From Lama guanicoe (taxonomy: Eukaryota): a stretch of DNA of 64,000 nt. The DNA is taken from the NCBI GenBank assembly GCA_013239625.1, contig MU055549.1, forward strand, positions 1,116,001 to 1,180,000, given 5' to 3'. The notes beneath the pieces are model-generated. The model did no database searches and was not told where the DNA came from. It saw nothing but the letters and a program-made list of their open reading frames with translations. Below are positions 1 to 64,000 of this stretch, piece after piece (positions within the stretch are counted from its first letter, which is position 1; every line of letters begins with the position of its first letter). Position numbers and translations under genes: made by a program.

Positions 1-981
1 AGGCAGTTAGAGGGGCTGGGGGCAGGGCTGGACCCCGTGGTTGCACCCAGTGGCCTGGGACAGTGGCTCTAAAGATAGGGGTGTCCACACACCAAGCACC
101 CTTTAAACGTGGCCCTGCACCCAGCGGCCAGGGTGGGGCAGGCTCTTGATCCCGGAAGGCAGTGACTGCCCCTAGGTGGGTCAGTGGGATGGAGTGACCT
201 CACTGCGGCAGGGCTGGCTTGCGGCCTCGGGGGAGCAGGCTGCCATCTGTGGTCGACACTCGGCCGCAGTGCTGGTGCTGGGGCATCTCATGAAGGAGGA
301 GGACCCAGGGTTCCCCTCCGTGGGGGCCTCGGCCCTCCCGGCCTCTCCCTGGGCCGCCGTGTGGCCGAGTCATCAGGAGCACAGGCTCCTGACCAGATCT
401 CCCTGCCCTGCTGCAGGCGGTGCCCCAGCCTCCCTCCCTCAGTCCCCTCCTCTGAAGTCGGGGGATGGGCTCCGCAGAGGCCCCTGCAGGGCTGACTCAG
501 GGCTGCCGGCTGCAGTCATAGTTAGTTCTCCTCCCCTCCCCCTCCCGCAGTGGCCAGCATCCCCACCCCCAGAGGCCAGCCCACCAGGGGGCGTCTCCCG
601 CCGTCCCAGGGCCAGGCAGTGGGGCCGCTGCCGTCTTGCTTCCAGGGGTGGGAGGACACCTGCTCTTGCCCACTTCTCTCGAGGACCCTGGCCTGTCCTG
701 GAGCCTGGCATCCAAGTTTCTCTGCTCTGTGGTCCTATCTGCATGCCCCACGGCAGGCCCCAGCTTGACCGCCCTCCCCAGGCCACTGGCCCCTGAGAAT
801 GACGACAGGGTGGCTTCTGGTGGTCAGGGAGAGGAACAGCACATGAAAAATGAGTTATTTGTAGCTTTATTCTCAGAAGAGCCTGCTGATTAACAGTAAG
901 AGCTACCTCTGAGAGCTCACAGAATAAATGACAAAGTGGAAGGGGACCCTTAAAGCATTGCTTTGTTACTGCCACTATGTT

Positions 982-1152
982 CATCGTCATCTTCATCACT
1001 ATTTTCTTCTTCTTTGTCATGTTCATCCCCGTCACCATCCTCAACATCGCCACCACCATCACCACCATCACCATCACCTCATCACCACCGTCACCATCAC
1101 CACCGTCACCTCATCACCATTATTATCACCATCACCACCATCACCATCACCA
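982..1152. repeat. (CAT/CAC)n low-complexity trinucleotide repeat
   Basis: catcaccaccatcaccaccatcaccatcac... Confidence 0.9.
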
Positions 1153-1184
1153 CAGCTGCTGGCTGTTAGAAGCTGGCCCCTTGC

Positions 1185-1310
1185 CCAGCACTGCCTGAGC
1201 ATTTTGCCTCACTGTCTCAATTTCTTCTTTAATGACCCTCGAAGTTAGATTTTTTAACCCCTTTTTTAGAGAATAGGAAACCAGAGCAGCAGGGAAATGG
1301 CCCAGAGATG
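1185..1310. mobile_element. Degenerate MIR-like SINE fragment
   Basis: ...ttttttagagaataggaaaccagag resembles the MIR core; recognised from memory. Confidence 0.45.
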
Positions 1311-1480
1311 GTGCTGTGTTCCACTCTCTATTGGCCCCTCACCGGTATCTCTGCCCCAGCCGAGTGCCTCCCGCCGGGACCAGCCCCTCTGTCCTTCCCG
1401 AGGGTCCTGGCTCCGGGCAGCCCCTGAGCAGAGGTGGAGTCAGCATCTTGGGCAGGACCCCGCTCTGGGGTGCCCATTGA

Positions 1481-1860
<380 letters not shown>

Positions 1861-2654
1861 TGCGGACCTGCCCCCAGGTGTGGCACCTGGGCCATCGGTG
1901 CCTGGTTCCCAGGCCAGCCCCCCAGCTGCACAGGTGACGTCCACCTGAGGTTGGGTCGTGTCTGAGCAGCCCCAGCTGAGGCCGGCACGGAGACGGTTGG
2001 CCTTCATCGGGGTGGCCTTCACCTGGTCAGGTCCACTGCAGGGTCCTGGCCACTGCTGGGCAGGTGCCCTTTTGCCCACTGCCACGTCCCTGGTGAATTC
2101 AAACTGATTGTAACATTACCCGAAGGCAGATGAAATTAGGAAGATAAGGTTGCCTCCACAGAACAACAGAAAAAAAACCCCACGTGGAGTATTATAAAGT
2201 GAAATAGACGTAATTTCTGCATCTGCCTTGGGGACTCCGCTCTCTGGTCCTGATTCAGGCACCGGACTTTACGGAGCATGAGGGAGTAAGGCGAGGCTGG
2301 AGGCCGGTTGATGAAGCCTCAGACCCCAAAGCAACAGCTCTGTGCAGCCGGGGCTCTGGGAGAGGGGCCGGCCTGGGGGCCCCGGGTGGGGGACTGCTGT
2401 CCTCTGGGGCCTCTGGCACCCTTCAGCGTCCAGTGCTGGGTGTTCTCCCCACTGTCCGGCCTCAGGAGGTGGGCTGGAGGCAGCTCCCCAACAGTTACGG
2501 TGGCTGGTGTCGCCCAGCTCTGCCGGGGCTGTGGGGCGGGGCGGGGGTGTTAGGCCCCAGCCCCCTCCCCGGGCTCTGCTGGGGGGCCCTCGAGGGACCC
2601 CGCATCCCTGCGGAATGTCTGGACTCATCCCCCCGCTTCCTGTTCTTCTTACAG

Positions 2655-2692
2655 GGATGTGAAGCCCGACAACATTCTCCTGGACGAGCAAG
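2655..2692 (+). CDS. STK32C: STK32C coding exon (DVKPDNILLDEQ, catalytic loop)
   Basis: ttacag|G ... G|gtgggg, 38 nt. Confidence 0.95.
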
Positions 2693-2782
2693 GTGGGGCC
2701 GCAGACCCCCGTGCCGCGAGGCACTGCCCGCAGGACGTGTTCCCAAGCCGTGGGACAGACACGGCGTCCTCCTTCCTCACAG

Positions 2783-2872
2783 GACATGCGCACCTGACCG
2801 ACTTCAACATTGCCACCATCATAAAGGATGGCGAGAGGGCTACCGCGCTGGCCGGGACCAAGCCCTACATGG
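2783..2872 (+). CDS. STK32C: STK32C coding exon (HAHLTDFNIAT...GTKPYM)
   Basis: tcacag|GA ... G|gtgagc, 90 nt. Confidence 0.95.
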
Positions 2873-2996
2873 GTGAGCCCGCCGCCCGCGCTGCCCTGTG
2901 GCTGGAGGGGTCGGGCGGCTTCCCTAAAGGTACAGGGTTGGGCCGTTAGGAGCAGCCATGCTTGAGCCGTACGGAAGAGTCCAGTGGCGGCTGTGA

Positions 2997-3428
<432 letters not shown>

Positions 3429-3822
3429 TGAGGATGTGCCAGAGCGGGGCCGGGCGGAGGACTGTCCAGCAGGGCTGCCCCCTCGGGCTTCCTGGGAGGT
3501 TCCTGTGCGAGCGGGTCCCTGGAGTGGCCTTGCCTGGGCTCCAGCTGCTGTCCCACCCCTTGTGGGGGCCTCTGAGGCCCTGGCCGCTGCCCTGAGGAAG
3601 GTCACCCCTCTGCCCTCTGGCAGACCCACTGGGCCCAGACCTCTGGGGTGCTGGGCTCCCTTCCCAGCTGACCGGCGGCCTCTCCGGTCGTTTCTGGCCG
3701 TTTTTCTGGCTGCGGCGCAGGCTTTGCCTTCGCAGCTCTTCCCTGTGCCTGCCTGGGTGTGGGGAGCGTAGGGCTGGGGCCCTGGGGAGGCACCCAGGGC
3801 AGCATTGCCTGCCCTGCCCCAG

Positions 3823-3939
3823 AGGCCCTACGACATCCACTCGAGCAACGCCGTGGACTCCCTGGTGCAGCTGTTCAGCACTGTGAGTGTCCAGTATGTC
3901 CCCACCTGGTCCAAGGAGATGGTGGCCCTGCTGCGGAAG
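3823..3939 (+). CDS. STK32C: STK32C coding exon (RPYDIHS...ALLRK)
   Basis: cccag|AGG ... AAG|gtgagc, 117 nt. Confidence 0.95.
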
Positions 3940-4043
3940 GTGAGCTCCCTCCCGCCTCCCCACCTGGAGTGCAGTGCCGGCCGGTCACGGGGGCTGGACT
4001 GCGCATCCTGTCCTGAGGGCGGGCCGCGTGGAGACCCTGGTCT

Positions 4044-4230
4044 TGGGGGGGCCCCTGGTTCCTGCATTCTGTGTCTCGCGTCTCTCTCCGGCCAGGCTCC
4101 CGGCCTGGCCTGGCGGCAGCTCTGTCCTCATGGTAGCTCGGCCTGCGTGCGCGCTGGCGTGAGTGGAATCAGGTGTGTTGTGATCTAATCTAATCCTCAC
4201 AGCCTGGTTCCATTTCAAGTTGCGCAAACT
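4044..4230 (+). repeat. Direct duplication, copy 1 (~187 bp)
   Basis: Near-identical to 5960-6146 (~7 mismatches counted by eye). Confidence 0.92.
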
Positions 4231-5124
4231 TAGGTGCGGAGAGTTAACCCTGGGGCAGGTGGCCACATCGTGTGTGCTGGTGGGGGGGGGCGGGGGCTGG
4301 GCCCGCTCTGCTGTAGCGTCCTCTGCCCCTCTCCTGTTGTTGGAAGTAGGAAGCCACTGCCCGTTGCCAGCGGCCTGGCCAGCCCACCCACTGGGAGCAA
4401 GCAGAGAGGATCCCAGAACCCCCTGCACACCCCAGGTCCTGAACACGCATCTGCAGTAGCCCAGGGCACCTCAGCCTGGCAGGGACCTGGGGCTGTGGTG
4501 TCGTGGTCCGAGTGCCTCCCGCTGGTGTCCCAGGCTGGGCTGGAGGCTGCTCCTTGGCTGGCCTGCGAAGCTCTCCACTCGTAGAGCCGCACCTCGGACA
4601 CACCGGTGCATTGAGGCCGGGTCAGGACGGGTGTGGGAGGGCGGGCCGGGCGCACGTGGCCGGCCCACTCCCAGCTCCCGTCTCCTGGCCCTTGGCTGCA
4701 GACCTTTGGCCCTGGAGCTGTAGCCAAGCCAGTATGGCCCCCCCACCCCTGAGATGGGCCTTAATGCAGCTCTCACTCCACGCAGCTGCGTCCACAGCTG
4801 CCCTGGTGGCTCATAAGGTGGGACCTCGGCTCCCAGAGACCCAGGTGGGGCAGGGGGATGAGCTGCACGCCTGCCAAGCCGGGAAGCCTCGGACGGCATC
4901 CCTGGTCTGGGCGTGTGGGGCGACCCAGCCGCTGTGACGCTGGCCAGGCGTGCAGGTCCTGGGGCTGTGACGTTGATCCTGTCCTGTCTCTGCTCTGAGC
5001 CAGTTCAGGGGAGCAGTTAGCCAGGCTGCGGCTGCCGGCTGCTGGCGGGTCCGGGGGGAACCACACTGGGCCGAGTGCCGGCAGGACTGGGCCTGGGCAC
5101 CAGCTGACGGGAGCTTTGTTCCAG

Positions 5125-5250
5125 CTGCTCACTGTGGACCCCAAGCATCGCGTGTCCAGCCTGCGGGATGTGCAGGCGGCCCCGGCGCTGGCCGGCGTGC
5201 TGTGGGCCGAGCTCAGCGAAAAGAAGGTGGAACCTGGCTTCAGGCCCAAC
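5125..5250 (+). CDS. STK32C: STK32C coding exon (LLTVDPKHR...GFRPN)
   Basis: ttccag|CTG ... AAC|gtaagc, 126 nt. Confidence 0.95.
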
Positions 5251-5343
5251 GTAAGCCTGCAGCCGGGCGGGCGGGTGGGGCAGACGGGGCGGACAGGGCA
5301 GGCGGGCAGGCCCAGGCCGGGCTCAGCGCCCCGCCCTCCACAG

Positions 5344-5475
5344 AAAGGCCGCCTGCACTGCGACCCCACCTTCGAGCTGGAGGAGATGATCCTGGAGTCG
5401 AGGCCCCTGCACAAGAAGAAGAAGCGCCTGGCCAAGAACAGGTCGCGAGACAGCAGCAGAGACAGCTCCCAGTCG
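5344..5475 (+). CDS. STK32C: STK32C coding exon ([14 protein letters not shown]...DSSQS)
   Basis: cacag|AAA ... TCG|gtgagt, 132 nt. Confidence 0.95.
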
Positions 5476-5959
5476 GTGAGTGCGGGCCGGCTGCAAGCGT
5501 CTGCCGGCCCCTGCCTCACGCTCCCTCCTCCATGTCGGGGGGACGTGGCCGGGGCAGCCTGGGGAGGGCCCTCCTGCCTCGCCCAGCTCTGTTGTGGCCA
5601 TCGGGCCAGGCTCTGCCTCCGTGGTCACGGGCCGTCTTCCTGCGTGCGTGTGTGCGCGTGCGTTATGTGTCTGCCTGGTCTTCCCACAAGCACAGCAGTC
5701 ACCCTGGGCAGGACCCCTAGTCAGGATGACCTGCCCTTCATTGGACTGGTGGCAGCTGCAGGGACTTCATCCCACGTTCCAAGGTGCAGGGCTAGGACCC
5801 CCTTGGGGGGTACAGTTTAACCTGTCACAACCCCCAACCTGCCCCGTGTCGCCTGCTTCTCTGGAGTGGGTCGGTGCCCGCGGAGCAGGGGATCCAGCCT
5901 GAGCCTGTTCCCGGGGTACGGCTGGTGCTCACAACGCTGCCAGGGATGCAGGTGTGGAC

Positions 5960-6146
5960 TGGGGGGGGCCCTGGTTCCTGCATTCTGTGTCTCACGTCCC
6001 TCTCCGGCCAGGCTCCCGGCCTGGCCTGGCGGCAGCTCTGTCCTCATGGTAGCTCGGCCTGCGTGCGCGCTGGTGTGAGTGGAATCAGGTGTGTCGTGAT
6101 CTAATCTAATCCTCACTGCCTGGTTCCATTTCAAGTTGCACAAACT
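5960..6146 (+). repeat. Direct duplication, copy 2 (~187 bp)
   Basis: Near-identical to 4044-4230. Confidence 0.92.
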
Positions 6147-6479
6147 CAGGGGGTCACACTGTGCGTGCTTGGCAGTCTCCCTGCCCCTGGACCCGGCGGA
6201 GCCCTCGGGGTCGCCCTGGGCTGCAGTCTCCTACACCTGGTGGGCCCTGTGCTGCTCCAGGCACCGGTCCTAGGCAGAGACGTGCGTCAGCCCCTCCTCA
6301 CTGCGCTGAGGGGCCGGGGTTGGGGTCTCCCCCTGGAAACCTCGACTTCTCAGGGAGCAGGTGTGTTGGCTCAGCTCCCCACCTCCCGCCATGTGCTGCT
6401 GGCGGCCCCTGGTGTCCAGCAGCGGCATTGCAGGTGCGGAGCTGTTTCCCGCGGGTCCAGCTTTTTCCCGGGAGGGACG

Positions 6480-7200
6480 GCTTCCCGGTTCTTGACGTGA
6501 AAGAGCCGAAAGCGCGTTCCTTGCTTGTCTTTTTCATCGTTGACTGATAGGCGTTACTCGTTTACGTGTCTGCGCGCAAATAAATGCCTTCGGCGATGTG
6601 CAGCGGCTTCCTTCTGTTCTGGTGGCCCCTTGTTCCTTCCCGGAAGGCGTCACCTGCAGCAGAAGTTCTTGGCTTCGATGGAGTCCCGTGTGTCTGTCCT
6701 TCTCTCTCCATTCGTGCTTCTGGTGTCAATTCTAAGAAACCGCCGCCGAACCTAAATCACAGAGGTGCACTCCTGTGCGTTCTTCTGAGTGTTTGACAGT
6801 TTTCCTCCCACGTTTCGGTCTAGGACCTGCCGTGAGTTTTGTGGGTGGTGTCAGGTGGGGGTCCAACCTGATCCTTTTGCGCGTGGACGTGCAGTGTTCC
6901 AGGTGCTGCTTGTTGAAAGGGCTCTTATTTCCTCCCCTGAATTGCTCGGCGTCATTTTCAGAAATTAATTGACCGTGAACGGAGGGGTTTATTTACTGTC
7001 CCACTGGTCTGAACGTGAATGCCTGGCCCGCTGGTCCATGCCGCCCTGGTGACTAGGGAGCTCTCGTGAGTTCCGGGTCAGGAAGTGTGAGTCCTCCAGC
7101 CTGTTCTTGGTGAGACTGGCCCACTCTCCGGGCCCCGTGCACGTCCAGGGAATTTGACAGGTTTGGGAATCACTGCTCAGCAGGTTGTTTGCAACAGAGT
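6480..7200 (-). mobile_element. Ancient L1 ORF2 relic, antisense
   Basis: ttttgcgcgtggacgtgcagtgttccaggtgctgcttgttgaaaggg...aattaattgaccg matches the typical antisense L1M ORF2 pattern; boundaries approximate. Confidence 0.65.
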
Positions 7201-8968
7201 TGGGGACTGGAGCCTGGTCTCCATGCCCAAGCCCTTTGTCACTTCCCACGTGGGGTGACATCTGGGGCCAGATGCTGTGGGCGTCAGCGCTGACAGAGGC
7301 CCGGGAACGTCTTCCCTGAGGGTTATGTGCGAGGGTTTACTCAGAGGTGCACCCAGAACAGGCACTCTGCGCGTGGGCTCCGTCCTCAGGGAGCGGGGCC
7401 TTCCTGCCGCGCACCCAGCAGGTGTCAGCGAGGGGCCCAGAGGGACGGCGTTTTCCCCTGGGCCACGGGGGTGTGCCGTCAGAGGGACGTGCCCCAGGGC
7501 TGCACGGGGCGCACAGGCACAGTTTAGGGCCCCCTGCCAATAGCACACCGTGGGGCTCAGAAAGAGGAGGGGCCGTGGGGCGCGTCTCGGGGTTCACACG
7601 GTCCACTCAGACCCCCTCTCGTCCTGGGAGAACCTGGTGAGAAAGGGTAGTGGGGTGAGCCGCAGCCCTGCCCTCGGCAGCCCCCCAGGGCCGTTCCCAC
7701 TCTCATGCCTCCTCACCCTCGCCCTGCACCCCCTTCGGTCTCCATGTCTCAGGGGCTCACCTCCCAGCATGACCTTGCCCCTTGCCCCTGAGTGGCCTGA
7801 GCCTCTGGTCGTGGGACCTTCGCAGGCTGGAGCTTGTGCACGTGTGCACCTAGCATCCACACTGAGCCAGGGAAGGTGGCGGCCACGTGACTTACCTGGC
7901 GGTTTTGGTGCAGAAGCCCCACCCCTTCTTGATGAGTCAGGTCCGCTACCCCTGCCCTGACAGGGACTCCGCGGTGGCGGGGACAAGGTGCCAGGCAGGT
8001 AGCAGAGAGGAGAGACGGCTCCGGAGATCTGCAGAGAGGTCCCCTCAAGTCTCCCCGGGGGTGCCGCCTGGCACAGGCTGTGCACACGTGCGAGGAGACG
8101 GGAGGGAACCACAGACGGGGCAGGCAGACCCATCCTCAGAGCCACCCACGGCTGGGAACAGTCATGACCCGCCAGCCCGAGTGGAAGCCCTCGTGATGTC
8201 TGGGGCGCCAGGCAGTCGTCAGAGGGGGAAAGAGCCTCCTCCAAGACCCACATAAGCCTGCCGCAGCCTGTGCTGCTTCTGTGGAAGAGGTGCTGGGTCA
8301 CATGGCTCCTCTTTGCATTGGAGGGGGGGGTCCTGGCACGACCCGTATCGCCAGACCCCTAGACAACGCTCCAGTAGAGCAGGCTCTTGGCTCCTTGTAG
8401 GATTTCTCTCCCCACCCTGGGAAGTGTCTGACCAGGGCCTCTGAGGACTTGCCACCTCCTGCTCATCGATCGGATTAACTTCCTGCTGTCAGCGTGGTGG
8501 GTGACCTGGATGTCTGGGCGAACAAGGCTCTTTCTGACCGTGTCGTGACAGAGAACAGGAGCGTGAACCCAGGGCACCACCGACCTCCTTAGCTTCCCGG
8601 AAGCAGACCCTGAGATGGGATTTGTGCACCAAGGACAAGTGACTGGGAGGACCCAGAGGGAGCCATGGGACGTATGACTTCCAGACCAGCCTGGTTCTGC
8701 AGACATTGTGGCCCAGACAGCATCCACCCTGAGGCAGGGGCCGGGCTTCTGAGCCAGGGCATTGTTCTGTCAGAGGCTAAGGTCACTGGGAGGTGCAGAC
8801 TCCCTTGGGCTCCAGCTGCCTGAGGGCAGAGTTCCCCAAGAGCCCAAAGGCAAGCTTCTCAGAAGGCCATGGAGAAGCAGACCAGGGATGCCCCAGAGCC
8901 CACCTGAGGGACGCGAGGAAACCTGGTGGCATCCACTACACTCATTTCTGTGTCTTTCTGGCTAACAG

Positions 8969-9036
8969 GAGAATGACTACCTTCAGGACTGCCTTGATGC
9001 AATCCAGCAGGACTTTGTGATTTTTAACAGAGAAAA
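8969..9036 (+). CDS. STK32C: STK32C coding exon (ENDYLQDCL...FNRE)
   Basis: aacag|GAG ... AA|gtgagt, 68 nt. Confidence 0.94.
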
Positions 9037-9989
9037 GTGAGTGTGTGCGTGGGGGCGGCAACGAGGGCACAGGGGAGTTCAGGGGTTGGGCTGGCATTTT
9101 CTCAGCAGCCACATGGCATCGGCGGGGCTGGGGCCCCTGACCCTTGCCCTCCCCGGGGAGTGGCGGCCGTGGGAGGTCCCTGTTCAGGCTTGTGGGGAGG
9201 GGCTCCTTGGGAGCGTTCTGTTCTGAACTTGGGCACTTTCAGCCAATGGCCGGAGTCTCCTGGGCGACACTTGGTGGCCTGCCCCGCTGAGGCACTTGAC
9301 CTCCTGGGCGGCCCCTGCAGTCACATCAACTCTCATCCCTCACTCAGTCATTCAGCAAACCTTTACGAGTGCCAGGGATCGTGGGGCAGAAAGCGCACAG
9401 CTGGCTGGCAGGGAGGTGACAGGCCATAGATAGCTAAGACACGTGCCACGGTGGAGGGAGGAGTCCCAGTGCTGTGGGGCCCCAGGGGAGGGGAGGCAGG
9501 GGGAGGCGCAGAGGGCTTCCTGGAGGAGGTGACTCTGAGCTCTGGCCTGGGAGGAGAGCAGGTGCTCTGTTTTGCCTTGGTGACCAAGATGTGCGGACAC
9601 TGGACACCATCCTAGAGGTCAGAGGCCTGGGTCATAACAAGACTTGGCCAAGCTCTTTGGAAAGTTTTGTTCCAAATTGCCAACCCAGAGAACCTGCACT
9701 TAAACTAGGTCTCCTTGTGGCTTCTGGCTGGAAAGGGACTGAGACTCACCAGCCCCACAGCTCCCAGCCCAAGGGCCACAGATGGCCAGACAGAGGGTGC
9801 TGGGCTGAACGGCCCATGTGCCTGCACACCCTCGGCTGGCCCCTTTCGCTCTCAGCTCCCTGCTGTGCCAGCGTGGCTCAGTCAGAGATGCCCGGCGTGT
9901 GGTCCTAAGGGACAGGTCCTGGGCCAGAGAGCAGTGTCTGGGGCTGCCGGTGAGGCTGCATGAAGCCCCTCCCTGTGTCCCCTCACCAG

Positions 9990-10122
9990 GCTGAAGAGGA
10001 GCCAGGACCCCGTGAGTGAGACCCGGCCTGCGCCCGAGCCCAGCGAGGCAGCAGGCGGCGAGGGGGTGCGCCCTGCCCTGCCCGTGTGCGGCTCCATCTG
10101 CCCCTCGGCTGGGAGCGGCTAG
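9990..10122 (+). CDS. STK32C: STK32C last coding exon (LKRSQD...CPSAGSG*)
   Basis: accag|G CTG AAG ... TAG at 10120-10122. Confidence 0.93.
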
Positions 10123-12187
10123 GCAGCCCCCCAGCCCGTGGAGGTAACTCAGGTCACGTTGGAGACTCAAGGCCTCCAGAGGGACTGGACGGCAGGCGGC
10201 GGGCAGTGGGCAAGGCCCAGCGTGGACTTTCCCAGCCGAGGAGCCTGGTGCATCCAAACACAGGCCCAGGCCAGGGGCTTCCGCTGCTCCCTGGCCATAT
10301 TTTCACGGGCGCAGTCTGACCGCTGAGCCTGCCCCGGCTCTCAGTGGCACATGGTGACAAGAGGCTGTTGGTGCGGCTGAGAGCGGTGGGCAAGGAGGGT
10401 GGGCGCCACAGGCCGCTCCAGTCACCTGTCACGGTGGAGGGGGCATGTGGCTGCCTGCCTGGACTCTCCTGGTGGCCGCTGCGTGGGCCGCGTGGTGGGA
10501 CAGGTGCTCTGGTCTCCAGCCACCTGTCAGCTGTCCATGGCCCGCGTCCCCGCTGTCAGCTGCCCGCCGTCGTGAGCCTGCTGCCCGGAGCCGTGGGGCG
10601 GCCCAGGGTCCGCCGGCTTCTTGTACTTCGAAGTGGGGAGGGTCGTGGGTGTGAAGAATGTTTTCTAGAGACCCAGACTGCTCTGGTGATTTCTGCCGCG
10701 TTCTGTACACTTCCCGCCTCTGAGAGTCCCCACACGAGGGCCGCTTGGTGTCGGGGGCTTGCACGCTCTGTGCCTGCGGCTTCGCAGAGGACGTCTGTCC
10801 GGGCGCCGGGGCGGCTCCTTCCAGGGCAGGGCCTTGGAGCCTGGTTGTTGGCCTTGGCGGGGTTGCCTGTCTCCTGCCCCCGAAGCCCTAAGGCCACTGA
10901 AGGGTTAAGGGGGAGGCAGAGCTGGGCGGGGAACCTGGGGCAGGACCTGCGGTGGCGGTGGCAGGGCCAAGGTGTTGGTAAAACGCCTGGGTTGTGCTGA
11001 GGGAGGAGGAGCTGGCAGAGCTGAACGTCCACTGCCCCCCACCTGGGCGCAGGGAGTTAAAGTCGGAAGCACGCCCTGCAAGCCCACTCGGGGGACACAG
11101 GGCCCAGGTGCACCAGGGAAGCCAGGGCTGCACGGCACCGTGGGTGCACTGACCCCCAGAGAAAGTTCTGGGCCTCTGGTGACGTCAGAGGCAGGAACTG
11201 GGTGGGGGGAGGCGTGGGGCTCTGTGTAAACGTGTACATCCCAGTGTGCGTTTTTGAGATCCTGGGGACAGCATGGCTGTCCCTGAGTCAGTGGCAGGGA
11301 TGTGGGTGTGGCTCCCAGCCGTCCTGTCTTCCAGTGGGGTGCACGCGGGCACAGTGGGCAGTGGCCTCAGTGGAGCCCCAGGAAGCTGGCTCTGAGGTGA
11401 CACTGACCAGCAATCTGAGCCAGAGGGAGCCCCCAGGAACGCGGCAGAGCCCCAGGACAGACCTTCTCCAGGGGGCTGCCCTGGTCCAGCGTAGCACGTG
11501 AGAGGCCTGGATGCAAAGGCAGGGCTGTCTGTGCTCCCCCAGAGGACATGGCTTGGACCGCCCCCCGTCACCACTGGGAATGGACGCCTGGTGGGGGTGC
11601 TGACCTCGACCCTTCCCCATGCTCTTGGGGCGAAGACTGCACCCTGGGAGTGCCCCACACCTGGGGCACAGAACAGGCACACGTTTGAGAATGGGGCTGA
11701 GGCCAGCAGCTCCATCTTCTGGAAGGTTCTGGGGCAGCACAGTCCAGGGGTCTGGATCAGAACTTGGGCCACTCTGCCTTAAGGGGGCAGGACCCAGGCC
11801 CCACCTCCTCCGCTGCCACCCGCTGGCTGTGGGAGCACCCCAGGCCCTGTGCTGCCCCCGGCCTGCTGGGTCAGAATGTGGGTGGGGGGCCTCCCTGCCG
11901 GTCCGCTCCCTCTGAATGTCTGGCTGTCTCTGACCTGCAGGCCTGGGCCCCCTTCGCTGAGAGGCAAGGCCCTTCCCCACAGCTCAGACCCAGCCCTGCC
12001 CCGGCCCCAGCCCGGAGGCCAAGCACAGCCCTGCCTGTGGTTGCAAGTCCAGCTTCGAAGGCGCACGAAGACAGGTCTGGGGGCTGCAGGGTGTTCCCCA
12101 GGGTCCCATGCTTGAACCCCCGGGGGACGGTGTAGGGGCAGAGAAGTCAGGGCTCTCCACACGCCAGCGGCTTCCAGCCCAGATGCC

Positions 12188-12193
12188 TTTAAT
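12188..12193 (-). terminator. Probable DPYSL4 poly(A) signal (ATTAAA)
   Basis: tttaat on the + strand, ~720 nt downstream of the DPYSL4 stop codon. Confidence 0.55.
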
Positions 12194-12911
12194 CGACCTG
12201 ATTCACGTGGGACTCAGGCACAGCGCCGGTGAGGCCGCTGGGCTGCGGGTGGCATGCGGGTTCCTGGCTCCAGGTGTCCTCACCACACAAAACTGTTGCT
12301 CTAATAAACTACTGGAATGCACACTTAATAGTGAAGAAATGCATCTTAGCCAAAGGGTCCTAAGGTTCCCTGGAGACGGGCCCTATGGAAGCAGAGGTTT
12401 GGTCCTGGGAGGTGTGCAGACGAGTCTGCGGAAGTCCCGCCGGAGGCTGCCCTACACTGTTCCTGGCAGGTCCCTGAAGTCACGGCAGCTCCAGTGGGGG
12501 CGGGGAGGGGGGCACGCCTCCCTGCGCGGGGCGGACAGCGGGGACAGGCTGCTCCTCCGTCCGGGAGCGGGAGGAAGGGCTGGGGGCTTTGAGGGGCAGC
12601 GACTCGTGTCGGGGACAAGGGCACTGCACCCGCAGCCTTTCGGCCTGGCCCAGCCGCCCTGGGATCCCGAAGCCCCAGCACCTGGGCTCAGGGCCACTGG
12701 AGCTGTCCCCTCGCCCTGGCAGAGTAACCCCCCAGCTCAGCCTGTCCTGTGGGGGCTCCTTGTGACAGGACTGGGACCCCAGGAGGACTGTTTCTGGGGA
12801 GGGGAAGGTAAGGCCAAGCACCTTTGAAAGTAGGTTCAACGGAGGGACAGTGACGGGGGCGGGGAGGGGGCCTGGCCCCCAGGGCAGCACCCACGCGCCG
12901 GCCCGCGGCAC

Positions 12912-13003
12912 CTAGGACAGCGAGGTGATGTTGGAACGCCCGCCGGGCGGCGCCATGATCTTCTGAGCCGTGCGTCGGGCGATGTGGTCATCGGCCTGAG
13001 ATC
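12912..13003 (-). CDS. DPYSL4: DPYSL4 exon 14 coding part (SQADDHIARR...ITSLS*)
   Basis: cccag|GA TCT CAG; TAG at 12914-12912. Confidence 0.95.
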
Positions 13004-13683
13004 CTGGGGAAATGGCGGGGGTGGAAGCGGCAGCTCGGGGAGGGGACACAGACAGGCTGGCCGCATCCTGAGCCCAGGACTGCAGAGCCCCCACTCCCCA
13101 CACGCTCCCCGACGGCCATGGCTGAGGCCAGAGACTGGAGGTCAAGGTGGAACCTCCAAGAAGCCTGTCCAGAGGAGCACAGGCCAGGTGCGTCCTGTCC
13201 GTCCCTCCTGGGGGTCTTGCCCCGCATGGGACCCCTGATGGCCCAGGGCTACCCTAGCCTTTAAGACGACACTGCATTTCAAAGAGGATCTGGCCCTGGC
13301 CCTACGTCCCCAGGAGGGGAGCAGGGACCGCCGTCACCTCCCAGAGAGGGAGGAGACAGGACATCGGGGGTGGGTTGGCCTCCACCCAGGGGCTGGGGAG
13401 ATGGAGGAGGGTCTGGCTCTGGTTTGCAGCGAGACCTGGGTGCTCAGTGCTTCCCTTAGAATCTGTGCCCCTCAGCATGCTGGGAGCACAGCCAAGACCC
13501 TGACCAGAGGCCCGAGCCTGGCGGCTGCACGCAAAGCCCACCCACCAGAGCCCCCACGGACCCAGACCCCTTCCTCACGCGCCTCACACGCAGCCCTGGG
13601 GCTGGGGCCCCGAGGGCGGGGAGGCTGGACTCCGTGGGGTCCTTGAGTCCCACAGAGGCTGGGCACCCCCAGGTTCAACTCAC

Positions 13684-13849
13684 CAGACAGGCTGAACCCC
13701 GACTGGTGCAGGTTGCGAACAGGCGGGACTGAGATCTTCCCGGGGCAGGTTGCACGGGCCTGGGCGCCGCCCCCCGGCTTGGTGGGCACCATCACCTCGT
13801 GGACCGGCCCGTCGTAGAGGCCTCGGGGCACTCCGTGGATCTCCGCCAG
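13684..13849 (-). CDS. DPYSL4: DPYSL4 exon 13 ([16 protein letters not shown]...GFSLS)
   Basis: cacag|CTG ... G|gtgagt, 166 nt. Confidence 0.95.
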
Positions 13850-15439
13850 CTGTGGGCCGAGGGGGCTGGGCGTGAGGGGGCGCTGGGCTGGCCCTCAGCG
13901 GAGGACGGGGGTCCCGGGAAGAAGAGGGCCCGGCCTGCTCCCCTCGCAGCTGGACGCCTAATGTGGGTGTCCCCCAAGTGCAGACACACACCTCCCTCCG
14001 CCTCCCTCCTACCCGTGTGGACACGCACCTCCCTGCTCCCTCCTACACACATGGACACACCCCTCCCCCTGCACGAGTGTGGGCACACCTTCCCGCACAC
14101 GCCCCCCCCCCAAACTGGGCAGCAGCGCCCTGAGCAGGAGGAGCTGCTCAGACGGGAGGCCCAGCAGAGGAGGCCTCATTCTGGGATCAAAAAGTGGCCC
14201 AGCAGTCACTGCCCCCTGAGCGCCCACTGCCCCGCGGTCTCCACGCGGCCCCCACGCAGGCCCCGCTCTGTCCCCAGGAAGCCCTGGGCCCTGTCCTCCA
14301 CGAATGGCCCCCAAAGTCAGACACCCTTTCCTGGGGGGTTGCCCCCCATGACAGATGAACTGTCTGAGGGTTGAAGTAAAACCTTCAGAAATTCTTGTTT
14401 CCAGCTGGCAGCACCCTGGGGTTCGTGGTTCACACTCACGACCTTAGGCCTGAGCCCGCCCCTGGGGTCCTGACCTGACCCTGCCCTCGGCCGGGAGTCC
14501 CAGCGGGGCGGGGGCACAGGCAGGAGCGAGCGTGGGGTGTGGAGTCTGAGGACCTGGGTGTGCACCCGGCCCCACCACCCCGGGTGTGTGATGAGGAGCT
14601 GGTCCCCTCTGCCTGCTCTGTGCCGTGGCTGCGCACGGGCTGGTCGGCCACCTCACAGAGCTGCCTGTGGCCGGCGCCCCCGGGGGCCCTGGACCTCTCC
14701 CCTCGGCTGGGGTGCCCAGCCCTCGGCCCTGGCCCCTGCCTCTCGCCCTGCTCAAACCCTGGAGCACTCCCAGGTCAGACCTGGGGAGGCAGCCACGAGG
14801 GCCCTGCCAGCCTGAGCAGCGGGGTCTGGTTAGGACAGACTCCACTCTCCCAGGGAGAAACCCACGCACGCCTGGCCCCCAGGACCCGCTCACAGCCTGT
14901 CCCGAAAGCCACCCCTCGTCACCTCCAGTTCAGATACCCTAGAAAACTGGAAACAGGGCTGGGAAAAGCAAACCGGTGTGCACAGTAACCGCGTGTGCAC
15001 GAGTGTGCTCGTGCCTGACTCGCCGCCCCTGCTGCACAGGGTCCGGGCGACACCCAGGCACCTGTCAGAGGCATCGGGCAGCTGGCCAAACCCTCATGGG
15101 AAGAAAGGCTCCCCACTTCCAAGTTCAGAGGCGCCGCTGCAAAGCACACGTCCTCAGTGCTGACTGTATCAAGGTGCGCGCCTGCTCACGGGCTCTCCCG
15201 GGAGGCCTCCGCCAGGTTTAGTGGACGTCGGCCTGGCGAGGGGCTACTAGGGGTCTTTATGTGCCTCGCTCCCATGCTATCTACGGCCACACGGGCTGCC
15301 TGGTAACGCAGCAGGCAAAACGCTGCTAAGCACGGCCGGGAGCAGTGGGGCCGCTGTGTTTTCCTGCCCGAGGCCGTCGGCAGACCCAGGGGAGCCCCGA
15401 AAGCTCCACGCCTGCCCGCCTGCCCAGCTCATGCCTTAC

Positions 15440-15619
15440 CCTGTTGCGAGCCTTTATCCTCTTGTAGACAAAGTCCGGGAACGTCTTCCGGGGGATGAAG
15501 CGGCCAGCCCCGGGGGTGACGAATAGGGCCCCGTCCTCCATCACCACCCGGCCCTGGCTGATGACCACCGTGGGGACTCCCCGGCACTCAACACCTTCAA
15601 AGGCGTTGTACTCCACGTT
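15440..15619 (-). CDS. DPYSL4: DPYSL4 exon 12 (NVEYNAFEG...KARNR)
   Basis: cccag|AAC ... AGG|gtaagg, 180 nt. Confidence 0.95.
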
Positions 15620-15861
15620 CTGGGGAGACAGTAGCCCTCAGCCCAGGGCTGGCCCGCGTCCTCACGTTCTCGGACCCCGCAGGCTGGGCGGGATTCAGGA
15701 GGAAGCCGTGTTCTCAGGAGCCCCGCGGGTTCCTGTGGAGCCTTCCCTCGGCCGGGGCAGGCCCCGCCCGGCACCCTCCCCGCCCCGCTGCCCCTGCCCA
15801 GGAGCGCTGTGGCTCCCAGCCGGACCCCAGCCTGACCCCACATGGAACCTGCGTCTCTCAC

Positions 15862-16032
15862 CAGGTTGTGGTTCTTGGCAGAGATGATTTTCGTGGCCCT
15901 GGGGTTCCATATAACCAGGTCAGCATCAGAGCCCACAGCCACCCGCCCCTTCCGTGGGTAGAAGTTAAAGATTTTGGCAGCGTTCGTACTGGTCACGGCG
16001 ACGAACTCATTCTCGTCCATCTTACCCGAGGC
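15862..16032 (-). CDS. DPYSL4: DPYSL4 exon 11 ([10 protein letters not shown]...GSDADLVIW...NHNL)
   Basis: cccag|GCC ... CTG|gtgaga, 171 nt. Confidence 0.95.
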
Positions 16033-16704
16033 CTGGGAAGCAAGAAGGCCTGGGTGAGGGGAGGGAGGGCCTGGGTGACCCCACGTGGGGCTGCTCTTGG
16101 GGCTCTGGTGTGGAGGCGGTCCCTGTCCCCCAGGCCTCGGGCAGCATCAGAACCCGCTGCCTGCGAGTCGACGGGTCCATCTCAGTGACGCCTGCGGGTC
16201 TGGTCCTTCCTGGGCACGAGGCTGCTCACTAAGCAGGCAAGTCAACGCGGACGTTTCCACAAAGATGTCCATGTTCCTGAGGGACATGACAGTCCCCCTG
16301 GGGTGGCCAGGAACCAGGGTCAGGGCCCCAGGAAGGACTCAGGGCCAAGGTTGGGGGATGCAGACAGAGGCCCCCAGGTAGGGCCCTCCAAGTGAGATGG
16401 ACGTCTGAGGAAATGGCAGGCCTTCTGGGGAGACCACGACATCCCAGAGTGTAATTCTACTGGGGCAGGGACCCTGCTCCCCCAGGGCCATGTTAGGACC
16501 CCATCGTTGTGGGGTCTTTTCCAGGGGGACCAGAAACAAATGTCTGAGGAGCCCTGGATGGAGGGCAGGGTGCGACACCCTGGGGCCCACCCACTCCAAA
16601 CTCTGCTCCACTCAGTGAATTCACTGGTCAAGTGACCTCCCTTTCTGATGAACGGGCAGAATTCCAGTGTGGAGGGGACCCCATGCCCCTACTTCTGCAC
16701 CCAC

Positions 16705-16846
16705 CACGCATTTCTCCCAGACCACGGACATGCGCTCTTCAATGCCGTTGGTGCCCTCGGGGATGAGTGTGAAGTTGTCCTTGCCGACAGCCTTCTGGGC
16801 AGTGGTGAAGGTGCAGTGGGCACTGCCCGTCACCTGCAGGTCCCCG
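16705..16846 (-). CDS. DPYSL4: DPYSL4 exon 10 ([11 protein letters not shown]...WEKCV)
   Basis: ctcag|C ... GTG|gtgggt, 142 nt. Confidence 0.95.
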
Positions 16847-17100
16847 CTGAGGAAAGCCAGGGTCAGAGGAGCCCAGGGGCCTGTCCTTCCTGACTGGCAA
16901 AGGCCCTGTTGGCTCCACTCTACCCCGAACCCGGGCCACACGGCCCATGGGGGCCAGAGGCTGTCAGAGAGGGCAGCGCTGGGGCCTGAGTGCAGGGCAC
17001 TGGAGGGCAAGGACATCGGTGTGGATTCTCTGAATGGGAGAGGCCTGGAGCTGCAAGCGGCAGGGGTCAGGGCACTGGGGCCGCAGGGGCAGCTCCCTAC

Positions 17101-17257
17101 CTGGACAGCAGGGAGGTGAGGTGGTCTGCCGTGGTGGGGTCCGGGTTGATAGGGGGCGATGTGACGAAGGCCGCGGCCTTGGCCCAGTTCTTGCTCCAGT
17201 AGTGCGAGCCGTCGGTGCCCAGGCTGGCGGTGATGGGCTCCCCAAACACAACCACCC
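17101..17257 (-). CDS. DPYSL4: DPYSL4 exon 9 ([11 protein letters not shown]...SLLS)
   Basis: cgcag|GG ... AG|gtaggg, 157 nt. Confidence 0.95.
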
Positions 17258-17648
17258 CTGCGGTGAGGCAGTGAGAGGCACCGCGGCCCATGTGCGCCCG
17301 GACCCCAGCAGGGCCAGGCCTCAGCACGGTGCTGCTCACGCCCCAACTGCCCCTCTGCTTCCCGGCCCTGGATGGCTCATCCCCTGCTTCCGGGACACCC
17401 GGCCCGGGGCTCCCACAGTGGGTCCCTCTGTACCCGCGCCCTCACACCCCTGCAGGGGGCCTGCAGAGAGACACTGCCAGCTGACTGCCCACCATGCCTG
17501 CACATGCCTGCATGCGTGGACTCTCTCACTGACCCACCGCCTCCTACCTGGGCCTCCGGGGCAGAGGGCACACGGCCTTGGTCCAGCCAGCCAGGCCCTG
17601 GGAGGCTGAGGACTGGGCTGACCCCAGCACCCCACCTGCCACGCTCAC

Positions 17649-17769
17649 CTCTGCGCTTGGCTCGGGCCACCACGTCGGCCGCGCTCTTGCTCATGACCTT
17701 GGTGACGTACAGGGGACAGTTGGCCTGCTTGGCGATGGTGACGGCGCGGTACACGGCCTCAGCCTCCAC
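17649..17769 (-). CDS. DPYSL4: DPYSL4 exon 8 (VEAEAVYRA...AKRR)
   Basis: cccag|GTG ... G|gtgagc, 121 nt. Confidence 0.95.
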
Positions 17770-18078
17770 CTGGGGACCAGGGTGCTCAGGCTCCACAAGG
17801 GCCCTGGGGCCCCTGACGGGGGGTGGGTGTGGCCCTGGGGCCCAGAAGGGGCACCCGGGGCGGGTGAGGCCCTCAGCCGGGGCTCGGTGCCCAGAATCTG
17901 GCTGACCCACCAGACCCAGGGTCGTCTAGCCTCGCAGAAAGGCCTCGGGGTCACAGCGGGGGTGGGGGGGTCTGACTCACACCTCCCAGGTGAGGGCAGC
18001 AGGATGACAGCCCTGCCCGGGCCAAGGGGCCAGCTCCCACCCCTGGTGTGGGGAGCGCTCCGAGCAGGTCACTCCTAC

Positions 18079-18147
18079 CTCCTCGGGGTGGCTGAGCACG
18101 TGGCCCTCAGGGCCGGTGACGCCGAGCTCCAGCAGCCGCTTCTGCTC
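18079..18147 (-). CDS. DPYSL4: DPYSL4 exon 7 (EQKRLLELG...SHPEE)
   Basis: tttag|GAG ... GAG|gtagga, 69 nt. Confidence 0.95.
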
Positions 18148-19413
18148 CTAAACACACACCGGGGTACCTCGTTCCAGCCGGGGAGCAGGGCCCAAGGGCC
18201 TCGCCTGGGCGCGAAGTCCACGGCCCAGGACCATGGCTCCCCCAGAGGGGTCCTGACTCCTGACCTCTTACGTGAGGCCTGAACTCCAAGATGAGCCCTG
18301 GGCCCTGACCTCTCAGGTGACCCCTGACCTCCTGACCTCTCACGTGAGTCCTGTTCCCCAAGATGAGCCCTGACTTCCAGGCCCCCAGAGTCACCAACCA
18401 CAGAGAACTCAGAATGGAGCAGAGGGGTGACCTGGAAGGGGAGTGACTCCAGCTCCCTAAATTATGGGTGAGGGGACAGGGCTTGCAGAGGGGAAGACCT
18501 GGCCCAAGGCCGCAGGTCCCTGAGGGAGGGGACGAGACCCCCCAGCCTCGCTGCCCTGTGTCTCCCCAGTGGCTGCATGTCTGGGGTGATGTGGGGGTCT
18601 GCAGTTAGGGGTGGGGGCTGCTTCCTCCGCTGGCTCCCTCGTCCCAAGGGCCTGGGCCTCAGCCCCTCTAGTGGAAACGAGCTTCGGTGTGGAGAGTGTG
18701 GGAGCAGAACCCCCCCCAGCACCGTGGGGTGTCCCCGCCGGCACTCTGCCCACCGTCCTGTATGCTGAGCTTGACCCTCGACGTTCCGCGGCCTCGGGCC
18801 CTGGAGTCACAGGCAGCGCCCATGCCCTGAACCCCAGGCGCCCCTCCCTGGCTGTCTCCACCTTCCTGTTGATCGCGGGTTGGGGCAGAGCCTGACCTGT
18901 TCCAGGAAGCCTCTCTGTGGGTCTCGAATGTCAGGGAGGTGTGCTGTGTGTGTGTGACCCCCCAGGAACCCCGGGACCTCCCTGGGGCCCCGCCTCGCCT
19001 GCACCCGTGGGCGCTGGAGCTGACAGGAAAACAAAGAGTGAGGGCAGAGGCCGAAAGCGCCCCTCCCACAGTTCTGGGCCGCAGGGAAGGTGGGAGTTGG
19101 GAGGGCTGTGACCGAGGACAGGACCACCAACCCAGCCCATGCGCACGTGGGCAGAAGGAACAGCTGCGGAGGGGCCTCAGCCCAGGGGGCGGAGGACACG
19201 GGAACCCTGGCCTCAGGATCCTCCACGCGGCCACACTTTGGTTTGGGGGCATTTATGATAAGAAGTGTGATAATCATGGAAAAACCTACTATGGCCAAAG
19301 CCCCCGGGCTCCCTAACGCCCTTTGACCTGGGAAGCTATCTACTGGCTCAGGTTCAAGGCTCCCTCCCTCAGGTTCTCGGGATCAGCGCTCACGCCCGAG
19401 TGATCGCCCGCAC

Positions 19414-19494
19414 CTCCTCCACGATGTCCCCATTCTCTGCATGCACTTGGGCCACGGCTCCCAGGTCCCGGATGACGCTGAAGATCTCGTACAT
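19414..19494 (-). CDS. DPYSL4: DPYSL4 exon 6 (MYEIFS...[10 protein letters not shown])
   Basis: ctag|ATG ... GAG|gtgcgg, 81 nt. Confidence 0.95.
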
Positions 19495-19584
19495 CTAGGG
19501 AGAGAGGCGCCCGGCACGTGGGGCCACGTCTCCCGGCAGCAGCCCGAGATGCCTGCTTGTCCCCCTCCCGGCACCCGGCCTTAC

Positions 19585-19646
19585 CTGGCCGTCTGTGCAC
19601 TGGTACCTGTCCTTGTACGCCATGAAGACCAGGAAGGAGTTCACGC
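19585..19646 (-). CDS. DPYSL4: DPYSL4 exon 5 (VNSFLVFMAYKD...Q)
   Basis: ccag|GC ... CAG|gtaagg, 62 nt. Confidence 0.95.
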
Positions 19647-20541
19647 CTGGAGGGGAGGCAGGAGGGTCTCAGAGGGGCGGTGGGTGGTGGCCCTCCCTGG
19701 GAGCAGGGAGGTGCTCACCAGCCAGTAGGCAGCCCTCGGGCCCTCGGCCCTCCTGACCAGCAGGAACAGGGGATGGAATCAGCCCAGCCCCCTTGCTCCT
19801 GTGCTCTGGGGTCAAGAACCAATTGTTCCCCTGTGGGAAGCGCAGGTCAGACCCCTCACAGCCCCTCACTAACGCCCCCATGGCCCCCGACTCCTGCACC
19901 ATCATTAGCCCCTGCCACCCCCAACAGACGCTCCTCAGGCCCCTCCCCCCACCCCGCGGCCAGCACGTGCCCTTCCTGGCCTCCCAGCCCACGCAGGCCC
20001 TGACCCTCCCTCCGCCTCCTGGCTGGAAGCTACAACCACGTTCGAAGTTGATCACCAGGGATCAGTTATGACACCCATCTAACTTCTATCAAGTCCACTA
20101 TAAACTCTGGTGTGGTTTTAGATTCAGGACTTTTGATTTAAAAACAAAAATTAAGCCGTGTTTATAAACAGTCCTATTTCAGCAGAGGCAGCGATGGGGT
20201 CAGCGGGGTTAAGCCATTCTCCTTCTAAGGGGTCTTCAGGTGCTAGGGAGACACAGAGCACCTTTCCCTCACCCAGGGCTGAGGAACAAGTGGGCCCCGG
20301 TGGCAGCTGTGACTGGCTGTCCTCTTGTAAGGAGAACGGCCACAGGACGCACCCCCAGACACGGGACACAGGTGACCTCTCAGTCCAGACCCTTGTGGGG
20401 TAGACTAGGCCCTCAAATTGCTCTTGTCCAACTGCCCCTAGTTCCCGGCCACCCGCCCTGGGTCAGATGGACAAGAGCCCACCCGAGGCCGGAAGAGCCC
20501 AGGCCCTGCAGCCGCCCCGACTCAGCCGCAGCCCCGCTCAC

Positions 20542-20706
20542 CCTTGTCCTTGACCAGCGCCTCCAGCTCCTCCCTGATGCTCTCGTGCCAGCGCGGAAGG
20601 TCCACGTGCAGGGAGTAGTCACAGCAGGCCCCGCTGTCCGCGCGCTCCCGCCACTGCTCGTAGGCGGCCAGCAGGCTCACGCCCGCGTCAGGGAACACGT
20701 GGTCCA
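20542..20706 (-). CDS. DPYSL4: DPYSL4 exon 4 (DHVFPD...LVKDK)
   Basis: cacag|TG ... G|gtgagc, 165 nt. Confidence 0.96.
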
Positions 20707-22546
20707 CTGTGGGGGACGGCATGGTCAGCGGAGCCCCCACCCCGGCCACGGGGAACCACCTGGGCCTCCGGGGGAGAGCGGTTTCCTATTCCAGGGGACC
20801 AGGGAATGTGTTTGAGGAAAGCAGAGGAGAGGCTTCGCACCTTGAGTGGGGCTGGGGCTGCTGTGGACCTGCCTTACTTGTGGCCAAAGGGCGGAAAGAG
20901 GAGGTCCTCACTTCCTGATGGAAACACCCCAAAGAGACAGTGCCAGTTAAGGGCCTTAACCTCCAACACAGGCCTGGCTGGACGGGGAGGGGAGGCGCCG
21001 CTGTCCGTGGTGCTGGACCTGTGACCCTGCCCAAACGGTGCTCGGGACTGATTTCCCTCGTGCCTCACTGACCGCACACCCCTTGAACAGTGCTACCCAA
21101 TCCCCGGGGAAACTGGGGGTGCACGTGGCCACTGCACTGTCCTGCCACTCTGCTGGCAACCTCACATCCAATGTCCAAACACCACCTGCGGCATCTGCCA
21201 GGTGCAGGGAAAGAATTCAGAGTGGAGCTGCTGATGGGAAGGCACACTCATCCTGAGGTTACCGGTAAATGCCATGCCTTCCTCCAGCACACCCTCACGC
21301 AGGCCCGCCTGCATCCCACAGCTCAGATGGCCAACCCAGGGCCCCGCCCTGTGGGGGGTCACAGCTCCAGCCTGGGGCTGCAGCATCTCTGTCTGTCCTC
21401 ACATGACACCTGCCGACTTGCCTCAGCACTGGCAGGAGTGGGTGGCATAACCACAAATACGTCCTGCTCGGCCTGGGCCCCCAGTGGTAGGCAGGACCAA
21501 GGGTCTGACATGACGCATCTCCTTAGTCAAACTAGAAGGTGGACCATTGTTGTGCCCCCCCAACTTCAGAGTTCAGTAAGCCACACTGGGTCGTGATTTT
21601 GCAATGCCTAAATGTCACTCGTGAAGTAGCACGGAGCCCCCAGAGCAGCCCTTCCCGGCGGCAGCAGTGACGGCATTCACCACGTGCTGAGCACAGCAAG
21701 GCAACGACGTGCGCTGCCTCCAGGGAGGGCAGCCACTTCCTCCTGCCCGACAGAGCAGGAGAGTGTGTGGAGTTGCCTGAAGTCACACAGCAGGGCTGTG
21801 GTGCAGCCAGGGCTCCACTGGGTCCGTCAGACCAGGTATCTGTACTTGGCACTGCTGGGCTGATGGCACTCAAGCCCGCGGGAGAAGGGGCTGTGTGCTG
21901 GTGGCTCGTCCTGGCCCGAGCTGACCACGAGCAAGTTCCTGGTGGGCAAGTGAATTCACCTTGTAAGCTGTTCCCTGGGGCTTCTCTGCTGAGTTCAGAG
22001 CGTTTTTCGAGCAGAAGCAGGTTAAGGCGTGCTCGAGCCTGGCACAGAGCCGGCACCAAAAAAACTGTACCTCTGGGGTTGTTGATAGGATAACAGTATT
22101 TTTGTCATCCTTCTCCCCAAAACACAGCCTCTGTCTTTAGCTCTTCTTGACAGGGGAGGAAGTTTCTGCAAATCAGCCTCAGACGTATGAGGTTTGGGGG
22201 TAAAGGTGTCTGACATTTCAGGCAACACAACCCCTGCACTTCTCCGAGGCACCTGGGTTGTCCAAACCTAGTCCTTGGCCAGCTGCTAGCTCCCCAGGAA
22301 ATAATAAATTCCTGGGCACACATCCATCTGCTCCTGTGGAAATCCCAGGAGCATTCCAGAGCTGGCCAAGGCAGCATGACTCAGAATGAGGAACAGGTCT
22401 AATGAGCAGACACTCGAGGAGCCCTGGAGCGAGGCGTGGCAAAGAGAAACAGATCTGAGTGGACACCATTGGGCAAGGTTCTCCCTGTGACACCTGGGCC
22501 ATAGGACCGGGGTGTGGGAGGATGCTCGCCCACGGGAGACACTCAC

Positions 22547-22731
22547 GTATCATGGTGGTCCCTCCTGCTAGGGCTGCCTTGGTCCCCTGGCAGAAGTCGT
22601 CAGCTGGGGTCATGCCCATGACTGGCATCTGCAACCTCGTGTGGACGTCGACTCCACCTGGCAGGACCATCAGGCCGTGGGCATCGATGGTTTTGATGCC
22701 CCCAGGGACGATGAGGTTTTCTCCAATTTGT
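22547..22731 (-). CDS. DPYSL4: DPYSL4 exon 3 ([11 protein letters not shown]...GGTTMI)
   Basis: tttcag|A ... C|gtgagt, 185 nt. Confidence 0.96.
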
Positions 22732-23284
22732 CTGAAAGCAACAGAGAGCTCCCTGTTAGGAGGAGCCTGGATCGAGCGTGAATGGCCCCCTGGCCACGCT
22801 GCGGCACTGGACAGCTCGCACTCGGGCTCCTGTCCTTGAGGGAAAGGGCAGTACGGCCAAGACATGAGTGGCCCGGCCCCTGGAGACTGTCAGCGAGTGA
22901 GACAGCCTCTCAGCGGCTTGGGACGGTCAACACGGGGACCCGGCCCTGTGTGTCCACTTACGTGTCCACTTGCTGCTTTACTGACCAGAGGCTGCAGCTG
23001 CTCGACAGATGCAAGCAGAGAAGCCAACAGGTGTGGTCTGTCAGTGTGTATTAAGCACCTACTGTGGCCCCAGTCGTACTGAGGCTGTGACAACGAACAA
23101 GGAAGCCACTGTCCTGCTCTCAGCCCTCACTGCAGGCTCAGCTGGGGGGAGCTGTTTCCAGGGAATGAGGTTTTGGGAAAGAAAACAAGCACCCACGTGG
23201 ATCTCACCTGGAAGTGGACTTGGGTGAGTGTGGGGTCAGTGTGCACGCGTTTGACCTGTGAAGACAGCTGAGGCAGAAACTTAC

Positions 23285-23373
23285 TTTATCAAACCGTCCT
23301 CCACATAGAGATCCGCGTGAAAGGACTGGTCATCATTGACGATCCTCCCACCTCGGATCAGAAGGCGGTCACT
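23285..23373 (-). CDS. DPYSL4: DPYSL4 exon 2 (SDRLLIRGG...DGLIK)
   Basis: aacag|AGT ... AA|gtaagt, 89 nt. Confidence 0.96.
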
Positions 23374-23899
23374 CTGTTAGAAACAGAGAGATGGGTAAGT
23401 TTCCTCCACACTGAGTGACCCAACAGCACCGTTGGTACAACCTTTATTCTGGAATCAGGACTGAAACGTTCGGGCACAACTGTGTGTGTGAAATCCAGCA
23501 CAGGGCCTGCACAGTTTGCCACCCCTAGAGGGGCAGAGGCTGCCCTGGGGCAGTGGCTTTCGCGGGCGGCTGCCCACAGGCCCTGTACACGCCCTGCACC
23601 AAAGGGTCAGGCAGTCTGGGCTTGCCAAAGGCACAGGGATCAATGAACCAGGAAGCTTCCCGCTTCACCAAGGCCAAGCCCACATCCATGTGAGCAGCAG
23701 TGAAATGGATCATGTTCACATCTTCACGCGTGTCACCCAATTCACAAAGCCCAGGCCGAGGGGGAAGATGGACAGCGTCTTACACGTCCTGCTGGCCTGG
23801 AGGCTCTGCCCTCCTTGTCCACCCACACTGAGGCAGCTCCAGCTGACAGCTAGGCTGGGTTTGTACCAGAATCTCTGTAGCCTAAAATGGTGCTGGGAG

Positions 23900-24480
23900 G
23901 CAGGGTCCTACCCTGGAGGGTGACAGACTGTGAGGAGAAAGCACACACTGGCTGTCAGAGACTGTGACAAACACAAGAGCACAAATGGGGTGACTGGACA
24001 GGGTGATGGGAGATGAGGCACAGTTGCCTCACAGACAAAGAAGGGCCTGTTTGAGGGGCTAACACTGGGCTGACACAGCGCTCCAGGCCAGGGAGCAGTT
24101 CGTGCAAAGGCCCTGAGGCAGGAAAGAGCCTGGCTGATTTAGGGCATGAGAGGAAACTGGGGACCCAAACCTTCTGAGGGGAGGCAGGTGGGCTGGGACT
24201 TGCTGGGTTTGGGGAGACGATGGGCTGCCACTGCGGGGGGCGTTAAGTTGGGGTTTAAGCATAGTGTGATGTTAAAGAGATCACGCTGGCCTGTGTAGCA
24301 AGTAGACTGTTCTAGGATGGAAACAGGGCCATCGCTAGAGTGGTTTCTGATGGAGCTCTGGTGAGATGAGGGCCCGGGGCCAGGGCCATGGGACCAATGT
24401 GGCAGACTCCAGAGAGGCTGGGCATCAGGCAGTTCAGGCTGATGGACAGGCCATGGGGTGCAGGGCCAGGAAGACACTGG
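23900..24480. mobile_element. L2-like LINE relic
   Basis: gtgcaaaggccctgaggcaggaaagagcctggc ... taaagagatcacgctggc are typical L2 motifs. Confidence 0.5.
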
Positions 24481-25146
24481 GGTGACCGCAGGTTCTGGTG
24501 CTGCCTGGAGGCAGCCTGAGTGGGTGAACAAAGCGTCAGCCAGTGAGGCCAGCTCTGCAGGGCACCTCCACACAGGAAGCTGCGGCCCCGGGCAGCTGCT
24601 GACCTTCGCTCTGCAGCCATAAACCCACATCTAATGGTCTGGGAGGGGAGGAGTGAGGCAGAGTGGGTGCCAGTAGCAGAAACCTGCCTGGCCGTCCGGG
24701 GTGATGGTCTGACCCCAGTGGAGAAAGATGGAGAGAAACAGGAAAGGGAGCAGAACAGCCACACGCAGAGGGACGTGGGCAAGAACCCAGCCTTGCAGAC
24801 ATCTCCTTCTGTGACCCTGCCTGAGCCTCACTGCTCCCTGGGACTCGACCAGACAGGAGTGACCGCTGACTTCACAGGGGGCTGGCCCCCAGGTGCCCAC
24901 CCCAAGGCCAGGCCAGGGATCTAGCCAGGGGCTCTGGCATGCCACACACTATCAGCTTGATGCCAAGAGAATCAAACTGTGCAGTGCACTTAGCAGAACT
25001 CGAAGAGGCTGCCGAGATGATAAATAATTCACTGCTTATGAGTCTTATGACATCATTCTCTGTTCTTATCAACATCTAACGTTTTGGACTGAATTCTCAG
25101 ATTTCTACTGACTAAAGGTAAAACCACCACCCCACAGTCTACCAAA

Positions 25147-25462
25147 GGGTGGCCAACTGTGCCACAGGCCAAACACAGCCCTTGACCAGTCCCTGTACAG
25201 CCTGGAGTCAAGAATAGCTTGCATATCATATTGGCTGAAAGATATCAAAAGAAGAGTATTTCAAGACTCATAAAAATTATATGAAGTTCACATTTCAGTG
25301 TCCATAGTTAAAATTCTACTGGAGCAGTCACACCCGTTCATTTCCGTGCCACCTAGGACTGCTCTCCCTCAGAGCTGAATAGTTGCACCAGAAACAGTAT
25401 GGCCCACAAAGCTGAAAATACGCACTGTGTGAGCCACTGTGCAAGTCTGCTGACTCCTGGTC
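25147..25462. mobile_element. MER58-like hAT-Charlie DNA transposon relic
   Basis: aaaattatatgaagttcacatttcagtgtccata...tatggcccacaaagctgaaaata...gctgactcctg. Confidence 0.7.
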
Positions 25463-26079
25463 TACAAGGGGGCCCGACCCAGCGGCCTGGGCCTCTCCCC
25501 GCTGGATCCCACAGAGCCTCACAGCCCAGTGCCCTGGGGCTGGCTGGGCCCTAGGCCCAGCCCTGACTGGCACTCACAGTGAGCCATCTTGCCCATCTTC
25601 TGAGCCAGACCCTGCCTGCCTCCTCCCCTCCACCCCACAGTGTCCCCACTTTGACACCCACCCCCACCAGTGGACCAACTCATGCTCAAAGTCCAAAAAG
25701 AGGAATAAGAAGGCTTTGGGCAGGAAGAGACTGTGGTCCCCTGTTCAAGCCCCACGCCCCACCCCCAGTTTTCAGACACCTGGATTCAGAATCTGGGAGC
25801 CTCGTGGAGGGGAGTGTTGGAACCAAGAAGGAAATACAGCAGAGATGGGGTGGAAGTTCCTCTAAACCAGCCGACTTGTGTCTGACCCACCTGAGATGGG
25901 ATCATCCCCCCCCCTGCACCTGGAGGGCTTCCTGCATGAGGGTGGACCCTGGGCCAGCCTTGAGGCATGACCCCCTGCGGTACGCAGAGGAGGGGGCTCC
26001 TTTCTTCCTAAGTGTGTAGGGAAGTGGGCCAGAAATCCCACGGACCCCATCGCCCTCCCGCTGAGGCAAAGTGCAGAGT

Positions 26080-27300
26080 TAGGTTTGAATCCGCGGGCTC
26101 CCAGGCACGGTCCAGTTGGCGCCAGGCTCTCGCTTCCCTCCCTCGGCTGGGCTCCGGGCTGCCTGGAGGGGCCAGCTTTGTTTCCTGGCCGCGCAGGGCG
26201 GGCGGTCGACCTCCCCGAGCCGTGCGTGTGGGTGTTGGAGGGGGTCCGCCCGAGAGCAGGGCTGCCGAGGCGCCTGCTCAGCGGCTAGTGAGCGCTCATC
26301 TCTCCGGGGAACTCCGAACCCCGGCTCCACGGAGGGATTCGCGCCGCCAGGGGCTCCGGGCCGAGCGGCCGGGCTGAGCTGCTTTGTCTCGGACAAAGAA
26401 CTCCCGGCGCGGCGGCGGCGCGGTCTGGGGGGCGGATGGCCGGTGGGCTGCGCGGGGAAAGGCATCTCTGCGCCTCGAGGCCAGAGGAGGCTGGGCTGGC
26501 GGTGCCAACAAAGGGCCGCAGCGCCCGCCAATCCTTAAGAAGAGCTCCCAGAGAGGCCGGCCACCGCGGGCAGGGAGGCACGTCTGTGCTTTAGCAAGCA
26601 GGTCTTCCCCGCACCCGCCCTCAACCCCCGGGCTCCGCGCCCTCCCCTGGCGCAGAGGAGGTCCGGCCAAGCCGGCAGGGCCTGAGCCTGGGCCTGTGCG
26701 CGGGATCCGTAAGGCGGTGCAGCGCGGCGCTCGCGGGAGCGCGGGAAGGAGCCGGGGGAAAGGGACAGCCCTGGGACAGGGCCAAGCATGGGGGCTGGAC
26801 CTCGCGAGCAGGGGGCAGGCGCGAGGCCGGGAGGGACCTCCCCGCAGCCTGGAGGCCAGGTCCGGCCTGAGGCAGTGGGCAGGGGGCGCGGAGTGGCTGC
26901 CGGGAGCGGAGCTCACCGTGATCCGGGGGATGCTCTTCTTGCCCTGAAAAGACATCTTGCTCCTCCGGCCGGCGCCGCCGCCTCGGTCGGCCCGCGCGGC
27001 CTGGCTCAGGCGGGGCGGGCCTGGGGGTCCTCGGTAGGGGGTGCAGGAGCTGGGCCGCGCAGGGGACGCGCAGAGCCCAGGCGTGTACGTGAGGGCGCCG
27101 GGCGTCTGAGTGGGAGCGCGCTGGGCCGCGCGGCTCCGTTACCGGCCCCGCCCCCGGCTCAGCCCCGCCCCCGACCCGCAGCTGCTCCTGTTTTCAAGCC
27201 CCGCCCCGTCCGGGCTCTGCAATGGTACCCTTACCCCAGCCCTACGTCTGAGCTGCGGCCAAGGGCCTGGCCCCACTAGGACCGCGACGCAAACGCGTGC
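26080..27300. promoter_or_regulatory. CpG island / GC-box promoter of DPYSL4 short exon 1
   Basis: Dense CpG and GC boxes (gggcgg/ccgccc) around the ATG at 26955; boundaries approximate. Confidence 0.8.
26917..26955 (-). CDS. DPYSL4: DPYSL4 exon 1, short/B form (MSFQGKKSIPRIT)
   Basis: ATG at 26955; ACG|gtgagc donor. Confidence 0.96.
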
Positions 27301-27879
27301 TGGACGGGAAGGGGGAGAGGGTTGCAGAAGGTCATGACCAGTATATGTGCGGAGTTTGCAACCAGGAAGGAGGGTGGGAGAGGTCCAGCAACGTCGTGCC
27401 AGGCCCCTCTTCGCCCCTGGCCAGCCACGGATCCACCACCAGCCCCTTGGTGACCCGAGGCACCAAAGGCCACGGGGATTGAATCCAATCTCAAGTCCAG
27501 GCTTATGCGCTCCGGAAGCTGGACTCTGTCTGGAAAGATGTGTCAGGTCAAAGCCTAGCTCCTTCGAGGCTGGCCCAGGGCAGGGATTGGAACGCCAGGC
27601 TGGCCGGGGACCGGCAGTGGAGACGCCTCATTGTGAGGCTGCTCCAGGGCCAGCTCCGGGAAACTTGAGGGACAGAGGGAGGTTGGAGAGACACAGAAGG
27701 GACAGAAAGAGACCCAGAGAGACACAGAGAAAGAGACAGCTCCTCAAGGCCTGGGACGGACCAGAGAAGCAGAACCAGGGCAGGAGAGTCAGGACCTTAG
27801 GGCGGGGCCTGAGGAAGGCGGTGCATGATAGAGTTCAGGCCCAGACTCGGCCAGTCAGGGAGAGGAAGGCCCCGCCACG

Positions 27880-28620
27880 GGCCCTTGCGTCCCCTTGGAG
27901 GAGCTAGGTGGTTGTGCAAGAGTACGAGCCCCTGGTCCGTGCCCCCAGTGGCCTCCCGTCGTGGGTATTCAGCGTGTCGAGGAGTCCGGGCCCGCATCCC
28001 CCTCTCACTGGCCCCTATGCCGGCCCCTCTCTGCACTGCGACCACTACCTGCGGTTGGCCGCGGGCCTGGGCCGCGCTGGACCTCTCTGGGAGACTTGCC
28101 GCAGCCTCTGGGCCGTGTCTGTCTGGCTCGCCGGGTCCCTCCGGGTCGCCGCGCGGCCAGCTGTAGGGCTCTCCTGCTCGCGGACCCCGGCGGCCGCTTC
28201 CCAGCGCGTCCAGCTGCAGTGTCTTGTTCTCAAAAGCGTCCTCCACGCAGCGGAAGACTCCGCCGAGCTTGGGCCGGGCCCGGGGGCTGCCTGCGCCCCG
28301 CGTCCGCAGGCACGCGGGCAGAACCTCCGTGGGCTGCCGTGCTGCCATGGCGGGAGCAAGCGAGGCGCGGCCGGTCCTGCAGCCTCCTGTGGCGCGGTCT
28401 GCGGGGTGCGCGTGGCCGGGCGGACCTGGGCCTCGCACTCCCTCCCCTACCCGGCTGCATCCCCCGCCCGCACCCCCCACCCCCGGGCCCGCCGGACGTC
28501 TGCGCGGAGCCGGCGCTGTCCACGCAGCGAGTGCTGAACGCGCGGGGTCTGGGCGGAGGCAGCGCTCCCCGTCCCAGCGCCGAGGCTTGCCCTCTGGGCG
28601 GATGGGGGTTCCGACCTCCT
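27880..28620. promoter_or_regulatory. Second CpG island over the DPYSL4 long first exon
   Basis: CpG-dense block separated from the first island by a CpG-poorer gap. Confidence 0.7.
28049..28348 (-). CDS. DPYSL4: DPYSL4 alternative upstream first exon, long/A-type CRMP N-terminus (100 aa)
   Basis: gccATGG Kozak context at 28348. MAARQPTEVLPACLRTRGAGSPRARPKLGGVFRCVEDAFENKTLQLDALGSGRRG... resembles the long first exons of CRMP1/2/4. The phase-0 donor CAG|gtagtg is compatible with exon 2. Confidence 0.75.
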
Positions 28621-29489
28621 GTTCAACTTGAAGAAGTGCCGGCAGGGAGCAAGCGCTGAAGGAACCAGTCTATCTGAACTCAAGCCACATTTCCAGGCCC
28701 GTGGGCAATTCTACATCAGGCAAGGAGGTTCTGAGTCTGAAACGTTTGAGAGTTGAAAGAGAGGGGCGCGGGGTAGGGGGTAGGCGGAATGCGAGCTGCT
28801 CCTGACCACGCTCAAAAACAAGTTCAAGGTTTGGCCCTCGAGACACGGTAGGATCCTCAGCCCGCCCAGAGTCACAGGGCGATGCCATCACTCTATCCAG
28901 CTCTGAAGAGATTAGATTTTAAGGAGAACCAGCCTTTGCGTTGTTAGTACAGCCTGAATTTCAAAGCATAAGTGGGGACAATGGGAGTCAATGGGGGTCC
29001 TGGCTGGGCACAAGAACTAAGTCAGCAACCTTCTCCTCCCCTGGTCCCAGTCCTACCTCGTTTCCACTTCCCTGAAGAGATCCATCAAACAGCCTTTACT
29101 CACCTGTGTGGGGTCACTGCAAGTGAAATCTGTTGCCAAGTGTTACTCATTCGCAGAAGTTCTCTCACCGTCCTCAGCCAGCAGACGTTTCTCACCTGCT
29201 ACACAGCTACGGGCACGGGCCTCCCTGGCGGCTGACCTCAGCCAGGTGCTGCCAGTGCCTCTGACTGCAGAGCCTGCTCCCCAGGTGACCTTCCCTGACT
29301 CACCAGCCTGATGAGGCTGTGTGTGCGGCACCTGGCTCCCCCTCCCCAGCGTGCAGAAGGCCCAGGTTCCCTTTCTGGTGTGAAAGAAGAAACTGTCATT
29401 CAGCGAGTGGACACAGAACACAGAAGTGGCTAACACAGCCCGTAAGTCCAAACTTTAATACTTTGTGAGGGGGAGAATCTTTTTTAATA

Positions 29490-31926
29490 TTCTAAGATTT
29501 AAAACAACCTTTTATTAAAAACTGCACAATAATTTACAAATGAGTAAAAATTCTCTGGTATATATCATAGGAACCACAATACAAAAATATGTGTAAAAGT
29601 TTGTGACTGGTCACCATACAAACCTGTTTCAGGCCTCTGAATACTGTTAAGTGTGGTTACTAAGAAGCTGCCTCAGAACACAAAGCCGTGAGAAAACAAG
29701 TCCTTGTACGTTTTGCATCAATTTACAATAAAGCTTTCCAAAAATATACAGTAAGCAAATATATAATTTGATACACCTACTTACAGCTTGATTTTCCTGA
29801 GCCTAAACATAAATCCATCACCGTGTTGAGACACACAAGCCATCTGAAGGTTTCAGTGACGCAGCGATGGTCAGTGTAGACTAATGTCACAACGCCTCCA
29901 CTCCCAGCGCACCCTCCCTCCGGCTGCCGGCGTTGGTGTTCACGAGCCGTGTAAGGCACTCGGGTGTCCTGAAGGCTACAGGTTCCTCGAGGGCAGAGCA
30001 CTTGAAGGAAGAGCCACAGTCCTTCAGCAACTGGAGCTCTAAGCCATGGAAACGAGGTGCACACACATCCGTGTCAGCAAGGAAGCTGCAGCTTACAGGG
30101 ATTTCTAGCTTAGACAAATGAAAGCATTGGTGGTGGTGTGGGTGTGGTGCACACAGTGACAACGGTGGTAACGGTGATGCTGTGCACATGTCCACGTCTG
30201 GTTCTGCCTTCCCACCTTTCAGGGTCCCTCTCCTTGCTCCATTAGGGAGTGATGCATTCACACACACTTCCCTGTTTGAAGAGCCCGAGTAAGAGGCGCC
30301 CAAATGCTTGCGGGAAACTCGATCCCGCCCACTGGTTTTGAATAAAAGGTACACTCGAGGGTTGAGAAAATGCACGTTACTCCAAAACAGCCGAATTCTT
30401 CAGACGCTCACTGGACCAGCAGGAATCAGTGACCGATGCTCTTATCTGCCTCTGTTTCTTCTTTCTTTGTAAAAGCCGAGTCCTGAAAGGCTGGATTTTA
30501 TAATCAGGTGAAAACAAGGGGCCCGTGAAATGTGGGCAAGAGCAGTAATGTCTAACGGGAAGGAGTGGCGTTGCAGCCAGTGTGCGCTCGGGGGAGCGCA
30601 GTGCCCAGTGCAGAGCGGTGCGTGGACTGCTGCTTAAAACACTCACGGAGCCATTGCCCCTTCCAGCGCACATCCTCTAAACATACAAACAGCAGCTTCA
30701 TAAGCATCTGGTACATATTTACATGCTTCTCTTTCCCGGAGAATTTGCCTTTTTTGAAAAATTGCAAAGCTGTGGTAAAGAGTGCCTAGGGTGTGTGGGG
30801 AGGCGCATGAAGTACTCCAGACGTACGTACAACATGCACAACCATGATGACCCAAGTAAACGTGAGGGATGTGAATCTGGGCTTCAAATGCACATTTTTT
30901 TGATCCAAATCGGCCAGCCTGCCCAGCTGCTGCTCCTGTGCGGGTGCACACGGGGCCTGGGAGCTCCAGCAGAGGAGGGCAGGCCCCCAGGAGTGCTTGG
31001 AGCTACACAGTGTTTCTGGATGCCTGCATCACTCAGTCCATCAGACTCCGACCTGGGAGTTCACCCGCAGCTCTGTGGCAGCTTTTATTAATGCAAGACT
31101 GTTGTTTGCCGTTCGTTCTGAGCACAAGTGTGTCAAGAGGATGCAGTCATTAGAACAAGACAAAAGTGTGCAGGAAGGAGTAAACAAGATTTCGAACTTG
31201 AGCTCCAAACCCTGACATCAAGCTCAGCTGGAGAAGTGGGGAACTGGCCCCGATCTTGTCCAAGTGCGTAAGTAGCTGTGGCTTTCATGACAACAGAAAG
31301 CATGCGTCCTTGTTGGACAAGTGTTGACTAACAGTGCACTGCCCAGCAGAAAACCCGTACCCACCAGAGAAAAGCGTATCTGCCTAATCCTATAAGCTTT
31401 CTCCCAACTCACCCTCAGGAGTGAAGCCTGGTCTGGCCGCCACTGTCATCTGCACCAGAGCAGAACATTTCTTCCGACACGAATATAAAATGAACCTAAC
31501 GTGTCCAGACACCACAGTCCTGCCTCCCTCTGGCCACTGGGTCATGCAGCCTGCGTTTCTTTTAGACAGTGTTGTCTGCTGCGTTCTCACCTGGTTGCAC
31601 GTCTCACCACCCAGCAGGCCAAGTTCTAAGTGCCTCAAAAGAGCTAAATGCTCTGCGTCATCTTCTGATTGCATACACATGCGTGCAGGCACACACCCAG
31701 ACTCATGCCTGCACACACACACTCACACGCACGCACACCCCTTGCAAATTCAGCACTGAGAGCACAACCTTAGATCACCAAGGGTGCGAGGTCAACAGAA
31801 GAATCACCTCCACCCCTGAGCCAGGCTGCGTCCCAGCGCGGGGAGACGTTCCTGGGCTGTGGACCAGTGCTCGGTGGGGACGGAAATCACGCTCAAGACG
31901 GGCTTCATCGATGTGCTGCTTCCTCT
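29490..31926 (-). other. JAKMIP3: Probable JAKMIP3 terminal non-coding exon (~2.4 kb of 3'UTR)
   Basis: Strong acceptor tctgtcttcactctttttcag ending at 31927; AT-rich UTR-like sequence ending at a poly(A) signal. Confidence 0.6.
29511..29516 (-). terminator. Probable JAKMIP3 poly(A) signal AATAAA (a second signal, ATTAAA, lies near 29454-29459)
   Basis: tttatt on the + strand at the end of the AT-rich region. Confidence 0.65.
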
Positions 31927-33642
31927 CTGAAAAAGAGTGAAGACAGACGCTTCCTGTTAGTGTGAGCAGTCCGAGGCTTGTGAGGACTGCCAGTGGGGAA
32001 GGTCTGGAGAAGCACCCAGGGGCAGAGTGTTGACCGGGTGCCGACCCTGCAAGGGGACAGCCGGGTTACAGTGGCTCAAGCCGTGCTCCCTGAGCACATC
32101 TGTCCACTTGCTGGGTCATTCACGTGGCAAATATTTATTTGAATGTGTGTCGGGGGCCAGACGCTACCTGAGTGTGTATGGAAGCCCTCACTGGGGATTC
32201 CACGGTGAGCAAGCCGGACACATAATCACGCTCAGCTCATCCGGAGCCCGCAGTCTGAGAGGGGAGAGGGCGGTGAGCTGATGGAGACAAGGATGGACAT
32301 CGTGTGGGAGGAGGGACGCAGGACAGGGAGGGAGCTCACGGCTGGTGGTGGTGCAGCTGGAGGCCCCGACCCGCTCCAAGCCCAGCGGGGCGCGGTCTGG
32401 TGAATGACCGCCCTGTGATGGGGTGATGTTTTGATGGGGGTGGACACCAAGAACCACAGACGGGGCTTCACTGAGGCTGGTGAGAAAGTGTAAAGGGAGG
32501 AAGAAGTTGATAATGAAAGTCATGAAGTGGGTTCGTTCCGCAGTCCCAGACGGACAGAGGAGGGATGAGAGGCCAAGAGGGCATCTGGCTGGACCACGGC
32601 CCAGCTGGCAGCAGGGGTGCTTTTAGGCTGGCGCCCAGCCCAACAGGCACGAAGACGTCAGACGCTCGTGAAAGGCTGCAGAGGCAGAACTCGCCTGGGT
32701 GACGCCCGACGGTAACACATGCAAATGCGCCCGTGCATATGGATCAGGAAACGGCGTTCTGAGTGGCATCAACACAGAGCCCGAGGAACAGCCCCCGTCG
32801 GCTGTGTTTGGGCTGGGAATTCCCACGGGGACCCCACTGTTGGGAAACAGAAGGCAGCCGGCAAGGGAGACTGGCTCCTTCCTGGGGTCGGAAGCTGCAG
32901 ACAGTGGGCGCCATGGGGAGCCCAAGGGCCTCACGGGGTGTCCAGAAATGCACACGAAACAAGGAAAGCCGGGTCCTCACACAGGGTGGGCTGGACGGAG
33001 GTCCAGATGGGCGAGGGCACAATCCCACAGGCACTGGGCCGGGGTGAAGCCTTGCGCCCAGATCTTTGCTCTCTGCCCCAAACACCACCCCTACGTCCTG
33101 GCCCCAGACTCTCAACGTAATGCCCACAAACACACACGTGATCAGCTTACAGGGCAACAGAGAACGGGCTAGAACAGAACCTTTCCACATACAGGCTATT
33201 ACTCTGGGACAGTGCAGCCAAACATTTTCAAACCCAACAGAAACAAACGGCAACGATAAACCAGCCTGGGGCCAAGGTCATTTGCCCCTAAACCTCCCAT
33301 TCGGGGGCATATATCAGGAAACAGATGGTCTTGCTCAGGCCCAGCCCAGCGTCCCCCGCCTCTCAGCTCTCCCAGGGTATTTCCATCACCCCGACAGATG
33401 GTGGCGGGGCTGCCGCCAGGCCCCCGACTCTGGGCCGCCTCCTAGGCACTTCTCCCAGCCCCTCGCACAGATGCGGGGACGGCCCACTCAGTCCAGGCTG
33501 TCCACGCACGCACGGGGTCTACCCAGGGCCTCCTCCTCCTGACTTTGACTCTGCGGCCGCCGGTGAGCACGTAATAAAGGCAGCAGCCATGTCTGTGGAG
33601 CTGGTCGCGCGTGAGGACGTTCCCTCAGGGCCCCTGAATGCT

Positions 33643-34060
33643 GCGACGGTTAATTTGTGGGTCAACTCGACCAGGACACGTTTGCCCAGACTTGTCCTGA
33701 GTGTGCCTGTGAGGGTACTTCCAGGTAGGACTAGCATTTGAGTCGACAGTTGAGTAAAGCACATGGCCCTCCCCAGTGCAGGTGGGCCTCGTCCCATTAG
33801 CTGAAGGCCAGAACAGAACAAAAAGGCTGAGTAAGAGGGGAAACCTGCTCTCAGACTTGGACAGAAACATGGGCCCTGCTGGGTCTGGGTCTCCAGCCTG
33901 CAGACCACAGATTGTGATATTGCTGTTTCCACAAACGTGTAAGCCAGTTTGTTATCATCACTCCCTATCTTTACATGGACAGACATGGAAAGACAGAGGG
34001 ACAGACAGACACACACACACCAGCCCGTTGGTTCTGTTTCTCTGCAGAACCCTGCCGCAA
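33643..34060 (+). mobile_element. MLT2-like (ERVL) solo LTR
   Basis: gttaatttgtgggtcaactcgac...gagtaaagcacatggccctcccc...gttggttctgtttctctgcagaaccctg. Confidence 0.7.
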
Positions 34061-34362
34061 ATGTATTACCTGATTAACCTCTCCCACACGAAGGAGGCAA
34101 CCCCCTGTAGAGGAGGGGGCCGAGGTGGGCATAGGTCAATTCACCTGTTGGTGCCACACGGCTAAGAGAAGGCAGCCGGAGGACCAACCTAGACTTGTCT
34201 GACTCCACAGCTGTCTTTTCCACCTTGTGGCTGCCAAGTCCCCTGAGCTACCTCTAACACAAGTAACCAACCTGACAGAGGCTGTGGACACTGCTGGGAG
34301 GGGGCTCGGAGGGCCTGAAAATCCCAGAGTGGATCAGGGGTCACTTTAAGAAAATTCAGACA

Positions 34363-34840
34363 TTGGATAAAGATGTGGCATACGTATACAACGGAATACT
34401 ACTCAGCCGTGAAAAAGAATAAAATAATGCCATTTGTAACAACATGGATGGACCTGGAGATCATCACACAAAATGAAGTAAGTCAGCCAGAGAATGATAA
34501 TATCATATGGTATCACTCATGTGAAATAAAAAAAATGATACAAATGAACTTATTTACAAAACAGAAGCAGACTCACAGACATAGAAAACAAACTTATGGT
34601 TACCAAAGGGTAAGTTAGGGGAGGGATAAATTAGGAGTCTGGGATTAGCAGATACAAACTACTATATATAAAATACATAAACAACAAGGACCTACTGTAC
34701 AGCACAGGGAACTATATTCAATATTTTGTAATAACCTATAATAAAAAAGAATCTGAAAAAGTATAGATATATATAAGCTGACACATACATGACACACACG
34801 TACAGCTGAAGCACTACGCTGTACCCCTGAAACTAACATA
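34363..34840 (+). mobile_element. 5'-truncated, relatively young artiodactyl-type L1 3' end (ORF2 C-terminus plus 3'UTR)
   Basis: MWHTYTTEYYSAVKKNKIMPFVTTWMDLEII is the L1 ORF2 C-terminus; it is followed by aatgatacaaatgaacttatttacaaaacagaa...agcacagggaactatattcaata. Confidence 0.9.
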
Positions 34841-35452
34841 GCAGGCACAGACAGGGCACATAGCCAGGGCCACCAAAGGCCGAGACCTTGCTGACCCGGC
34901 CACGGGCTCGCCTCCGGGCTCTCAGCGGGACACGAGGGGACTGGCGCCCCTGAGGCTCCGAAGGGCACAGGGCGCCAGCACAGGGTGACGAAGGCGCCGC
35001 TGCTGGGTGGGGCCATGTCTTCACCCCCACGGCCCCCACGCGTTTCTGTCCTGGGTACCAGGAGGACCAGGCCAGGGAGGGGCCGTGCCTGGAGGTCAGG
35101 GCCCAGGGCGGCGGCAGTTCCAGAGGAGAGGGCAGGGCGGGAAACTTCTGTCCTGTGTTACCAGTGTGAGGACTGGCTGCAGCCGGCACGGAGTGGGCTT
35201 CCTGCCTCCAGCTGTCTGAGCACCCAGGGCCTCACCACATCCTCCTCAGCCCAGAAGTCAGCACGGTCAGGGCCATGCCATCAGAGTCACGGCCAGAAGG
35301 GCATGGAGAGGCCAGCTAAGCCCTGTCCCTCCCAGAAAGGAGGGCGGCTTGTCCTCGTTCACATGCTGTAAGTCCCCTGGCTGGTGTGGGCGCAGAGCCC
35401 ACTGCCCAGGCTCCAGGACTTCCCCTGGTCACACGTGCCCAACCCCACAGTC

Positions 35453-35606
35453 CAGACCCGCACACACGCACCCAGATGCACAGCCGCACACGCACGGCCC
35501 AGACCCGCACACACGCACCCAGATGCACAGCCGCACACGCACGGCCCAGACCCGCACACACGCACCCAGATGCACAGCCGCACACGCACGGCCCAGACCC
35601 GCACAC
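35453..35606. repeat. Minisatellite, 47-bp unit, ~3.3 perfect copies
   Basis: cagacccgcacacacgcacccagatgcacagccgcacacgcacggcc starting at 35453, 35500, 35547 and 35594. Confidence 0.92.
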
Positions 35607-37775
35607 CCATGGCCCAGTGCACGGACGTGCGCACGGGCACACACCTGGGCTCACACTTCCTGCCTGCCTTCCATTGGTTGCTTATTTCCTCACTTGGCTG
35701 CCAGGAGCTGCTCACACAGCCCTGGAAGCGGGTGTCCAGCATCTCTGCTGACACTGACTTCTCCAACAGTGGCATCTGGTGTCAGTGGCCTCGTGACCAT
35801 GCCAGTAAAAGGACCCTTTACTGCCTTCATCAAGATGGTGACATTACAGGCAATAGACAGCTGGCCGCAGCTCAGGAGCTCCTGGCTGGACAGGACAGAC
35901 TAGACAGCGGGGCCTGGGACGGACGGTGAGCCCACTTCTGTCTGAGACTGCGTGCAAGCCTCCTAGAGTCATACTAGACAAAAGGTCTTGCCATAAGGTA
36001 AACACAGAGCCCCGAACATAGAGCAAAAGTCGCCCCAAAGCTGCCGAGAACTGGAAGAGCTGATCCCCATCGCCGGAGGCTGAGCGTCGGCCCTCAGCCG
36101 ACCCCACGCGGAAACCCGGGAGAAACCCCCGCCCCGGCGCACTGACAGACGTCACGAGAACGTTCGTTCGCGAAGCGCCCGTCACAAAAGCAAACGCCCC
36201 ACGTCCACCAGAGGCGCGGAGCAGCAGGCACGGGCGCGGAGGCGCGGACGCGCAGGTCGCAGGACGGCGCTCGGCACGGCGCCGCCACGTGCGGGGGGTG
36301 CGTGCAGAAGGCGCACGGCGCGTCGTCGCTTATGGGGACTTAAAAGCAGGGACAATTAGCCCTTTTAGACACACGAGTCCGCTACACACTCTGCACGGGC
36401 CGCCGCCCCGGGGCCAGAGGCAGCGGGCTCCTGGGGGAGGGGCGGCGGTGGGAGGGGCTGAGCGGCTAGCAGCCAGCGTGTCCAGAGATGTTGCAAAAAG
36501 CAGATTTACCAAGTGGGCCGCTCCGAGCCCAGTGGCAAGAGGGTGGCCTGAGCCAGTGTCAAGATGAACGCAATTCTGTGCCCCCAGGGAACAAAGATGA
36601 AGAAGAATGAGGAGCCATGAGGGGGCAACAGGGGCCGCGGGGCTCCACGCCCGTGTGGCCATCCTGGCTCCCTGGCTTGGGCTTGTCACTTGCCATCAGC
36701 CAAGCACCCATCTGACCCCATCATGAGCCCCTCCTCCTCCCACTTGGGGCTGGAGCCCAGGCTGCCGCCGCGGCCCTGACAGGGCCCCTTGTGCGTCAGG
36801 GGGAGGCGGGTGCCACCACCTGTCCCTGCTCCTAGGATGGACAGGAGAGCTGTCCCCGAGCCGGGAAGAAGGGCCTCGAGCAGCTGGTTTTCACGCTCGG
36901 GTGAACCTTCTACAAGGAACATAATAACGGCTCACCTTTTGTTCTTTTTCTTAAACATAAAACACACAGAAATTACAAAGCAAATCTCCTCGGGTTATGA
37001 TGGAGAAGGTGACAACCATTTTTACAGGAAGGTCCCTCCTCCACATATGCACAATGCCCCTTAACTCAGACGGACGCTGGGCGGGAGCAGCGCATGCCTG
37101 AATCTCACGGCTGACCGCACCGCCGTCACTTCTGGCCGCCGGGTCTCGGCGCGGCGGAAGCCATCACAGCCCAGGCTCCTGGGGACCGGGGGTGCTCATC
37201 TGCACTCAGCACCTGCTCCACCAGGAGCTGTAAATCTGGATCTGCTGACAGTTAATCTCCCACCTCTTCAGCTTCCAGACCCCGAGCGGGGCAGGCGGGG
37301 TCCCTGGAGACCAGCCCCAGCCCCAGGATCCGGTGGGGACCAGGCAGCCGGGAGCCAGCTCAGAGGACACCAGCGAACAGCAGCACCTCCGCCGCCTCCC
37401 AGGGTGAGGTGACTCGGAGACAGTGAGGGCACCCCAGCCAGGCTGAGGAGGGGGCACTTGGTCCAGCCAAACAGAAGGCATTTAAATAAAAAAGACAGAG
37501 TTCTTTGCTGTGGGGGGGGCGGGGGGGGCAACTACGTGTCAAAAAAAAAAAATGTGCTTTGACCAAAATGTGAAACGTGCAGCGACTGCAAAATGAACTC
37601 CTGATGGGTCGTGGATAAAAACGTGAGACGTGAAGTCACAAAATCCCAGGAGACACGGGAGAAAATATTTCTGACTTTGGGTCAGGCAGTTTTCTCAAGT
37701 CTCTAACGAACGAGACTTTATCAAAATTTAAGAAATTCTCTTCAAAGGATACTCTTAAGAGAACAGAAAGACAGA

Positions 37776-37895
37776 GGGGAGGCTACAGCTCAGGGGTAGA
37801 GCACGAGCTTAGCACACATGAGGTCCTGGGTTCAATCCTCAGCACCTTCTCTAAAAATAAACAAATAAACCTAATTATCTACCCCCACAACAAAA
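37776..37895 (+). mobile_element. tRNA-derived SINE (camelid vic-1-like)
   Basis: ggggaggctacagctcaggggtagagcacgagcttagcacacatgaggtcctgggttcaatcctcagcacc has A and B boxes, then an aaataaacctaatta tail. Confidence 0.85.
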
Positions 37896-39198
37896 GCAGC
37901 CTTTAAACAAAAAAGATCTTACTGAAAAATAAGAGAGAGAGAGAGAGAAGGAATAAAACGACAAAATAAAGAAAGACGTAGAGACAATACTTTGGGATCA
38001 TATATCTGACCAAGGCACGTACCTGGAATGTGTAAAGAAGTCTTAGTACTCAATAAGAAGAAAGCAAAAATCTAATTTAAAATCAGGCAAACAACTTGAA
38101 CAGACACTTCACCAAAGAAGATATGTGGGCTGAAAATCAACACATTAAAAGACGCCCAACATCATGAGGCATGAGCGGAATACAGATTACAACCAGAACA
38201 GTATGCCTCTGCGCCCCTATTAGACTGGACGCCCGCCCCAGCCAGAAAAGACCGGTGATGTCGAGTGTGGGTGCAGACGCGGACAACAAGAACGCTCATA
38301 CTTTGCTGGTGGGAATGCAAAACACACAGCCACCGAGGACAACAGTTTTGTGTCAAACACACTTACCAAGCCTAGGTATTCATCTGAAAAATGGAACCCT
38401 GTATTGACACAAACACCTGTGCATGAATGTTTACAGCAGTTTGACTCACAGTTGCCCCAAGTGAGAAACCAGCAGACACACGTGGATAAGCGTCGTACAT
38501 CCACACAACAGAAACAATTGGGCACAAAGGGACAAGCTACAAAACCCCGGGGGCCCTCCATGCGTTTTGCTACAACGTGAACAAAGCCAGACCTCAAAGC
38601 TACGTACGGAACGCACGTACCGTATTTTCCACTTACAAGACTTGGAAATGGCAAAACTTAAAGGAGGGAACAAACCAGGGTTGGGGAGGGTGGGGCTGGG
38701 GACAGGGGACTGTGGAGCAAGGCAGAGGGGTTGGGGGCAATGGCACTGCCCTGGACCACGACTGTGGTGGACACGTGTGTCAAAACCCACAGACTGCACA
38801 CCACAAACAGGAACTTTACTGTGAAAATTTTAAAAAATGCACCCTGTAGGGGAGGCCCGAAAGGAAACCCAGCTGTAATGAACAAACCTGAGTGACTGCA
38901 GGTGGACAACGTGACCCAGGTCACCCGAGAACTACACTCGGAGACCATCAGGCTGAGGACAAGGGACTGCGCTCCACGGTCCCCTAGCTGGGCAGCTGGC
39001 TGCCCAGGGTGTAGGGGCTAGCTCTTCTGAAACTCCTGTGTGTGGACACCAGGACTGAGCAAACAATAACACCATTTACATGGCGAGAGCCACGTCCCCG
39101 TGAACGGAGTCACAGACGAGGAAATGGGGAGGCTGGAATGAGTCTCGAATTGTTAGCCTGGAACTGGAGGCATCCTTACGAACTCATGCTTTCATAAT

Positions 39199-39365
39199 AG
39201 ACACACAGATAACAGACAGATGGACAGATGGATGGATGGGTGGATGGATGATGGATGACAGATGACGGATAAGCACAAAGGTAGACAACAGATAGGTGAT
39301 ATGTAGACAAGTGACAGACAGACAGGTGAGAGGTGGCAGAGGACACGATTAGACACAGAAAGACA
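39199..39365. repeat. (GGAT/GACA)n simple repeat
   Basis: gacagatggatggatgggtggatggatgatggatgacagatg. Confidence 0.85.
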
Positions 39366-42300
39366 CCAGGAAGAGTGGTGTGCGTGCATTAGCGCCCAGG
39401 GGAACACTTCCAGGCTCTGCCCCTGGGGCTAGAAACCATCCACCCCACAGCAGTGAGCACACCCCACGCCCAGAGACGCTGGTTCCTGGACACCACTCTC
39501 CAGCAGAGGGAACCAGAGAGCCCTGGAGAAGCGGCTGCTCGCAGGCTCGGGGCGGGGAAAGCAGGACGCCAGAGCACCCCGCAGGAACGGACGGCAAGGA
39601 AGGGCCAGAGGAACAGACGGGGCTCAGAGGACGCGAGCCGACCCCACGGAAAGCTCGATGGCTTAAGCTGGAAAAATCCGGGCAGGAAAATACAGCTGGT
39701 GTTGGATTATAACCCACAGATTAAATTGGATATCCATGAGTCCACGCTGATACAAATAGCTGGAGAGAGAGAGAAAGAAACGAGAGAAGGGGGCAGGCCT
39801 TCTCCAGAGAAAGCCCCTAACAGCACAGGAGGGACGTGAGGCGGGAAGTCACCGCGCGAGCAGGCGTGACCACCGTCGCAGGGAAGACCCACCGACACCT
39901 GGCGACGCCGTCGGGCAAATGCTTAAGGAGGTTCAGGGGTCCGCGTGGTCTTCAAGTGTCCCTTCCCAGTCCACTGCTTGGCGACAAGCGGCACCTTTCC
40001 CTGGAGAACTCGGCAGAACCCTGATCGAGGTCCACATCAGAGGCAGAAAGCCTGTGCACGCCCGGCTGCGCCCACCGGACACACTCAGACGGCGCGCCGC
40101 CCCGGGCGCCTCCTGAGACCGCGCGACCTCAGTACCACCGCGCCAGCGCAGCGGCCAAACCACACTGAAGGGCGCCCCACAAAACAGCTGGCCAGCACCT
40201 GCCAAGGTGCCAAGCGCCAGGGTGGCGAGGAAAGCTGAGAACACTGTGGCCGACAGAGAGGGACCAGGAGAAGGACTCAACTTCGTGCGGGGCCCCGGAG
40301 CAGAAACGCCCGCCTGAGCGGAGCGGGTGGACGAGCGGAGCTATGAAAGTGCGCTGTGACTGTGCGAGACACGACGTCGGGGGAAGCCGGGCGCAAGGTG
40401 CGCAGGAGCTTCACACTGTCTCTGCGATTTTAAGTCTGAAACTATTTTAGAACCAAAAGCTCTTTAAAAGCTCATGGGGAGAGGGGAGGTGCTTGCTTAG
40501 GAAGCTGGTGACTTCCTGTGCCGCACCAGACGTGGAGGGGACCAGCCTCTCCCACCCTCGCCTCTGGGGCAGAGGAAGCCCCGCAGCCCAGGTGCGGCTG
40601 CCCAGGCTGCGGGGGCCCCTGTGCTCCACGGGGATGCGGCCGGTGGTCCTGGGCTGGGAGGAGGGAGGGTACACAAAAGACCCCAGGTTTAGACGGCAGC
40701 TCTTTCCTGACAGCCTCACACCCACCCTGGAGACTGACAAGCCGGGGCGCAGTGGACATGCCCCTGAAAGGGGCAAGAGCGGCCCGTCTCCCATGAGCCG
40801 CCCTCTGGCTGCAGCCCGACAGCCCCCAGCACTGCGTCCCCACAAAGCGGCCCGCAGTGGCTTTCCGCCTCTCCTCACCTGACTGAGCAAACAAGCGCAA
40901 GGCGTCCTGTCGCCCAGTGAGGCCGCAGCTCCCCGGCGGGAGCGGAGGCCGCAGGGCCACCCTCCCTGAACGTCGGGGCTGTTACTTCTGCCTGGGGTGA
41001 GGGCAGCCGGGCGCCAACTGCTTCGCGCAATGCTGTCCCACTTTGGCCAGTGTTCGAGAGCTCTCTCCCCGATGCCTGGAGGCCGCGCTCGGTGGAGGGA
41101 AAACGTGCTTCTCTGTGGGGCTCTGTGAGAGCGTCTGACTCGGCACCCAGGCTGTGGTGCTTGGTCTGGGAGCCGGCCGCCGCCCCCGCCAGCCCTGAGC
41201 TGGGCCGGGCAGCACAGGTCTGTCCCCGTCGCATGGTGATGCCCGCTGGCCCCAGCCCGGCCTCCCCAGTGTGAGCACCCCAGGAGCAGAAGCTGGTCCG
41301 AGTCATCTCTGGGGCTCCAGACCCACAAAATGGCTCTGTTCAAGGGGGCGTCCATTAGCATCCAGGCCCTGCAGGTGGCCCAGGCGGTGTGGGGGGGGCT
41401 GTGCCTCCCGCCCCGCTCTCCTGCTCCCCGCTCCTTACCTGGCCCTGGCTCCCCTCCACAGGTGTGACTTGCCTGCGGCTCTGGGGCACGGAGCGGCCTG
41501 CCAAGCCCGGGCAGGCTGCTGCTCCCCGCACACGCCAGGCAGGCCACGGAGCCACGAGCTGGCTCATCGGGGGAAGGCTGCAGGGACAGTGCCAACCCCC
41601 GGGGGCCCTTCAGGGACTCTGGGCAGTGCATTTTGATACCAGCATTGCCACGGTGACATACAGCATTCACTGTCCCTCACCGGCCGCAGGTGCCTTTTGA
41701 GGCCAGGCCATGCCTGTGGACTATCCTTGCCCATCAGAGAGGCAGCGGGGTGTGTTCCGCACTTTCCTCAACACAACACAGTGCAGCCCAAGGACCTCCA
41801 TGCAGATTCCAGGAGGTGCCCCTGAGTCCAGGGACCAGGCCTCGAAGAGCATGTTGGGGTTGGAGGGCCCACAGATGGACCAAGGCGGGGACTGGCCCCC
41901 TCCAGATCCAGCCTGTAGAGCTCTTTCTCGCCCAAGGCCGTGCTCACGCACCCCTGCAAACACAGGAGCAGACTCTGCTGTGTCTGAGCCCCGCGCTGGG
42001 TTAACCACATGCCATTCCTCAAGAAGAGCCCCCTCAAGGAACAGGCACCCAGACCCGCCACGTGGAAGGGGAGTGTGCGCGAGGCCCCTGTGAGCAGTGG
42101 TGTGGTCCCCCTCCCAGGCTCTAGCGTCCGCTCCGCTCCCTTCTCTCCATGGCAGCGCATCTCCCTGGGAGCCCCCTGCAGCCCCCCTGAGACAGTCCTT
42201 GTGGACGTGGCCAACTTCACACCCTACAGACTGGGAAAACACCACCGCTCACCCCTCAGAGCCCAACCGCGTCCCACGTGAGCGCCCTCGCCGAGCAAAT

Positions 42301-43843
42301 TCCGCTTAGAAAGAGCAGCTCGGGACAGAGCACCCGATCCCCGGCCTCCGTCCTGGCCGTGGGACCCGCCCCGCCCAGCCGGCCCAGGGAGGCCTCTGGG
42401 CCCTGGGGTAAGGGAGAAGAGGTGATGCACCTGGGGGGGCAGGGAGGCCCGCGGAGCTGGGAGTCAGGGTCCGAGAGACACAGTGGGATGCGTTATTTTG
42501 GAGTTTCTGGGAGCAGCAAGACGGGGGACAGGGGGGCAGGCCAGCAGACCTGGGGATGTGGGGGCTGGGGCCCAAGGAGGCAGAAACGGCCAGACGCCTT
42601 CGACAAGTTCTTCCCTGCCCAGCTGCCCTTGTAGTTCAGGGGCACACCCTGTGACCCCTTCATGGGCACCTCTGGAGGCCTCGGCTGGCCTTGGCGGGGT
42701 GTCCTGGGTTTGGGTGGAGAAGACCTACCGCAGGGGCAGCCCGAGGGATGGTGAGGAGCCCACGCACGGACCTCCCCCAGGGAGCAGACCTGGGTCCAGA
42801 GGTGGTGGTGGGAGGTGAGCTGCCCCACCCACTCCCTCCCACCTGGATAGACACTCCGGGCTCCCGCTGCGGGACCAGTGTCCCAGCAAATTAAATCCAC
42901 GTCTCAAACGGGGCCGACCTGGACCACAGAGTCAGAGGAGGTGGGATCCCACGGACCAGAGGGGAGGTGTGTCAGTGCCCGCGGGGCCCCGGACAGCACG
43001 GGACGGAAGCTGCCCTGTCCCAGGAACAGTGGCCGTGCCTCACCTGCTCGCCACCTGGGCTTCAGGCCCCTTCTCACACGCGCAGAACCACGAAGCACAG
43101 TCATCTCGCCGGGCACTGCCCCCCGAGCACAAAGGCTGGAGCTCTGGACCGGGCAGCTTCCGCCACGCTGGGCTCACCCGCAGCCCCGGGGCCTCCGTGG
43201 TGCCTGGGGCTGCCCTGCCAGAGGTGGCCTCTGGCCTCTGCGATCTCCAACAAGGTCAGGTCCTTTCCACTGTCTGTCCCTCTCTCGTCCCACCTCCCCC
43301 TACCAGGCTCGGTCAGTCCCTCTGCTCCTCGGCCGGCTCAGGGCAGGTCTCTGGCCTTCGTGTCTTGGGCGGCAAGGGAGGCCGAGGGTGATGGCACTGT
43401 GGCAGCCACGGTTCTGTTCCCACAAGTGGCGGCAGCGTAAACGAGGGAGGCCTGCAGGGGATTCGGTCAGTGAGGGCCCAGGGCCCCAGTGAGCCAGTCG
43501 AAGCCTCTCCAGAGCCCACCTGAAGCGACAGAGGTCACCATGGTAGTGGCAGATTCGTCCTGGCATTTTGTAGGGTGCCTGCGCTGTTTCTGAGAAACTT
43601 CCTCTGAGACACACATTTCGGTTGCTAAGGGAACCGAGGGAGGCGGCAGAGCCGGGCTCCTGCTGGGCTCGCTGCCTGTGCTCAGCCAGGGACGCGTGTG
43701 TTCCTGCAGCTGGGGGTGGAGGCTGTGTCCCGAGGAGGGACCCCAGGGTCCGGCAGCCAGACCAGGCCTCTCCACAGGAGCCCCAGTCAGAGAACGAGCT
43801 CTAATCCTGGCTCATTAAAGTGGACAGTCCCCCTCAGAGGGGC

Positions 43844-44002
43844 TCAAAGACCCCCCTTCTCCCGCTTCCTCGACGGGAGGGGGTCCGCAGAGACCAGATC
43901 CTCTTGGGTCTTCAGGGATGAGACACAGTGTCTCGTTCTGCCTCCCAGGCGCCCGCTGCTCTCCGGTCCAGCTGGAGGAAAGGGGTCCGGCTCCTCTGGG
44001 GG
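43844..44002 (-). CDS. JAKMIP3: JAKMIP3 downstream exon: 3'UTR in the TM isoform, coding (PPEEPDPFPPAGPESS...KTQEDL...GGL*) in TM-less isoforms
   Basis: Acceptor tctctgctcttccag|CCC; 52 codons open in phase 0 up to TGA. Confidence 0.6.
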   Translation of the reverse strand, partial: PPEEPDPFPPAGPESSGRLGGRTRHCVSSLKTQEDLVSADPLPSRKREKGGL

Positions 44003-44710
44003 CTGGAAGAGCAGAGACATGGGACACTCATCAGAGAGGCCCCTGGTCCAGAGGGACAGGCTGGAGGGACAAGGCCGCAGGGAAAGGACTGCTCTGCTCC
44101 CGCGGGGAGGCCCCTGGAGATGGAAGGGTGAGGTCACTCCCCACCTGTCCTCTCATCTCGTCTGGGAAGGGCGCGGTGCTCGAGCTTTCCCCTGCGGCCT
44201 CGCTCTGAGAGCCGCGGGGATGAGGCCACAGCTTAGCACAGCTGTGACATCGTGAACGAGCCCAGCTCACTGGGAAAGCGGGCATCTCTGCTGAACCTCA
44301 GGGCGACCCGAGCTTGCACGGGCTACCACGGAAAGGACAGGGAGACGCGAAACCGGCAGCTCTGCCTCCTGCGAGGTGCCCAGGGCAGAGAAACGAGCTG
44401 GCTCTGTGCGAGCACATCTCTCCCCGCGTAGGTCCCGTGGGAGGGGGTCCTGAGCCCTCCTCCCTTCTCCTGGAAGGCCAGCGCCCCTTCCGCTCTGACG
44501 ATGGCAGACCCCTCTGGGCCCCGACCCCAGGGCAGGCACTGCAGTGGCTTCGTGAGGACCTTTGGCAGCCCTGGCTGTTGCCATCCGGACGTGCCTCCTG
44601 CTTGCGGAACCGCAGGCGGCAGCTCCCCGGGCCGTGCGGGGCCCATGCGGGGCCGTGCTGGTCCCCAGGACGCAGAGAAGATACTCACCACGTCAGGGCA
44701 CCCAGGCGAG

Positions 44711-44761
44711 CTATGACCAGAGAATGAAAGCTAAGGAGAAAAATAAGAACAAAAATAGAAA
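44711..44761 (-). CDS. JAKMIP3: JAKMIP3 stop-containing exon, transmembrane tail FLFLFLFFSLAFILWS* (exon continues to a donor at 44689)
   Basis: Long pyrimidine tract then tttcag|TTT; TAG at 44713-44711; GTG|gtgagt donor 22 nt after the stop. Confidence 0.93.
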   Translation of the reverse strand, partial: FLFLFLFFSLAFILWS

Positions 44762-46632
44762 CTGAAAAGGAAAGGGGAGGGCAGAAACATAGAAGGAAAG
44801 AAAGAGAAAAAGCGTTTGTAGCGCTTCTGGCAAGAAGTAACGTGTGATCGCAGACAGGGCGACGCGGGGTGCCCGCCGGGGTGGGGAGCAAAGCCTGTGC
44901 GCTGGCGCCCAGCGGCCTAAGGGTCGTGCTGCCCGCGGGCGCCATGAGGACGCCTGGGTCTAGAGTGACAGTGCTGCCAGCTCCCAGGGGCCTCGCCCGG
45001 GGGACCTCACATCGCCCAGAGCCCAGCAGTCGGGAGGGAGCCTCTGCTGGTCACCTCGCCTCTCACGGGCTCAGTTTCCTCCTCTGGGTGGGGTGGTGGG
45101 TGGGAGGGGGACCGGCATCTGGACCCGTGGCCAGAGCGGCTGGTGAGGGTGCTAACTGGCTATAATGAGGGTGAGAGTCTCACAGAAAGACGTGGCAAGC
45201 GCCAGGCAAACACCAGGACTCCCTGACAACGTCTTGGTCTCATTCCCATTATAAACGATCGAGGACAACCGACACGCTGAACAGATTGCACACCTGGAGC
45301 CCCCTCTGGGGGTCGGGAGGGGCCCGGCCGATTAAGACACAAGAGAAAATCTGGCTGTGGCACAACTGCCTGGAAAAACAGAGCTCCTCCAGCGAGACGG
45401 ACAGTAAACACCCAATTAAAACAACCCCGGCATTTAATACAAACAAATGCTCCTGCTTCAAGATGCAAAAGGAAACAGACATTCATTCAGGGGGAGACGG
45501 CACCGTGGCGGGGCTGGAGCCCCCGGCCTTCCCAGCTCCTGCCCACGGCCTGGCGTCCACCAGGCAGCCACGGCCTTGTTCACGGGCACCTCCCTGCTTT
45601 GCACGGTTAGGGGCCTGTCACTGGCATCAGCACTGGATTTGCAAGTCACTGCCAAGACTGCTCAGCAGACGGTGGTGAAGTTCCCAGGGAAGGGGCCAGT
45701 GTTGTCACCAGGAGTGGGCTGGGCAGGGCAGGGGAGGACCAGCTGGAGGAGCTGCGGTGGGGACAGCCCCTCGGTCCTGCAAGCACAGAGCCCCTGTAGC
45801 TGTGGCCCTCTGCTGGCTCCTCCCAGGCAGGGCCGGGGATGTGCAGCCCATGGGGGTCCTGTGCAGACCCCAGCCTCCTGCCATCTCCGAGAGGGGTAGG
45901 CCAGGGAGGCTCGGCGAGGAGCCGGCTTTTGTGAGATCTGCCCCACAGGCAAGGGGGACCCCACGACGAGAACAAGCAGTCTGACTGCTAGACGTCACCA
46001 AAACACCCTAAACCACAGGAGGAAAAACCGCTCCAGAGCTAAGCACAGCCGCAGAAAGAGCCAGGCTTCCCACCGTGCATGTTCTGCGCACCTTGATTTG
46101 GGAGTCACAGAGCCAGGGGTCGGGGGAAGAGCCGGACAGTCCTCTCTGGTCCCGAGCTGCATGGCCCCAAACCAGCTGCACCCCAGCACCCCAACTTCCT
46201 AACCCTGGGAGCCGCTGCATTACGGACTAGGAAGTGAGAGACTCACACGGGGTGACACCCCATTCTCAAGAGGAGGATACAGCCTTTCAGTAGCTTGATT
46301 TTTAGACAATGTTCCAGGGAACATGAAGGAATCGCGTGCATCAGCACAGCCAGCGTCACACTGAGGGGCCGGGGTTGCGGGTCCTCACATAGCACGACAG
46401 CTGGGCAAACAGGCTGGAGGACGCATGGCCCTCGGGGCCACACGGCTGGGTCATCAGGAGGGGATGTTCCCAGACCCCCGGCTCCCACTCCTGGTCCCGA
46501 GCAGATACCACCCTGAAACCTCTTTCTGTCCAACAACGGCCCAGCCTCAGACCTAGCGCTGTGACACCGAGAGCTGCCTGTTCCGTCTCTGTAAGCTCCC
46601 TGACAAAGCCCAGAAATCTGCAAGCGTTTTAC

Positions 46633-46698
46633 CTTTTCCTCCAGTTCCTTTATCTGTCTCTTCTGAGCTTCTATTCTTTCTTCTAATTCTTTAATTCT
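46633..46698 (-). CDS. JAKMIP3: JAKMIP3 exon (RIKELEERIEAQKRQIKELEEK)
   Basis: tgcag|AGA ... AAG|gtaaaa, 66 nt. Confidence 0.94.
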
Positions 46699-47869
46699 CT
46701 GCAATGTTCAAAGAAGGAAAATCTTCAATCATCAGAGTATTTGGGAAACCAAGCGGGAAAAGGGCTTTCACGATTTTCACTCGTGCACTCGGTGGACAGT
46801 CACAGGGCAGCTGCCACGCTGGGCACCACGAGGGGGCTGGGGCCTTGGGCTGCCCTCCCCGGGGGCGTCCGGGAGCCTGGGCCCCAGAAGAGAGGCCGGT
46901 GAGCTTGCCTTCACCCCCCGTGGATGTAGGCTTCCCCGGGTCACAGCTTTTCTCCAACAAAAGAGCACGGAACACAGTTCCTGCAGCGGGAACGATACCC
47001 TCCCCACTCCCGCCTCTTCAGATCATAAACCACGATGCTGGGAGCCCCGGGAAACACTAAGGACTCGAGCCACCACCCTTCCCAGGTGCACTGCTGCAGC
47101 ACAACAAGAGGCGGGTCACAGGAGGACCTTCCCGGCAAGGCTCACGTTGTGCTGGGAAACCCTAGTCCGACTTCGGTCTACAAGCCAGTCAGACGCACAC
47201 TGGCGTGTCCACGCTGGACCTGGATGCCTGTGCCTGGACCGTGGGAACGGCTGAGCTCTGATCACAGCCTGTCTGATGGGAAATGAGGGGGCCGCAGGTG
47301 GCCGTCCTCGCACCAATCACGCTGGATCTGGCAGCGAGGGTCCTAGTCGCTGACCAGTCCTCTGATCAGACACAAGCCCACAGACGTTCACAGTAAACCT
47401 GGGTTTACTGGTTTATCTGGACACGGGACACAGCCATAAGGGCTCCTTCCAGGCCATGCCAGCACACACGGTGGAGCAGAGGCATGTCTTACACGCCGAG
47501 GCTGTCCAGTCTGCCAGGACCCTCAAGTTAGAAATGGATGGCCCAGACTGGCCCGAGGTCCCCAAGAGCCCATAGGCCAAGAGAAGGCCAGAGGCTGTGC
47601 CCTGGCCCATGAGCGGCTGCTCCCCAGGTGACACTTTCACGGCCATCTTACCATTGAGGGAGGAGTCATGGAAGAGACCGGCAGTCAGGGGTCCCAAGAG
47701 AAGGGATGTGCCACCCAGCGACCTGGGCAGTATGGAGGGACAGGCAGTCTGGCAGGGGGGCCCACCGTGGGCATGGTCACTGGAAGGCACAGCCACTGGA
47801 GGGTGTGATGTGACTGTATGGTAATTAGGGGCGTGGCCTCAGGTGTGGTCATCATGGGCGTGGCCATCA

Positions 47870-48157
<288 letters not shown>

Positions 48158-48596
48158 TCACCTTCTCTCCAAAGACTGCCTGGGGGGCTGGGGCACCCTG
48201 CCCCGGGGTCCCAACATCTCCAAGCAGCCCGCAGAGGGGACTGTCTCCTCCTGGGCAGCCTAAATGGTATTCTGAAGAGTGAAACGCTCCAACAGCGTTC
48301 CCTCCCCCGCGATATTTAACAGGCAGTGACACCGCAGTGACAGAACTCTCGCTTCAGGTTAGCACTGCGGACGTCGCGCTCGGCAGAATTTGAGACCAGA
48401 GGCGGACAATGGCCAGATGGGTGGCGGGCTGGGTGGGTGTCCTTTGAGGAAAGAACAAAGGCGGCTTCCTTTGCTCACAACCTTCATCAAACCCTGGGCT
48501 TCTGAGTCGCAAAGGAGGAAGCGTGGTGCCCACAGGGCATGTCTGCAGTAACCACAGAGGGGCCAGGCTGCCAGCTCTGTGGTCCCCAGTGCCGCC

Positions 48597-48940
48597 TGTG
48601 CGGGGGTGACTTGTGTCCCCAGAGATGCATTCAAGTCCTAAGCCCTGAAGCCTGTGAATGTGGCTTATTTGGAAACAGGGTCTCTGCAGATGTCATCCGG
48701 TGCAGATGGGGTCAGACTGGATTAGAGGGCCCTGATCCACTGACTCTCCTCTTTAGAAGAAGACAGGGGAGACCACATGACAACAGAGGCAGAGGTGGGG
48801 GGATGTGGCCATAGGCCCAGGGACACCTGGGCCCTGAGGACCTGGACGAGGCAGGAGGACCCTCCCCCAGAGCCTCACAGGGAGCGGACCCTGCCAGCAT
48901 CTTGATGCCAGACTTCCGGCCTCCAGACTGAGACACACAC
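48597..48940 (+). mobile_element. MLT1-like (MaLR) LTR relic
   Basis: cctgtgaatgtggcttatttggaaacagggtctctgcagatgt...ccctgccagcatcttgatgccagacttccggcctccagactgaga. Confidence 0.8.
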
Positions 48941-51613
48941 CTGCCCTGCTTCTCCCTCCTCATCTCTCTCCGTCTGTCTGTCTGTCTGCCTCTCTCCCTG
49001 CTGCCTGCACATAAGGCCTCACCTGCCCTTCGAGGCCCCATGTGCCTGGCCTCTGCCCGCCTCCCAGCTTCTTCACCTCACCCTCCCAGGTGATAACCCT
49101 AAGGATGCCCACGCCCGGGGCGCCCGGGGGGTGCCCGTGCCAGTGAGGGCTTCACCGCCATGAAGCCCTCCAGTCCCCACCCCTTCCACGAGGCTGGAGC
49201 TCTTGTCAGCTGGTCCGCGGGCGAGCCAACTGAGGGTCTCTGAGGAGGCAGCTGGGCCGAACAACGCGCACAGGGCCCTGCGGGGTGGGGGAGTGGGGCT
49301 ACGACACTGTGGGGCCTCCGGCCCGCAGTCCTCACACCGCAGTGCGTGGGCCCCAGCCACGCAAGCAACGCGGCCCCCGTGCTGTGACCCAGCAGCCACA
49401 GCACAGACCTCACTTTCCACCCCCGAGAACAGAGCCGTTTGACCTGGGGTACGTCTAAAGCTGTTCCTCAGGAGCTCTCATAGACACCATCTTTGAAAAA
49501 TTCAAATTCTCCCCATCTTCCCATCAAAAATGTAACCTCTTCAGAAACGAATGCTTCCTCCTCTTCAGGCAAAATGACTATGGAGACTCCCTCCGGCGGA
49601 GCAGACCTTTTAGGGAGAGGCGGAGGGGGCTGCGGCCCTCACTGCGTTCTACCGTTCCTGACAACCACAGGATGAACTGCCCCGGCCGTCAGAGCCTGCC
49701 ACATCAGCCGCTGCTCCTCAGAGCAAAGATAAGCTGCAGCTTTAAAACAAAGGCAGCGAAGCGCGGGGCTTGGAGCTAACACCACAGTGGCTTCACCACA
49801 AGCCTGGTGGCAGGACGTGGAGGTGACAGGGCCTTCCCTACGAGTGAGCGTGAGCATCAGGCCGCCTGGAGGACATCTCTGTGCGCACGGCCTCCCCCAG
49901 CCTTCACCCTCGTCCCCGTGCTCACAGCGGCCCTGCAGCCCCTCAGCCCCACAGGGACCCCCCTCAAAACCCAGCTGTGGTGCTTGTGCTCACAGACAGG
50001 GGCTGTGTGAAGCCCAGCAGGTTCCCACAGGCCTGCCCCCCGCTCCCTGGGCATCCCAAGGCCGGTAGGTGCCCCGCTCCTGCACCAGGTTTTGTGAATG
50101 GCAGAAAAAATGGCTAATTGTCCAGCAGGAAGTGCAGGTTTAAATATGGAGTGAAGAAAACCAGGGTGGGACAGCAAACATGCAGCTTTCCTGTCGGAAT
50201 TGGGGGAAGGGGGCCCCCGACGCATCTCTCACGGAGGGGGGCAGTCATCACCATCATTGCACAGGGAGGGGACCCAGAACCACCCAGGGGCCCCCAACAG
50301 CATCCCAGGGCGCTGTGCGCAGGAGCCTCGCTGCCTCGTAGGGCGATGTGTCCTGTGGTGCAGGTGCGTGTGTGTGCTCGTGTGTCCGTGCGTGTCATAA
50401 AGCCGTCTCTCTGAGCTCATCTGCGGGGACCCATCTTTTCTGCACGGTGTCCTACCGTAAATGCCCGTTCCTGAGGCTGCCAGCCGAGCAATGCCTGGGT
50501 CCTGCGGTGATGCTGTCCCCGCCCTGCTCCAGGCCAGGATGCAGGAGCAGAGCACAGAGGACATCGGCATGGGGGGCTCGGAGCTGCGCAGCTGCCCCTG
50601 CGCACTGCGAGCAGGCACCCCACCCGGCACCTGAGAGGACTGGAAACATAGATCTGGGCACAGATTTCCGGGAAGGCCCATCAGAGCTGACTCAGCTCTC
50701 TCTCCGAGGCCACCTCCTGTGTGGTTGTTTCTGCAGGTGTCAGGCAGCCAGCACTGCCACCGGGCAGAGGCAGCACCCCAGCCCCAGGAAGCCCACCATA
50801 AACTCCAGCAGAGCCCCCTACTGGCCTTGCGGGGCCCTGATGGGACAGCAAACATCAAGCTGCCACCTCCCTGCTGGGCGGTCCCAGCTGCCATGGCACA
50901 AGCCCACAGTGCACACAGGCTTATCCTCCCTACATCTCTGGGGGGCGGGGATTAACTCTATTTACTGGGTGACCCAGTCATTGACCTCAGGCTGCCCGCC
51001 TGGGCCACAGGACAGCTTCCCCTGACCCAGCGCCACGTCGCGCTCCACAGTCGGGGGCAGAGACACACATAGCCAGGAAGGGCTGTCCAGCTGGGTGACG
51101 CAGGTTCCCGGATGTGACCCACTGCTGGGAGAGAAGTGTGGGCTGTGCCCCTGCAGGAACCCCTCCAGCCGGGAGCCTCTCCCGTGCTCACCTGGGGGGC
51201 AGGGGGCTTAAAGGCAATCCTGGATCTGGCGTCACCGCCTTGAAACAGGAAGGCTGCTTGAGGCTCAAACGAACTTCAGTGAGGACTGACTTCCAGGGAT
51301 GGAGATTAGGTCTCAGGGTTCACCCCAAGGCCGACATCCCTCCAGGCTGGAGGTGGGGAAGCAGTTTCCCACGGGGCAAGCATACAAAGGACTCGTGCAA
51401 CTTGCTGGGCTCGGTGCAGACGGGCAGAAGCAGGAGCCCCTGGCGGGACGGCGTTCTGATCGACACAGCTGTGTTCGCTTCATTCGTAAATGCAGCGTTT
51501 CAATGAATCCCGTCTTCTCAGCTCATTTCAAACACCCAGCTGGTTTCTGTGCACGTGCCTGCATTCCTGGGCCCAGGGCTGCTGACGGAGCAGCAAGGTG
51601 TCCTCGGAACTCA

Positions 51614-51895
<282 letters not shown>

Positions 51896-51898
51896 TCA

Positions 51899-52138
<240 letters not shown>

Positions 52139-52834
52139 CTACCCTTCCTCTGGGAGGGGAGGGCGCAGCCCTCGCGGGGAGTGGGTCTGGGCCGGCGTCA
52201 TGGGCCCGTGGGCCAGCATGCAGGCCAGGGCCAGGCCTCACCCCACACCCCTGCCTGGTGTCCAAGGAGTCTGCCCCCCGCCCTTCCCCAGGGAGAGGAG
52301 GGACGCTAGGTGCGGTGCAGCGGGAGCAGATGCACTGAGACCTCTGCCCCATGCAGTGAGGGTGGCCTGTGCTCCCAAAGTCCCGACCCCTGAACTCTGC
52401 GGGAACACCCCCTCCACGTCCTGTGGAGGCCCATGGGAGGAGGCGCTGACAGCTGGCCTACCAAGCAGGCTCTGGCTACCAAGGAGGGACCAGGAGCAGA
52501 CGGGCGGCACAGGGAGCAGAGGGTGGGAGCCCAGGTGGGCTGGGCAGCCCCCAGAGGAGGGTCCTGGCAGGTCAAAGAGAATGCTGAAGTTTCACAGACC
52601 TACCACAGCTCCCAGCCTCTGAGGGGAACCGAGGCAGAGCTGGCCTTGGGGAGAGGTCTGGCTGAATCTGACACTTGCAAACATGTATGGTGGGTGGGGT
52701 GCTGTCTGCCCTGTGCGTGTGCCAGACCTCCCAAGGCGGGCAGGATCGGGGGACACCCTGACCCGGCAGCCCCTCCCACAAAGGGACACCTGCAGGGAGC
52801 CCAGCCCTCCCTGAGAGCATCCAGTCCCTGTTAC

Positions 52835-52900
52835 CTTTTCCGCCAAGGTCAGGACTGTCCTGGCTTGTATGACGACCACTTGCTCCTCATTGGTCAGATT
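52835..52900 (-). CDS. JAKMIP3: JAKMIP3 exon (NLTNEEQVVVIQ...LAEK)
   Basis: tgcag|AAT ... AAG|gtaaca, 66 nt. Confidence 0.94.
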
Positions 52901-55247
52901 CTGCACCCAAAAGCAGAGTACACGTATAGTCAGGGGAAGTGCCTTCGGGGGTGGTGGGGCTGAACGATGGGTGAAAAGTGGGGCTGATGGGACAGGTGCA
53001 GGAGGGCAGGGTCACAGCTAAGTGTCGCTTTCACTAAAGGCCCTCCCGGGAGTCCTTTATCCTCTGTGCCCACGCCCTGCTGGCTGGGGCGGGTGGGGGG
53101 GGAGGTGTGAACTCTCCATCTGCTCCCTCCTGTCCCCTACGCTGCTGGTGACCAGGGTCCAAGTCCGCAGAGCAGGGCCCTAGGGTGGCAGAAGGAGCAG
53201 GCAGGCTTCCTCTCTCTGACTCTGTCAGGATCTTTATTTAAAGCCAGCTCTGCAAGCAGCCTGAATTACTGAAACACAGCTTATGAATGTGGAGCGAAGA
53301 TCAAACGCTCACAGTATGAAATGACTGCCTTCCCTGCTGTTCCGCCTTTTTCTGCATGTTTTATTCATGCCTCCTCCCAGAGAGCCCACCTGGGCAGTCC
53401 TTCTAGGCAGAATGACTCTGGCTTTGGAGCCAGGGGGCAGCCTCAGAGGATGTGCCACCTGCATCAGCACCAGGGTGGGGGCTGGGCTGCCCCCACTGCT
53501 GGGTCCCAAGTTGTGGGACAGCCGGGAGTGGGGTGGGGGCAGCAGAGATTGGGGCAGTGAGGAGCCCGCTGGGAATTCTGAGCTGAGAGCGGCCCCCACA
53601 CCCCAGAACTTCTCCGATTCAAGGCCATCTGCTCAGAAAGCCCTGCCTGCCTCTCTCCCTCTGATGTCAGAGCTCCCCAAGGGCAGGGGTCTCTCATCGT
53701 CCCCTACTCCGGCAGCAGTCAGCACAGGGTGGGGGCTGGCGGCCCTGCTGCCAGCACAGAGGCCAGCTCTGCCCTCAGGCATGCTGCACCTGGCCTTGGT
53801 GCGGTGGTGGGGCGGCTGCCCCTCATACCTCTTCCTCCTGGGAGAACTAGCCAGGCCATCGGCTCCCTCCTCCCAGGGCAGGGCTGGGTCTGATGGGTCG
53901 GGTGGGGAGTGGGGGATGCTGAGCAAGGGGCTTCAGGGTGGCGGAGGGAAGACCTGGACGTGGTTGGACAGGGCAGAAGGGCCTGCGCGGCCCCGCCTGG
54001 GGAGCAGCCAGCTGGGCCCTTGCTACTCCCTCCCGGAGGGGACGGTGGCCTTGGCCACGTGCTGCCTACTCCACCCTCGCAGTCCCTGCTCCCTCCTCCT
54101 TCCCTGGGTGACCCTCTGCAGGCCAGGATAGCAGTGGTGAGCACGCTGCTCACCAGAAAGGACGGGGGTCCACCCTGCCCCCCACCAGCCTCTGTGCTCC
54201 ACTCCAAGGGCCCTGAGCCCTGAGGAAGCCGAGGTCTGGGGTTCAGGTGCCCCATGGCCAGCTGGGCAGCTGCAGCCTTCTCCAGAGCCTTCTCTGGAGA
54301 GAGTGGCCACAGCATTGGTGTGTCCTGGCTGAGAAGGTGATGCGGCCAGATTGTCCCTGTCACCCGCTAGGCGTGTGTCTGTGTGTTCAGCAGTGATCAT
54401 GTGATCACACCTGAAGGGTCACCCCAACAACCTTCCAGGAGCCGCCAAGGGTCTCCACAGGGCACCTGTGCGTAAAACTGGCAGTGTGCCCTCCAGCCCC
54501 CACCCGCCTCTGTCCCAGGGCTCTGAGGCCGCGTGATGGCTCCGGGGCGGGCCCTCCCGCCGGCGCTCTGGGGTTGGCAGTGATGGGGCTGGGGAGGAGC
54601 CCTGAACAGGACGAGGCCGACCTGGATCCTCCTAGCCAGCCACGACGGCAGCTCTGGGGCCCTGGGCGGGTGCCCTCCGGAGCCTCAGTCTTTCCAGCTG
54701 TGAACTGAAAGTTAACTAATATGGTGCCCAAGAGCTCATGAAGGAAGCTGATACTCAGGAGACCCCAGGGTGTCGTGACGACAGCCACCTCTGCTGTGGA
54801 CCAGCGCAGCTGCTAAGGGCCACTGAACTGGAGCAAGGGGTCTGACCGCGGGGATCCAGCCAGGAGAGCCTCCCTGCGGGGTGCTCTCCCCTCCTGCTCC
54901 CTCCTCACTGCTTCCCAAGGAAAGGGCAGGCGAGGAGAGGAAGGGTTCCTGTCACCTCGAGGCTGCTGGGAGAACAGCTGGCCCCAAGGGTGCGCAGGAG
55001 CACCTGGGTGGTGAGTGAGTGAGCGTGTGAGTGTCTGCATGCATTATACTCTCCACCTATGCATAAAGTGCACTGATCTGACTTAGTGCCTTGATCTCTC
55101 TTGAGAGCAGTGACCAGGAGGGGGAGCTCATCCCGCAGACCATGTACTTGGTAGTATAACTGGAGGGGAAAAGTTCTGGGGTGTGGACTGGGGCCACCTT
55201 CCAGCATAGTTGATCCCCCCTCAACGGGCAGGGGCTCAACAAACACA

Positions 55248-55375
55248 GGATGATGGATGGAGGGTGAATGGAGCATGGACAGAGGCAGATAGAGAGAGAA
55301 TGGGGCATGGGGGATGGGTGGGTGAATGGATGGATGGATAGACGGATGGAAAGATAGACAAGACAGATGGAGGGT
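55248..55375. repeat. (GGAT)n-like simple repeat
   Basis: ggatgatggatgg...gaatggatggatggatagacggatgg. Confidence 0.8.
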
Positions 55376-55887
55376 GGCATGAAGCGGTGCAGCCACTCAG
55401 TAACTACTATTCTTTTGAAGAGTTTGCAGTAGAAATTGGAACACTGCCATAAATGAGATTTGGGGATTATTTATAGTCTGTCCTTCCTCCAAAACTAAGT
55501 GGGAACCGCTGAGTCTGGGGTGTCTAAGACCCTCTAAGGACCCACAGCCCCACCCCTCCCAAAGGTATGGAAGAGCTTAAAGACTGACAGCGATTCCAGA
55601 AACTGAGAACACAGGGCCAGAAGCATCTCTGCTGGAAGAATCGGCTGTGGGAACAGAAGCTACAAACTCCTGTGCTTCCAGGACGGGCAGAGGAACAATG
55701 TGAGAAAGAGCAGAATTCCTCCCAAATGCCAGGGGGCCCACCCCTAGCAGCTCTGGCAGCGGGAGGGTGCAGGTAGGGCAGGGTGGCTGGTGGCCAGACC
55801 ACAGTGGGACTCACAGGGGCCCCTGGACCGCGGAGGGTGGTCGGCATGAGGAGGCATGCACAAGTCAGGAGAGCAACCTACACTTAC

Positions 55888-55941
55888 GGCGTTATCCCCC
55901 AGAATGTCCAGCTTCTTCATCAGCTCCGTGACCAGGATGTC
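55888..55941 (-). CDS. JAKMIP3: JAKMIP3 exon (DILVTELMKKLDILGDNA)
   Basis: tctag|GAC ... GCC|gtaagt, with an alternative donor 6 nt further on. Confidence 0.93.
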
Positions 55942-55944
55942 CTA

Positions 55945-56151
<207 letters not shown>

Positions 56152-56941
56152 CTAGGACAGAGAGTGGAAGGCTGGGCACGCGGGCGCCCCCTCCCCCCTG
56201 GGAGGGCCGTGCTGGGGCCGTCCAGGGAGCACGGTGAACACAGAGAGGACACCGAACATGGTCAACATGGTGTTTGTGAAAACGGAGCCCCGGCTGCCCC
56301 AGCAGCGACTGAACCCTCCTTGGACCTGCCCAGTGGATGGTCCTATGCTGATGCTGACGTGAGCAGTGAGCTTCCAGCCCAGATGGGCCCTGGGGACCCC
56401 GCTCTGTGCCCCGCGCCTGCCAAGAGGCTGAGTAGCCCCCACCCCAGTGCCGAGGTGCTCCTCCGTCATGGGTCCCAGGAGGCTGGAGGCTCAGGAAACA
56501 GTGTCCCCCATGGGTCTGACCTCAGTGAGCCCTGAGGACAGAGGACAGTGGCTGCGGCTGCACCGTCCTCACCCAGGACCATATGCAGGAGCCCCGGGGG
56601 TGGCCATTCCGTGTATGTGGAGTGGCCATGCAGCTTTCCTGCCACCCCAGGGAGGTGGACAGGAGGGCCCCCAGGGGCAGCTCCATCTGGACTCAACCCG
56701 CTTCCTCCACGGGCAAGTGGGGGCCCAGTTCCCGCACTTTAGGTATGCGAGGACGCCAGGAAACCAGACGGGTGGCGATGCTGGTGCCAGAACACACCAA
56801 GCCAAGCTGGGTCGCAGTGTCATAGGAGAGGGTGTTCATTCTTGCCATCGAGGGTCTTGACCACCTCGTGACCAGGTGCCCTGAGGGACCAGGACGGAGA
56901 GGGAGGCCCGGAGCTGTTTGCAGACACCCCTGTTTTGTTCA

Positions 56942-57289
<348 letters not shown>

Positions 57290-57644
57290 TCAGCTCAGAG
57301 CCCTCACTCCAGTCTGAGCTGCATGGGGCTGTCCTAGTGAGACTGGGTCGGGTGGGGGATGCAGGCGCTGTGGGAAGGGAGCCCTGAAGCTGAGGAAGCA
57401 GCCCTGAGCCTGCCCAGCTGTCTGAGCAAAGATGGGGAAGCCAAGGGGCCCACGGTGGGCAGAGGCCAGGACAGTGCTCCTTAGAACCCAGGCTGGTCCA
57501 GGGCCTGAGAACACTGTGTCTGATGCAGCTGGGGGCTGGGTCTGCCTGCGGCGCTGTGTGTCACTCTGCATAGCTGGGCCCCTAGGAAGCACCCACAGGC
57601 CATGAATGTGACCCTGTGGCCACCGTGCCAGAGAAATGCACAGG

Positions 57645-58025
57645 CTTTAAGTGTGCACTTGAGTGTTTAAGTGTGCGAACAAGGGCTTATGTGCACACAC
57701 GAGCATTTTAGTGTGCCCATAAGTTTATGTGTGCCTGTGTTATGTGTACAGGTGAGCATTTAAGTGGCACGTGAGTGTGTAAGTGTTCGTGTGTGCTTGG
57801 GAAGGTTTAAGTGTGCATGTGTTCAAGGGCATATGCAAGAGTTTGCATGTGTGCATGAGGATTTAAGTCTGCCCATGTGTTTATGTGCACATGTGAGTGT
57901 TTAATCGTGCATGTGAACATTTATATGTGCACTCAAGTATTGGCATGTGTGTGTGTGCATTTAAGTGTGGGAGGGAGTGTTTTGTGTGCACATGAGCATT
58001 TGTGTGCAAGGGTGTTTGTGTGCAC
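57645..58025. repeat. Degenerate TG-rich repeat (tttaagtgtgc units)
   Basis: Recurrent tttaagtgtgc and atgtgtgc motifs. Confidence 0.75.
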
Positions 58026-58430
58026 CACGGAGACAGCTGTGCTGATTTAAGATTTGTGTGGGGGCCCACGGGAAGCGTGCAGGTGTTGCTCACCACTGAA
58101 GGTGTGAACAGCACCCCAAGCATGGCCCTGTGTGGGCCTGACAGCTCCAGGTGGGGCAGGTCCGGCCCTTGGCCCCAGGGCCTGGAGTGGAGCCGCTGGT
58201 CTGTGCAGGCGCAGGGGCTGCAGCCAGCCTGGCTCCTCTTTGGAAAGGCTGTGCCCCTGAGCCATCCCCCAGGAATGAGAAGCACAGACGGCCCAGCTGG
58301 GGGCCGTGGGGAGCCTCTGCCCAAGCCCCAGCACCCTGCGTCGAGGGGCCCCGCACATCCCTGAGTGCGGAGGAACCCCTGCTTTTCTCAGGAAGCAGCC
58401 AGACTCCGGGATGGCCTGGGGCGGGCGTAC

Positions 58431-58493
58431 CTTCTCGATGAGCTCTTGGTTTCTCCGGTACAACGCCTGCTTCTCTTCAATCCACTTCATATC
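58431..58493 (-). CDS. JAKMIP3: JAKMIP3 exon (DMKWIEEK...ELIEK)
   Basis: tttcaag|GAT ... AAG|gtacgc, 63 nt. Confidence 0.93.
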
Positions 58494-59825
58494 CTTGAAA
58501 AGGGGACAGAATTGGAGACATAAATGCACTGAGGGGTAAAATGCGACACCAACATTCAGATCACCTTTCGGCGCAACAGAGGACTTGCTGGAAGAACTCC
58601 ACACCCCGCTTCCGGAGGGACCACTGAGTCGCGGCTTCCGTCTTGCAGCAGTGAAAACCTAGGATTTCACTCGTTTTCTCGGAGGGTCCCAGATAGAGGT
58701 GGACAGCCCCCCAGGCTCGTGCTAGCCCAGGCCAGGTGCCTGTGTGGACGTCACAGGTCCGGGGACCCCAACACGCAGCCAGGGGGCTCAGGCGGGTGGG
58801 GAGGGGGCAGGTGACCACTTCCCACTCAGGGTGCGTGGATGGCGGCAGGCTTCGAGCTCTGGTGGGAAGTGTGTGGGTGCCCCGCTGAGCCTGCCTCCGG
58901 GTCAGGCCTTGGTGGAAGTCCAGTGTCCCCAGGCACCTGCTTCCAGATCGAAGCCCTGGTTCTCCCTCCACCACTGGCATTCTGTCACAAAGTAAGGTGT
59001 CTCAGACACTGAACTTGGTCCCAAGTGTCTTCTCAGGCAAGTCATCTGGGAAGTTCTTTCCCAGTTTGAAAGACTGGTTTTTGCAATGAAAGGAACCGGC
59101 TCCCTCTTCCTCGTCCTGCTTCCCTGCCGCCTGGGCTGCTCTTCTTCCTCGGGACGAACAGTGCAGTGGCGACATCAGACAGGCCCGGAATTTCCCCTCC
59201 GAGTCCGGGTCTGTGGAGGCCGCGTGCACACCGCACCAGACCCTGCGGCTTGGCGGCGGGGGCGGGGGGGGGGGTGCAGGCCAGTCCTGTGTGTTCCAGG
59301 TGAACGGGCTGCAGGTGCCTCAGCACTGAATCCGGGGCTTCTCCTGTCTATCTGTCCAGCTGTCCACCTAGCAGTCTGCACACCAGGACCTCTGTGGCTC
59401 CGCTCTGCACTTTCCGACCAGGCCCTCTCAACCTCCCGGATGTCCTCCAGCTGCGTCCTGGGCCCACCTGGAGCTGTGCTGTCCAGCAGGTTGGGGGGGT
59501 ACTCAGGCCCCATGGATGGAGGCCCTCCCCCAGGATTTGAGGAACCCAGAGGAGGACGGGGGGTGAGGAGAGTGACCGACAAACTCCTGAGACCTGAAAT
59601 CTTGTCCCTGCGCTGGGAGGACTGGCAGGACCTTGGATCAAGCCCAGAGGGGCTGGGAACAGGGACAGTCAGGTGCGCTCCTGCCCCGTGGGAGGCTTGC
59701 CGAGGGACTCCTTTCAATACACATTCCTTCAGGTTTTAATTCTTTTGCTGAGGTGTGCTGTTTGTACAGTGAAGGGAGCCAGGATGTTGGCTTCCATGTG
59801 CAGAGAACAGTTTGACCTGCATTCA

Positions 59826-60011
<186 letters not shown>

Positions 60012-60840
60012 TCAAATTTTCTCTAAAAGCTGGGACACACCGCTCTGACGGCGGCTTTCGGAGGGCTGTCTGCCTTTTGGTTCAGCCCGTGGAGAAGCGG
60101 CTGCTCTGCAGGGAGTGCTCTGCGATAAAGCCAGAATGCTGAAACATGTGACCTCCTTAGACTACAGGGACAATCTATAGGTTCATTTGGAGAGATTATT
60201 AGGGACAACCGTCGTCCACAGGATGAACAAGGATGACTGAACTGCTGGGTGCTGGCCAGAGGGGCTTGCTTTGGTCTCCCAACAGTGACCGCAGCTCGCA
60301 GCCAGGCCCCTGAGCGACCTGGCCGCACAGCCCGCAGGCACCTTCCCTCCCTGCACAGCATCTCTGCATCTCCTTTCCCGCTTTTGCATTCACCGTGTCC
60401 CCAGAGCCTGTCCCTCGTTTAGACCAGCCTTGGCACCCTGCTGCATGGAAGCCCCCCGCCCAGCACCACCTGGCTTCTAGGGGGTCCCAGCCGCCCTCCC
60501 GGAGTTGATTTGCTCTCACGGGGTCCAAGCCGCAGGTGCTCCTGCTCCCCCAGGAACAGCTCCCAGGGCAAACAGAAGAGAGTGTTTGGGCCAGCAGGGC
60601 TCAGGGTGTGGGGGTGCCCCAATTCGGGGAGGGCAGGGCTCCCCCCACTGGCCCTGGGCCCACCTGCAGCCCCTTCCCAATCAGTGCCCGTCCGCCACCC
60701 TGGTGAGCATCCCCGGCCGGCTGAGGGCAGGAGAGTAGGGCTGGGCCAGAGGGCGCACGGCTCGCGTGTCCCTGCCGAGGCCGGGGTCAAGCGGGGGGAG
60801 CCCAGCGGGAGCCGGAGCGTCGTGGCGTGGAAGTCAGTTA

Positions 60841-61071
<231 letters not shown>

Positions 61072-61693
61072 TCACAGGCCAGTGGCCAAAGCCAGCGTCT
61101 CTGTTGGAGCCCACCTGCCAGCCAGGCTACCCTGACCTGGGGACCCTCCATCCCTGACCAGGCTCTCTGGAGGCTCCACTCTGCCCACATGGGTCGGGAA
61201 GGTGAGCTGGTCCCTGTGAAAGGCTTAAAGCTGGGGGTGGACACACTTCCTCCCCGCCCCACCTCACTTGTCAGGCTCCCTTCCCGCACAGGGACCCCCA
61301 AGGCCTCCCCCTGGCTGTGACGACACCTGCTGCCCAGGGAGAAGGCGGGGGGCTGCTGGCTGTCAGAGCAGCTGAGGGGGCTGCTGCTCAGAGGAGAGCA
61401 AGCCATGTCCAGGAGTGACCAAGGGGTAGCCCTGCCCTGGCCCCAGCTCCCCGGCCCTGTCCTTCCTGGCAGCAGGGGTGCTACCACATCTTGGGTCACC
61501 AGACAGGCCCTGCCAGGGCCTCTGCGTGCCCCTGGGCCTGGTCAGGGCCATGGACCATCGGCCCCTCCTTATCCTCCACCCACGGAGGCTGGGCCAGTGT
61601 CCTTCTGGAAGCAGGGACTAGGGGTGGGACACCCACCTCTCCAACCAGACGCACCACTTGGCTGCACCCTTGGCACTGGTGCCGGCCCCCCTA

Positions 61694-62200
<507 letters not shown>

Positions 62201-63858
62201 TCACCGCCCCGGGGTGCTGCCCTAACCGGGAGGTCTGCGGAGGGCGAGGTGGAGAGGGGGAGGGCACGTCCTGCGTTCCCTGGGGCAGGCCCCAAGGGTC
62301 CGTCCTGCAGGGATGGGAAGGCTCGGGGTGGACGCGCAGCACAGGCCCAGCCTGCAGCGCTTCACGCTTTTCTAGTAATTCATTTTTGCTGTGTTTAGGA
62401 AAGGGTCAGTCCTTGACAGATTGGAATAAAAATAAAAACAAGCAAAAGCAAGTCCTTCACCAGCTAGTCTGAGAGGCCCTGCCCGGGGGGCACCGCGAGC
62501 CCAGGGGACACCTCCAAGGCTCCCCTCTGCCTCCGGCGACCCCAGGCCCCTCCTCAGCTCCTCCCCTGGCCCCCCTCTGCCGCTCTCCCCGTCTCCCCTC
62601 ACTCCGCTGCCTTCCAAAGCCTTAGGTTTCCTCACCTAGTTTTAGTGATAGCACAGGACGCAGGCTCCACCTCCTCTCAGTCATGCTCAGGGCCCCTCCC
62701 TTCCCCTGGCAACTCCGTGAGTCTGCCTCCAGGTCTCCCTGCTGGTTGCTGAGCCAGAACCTTCCAGCGAAACTCCTCCCTGGGCTTCCCAGGACCCCCT
62801 GCTGCCCCACAGACCGCAGCTGGTGTTCCCCATCCCAGTGCCCGGCTGCACAGCAGAGGGGACCCAGGGTTGTCTGACCCCTCCCCAGACATCCCACGCC
62901 CCCAGCCTCCCCTGCTCCCCGTGACAGCCTGCTGGAGTGCAGAGGGTACTTGTGCCGACCGCCTGCCGAGAAGAGCCCTGGCCTCTCCCCACCGTGCTGC
63001 CCTGGACCTCCAACCCCTCTCCAGCCATCTCCACTGAAACGTCCAGAAAATGGGCAAACTTAGCAAGCGCAGACCCAGCCCTCCTGTCACCTCTGGTCTG
63101 GGACCGCCCAGCCTGCGGCCGCACCAGCCGGCCAGCCTCCCCCGTCACCCGTGCCTGACCACTGCTCTCTCCACATCCCCCCCGTCTGTCTCCCCGACTC
63201 CCCCCCGAGCTCCAAGCCCAGAGGTCAGGCTGCCTCCTGGCCCTCCTCCTACCGCAACCCTGTCGGGCCCCTTGGCGTTCCAGCTCGTCCACGCTCACCG
63301 GCCACCGCGGCCGGCCGGAGTGCACCGTGACCGAGGCTCCAGGCCTCCTGGGCCAACATCCGGTCCTGGGTCCCCGAGCCCGTCCTGCTCACTGGTGGCT
63401 CCTGCCCCTTGTCCCCACTCTCCTGGCTTCTGCCTCCCCCCATCTCAGGGAAGCGCCCGGACATCGGGGCTCCTCCAGCCGCTGGCCCACTCTTAGAACT
63501 GGGCTGTCGGGCCTCAGACAATCTCTAACACCCTCAGTAATCCTGAAGAACAAGGCCCAACAGCCTCCTCCCACGGCCGCCTCAGGGGCCAGACTAGCCC
63601 GTATCTGTGCTTAAGGAATACTGACCAGCCTGTGCGAGGACCACCAAAACCAGACAGAAACCCCACACGCTTCCCACAAAGCAGGACGCGAGCTAGGTCC
63701 CCGGTCTCCTTTAACAGAAACACCGCTTTACCAAAAAGGGCTGTGTTGCAAAGAGACCACCGCAGGCCTTCACTTTCCCGGGGGTCGCTGGGGAGGCACT
63801 GCCCCGCAGGAGCGGCCAGGACGCTGGGGAGGCCGGGGGTCCGCAGCTAACGCCTCAT

Positions 63859-63997
63859 ATTTTTTAATTTGATTCTTTTTGGAGGGGGAGGCCATGAGGT
63901 CTATTTATTTATTTATCATTAGCTTTTTTTTTGAGTGGAGGTACTGGGGATTGAACCCAGGACCTCGTGCGCGCCAAGCGTGAGCTGTGCCTCCCCC
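63859..63997 (-). mobile_element. tRNA-derived SINE (camelid vic-1-like), antisense
   Basis: ggaggtactggggattgaacccaggacctcgtgc...ctcccc, preceded by a T-rich tail; same family as the copy at 37776. Confidence 0.85.
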
Positions 63998-64000
63998 ACG

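What the first reader, a model, noticed from the sequence alone, without database searches (positions are those of the whole stretch)
28049..28348. Intact 'long/A-type' first exon of DPYSL4 (CRMP3A-like), 1.1-1.4 kb upstream of the canonical start
Seen: on the - strand a gccATGG start opens 100 codons (MAARQPTEVLPACLRTRGAGSPRARPKLGGVFRCVEDAFENKTLQLDALGSGRRG...RGQPQ). They end at a phase-0 donor, CAG|gtagtg, inside a separate CpG island. Splicing to exon 2 (AGT GAC, phase 0) would give a 659-aa protein. Known (from memory): long isoforms of CRMP1, CRMP2 and CRMP4 start with an alternative exon carrying roughly LP...P.QK(Y/F)(G/C)GMF..VEG..E(N/S)KT(I/L)DFD..SVG. CRMP2A has a GSGSPKPR Cdk5/Pin1 site, mirrored here by GAGSPRAR. 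Inference: mammalian DPYSL4 is usually described only as the 572-aa form, so this is either an under-annotated functional CRMP3A or a diverging relic of it.
Basis: partly seen in the sequence, partly recalled or inferred. Interest (0 to 1): 0.8.

Follow-up and report, generated by a model that had tools for sequence, protein, structure and literature searches.

The report
Long-isoform first exon of DPYSL4
The 100 codons upstream of the usual DPYSL4 (CRMP3) start are a real alternative first coding exon, related to those that give CRMP1, CRMP2 and CRMP4 their long forms; mammals have kept it in frame and several gene databases already predict it, but I found no paper on it and could not test whether it is expressed.

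Summary
The minus strand of 28348-28049 holds gccATGg, 100 open codons and a CAG|gtagtg donor in phase 0. It lies in its own CpG island, 1.1-1.4 kb upstream of the canonical DPYSL4 start.

The open frame alone is not evidence: 98% of shuffles of the island give 100 or more open codons. The evidence is homology and frame retention.
- The peptide matches A-type N-termini of other CRMP genes (for example a named fish DPYSL3, E 5.5e-6).
- It matches orthologous open frames in more than 25 mammalian sequences.
- About 12 independent indels are all in frame.
- The initiator M is present wherever it can be checked.
- A GT follows the last Q in all 19 read-through frames whose printout reaches the donor.
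- A 28-residue core is 79% identical across lineages, against 34-42% for the flanks read in the same frame.

The roughly 45-residue linker evolves almost neutrally. Euarchontoglires have deleted the S-P site.

NCBI and Ensembl models in macaques, gibbons, gorilla, colobines, galago and equids already splice this exon to exon 2 as "isoform X1". Reviews still list long forms only for CRMP1, 2 and 4.

Verdict: a real fourth member of a known exon family, unstudied and of moderate interest.

The parts
28349..28650 (-). Leader and presumed promoter part of the upstream CpG island; holds four Sp1-like GC boxes. The transcription start site is unknown.
   Evidence: GC 0.76, CpG o/e 0.85; GC boxes at 28601, 28556, 28469, 28423
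28458..28460 (-). Out-of-frame upstream ATG. Its 76 codons overlap the main ATG and stop at 28230; it would act as an inhibitory uORF if it is transcribed.
28049..28348 (-). Exon 1A coding part: ATG at 28348-28346 in cccgccATGG, 100 codons, ends in phase 0.
28274..28297 (-). GAGSPRAR (residues 18-25). S21-P22 aligns with the GSGSPKPR stretch of A-type exons, which holds the Cdk5 Ser27 site of CRMP2A.
   Evidence: Alignment; site function from the literature
28193..28276 (-). Conserved 28-residue core RPKLGGVFRCVEDAFENKTLQLDALGSG (residues 25-52).
   Evidence: 79% mean identity between lineages, against 34-42% for the flanks; all residues invariant across the family are present
28049..28192 (-). 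Poorly conserved Pro/Gly/Glu-rich linker (residues 53-100), kept in frame.
28043..28048 (-). Splice donor gtagtg after CAG.
   Evidence: a V codon (GTN) follows the last Q in all 19 read-through frames printed past the donor
27250..27799 (.). CpG-poor valley separating the two islands (part of intron 1A).
26917..26955 (-). Canonical exon 1B coding part (MSFQGKKSIPRIT), which exon 1A would replace.
23285..23373 (-). Exon 2 (89 nt), the shared acceptor for both first exons.

Best explanation
This is the DPYSL4 counterpart of the alternative 'A' first exon that gives CRMP1, CRMP2 and CRMP4 their long isoforms.

Inferred mechanism: transcription starts in the upstream CpG island and translation starts at 28348. 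The exon is spliced from 28049 to exon 2 at 23373, skipping the canonical 13-codon exon 1B. The product would be about 659 aa (a 'CRMP3A'): the normal dihydropyrimidinase-like body preceded by a 100-residue disordered extension.

The extension has three parts. First comes a moderately conserved N-terminal piece with an S-P site homologous to the Cdk5/Pin1/FKBP12 switch of CRMP2A. Second is a strongly conserved 28-residue linear motif shared by all A-type exons, probably a partner-binding motif. Third is a fast-evolving spacer whose length changes only in whole codons.

Shown here: the homology, the frame retention, donor and ATG retention, the separate island, and public models with this junction in other mammals. 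Inferred: use of the promoter, splicing and translation in this species, and any function of the motif.
For: -: 33 phmmer hits. P0001-P0017 are orthologous frames at 47-76% identity (the one exception, P0016, is a sturgeon A-type exon). A-type exons of other CRMP genes score E 3.2e-9 to 7e-4, and P0023 is named DPYSL3.
- pairwise E 6e-14 and 3e-12 over residues 10-70.
- the residues invariant or nearly invariant across 31 A-type exons (G18, R25, K27, G30, F32, V35, E36, A38, K42, T43) are all present here.
- in 28 aligned mammalian exons, about 12 independent indels (3, 13, 13, 1, 2, 1, 2, 1, 4, 10, 4, 4 aa) are all in frame. The core and the terminal ..QQ|V stay in one frame in every unspliced ORF translation. 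With P(3n) = 1/3 per indel the chance is about 2e-6, or about 1.5e-4 counting only the 8 events seen in ORF translations that carry no gene-model bias.
- mean identity between lineages is 79% for the core and 60% for the N-terminal piece, against 42% for the leader and 34% for the post-donor read-through in the same frame.
- the initiator M is an internal ATG in all 10 frames printed with their leader, preceded by a conserved SPAPA context. The macaque, gibbon, colobine and gorilla models show the same.
- models from Macaca fascicularis, M. nemestrina, Nomascus, Symphalangus, Rhinopithecus, Trachypithecus, Gorilla, Otolemur, Equus przewalskii and E. asinus read ...PQQ|SDRLLI.
- 77% identity to the donkey 662-aa model.
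- the exon sits in its own CpG island.
- AlphaFold2 gives pLDDT 60 and no secondary structure, as expected for a disordered extension.
Against: - There is no RNA evidence.
- No dN/dS could be computed, because no orthologue DNA could be fetched.
- Between close relatives the exon is no better conserved than its leader read in the same frame: macaque-gibbon 88% against 85%, gibbon-gorilla 90% against 95%, and 86% against 75-82% in another clade. Most of the exon therefore evolves nearly neutrally.
- Some lineages changed 4-5 core residues.
- The S-P site is deleted in Euarchontoglires-type sequences.
- An out-of-frame uATG at 28460 overlaps the start.
- One representative (P0014) lacks the N-terminal third.
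- Reviews list no long CRMP3, and no paper mentions one.
- Gene models may be partly ab initio.
Confidence: 0.7

Rival explanations
1. It is a relic of an ancestral A-type exon. The exon is truly homologous to the CRMP long-isoform exons but is no longer used in this species or in most mammals. It survives because it lies in a GC-rich, stop-poor CpG island that is kept for another reason, such as a promoter or enhancer of DPYSL4.
For: The linker and even the whole exon diverge about as fast as the flanking leader between close relatives. GC-rich DNA keeps frames open by itself. No RNA holder was found. The literature knows only the short CRMP3. Lineage-specific core changes and loss of the S-P site appear.
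Against: About twelve indels occurred and none shifts the frame, although the linker is otherwise free to change. In the intron just downstream, close relatives do show out-of-frame stretches (P0006 against P0066). The ATG and the GT donor are kept wherever they can be checked. The core is 79% identical, against 34-42% for the flanks, over roughly 100 My of separate evolution. Annotation pipelines build the junction in at least 10 species.
Confidence: 0.2
2. It is a non-coding first exon or a purely regulatory conserved element. The DNA is conserved as a promoter or 5'UTR, and the protein-level resemblance is a by-product.
For: The leader upstream of the ATG is also somewhat conserved (42%). 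The region is a CpG island with GC boxes. A uATG overlaps the start.
Against: DNA-level constraint does not explain indels occurring only in threes, or significant protein similarity to A-type exons of paralogues that split before the vertebrate radiation. It also does not explain why conservation ends at the donor.
Confidence: 0.07
3. It is a chance open frame in GC-rich DNA with no relation to CRMP long isoforms.
For: Frames of 100 codons or more occur in 98% of shuffles and on both strands here.
Against: One search gave 33 significant hits, all but one of them (P0018) orthologous exons or A-type CRMP exons. Named DPYSL4 models contain the exon.
Confidence: 0.01

Closest known systems
CRMP2A (long DPYSL2 isoform), N-terminal exon with the Cdk5 site Ser27 bound by Pin1/FKBP12
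   Same: It is an alternative upstream first exon of about 100 codons that replaces the 13-codon B exon. The stretch ..P....G.GSP..R.K..G.F..VE...ENKT...D.L.SG. aligns at 47% identity over 47 residues, with the S-P at the same place. It is a disordered extension.
   Different: Here the motif reads RARPK rather than KPRQK, and VEDAF rather than VEGSL. The exon evolves much faster among mammals, and the S-P stretch is deleted in primates, tupaia and some unnamed lineages. No phosphorylation, Pin1 binding or expression has been shown for DPYSL4.
L-CRMP4 / CRMP4b (TUC-4b, long DPYSL3 isoform) and LCRMP-1 (long CRMP1 isoform)
   Same: The exon architecture and core motif are the same. Identity to a named fish DPYSL3 A exon is 48% over 61 residues. 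The exon ends with Q|GT in phase 0, as do the mammalian read-through frames that I take, from memory, to be CRMP1A (P0028, P0086).
   Different: Those long forms are documented as 72-75 kDa proteins with known roles, namely RhoA binding and cancer-cell migration (PMC7325199). The presumed CRMP1A exon is 95% identical between a vole and another mammal, against 48-79% between lineages here.
Predicted 'dihydropyrimidinase-related protein 4 isoform X1' models (e.g. XP_005595624 Macaca fascicularis, XP_008514734 Equus przewalskii, UniRef A0A8C4M8X2 Equus asinus)
   Same: This is the same exon with the same junction to exon 2. Identity to the equid model is 77%. The equid product is 662 aa, against 659 aa here; the difference is a 3-residue deletion in this species.
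   Different: These are computational models in other species. Some start at upstream in-frame ATGs that this window lacks (721, 704 and 694 aa). None has been studied experimentally as far as the searchable literature shows.

Membership tests
A-type (long-isoform) first exon of the CRMP1-4 / DPYSL genes | Lies upstream of the canonical B first exon of a DPYSL gene, on the same strand, with its own promoter region | tested here: met
   The exon lies 1.1-1.4 kb upstream of the exon 1B CDS. A separate CpG island is shown, and gene identity by 13 further exon matches. Promoter activity itself was not tested.
A-type (long-isoform) first exon of the CRMP1-4 / DPYSL genes | Significant sequence similarity to the N-terminal extension of known long CRMPs, including the LP..., GSP..R.K.GG.F..VE.AFE.KT..FD.LS.G motif | tested here: met
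   (E 3.2e-9 to 7e-4 to paralogous A exons); the family-invariant residues are present.
A-type (long-isoform) first exon of the CRMP1-4 / DPYSL genes | About 100 codons ending in phase 0 at a GT donor, so that it can replace exon 1B in front of exon 2 | tested here: met
   There are 100 codons ending CAG|gtagtg. Exon 1B also ends in phase 0, and exon 2 starts in phase 0 at 23373. The same junction appears in public models of 10 species.
A-type (long-isoform) first exon of the CRMP1-4 / DPYSL genes | Actually transcribed and spliced to exon 2 in this organism | tested here: inconclusive
A-type (long-isoform) first exon of the CRMP1-4 / DPYSL genes | Purifying selection as coding sequence | tested here: inconclusive
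   The frame, ATG, donor and core are kept, but the linker is near-neutral. dN/dS could not be run because no orthologue DNA was available.
A-type (long-isoform) first exon of the CRMP1-4 / DPYSL genes | Translated into a protein of about 72-75 kDa | not testable with these tools
   Needs an isoform-specific antibody or proteomics.
CRMP2A-type Cdk5 / prolyl-isomerase switch | S-P at the position homologous to Ser27 of CRMP2A | tested here: met
   S21-P22 aligns with the S-P of GSGSPKPR. It is absent from Euarchontoglires-type orthologues.
CRMP2A-type Cdk5 / prolyl-isomerase switch | Phosphorylation by Cdk5 and binding of Pin1/FKBP12 | not testable with these tools
   Known only for CRMP2A (bioRxiv 10.1101/2025.01.13.632804).

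The most novel reading that the evidence does not exclude
All four CRMP1-4 paralogues kept the dual A/B promoter design, so a translated CRMP3A exists in most mammals. It carries the family's 28-residue motif on a rapidly evolving spacer. It keeps the CRMP2A-like Cdk5/prolyl-isomerase S-P switch in Laurasiatheria-type lineages, this species included, but lost it through a 13-residue deletion in primates and their relatives. That would make a natural experiment separating the motif's function from the switch. A more remote, untested idea: the unusually basic, acid-poor first 33 residues (R4, R15, R17, R23, R25, K27, R33 against E8) could contribute to the mitochondrial association reported for DPYSL4 (PMC6099896).
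Probability: 0.5. Interest if true: 0.5.

Novelty: new member of a known kind. Interest (0 to 1): 0.4.

Why it matters
Reviews of the CRMP family state that only CRMP1, 2 and 4 have long isoforms, and they treat CRMP3 as a single 572-aa protein. The long forms of the other three behave differently from the short ones in axonal localisation, RhoA signalling, invasion and prolyl-isomerase control.

If CRMP3A is made, several things would need a second look: knock-outs, antibodies, expression studies and promoter-methylation assays of DPYSL4, which has two CpG islands. The shared 28-residue motif would also become a family-wide feature worth a binding-partner search.

The gain is limited. Annotation pipelines already predict the isoform in primates and equids, and the exon is weakly constrained.

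Tried and rejected
- ORF length as evidence was rejected. Frames of 97-254 aa lie on both strands, and 98% of shuffles give 100 or more open codons.
- Pfam, PDB sequences and the ESM Atlas gave nothing for the 100 residues, as expected for a disordered extension.
- AlphaFold2 gave no fold.
- Literature searches for CRMP3A, L-CRMP3 or a DPYSL4 isoform returned nothing. PMC4662601 (Balastik 2015) is not held.
- Cluster names did not identify the unnamed Logan/ENA frames or the paralogue of the bird-like exons P0019-21. Their assignment to DPYSL4 rests only on the shared LPAC..GAGSPR..VEDAF.NKTL pattern.
- Codon-position GC (0.79/0.65/0.78) shows no clear coding signature.
- P0013 looks hominid and may be human, so I left it out of every alignment, script and search.
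- P0002 was also kept out of further calls, although its intact 13-residue stretch argues that it is not a primate.
- P0018 is a spurious hit.

Full report
**What is in the sequence**

On the minus strand, 28348-28049 reads cccgccATGG followed by 100 open codons and ends CAG|gtagtg. The frame is closed upstream by a TAG at 28672-28670. The only in-frame ATG between that stop and 28348 (at 28690) is closed by the same stop after six codons, so 28348 is the first in-frame ATG that can open this frame.

The canonical DPYSL4 first exon (MSFQGKKSIPRIT, 39 nt, phase 0, donor gtgagc) is at 26955-26917. Exon 2 begins at 23373 behind a pyrimidine tract and AG.

A local tblastn with a donkey DPYSL4 model maps 13 further coding segments down to about 12915 and confirms the gene.

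The exon sits in its own CpG island at 27800-28650 (GC 0.73, CpG o/e 0.79). A CpG-poor valley at 27250-27799 (o/e 0.45, minimum 0.29) separates it from the canonical island at 26200-27249.

**Is it more than chance?**

The open frame is not. This DNA carries frames of 97-254 aa on both strands, and 98% of shuffles of the island give at least 100 open codons. Codon-position GC (0.79/0.65/0.78) is uninformative. Everything therefore rests on comparison with other sequences.

**Homology**

A phmmer search of the 100 residues against 1.84 billion representatives gave 33 hits.

- P0001-P0017 are, with one exception (P0016, see below), the same exon in other mammals (47-76% identity). Most are unspliced open frames called on Logan/ENA contigs, so they read from the leader through the exon into the intron.
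- P0016 and the remaining hits (except the spurious P0018) are A-type N-termini of other vertebrate CRMP genes, of the form ..DDLPVYLARPG....PRQKYGGMF.NVEGAFE.KTIDFDALSVG...
- One of them, P0023, is named DPYSL3 of Oryzias melastigma.
- Pairwise BLASTP gives E 6e-14 to that DPYSL3 exon. It gives E 3e-12 to an exon with NLGSGSPKPRQKFCGMF, which from memory is the DPYSL2A type.

In an alignment of 31 A-type exons, every invariant or nearly invariant position is present in the window: G18, R25, K27, G30, F32, V35, E36, A38, K42 and T43. That this S-P is the isoform-specific Cdk5 site (Ser27) of CRMP2A, read by Pin1 and FKBP12, comes from the literature (bioRxiv 10.1101/2025.01.13.632804).

**Is it already annotated?**

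I searched the 90%-cluster protein collection with the equid-like frame P0001, restricted to its exon part, so that full-length proteins were eligible. I then listed cluster members. This turned up public models in ten species:

- Macaca fascicularis XP_005595624 (721 aa) and M. nemestrina
- Nomascus and Symphalangus (704 aa)
- Gorilla (694 aa)
- Rhinopithecus (675 aa) and Trachypithecus (649 aa)
- Otolemur (644 aa)
- Equus przewalskii XP_008514734 and E. asinus A0A8C4M8X2 (662 aa)

All of them read ...PQQ|SDRLLI..., which is exon 1A joined to exon 2 exactly as proposed. The window exon is 77% identical to the donkey model. Its 3-residue deletion accounts for 659 against 662 aa.

The goat (797 aa) and Tupaia (773 aa) entries read from exon A through intron into exon B; these are ab initio artefacts.

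The literature does not know the isoform. [quoted passage not shown] Full-text searches for CRMP3A, L-CRMP3 or a DPYSL4 isoform found nothing.

**Is it kept as coding sequence?**

dN/dS could therefore not be computed, and I used the read-through translations instead.

(a) Frame retention. In an alignment of 28 mammalian exons I count about 12 independent indels, of 3, 13, 13, 1, 2, 1, 2, 1, 4, 10, 4 and 4 residues.

- Every one is a whole number of codons.
- In every unspliced frame the core motif and the terminal ..G.QQ|V lie in one frame.
- If one indel in three is a multiple of three by chance, twelve in a row has P of about 2e-6. The eight events seen in frames that carry no gene-model bias give about 1.5e-4.
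- A frameshifted orthologue would still have been found through its core but would lose the ..QQVVAAG end, and none does.
- By contrast, the intron just downstream shows out-of-frame stretches even between close relatives (P0006 against P0066).

(b) Start and donor. The initiator M is an internal ATG in all 10 frames printed with their leader, behind a conserved ..SPAPA context; the macaque, gibbon, colobine and gorilla models show the same. In all 19 read-through frames whose printout runs past the donor, the residue after the last Q is V, which means GT.

(c) Conservation by segment. Mean identity between twelve lineages, all read in the same frame, is:

| Segment | Mean identity |
|---|---|
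| Leader | 42% |
| N-terminal piece | 60% |
| 28-residue core | 79% (often 24-27 of 28) |
| Linker | 45% |
| Post-donor read-through | 34% |

Conservation thus peaks in the motif shared with the paralogues and stops at the donor.

(d) Evidence against strong constraint. Between close relatives the exon as a whole is no better conserved than its leader:

- macaque-gibbon, 88% against 85%
- gibbon-gorilla, 90% against 95%
- another clade, 86% against 75-82%

Some lineages changed 4-5 core residues. Euarchontoglires-type sequences share a 13-residue deletion that removes the LPACLG..GSPR stretch, including the S-P. A presumed CRMP1A exon is 95% identical between a vole and another mammal, so the DPYSL4 exon is the fast-evolving member of the family. 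One representative (P0014) lacks the N-terminal third, for unknown reasons.

**Structure**

AlphaFold2 with the 31-sequence alignment gives mean pLDDT 60, pTM 0.14 and no secondary structure, with the highest confidence over residues 21-40. Pfam, PDB and the ESM Atlas give nothing. This fits a disordered extension carrying a short linear motif.

**Expression**

Expression is untested. No RNA run holds the exon.

An out-of-frame uATG at 28460 (76 codons, overlapping the start) would tax translation if the start site lies upstream of it. Primate models do start further upstream.

**Restrictions observed**

- I did not build or search the joined spliced protein; the 659 aa is arithmetic.
- P0013 looks hominid because it shares the gorilla-type 10-residue deletion. 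It may be human, so I left it out of every alignment, script and search.
- No N runs occur in the window.

**Verdict**

The stretch is the true DPYSL4 member of the A-type first-exon family (about 0.97). It has most likely been maintained as a coding exon through mammalian evolution and yields a CRMP3A with a disordered, motif-bearing N-terminus (about 0.7). The main rival is a recently idle relic (about 0.2).

It is not new to annotation pipelines, but it is absent from the CRMP literature. I rate it a new member of a known kind, of moderate interest (0.4).

Noticed in passing
window 28458-28460 (-), frame ends at 28230: An out-of-frame upstream ATG (ggggATGc) opens 76 codons that overlap the exon 1A start codon. 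It may act as an inhibitory uORF, depending on where transcription starts.
   Followed up: partly
alignment (P0068-P0073, P0078, P0069, P0011, P0015, P0017): Primates, tupaia and three unnamed lineages share a 13-residue in-frame deletion. It removes the LPACLG..GSPR stretch and hence the S-P site homologous to CRMP2A Ser27; the core motif stays.
   Followed up: partly
P0013 (output): This is a hominid-looking representative that shares the gorilla-type 10-residue deletion. As printed, it has V where the others have the initiator M. I take it as possibly human and did not compare, align or search it.
   Followed up: no
P0001 vs P0034, and P0081 vs P0077: Equid sequences differ at four clustered linker residues (EGPGEPGG[ND]G against ERPGEPDEDG). 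In the two read-through frames, 40 residues of read-through on each side are identical. This is a local burst of change or a polymorphic GC-rich tract.
   Followed up: no
P0065 (goat, 797 aa), P0069 (Tupaia, 773 aa), P0023 (Oryzias DPYSL3): These public ab initio models run from the A exon through intron sequence into the B exon ATG. They merge two mutually exclusive first exons, which is an annotation artefact.
   Followed up: partly
P0019-P0021, P0024: These GC-rich, bird/reptile-like frames (LPACFAGLGAGSPRPRQKRGGMFCSVEDAFDNKTL..., ending ..GC.Q|V) look like non-mammalian DPYSL4 A exons.
   Followed up: partly
runs X3-X6: Four 2-Gb runs of the same organism, library type not given, hold 86-94% of the island's sampled words. 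That is more than low-coverage whole-genome data should hold, so they may be enriched libraries (capture, ATAC or ChIP).
   Followed up: no
window 43844-44761: Another first-stage note places JAKMIP3 exons here. That would fit the usual JAKMIP3-DPYSL4 neighbourhood; I did not check it.
   Followed up: no

What the first reader, a model, noticed from the sequence alone, without database searches (positions are those of the whole stretch)
43844..44761. JAKMIP3 transmembrane codons double as a polypyrimidine tract: a splice switch between anchored and soluble isoforms
Seen: the TM exon starts TTTCTATTTTTGTTCTTATTTTTCTCCTTAG|CTTTCA..., so the Phe/Leu codons form a strong pyrimidine tract ending in AG at 44732-44731. 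Using that AG removes 31 nt, shifts the frame and bypasses the TAG. It reads LSFSGHSSPGCPDV, exactly 42 nt to the donor at 44689. It then continues in phase 0 at the next acceptor (44002) for 52 more codons (PPEEPDPFPPAGPESSGRLGGRTRHCVSSLKTQEDL...GGL*). Skipping the whole TM exon lands in the same frame. Inference: one 73-nt exon is dual-coding and decides membrane attachment. I recall TM-less NECC2/JAKMIP3 isoforms and a similar LSFSG...DPFPP tail in human predictions, but have not verified this.
Basis: partly seen in the sequence, partly recalled or inferred. Interest (0 to 1): 0.72.

Follow-up and report, generated by a model that had tools for sequence, protein, structure and literature searches.

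The report
JAKMIP3 membrane-anchor splice switch
The short exon that encodes the membrane anchor of the scaffold protein JAKMIP3 holds a second splice-acceptor signal spelled by its own codons, so cells likely make anchored and anchor-less forms; an anchor-less form is already published in rat, and database gene models use the same inner site in mammals, fish and the sister gene JAKMIP1.

Summary
Observation confirmed to the base; the host is camelid-like. The 73-nt anchor exon allows three outcomes: anchored, inner AG (42 nt, shifted frame) and skip. All three exist as database models, but among 26 dromedary models seen, 12 are anchored, 13 skip and 1 uses the inner AG. No read counts were obtained. 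The pyrimidine tract is what the peptide dictates (26 of 29 against 25.5 expected); only the AG is a free choice. Both halves of the idea are in print: anchor-less rat Necc2alpha (PMC3765260; its primer points to skipping) and TM codons acting as exonic 3' splice-site-like tracts (PMC12398528). Not found in 10 literature searches: the inner AG stands in the same register in JAKMIP1 of this genome, is absent from JAKMIP2, and is used by models from mammals, teleosts and a ray, while the tails behind it are unrelated. It is likely an old, natural and productive case of the FAS-exon-6 mechanism with a built-in paralog control. The scan had no earlier JAKMIP note. New member of a known kind; interest 0.33.

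The parts
46633..46698 (-). last common coding exon of JAKMIP3 (22 codons of coiled coil), phase-0 donor
   Evidence: tblastn of a dromedary model, residues 809-831
44762..44792 (-). intronic pyrimidine tract and outer acceptor AG (44763-44762)
   Evidence: 26 of 29 pyrimidines, 14 T; no other AG between it and offset -64
44689..44761 (-). 73-nt anchor exon: 16 hydrophobic codons, stop at 44713-44711, 22 nt of untranslated sequence, donor
   Evidence: mean Kyte-Doolittle 2.48 for the camel anchored end; anchored models
44733..44761 (-). exonic pyrimidine tract formed by Phe/Leu/Ser codons
   Evidence: 26 of 29 pyrimidines, 21 T; equal to the expectation from the peptide
44731..44732 (-). inner AG, made by an A-ending Leu codon and the following Ala codon
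   Evidence: same site present in JAKMIP1 and absent in JAKMIP2 of this genome
44689..44730 (-). 42-nt short exon read in the +1 frame (14 codons, no stop)
   Evidence: used by dromedary model X28 (P0243) and a Bactrian camel UniRef entry (P0003)
43844..44002 (-). next exon: 52 codons and stop in both anchor-less forms; untranslated in the anchored form
   Evidence: 225 database proteins match it at E<=0.01 among 260 candidates

Best explanation
The JAKMIP3 anchor exon holds two acceptor AGs 31 bases apart, each behind a pyrimidine tract, and is likely spliced three ways: whole (a predicted tail-anchored protein), from the inner AG (42 bases, shifted frame, anchor lost) or skipped (anchor lost), with skipping probably the commoner anchor-less route in camelids. 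Shown: the two acceptors, the frames, the peptide-dictated tract, the same inner AG in JAKMIP1 and its absence in JAKMIP2. Known from rat: the form with the hydrophobic end floats with caveolae membranes, while a construct lacking it is peripheral or cytosolic. Inferred by analogy with FAS exon 6: U2AF/U2 snRNP or PTB engage the U-rich exonic tract (21 T of 29, against 14 in the natural tract), competing with the outer acceptor; engagement ends in use of the inner AG or in skipping. Inferred from comparison: what is kept over vertebrate evolution is the removal of the anchor, not the sequence of the replacement tail.
For: Sequence anatomy. Query on the upstream coiled coil only: of 120 listed proteins 82 anchored, 24 inner-AG, 13 skip, 1 without the upstream exon. 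Of 615 proteins held, 462 carry the upstream exon; 219 of these begin their tail with a hexapeptide that is a +1 reading of the anchor's last codons, a class that covers 9e-6 of all hexapeptides (the sample is biased by the tail query and by many isoforms per species). Inner-AG models in teleost JAKMIP3 (carp, Triplophysa, chum salmon; JAKMIP3 clade 100/100) and in non-JAKMIP3 paralogs of mudskipper and electric ray. JAKMIP1: 32 inner-AG, 47 anchored, 1 skip, 40 other among 120 listed; genomic acceptor, donor and last exon verified in this genome. Multi-exon ORFs from assembled sequencing runs show the JAKMIP3 skip joint (P0001, P0495) and the JAKMIP1 inner-AG joint (P0327, P0380, P0475, P0476). 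Frame kept: 42 nt in JAKMIP3, 45 nt in JAKMIP1, against 40 nt for the same stretch of JAKMIP2; 13 instead of 14 codons in mustelids and seals. Rat RT-PCR and fractionation (PMC3765260); minigene precedent (PMC12398528).
Against: No junction reads were counted for this species or any other. Inner-AG evidence for JAKMIP3 is almost all predicted gene models; the one non-NCBI/UniRef record (P0026) has the same tail as grey-seal models and may not be independent. Only 1 of 26 dromedary models seen uses it, and none of the alpaca (2), pig or warthog, or colugo (13, all anchored) models seen does. The rat primer for Necc2alpha reads as upstream exon joined to Pro-Ser-Ala, which is not the inner-AG joint (my by-eye reading; Fig. 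1B not seen). The tract shows no pyrimidine excess over the peptide. No convincing branch point: one yTnAy 14 nt before the inner start in JAKMIP3, none at a usable exonic distance in JAKMIP1. Tails differ in length and sequence between camelid (52 or 66 aa), an unnamed mammal (61 aa, P0495), rat (87 aa by subtraction from the paper's lengths) and fish. No canonical poly(A) signal lies within 11.8 kb after 44002, so a further 3' intron and decay of some forms are not excluded.
Confidence: 0.75

Rival explanations
1. Only skipping matters. The inner AG is a tolerated cryptic acceptor, an accident of Leu-Ala codons behind an unavoidable pyrimidine run, used at noise level and picked up by annotation pipelines.
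For: 1 of 26 dromedary models; tract fully explained by the peptide, AG probability 6-33% by chance; rat primer points to skipping; tails unrelated across clades; only genomes that have the AG can yield such models, so the database sample is biased.
Against: Same-register AG in two of three paralogs of this genome, made by two different Leu codons although A-ending Leu codons are 3 of 48 and 5 of 108 in the other exons; models in mammals, teleosts and a ray; in JAKMIP1 the inner form far outnumbers the skip form (32 versus 1 of 120) and appears in run-derived ORFs; length changes of the short exon seen so far are whole codons.
Confidence: 0.2
2. The second frame and last exon encode a conserved functional tail (a true dual-coding exon), for example a basic targeting motif, so the switch swaps one function for another rather than only removing the anchor.
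For: Stop position and a basic C-terminal cluster are kept across camelids, pig, whale, horse, rhino and carnivores; the JAKMIP1 last exon keeps 9 codons, mostly basic at the start, across mammals; Marlin-1/JAKMIP1 is partly nuclear (PMC2685396, passage).
Against: Tail identity to camelid is 70-86% in other orders against 97% for the upstream coiled coil; hits were selected by tail similarity; the first 6-7 residues of the second frame are fixed largely by the anchor frame; JAKMIP1, JAKMIP3 and fish tails share no sequence. No dN/dS could be computed without DNA of relatives.
Confidence: 0.2
3. The anchor-less transcripts are unproductive: a further intron in the 3' region would send them to nonsense-mediated decay and the switch would regulate abundance rather than location.
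For: First canonical poly(A) signal is at 32139, and donor-like sites lie at 43177 and 43077, so 44002 may not start the last exon.
Against: A downstream intron would expose the anchored form equally. The rat paper found endogenous NECC2 mostly cytosolic at about 110 kDa, and adipocyte NECC2 soluble, which suits a translated anchor-less protein.
Confidence: 0.07

Closest known systems
Rat Necc2 / Necc2alpha (Diaz-Ruiz et al. 2013, PMC3765260)
   Same: Same gene; 844-aa form with the hydrophobic region and 915-aa form with another C-terminus, both amplified by RT-PCR; described as alternative intra-exonic splicing; the hydrophobic end decides integral versus peripheral association.
   Different: Its alpha-specific primer reads as a skip-type joint, not the inner AG (my inference); in the passages read there is no splicing mechanism, no cross-species comparison and no JAKMIP1 parallel; the tail is longer (87 aa by subtraction).
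[quoted passage not shown]
   Same: Short alternative exon encoding a hydrophobic helix; pyrimidine-rich because of its codons; exonic tract more U-rich than the natural one; controls soluble versus membrane isoforms.
   Different: In FAS exon 6 the AG had to be inserted to obtain a short exon; here it is natural and annotated as used, in a shifted open frame. The helix is a C-terminal anchor next to the stop. JAKMIP is not mentioned in that paper's main text (0 hits).
RefSeq/UniRef models of JAKMIP3 and JAKMIP1 (e.g. dromedary JAKMIP3 X28 XP_031317909.1; Aotus JAKMIP1 XP_012322438.1)
   Same: Exactly these inner-AG and skip isoforms are already in automatic annotation.
   Different: Predicted models without study; nothing links them as one shared switch.

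Membership tests
JAKMIP3/NECC2 ortholog | sequence identity and exon order match named JAKMIP3 proteins | tested here: met
   94-100% identity of cleanly aligned exons to a dromedary model; JAKMIP3 clade 100/100
[quoted passage not shown] | short (<100 nt) exon that can be skipped | tested here: met
   73 nt; skip models and run-derived skip ORFs; no read counts
[quoted passage not shown] | encodes a hydrophobic one-pass segment | tested here: met
   mean KD 2.48 over 16 residues; best 15-residue window 2.69 against -0.03 in the inner-AG tail; short for a bilayer-spanning helix
[quoted passage not shown] | exonic pyrimidine tract, more U-rich than the natural one | tested here: met
   21 T versus 14 T in 29 nt
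[quoted passage not shown] | exonic branch point upstream of the tract | tested here: inconclusive
   one yTnAy only 14 nt before the inner start in JAKMIP3; crude motif scan, SVM-BPfinder not available
[quoted passage not shown] | U2 snRNP, U2AF or PTB binding to the exon lowers inclusion | not testable with these tools
   needs minigene or CLIP data
[quoted passage not shown] | the exonic site resembles a 3' splice site but cannot be used (FAS wild type) | tested here: not met
   an AG is present and annotated as used; so it works like this class but matches the engineered AG-insertion case
Dual-coding exon | two open overlapping frames reached by alternative acceptors | tested here: met
   the overlap is about 6 codons, the rest of the second frame is untranslated in the anchored form
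Dual-coding exon | both frames transcribed and translated at meaningful levels, both under protein constraint | tested here: inconclusive
   models only; tail 70-86% identical across orders and unrelated in fish; no reads, peptides or dN/dS
Tail-anchored protein (anchored form) | single hydrophobic segment at the extreme C-terminus, inserted in a membrane | tested here: inconclusive
   position and hydropathy met; other segments of the protein not scanned; insertion supported only by rat fractionation (PMC3765260)

The most novel reading that the evidence does not exclude
The inner AG is an ancient, selected switch that predates the JAKMIP1/JAKMIP3 duplication and the split of cartilaginous and bony fish: a natural, productive form of the cryptic acceptor that had to be engineered in FAS exon 6, held in place by a rare A-ending Leu codon, regulating anchor removal in two paralogs while JAKMIP2 lost it and stays anchored by this route.
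Probability: 0.4. Interest if true: 0.55.

Novelty: new member of a known kind. Interest (0 to 1): 0.33.

Why it matters
If the inner AG is a real regulated acceptor, the JAKMIP family gives a ready-made test of a recent proposal (PMC12398528) that hydrophobic codons double as 3' splice-site-like elements: three paralogs encode a nearly identical anchor, two with the AG and one without, so one synonymous base can be swapped between them. It would also explain why endogenous NECC2 is mostly cytosolic in PC12 cells and adipocytes (PMC3765260, PMC6201366), and it predicts that a synonymous variant at one Leu codon changes protein location. The basic switch itself is published and annotated, so the gain is modest.

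Tried and rejected
Read-level junction counts: searches returned no data, so relative use of the three joints stays open. 'Codons chosen to build a pyrimidine tract': rejected, no excess over the peptide. U-enrichment as proof of selection: not accepted, it depends on the null. Conservation of the first residues of the second frame as proof of dual coding: not accepted, mostly dictated by the anchor frame. JAKMIP2 as sharing the switch: rejected for this genome; one unnamed JAKMIP2-like read-through protein (P0599) also runs open through that site, implying no AG (by eye), but no dedicated JAKMIP2 isoform search was run. Assigning the ray and mudskipper proteins to JAKMIP1: unresolved; the tree places them outside JAKMIP3 but leaves the JAKMIP1/2 group open, and the ray branch is long (17 hand-picked rows, midpoint root, no one-clade test). 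Link to Rbfox1: the preprint concerns Jakmip3 exon 4, another exon. Link to PTBP1 in print: 6 papers held the terms, none on this exon by title or abstract start (not read). No fold or complex was run: the question is about splicing. Human and rodent JAKMIP3 tails: no named human, mouse or rat JAKMIP3 was among the listed hits; 105 of 225 hits and all but 120 of 5372 and of 1173 were not shown.

Full report
1. Observation. The sequence is as described. On the minus strand a 22-codon exon (46698-46633) ends in phase 0. The next exon runs 44761-44689 (73 nt): 16 hydrophobic codons, a stop, 22 further bases and a donor. An AG at 44732-44731 leaves 42 nt that read 14 open codons in the +1 frame, and the exon starting at 44002 continues 52 codons to a stop ending at 43844. 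Skipping the 73-nt exon reaches the same frame. The gene is JAKMIP3, and the host is camelid-like: the 52-codon tail is 96-98% identical to Camelus proteins, and a dromedary model maps exon by exon.

2. Chance. Re-encoding the anchor peptide 50,000 times gives 25.5 (gene codon usage) or 26.0 (uniform) pyrimidines in 29 nt; the observed number is 26 in all three paralogs. The tract is therefore dictated by the peptide. U content (21 of 29) exceeds the gene-usage null (P=0.015) but not the uniform null (P=0.23), and the exon before it is also AT3-rich (GC3 0.35 against 0.70-0.93 for the other 11 mapped exons), so I give it little weight. The free choice is the AG, which needs an A-ending Leu codon: 6% under gene usage, 33% under uniform usage.

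3. Paralogs in the same genome. A search with the upstream exon found three loci. The locus on C55224 is JAKMIP1 (named hits). The locus on C1176 is JAKMIP2 (its upstream exon scores best with a named JAKMIP2). Each of the three has a CRMP/DPYSL-type amidohydrolase match downstream on the same strand. JAKMIP1 has the inner AG at the same position, made by a different Leu codon, with 45 nt to a GT donor and a last exon of 9 codons that matches the camel JAKMIP1 X1 model. JAKMIP2 encodes the same anchor with a T-ending Leu codon, so it has no AG, and the equivalent stretch would be 40 nt to its apparent donor. A-ending Leu codons are 3 of 48 in other JAKMIP3 exons and 5 of 108 in other JAKMIP1 exons.

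4. Database isoforms. With the tail as query, 225 of 260 candidates matched and 120 were listed; they include inner-AG and skip models of camels, carnivores, a whale and pangolins. With the upstream coiled coil as query, the 120 listed of 5372 split into 82 anchored, 24 inner-AG (23 of them equids), 13 skip and 1 without the upstream exon. Of 26 dromedary RefSeq models seen, 12 are anchored, 13 skip and 1 uses the inner AG. The pig and warthog anchor-less models seen are skip forms, and the 13 colugo models seen are all anchored. For JAKMIP1 the 120 listed of 1173 give 47 anchored, 32 inner-AG, 1 skip and 40 other or partial. A search of cluster representatives (163 hits, 150 listed) added inner-AG forms in carp, Triplophysa and chum salmon JAKMIP3 and in mudskipper and electric-ray proteins outside the JAKMIP3 clade. 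A register test shows these are true +1 readings of the anchor's last codons: 576 of 64 million hexapeptides are compatible, and 219 of the 462 held proteins that carry the upstream exon start their tail with one (153 of 615 lacked that exon and were set aside). These counts are models, not independent events, and only genomes with the AG can contribute. Multi-exon ORFs from assembled runs show the JAKMIP3 skip joint (P0001, P0495) and the JAKMIP1 inner joint (P0327, P0380, P0475, P0476); I infer that they come from transcripts. No read counts were obtained.

5. What is conserved. The tail is 70-86% identical to camelid in other mammalian orders against 97% for the coiled coil. Its stop position holds in most Laurasiatheria seen, but not in pangolin (3 residues longer), P0495 (61 aa) or rat (87 aa by subtraction). 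Fish tails and JAKMIP1 tails are unrelated to it. All tails tested lose hydrophobicity (mean KD -0.81 to -1.17 against 2.48). The short exon changes by whole codons where it changes (13 in mustelids and seals; 15 or 16 in unnamed JAKMIP1 records). The simplest reading is selection for removing the anchor in an open frame, with loose constraint on the tail.

6. Mechanism. Shown: two acceptors, frames, paralog pattern. From literature: in PMC12398528 (passages and the first part of one results section read), TM-encoding exons are pyrimidine-rich because of their codons; adding an AG after the tract of FAS exon 6 creates a short exon that competes with the natural acceptor and responds to PTB and SRRM4; and exonic branch-point mutations reduce skipping in CHODL and CXADR. 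Inferred: JAKMIP3 and JAKMIP1 are natural versions of the AG-bearing case. The branch point is unresolved. The last exon and decay status are unresolved: no canonical poly(A) signal between 44002 and 32139.

7. Prior knowledge. PMC3765260 (passages and the first half of Results read; figures and supplements not seen) reports rat Necc2 (844 aa, with the hydrophobic region) and Necc2alpha (915 aa, alternative C-terminus) by RT-PCR. The form with the hydrophobic region floated with caveolin-1 and TrkA; a deletion construct did not, yet it still co-localised with caveolin-1 at the surface. Read by eye, the alpha-specific primer spans the end of the upstream exon and Pro-Ser-Ala, which is a skip-type joint, and the other inner primer shows that rat has the inner AG too. 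PMC6201366 (3 passages) finds NECC2 soluble in adipocytes, with the membrane variant apparently absent. PMC2685396 (5 passages) mentions five Marlin-1 splice variants without this one in the passages seen. The Rbfox1 preprint (1 passage) concerns exon 4. Ten searches (listings only for unread papers) found no paper on the inner acceptor or on its sharing by JAKMIP1 and JAKMIP3. Subscription journals and supplements were not covered and may hold it. The scan's own notes had nothing on JAKMIP.

8. Verdict. A real alternative-splicing switch, known at gene level in rat, annotated in databases and belonging to a published mechanism class. The added value is the paralog pattern and the depth across jawed vertebrates, which make a clean test case. 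New member of a known kind; interest 0.33. Novel case (ancient selected productive acceptor): probability 0.4, interest 0.55.

Noticed in passing
L004:7428-7503 (G000:C55224:35866228-35866303) and G000:C55224:35865147: JAKMIP1 has the same inner AG, a 45-nt open second frame and a 9-codon last exon; this anchor-less form is isoform X1 in camel and common in mammalian annotation.
   Followed up: yes
L006:6068-6138 (G000:C1176): JAKMIP2 encodes the same anchor without the inner AG; exon of 71 nt by its apparent donor: a natural negative control.
   Followed up: partly
window 15889-16035, minus strand; G000:C55224:35688610-35688762; G000:C1176:3166025-3166180: An amidohydrolase-family (CRMP/DPYSL-type) match lies downstream of each JAKMIP gene on the same strand, as expected for duplicated blocks; the names DPYSL4, CRMP1 and DPYSL3 are recalled, not tested.
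   Followed up: partly
window 26001-28500: CpG-rich windows, probably the promoter of the downstream DPYSL-type gene; another CpG-rich window at 36001-36500 is unexplained.
   Followed up: no
window 46633-46698: The last common exon is purine-rich with GC3 0.35, against 0.70-0.93 for the other 11 mapped JAKMIP3 exons; it may carry splicing enhancers.
   Followed up: no
window 32139-44002, minus strand: No canonical poly(A) signal for 11.8 kb after the 44002 acceptor; donor-like sites at 43177, 43077 and 41438: the 3' UTR may be spliced again or very long.
   Followed up: partly
dromedary models P0239-P0251 against P0247: Other isoform differences of 1-2 residues near positions 283, 447, 533 and 668, of 14 residues at 741 and of 72 at 211: probably tandem splice sites and cassette exons elsewhere in the gene.
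   Followed up: no
window 4999-5817, plus strand: An open frame holds a stretch that recalls the end of an STK32-type kinase domain (resemblance from memory, untested).
   Followed up: no
window 43844-43870 and JAKMIP1 last exon: Both anchor-less tails have a short basic cluster near their ends despite unrelated sequence; possible targeting motif.
   Followed up: no
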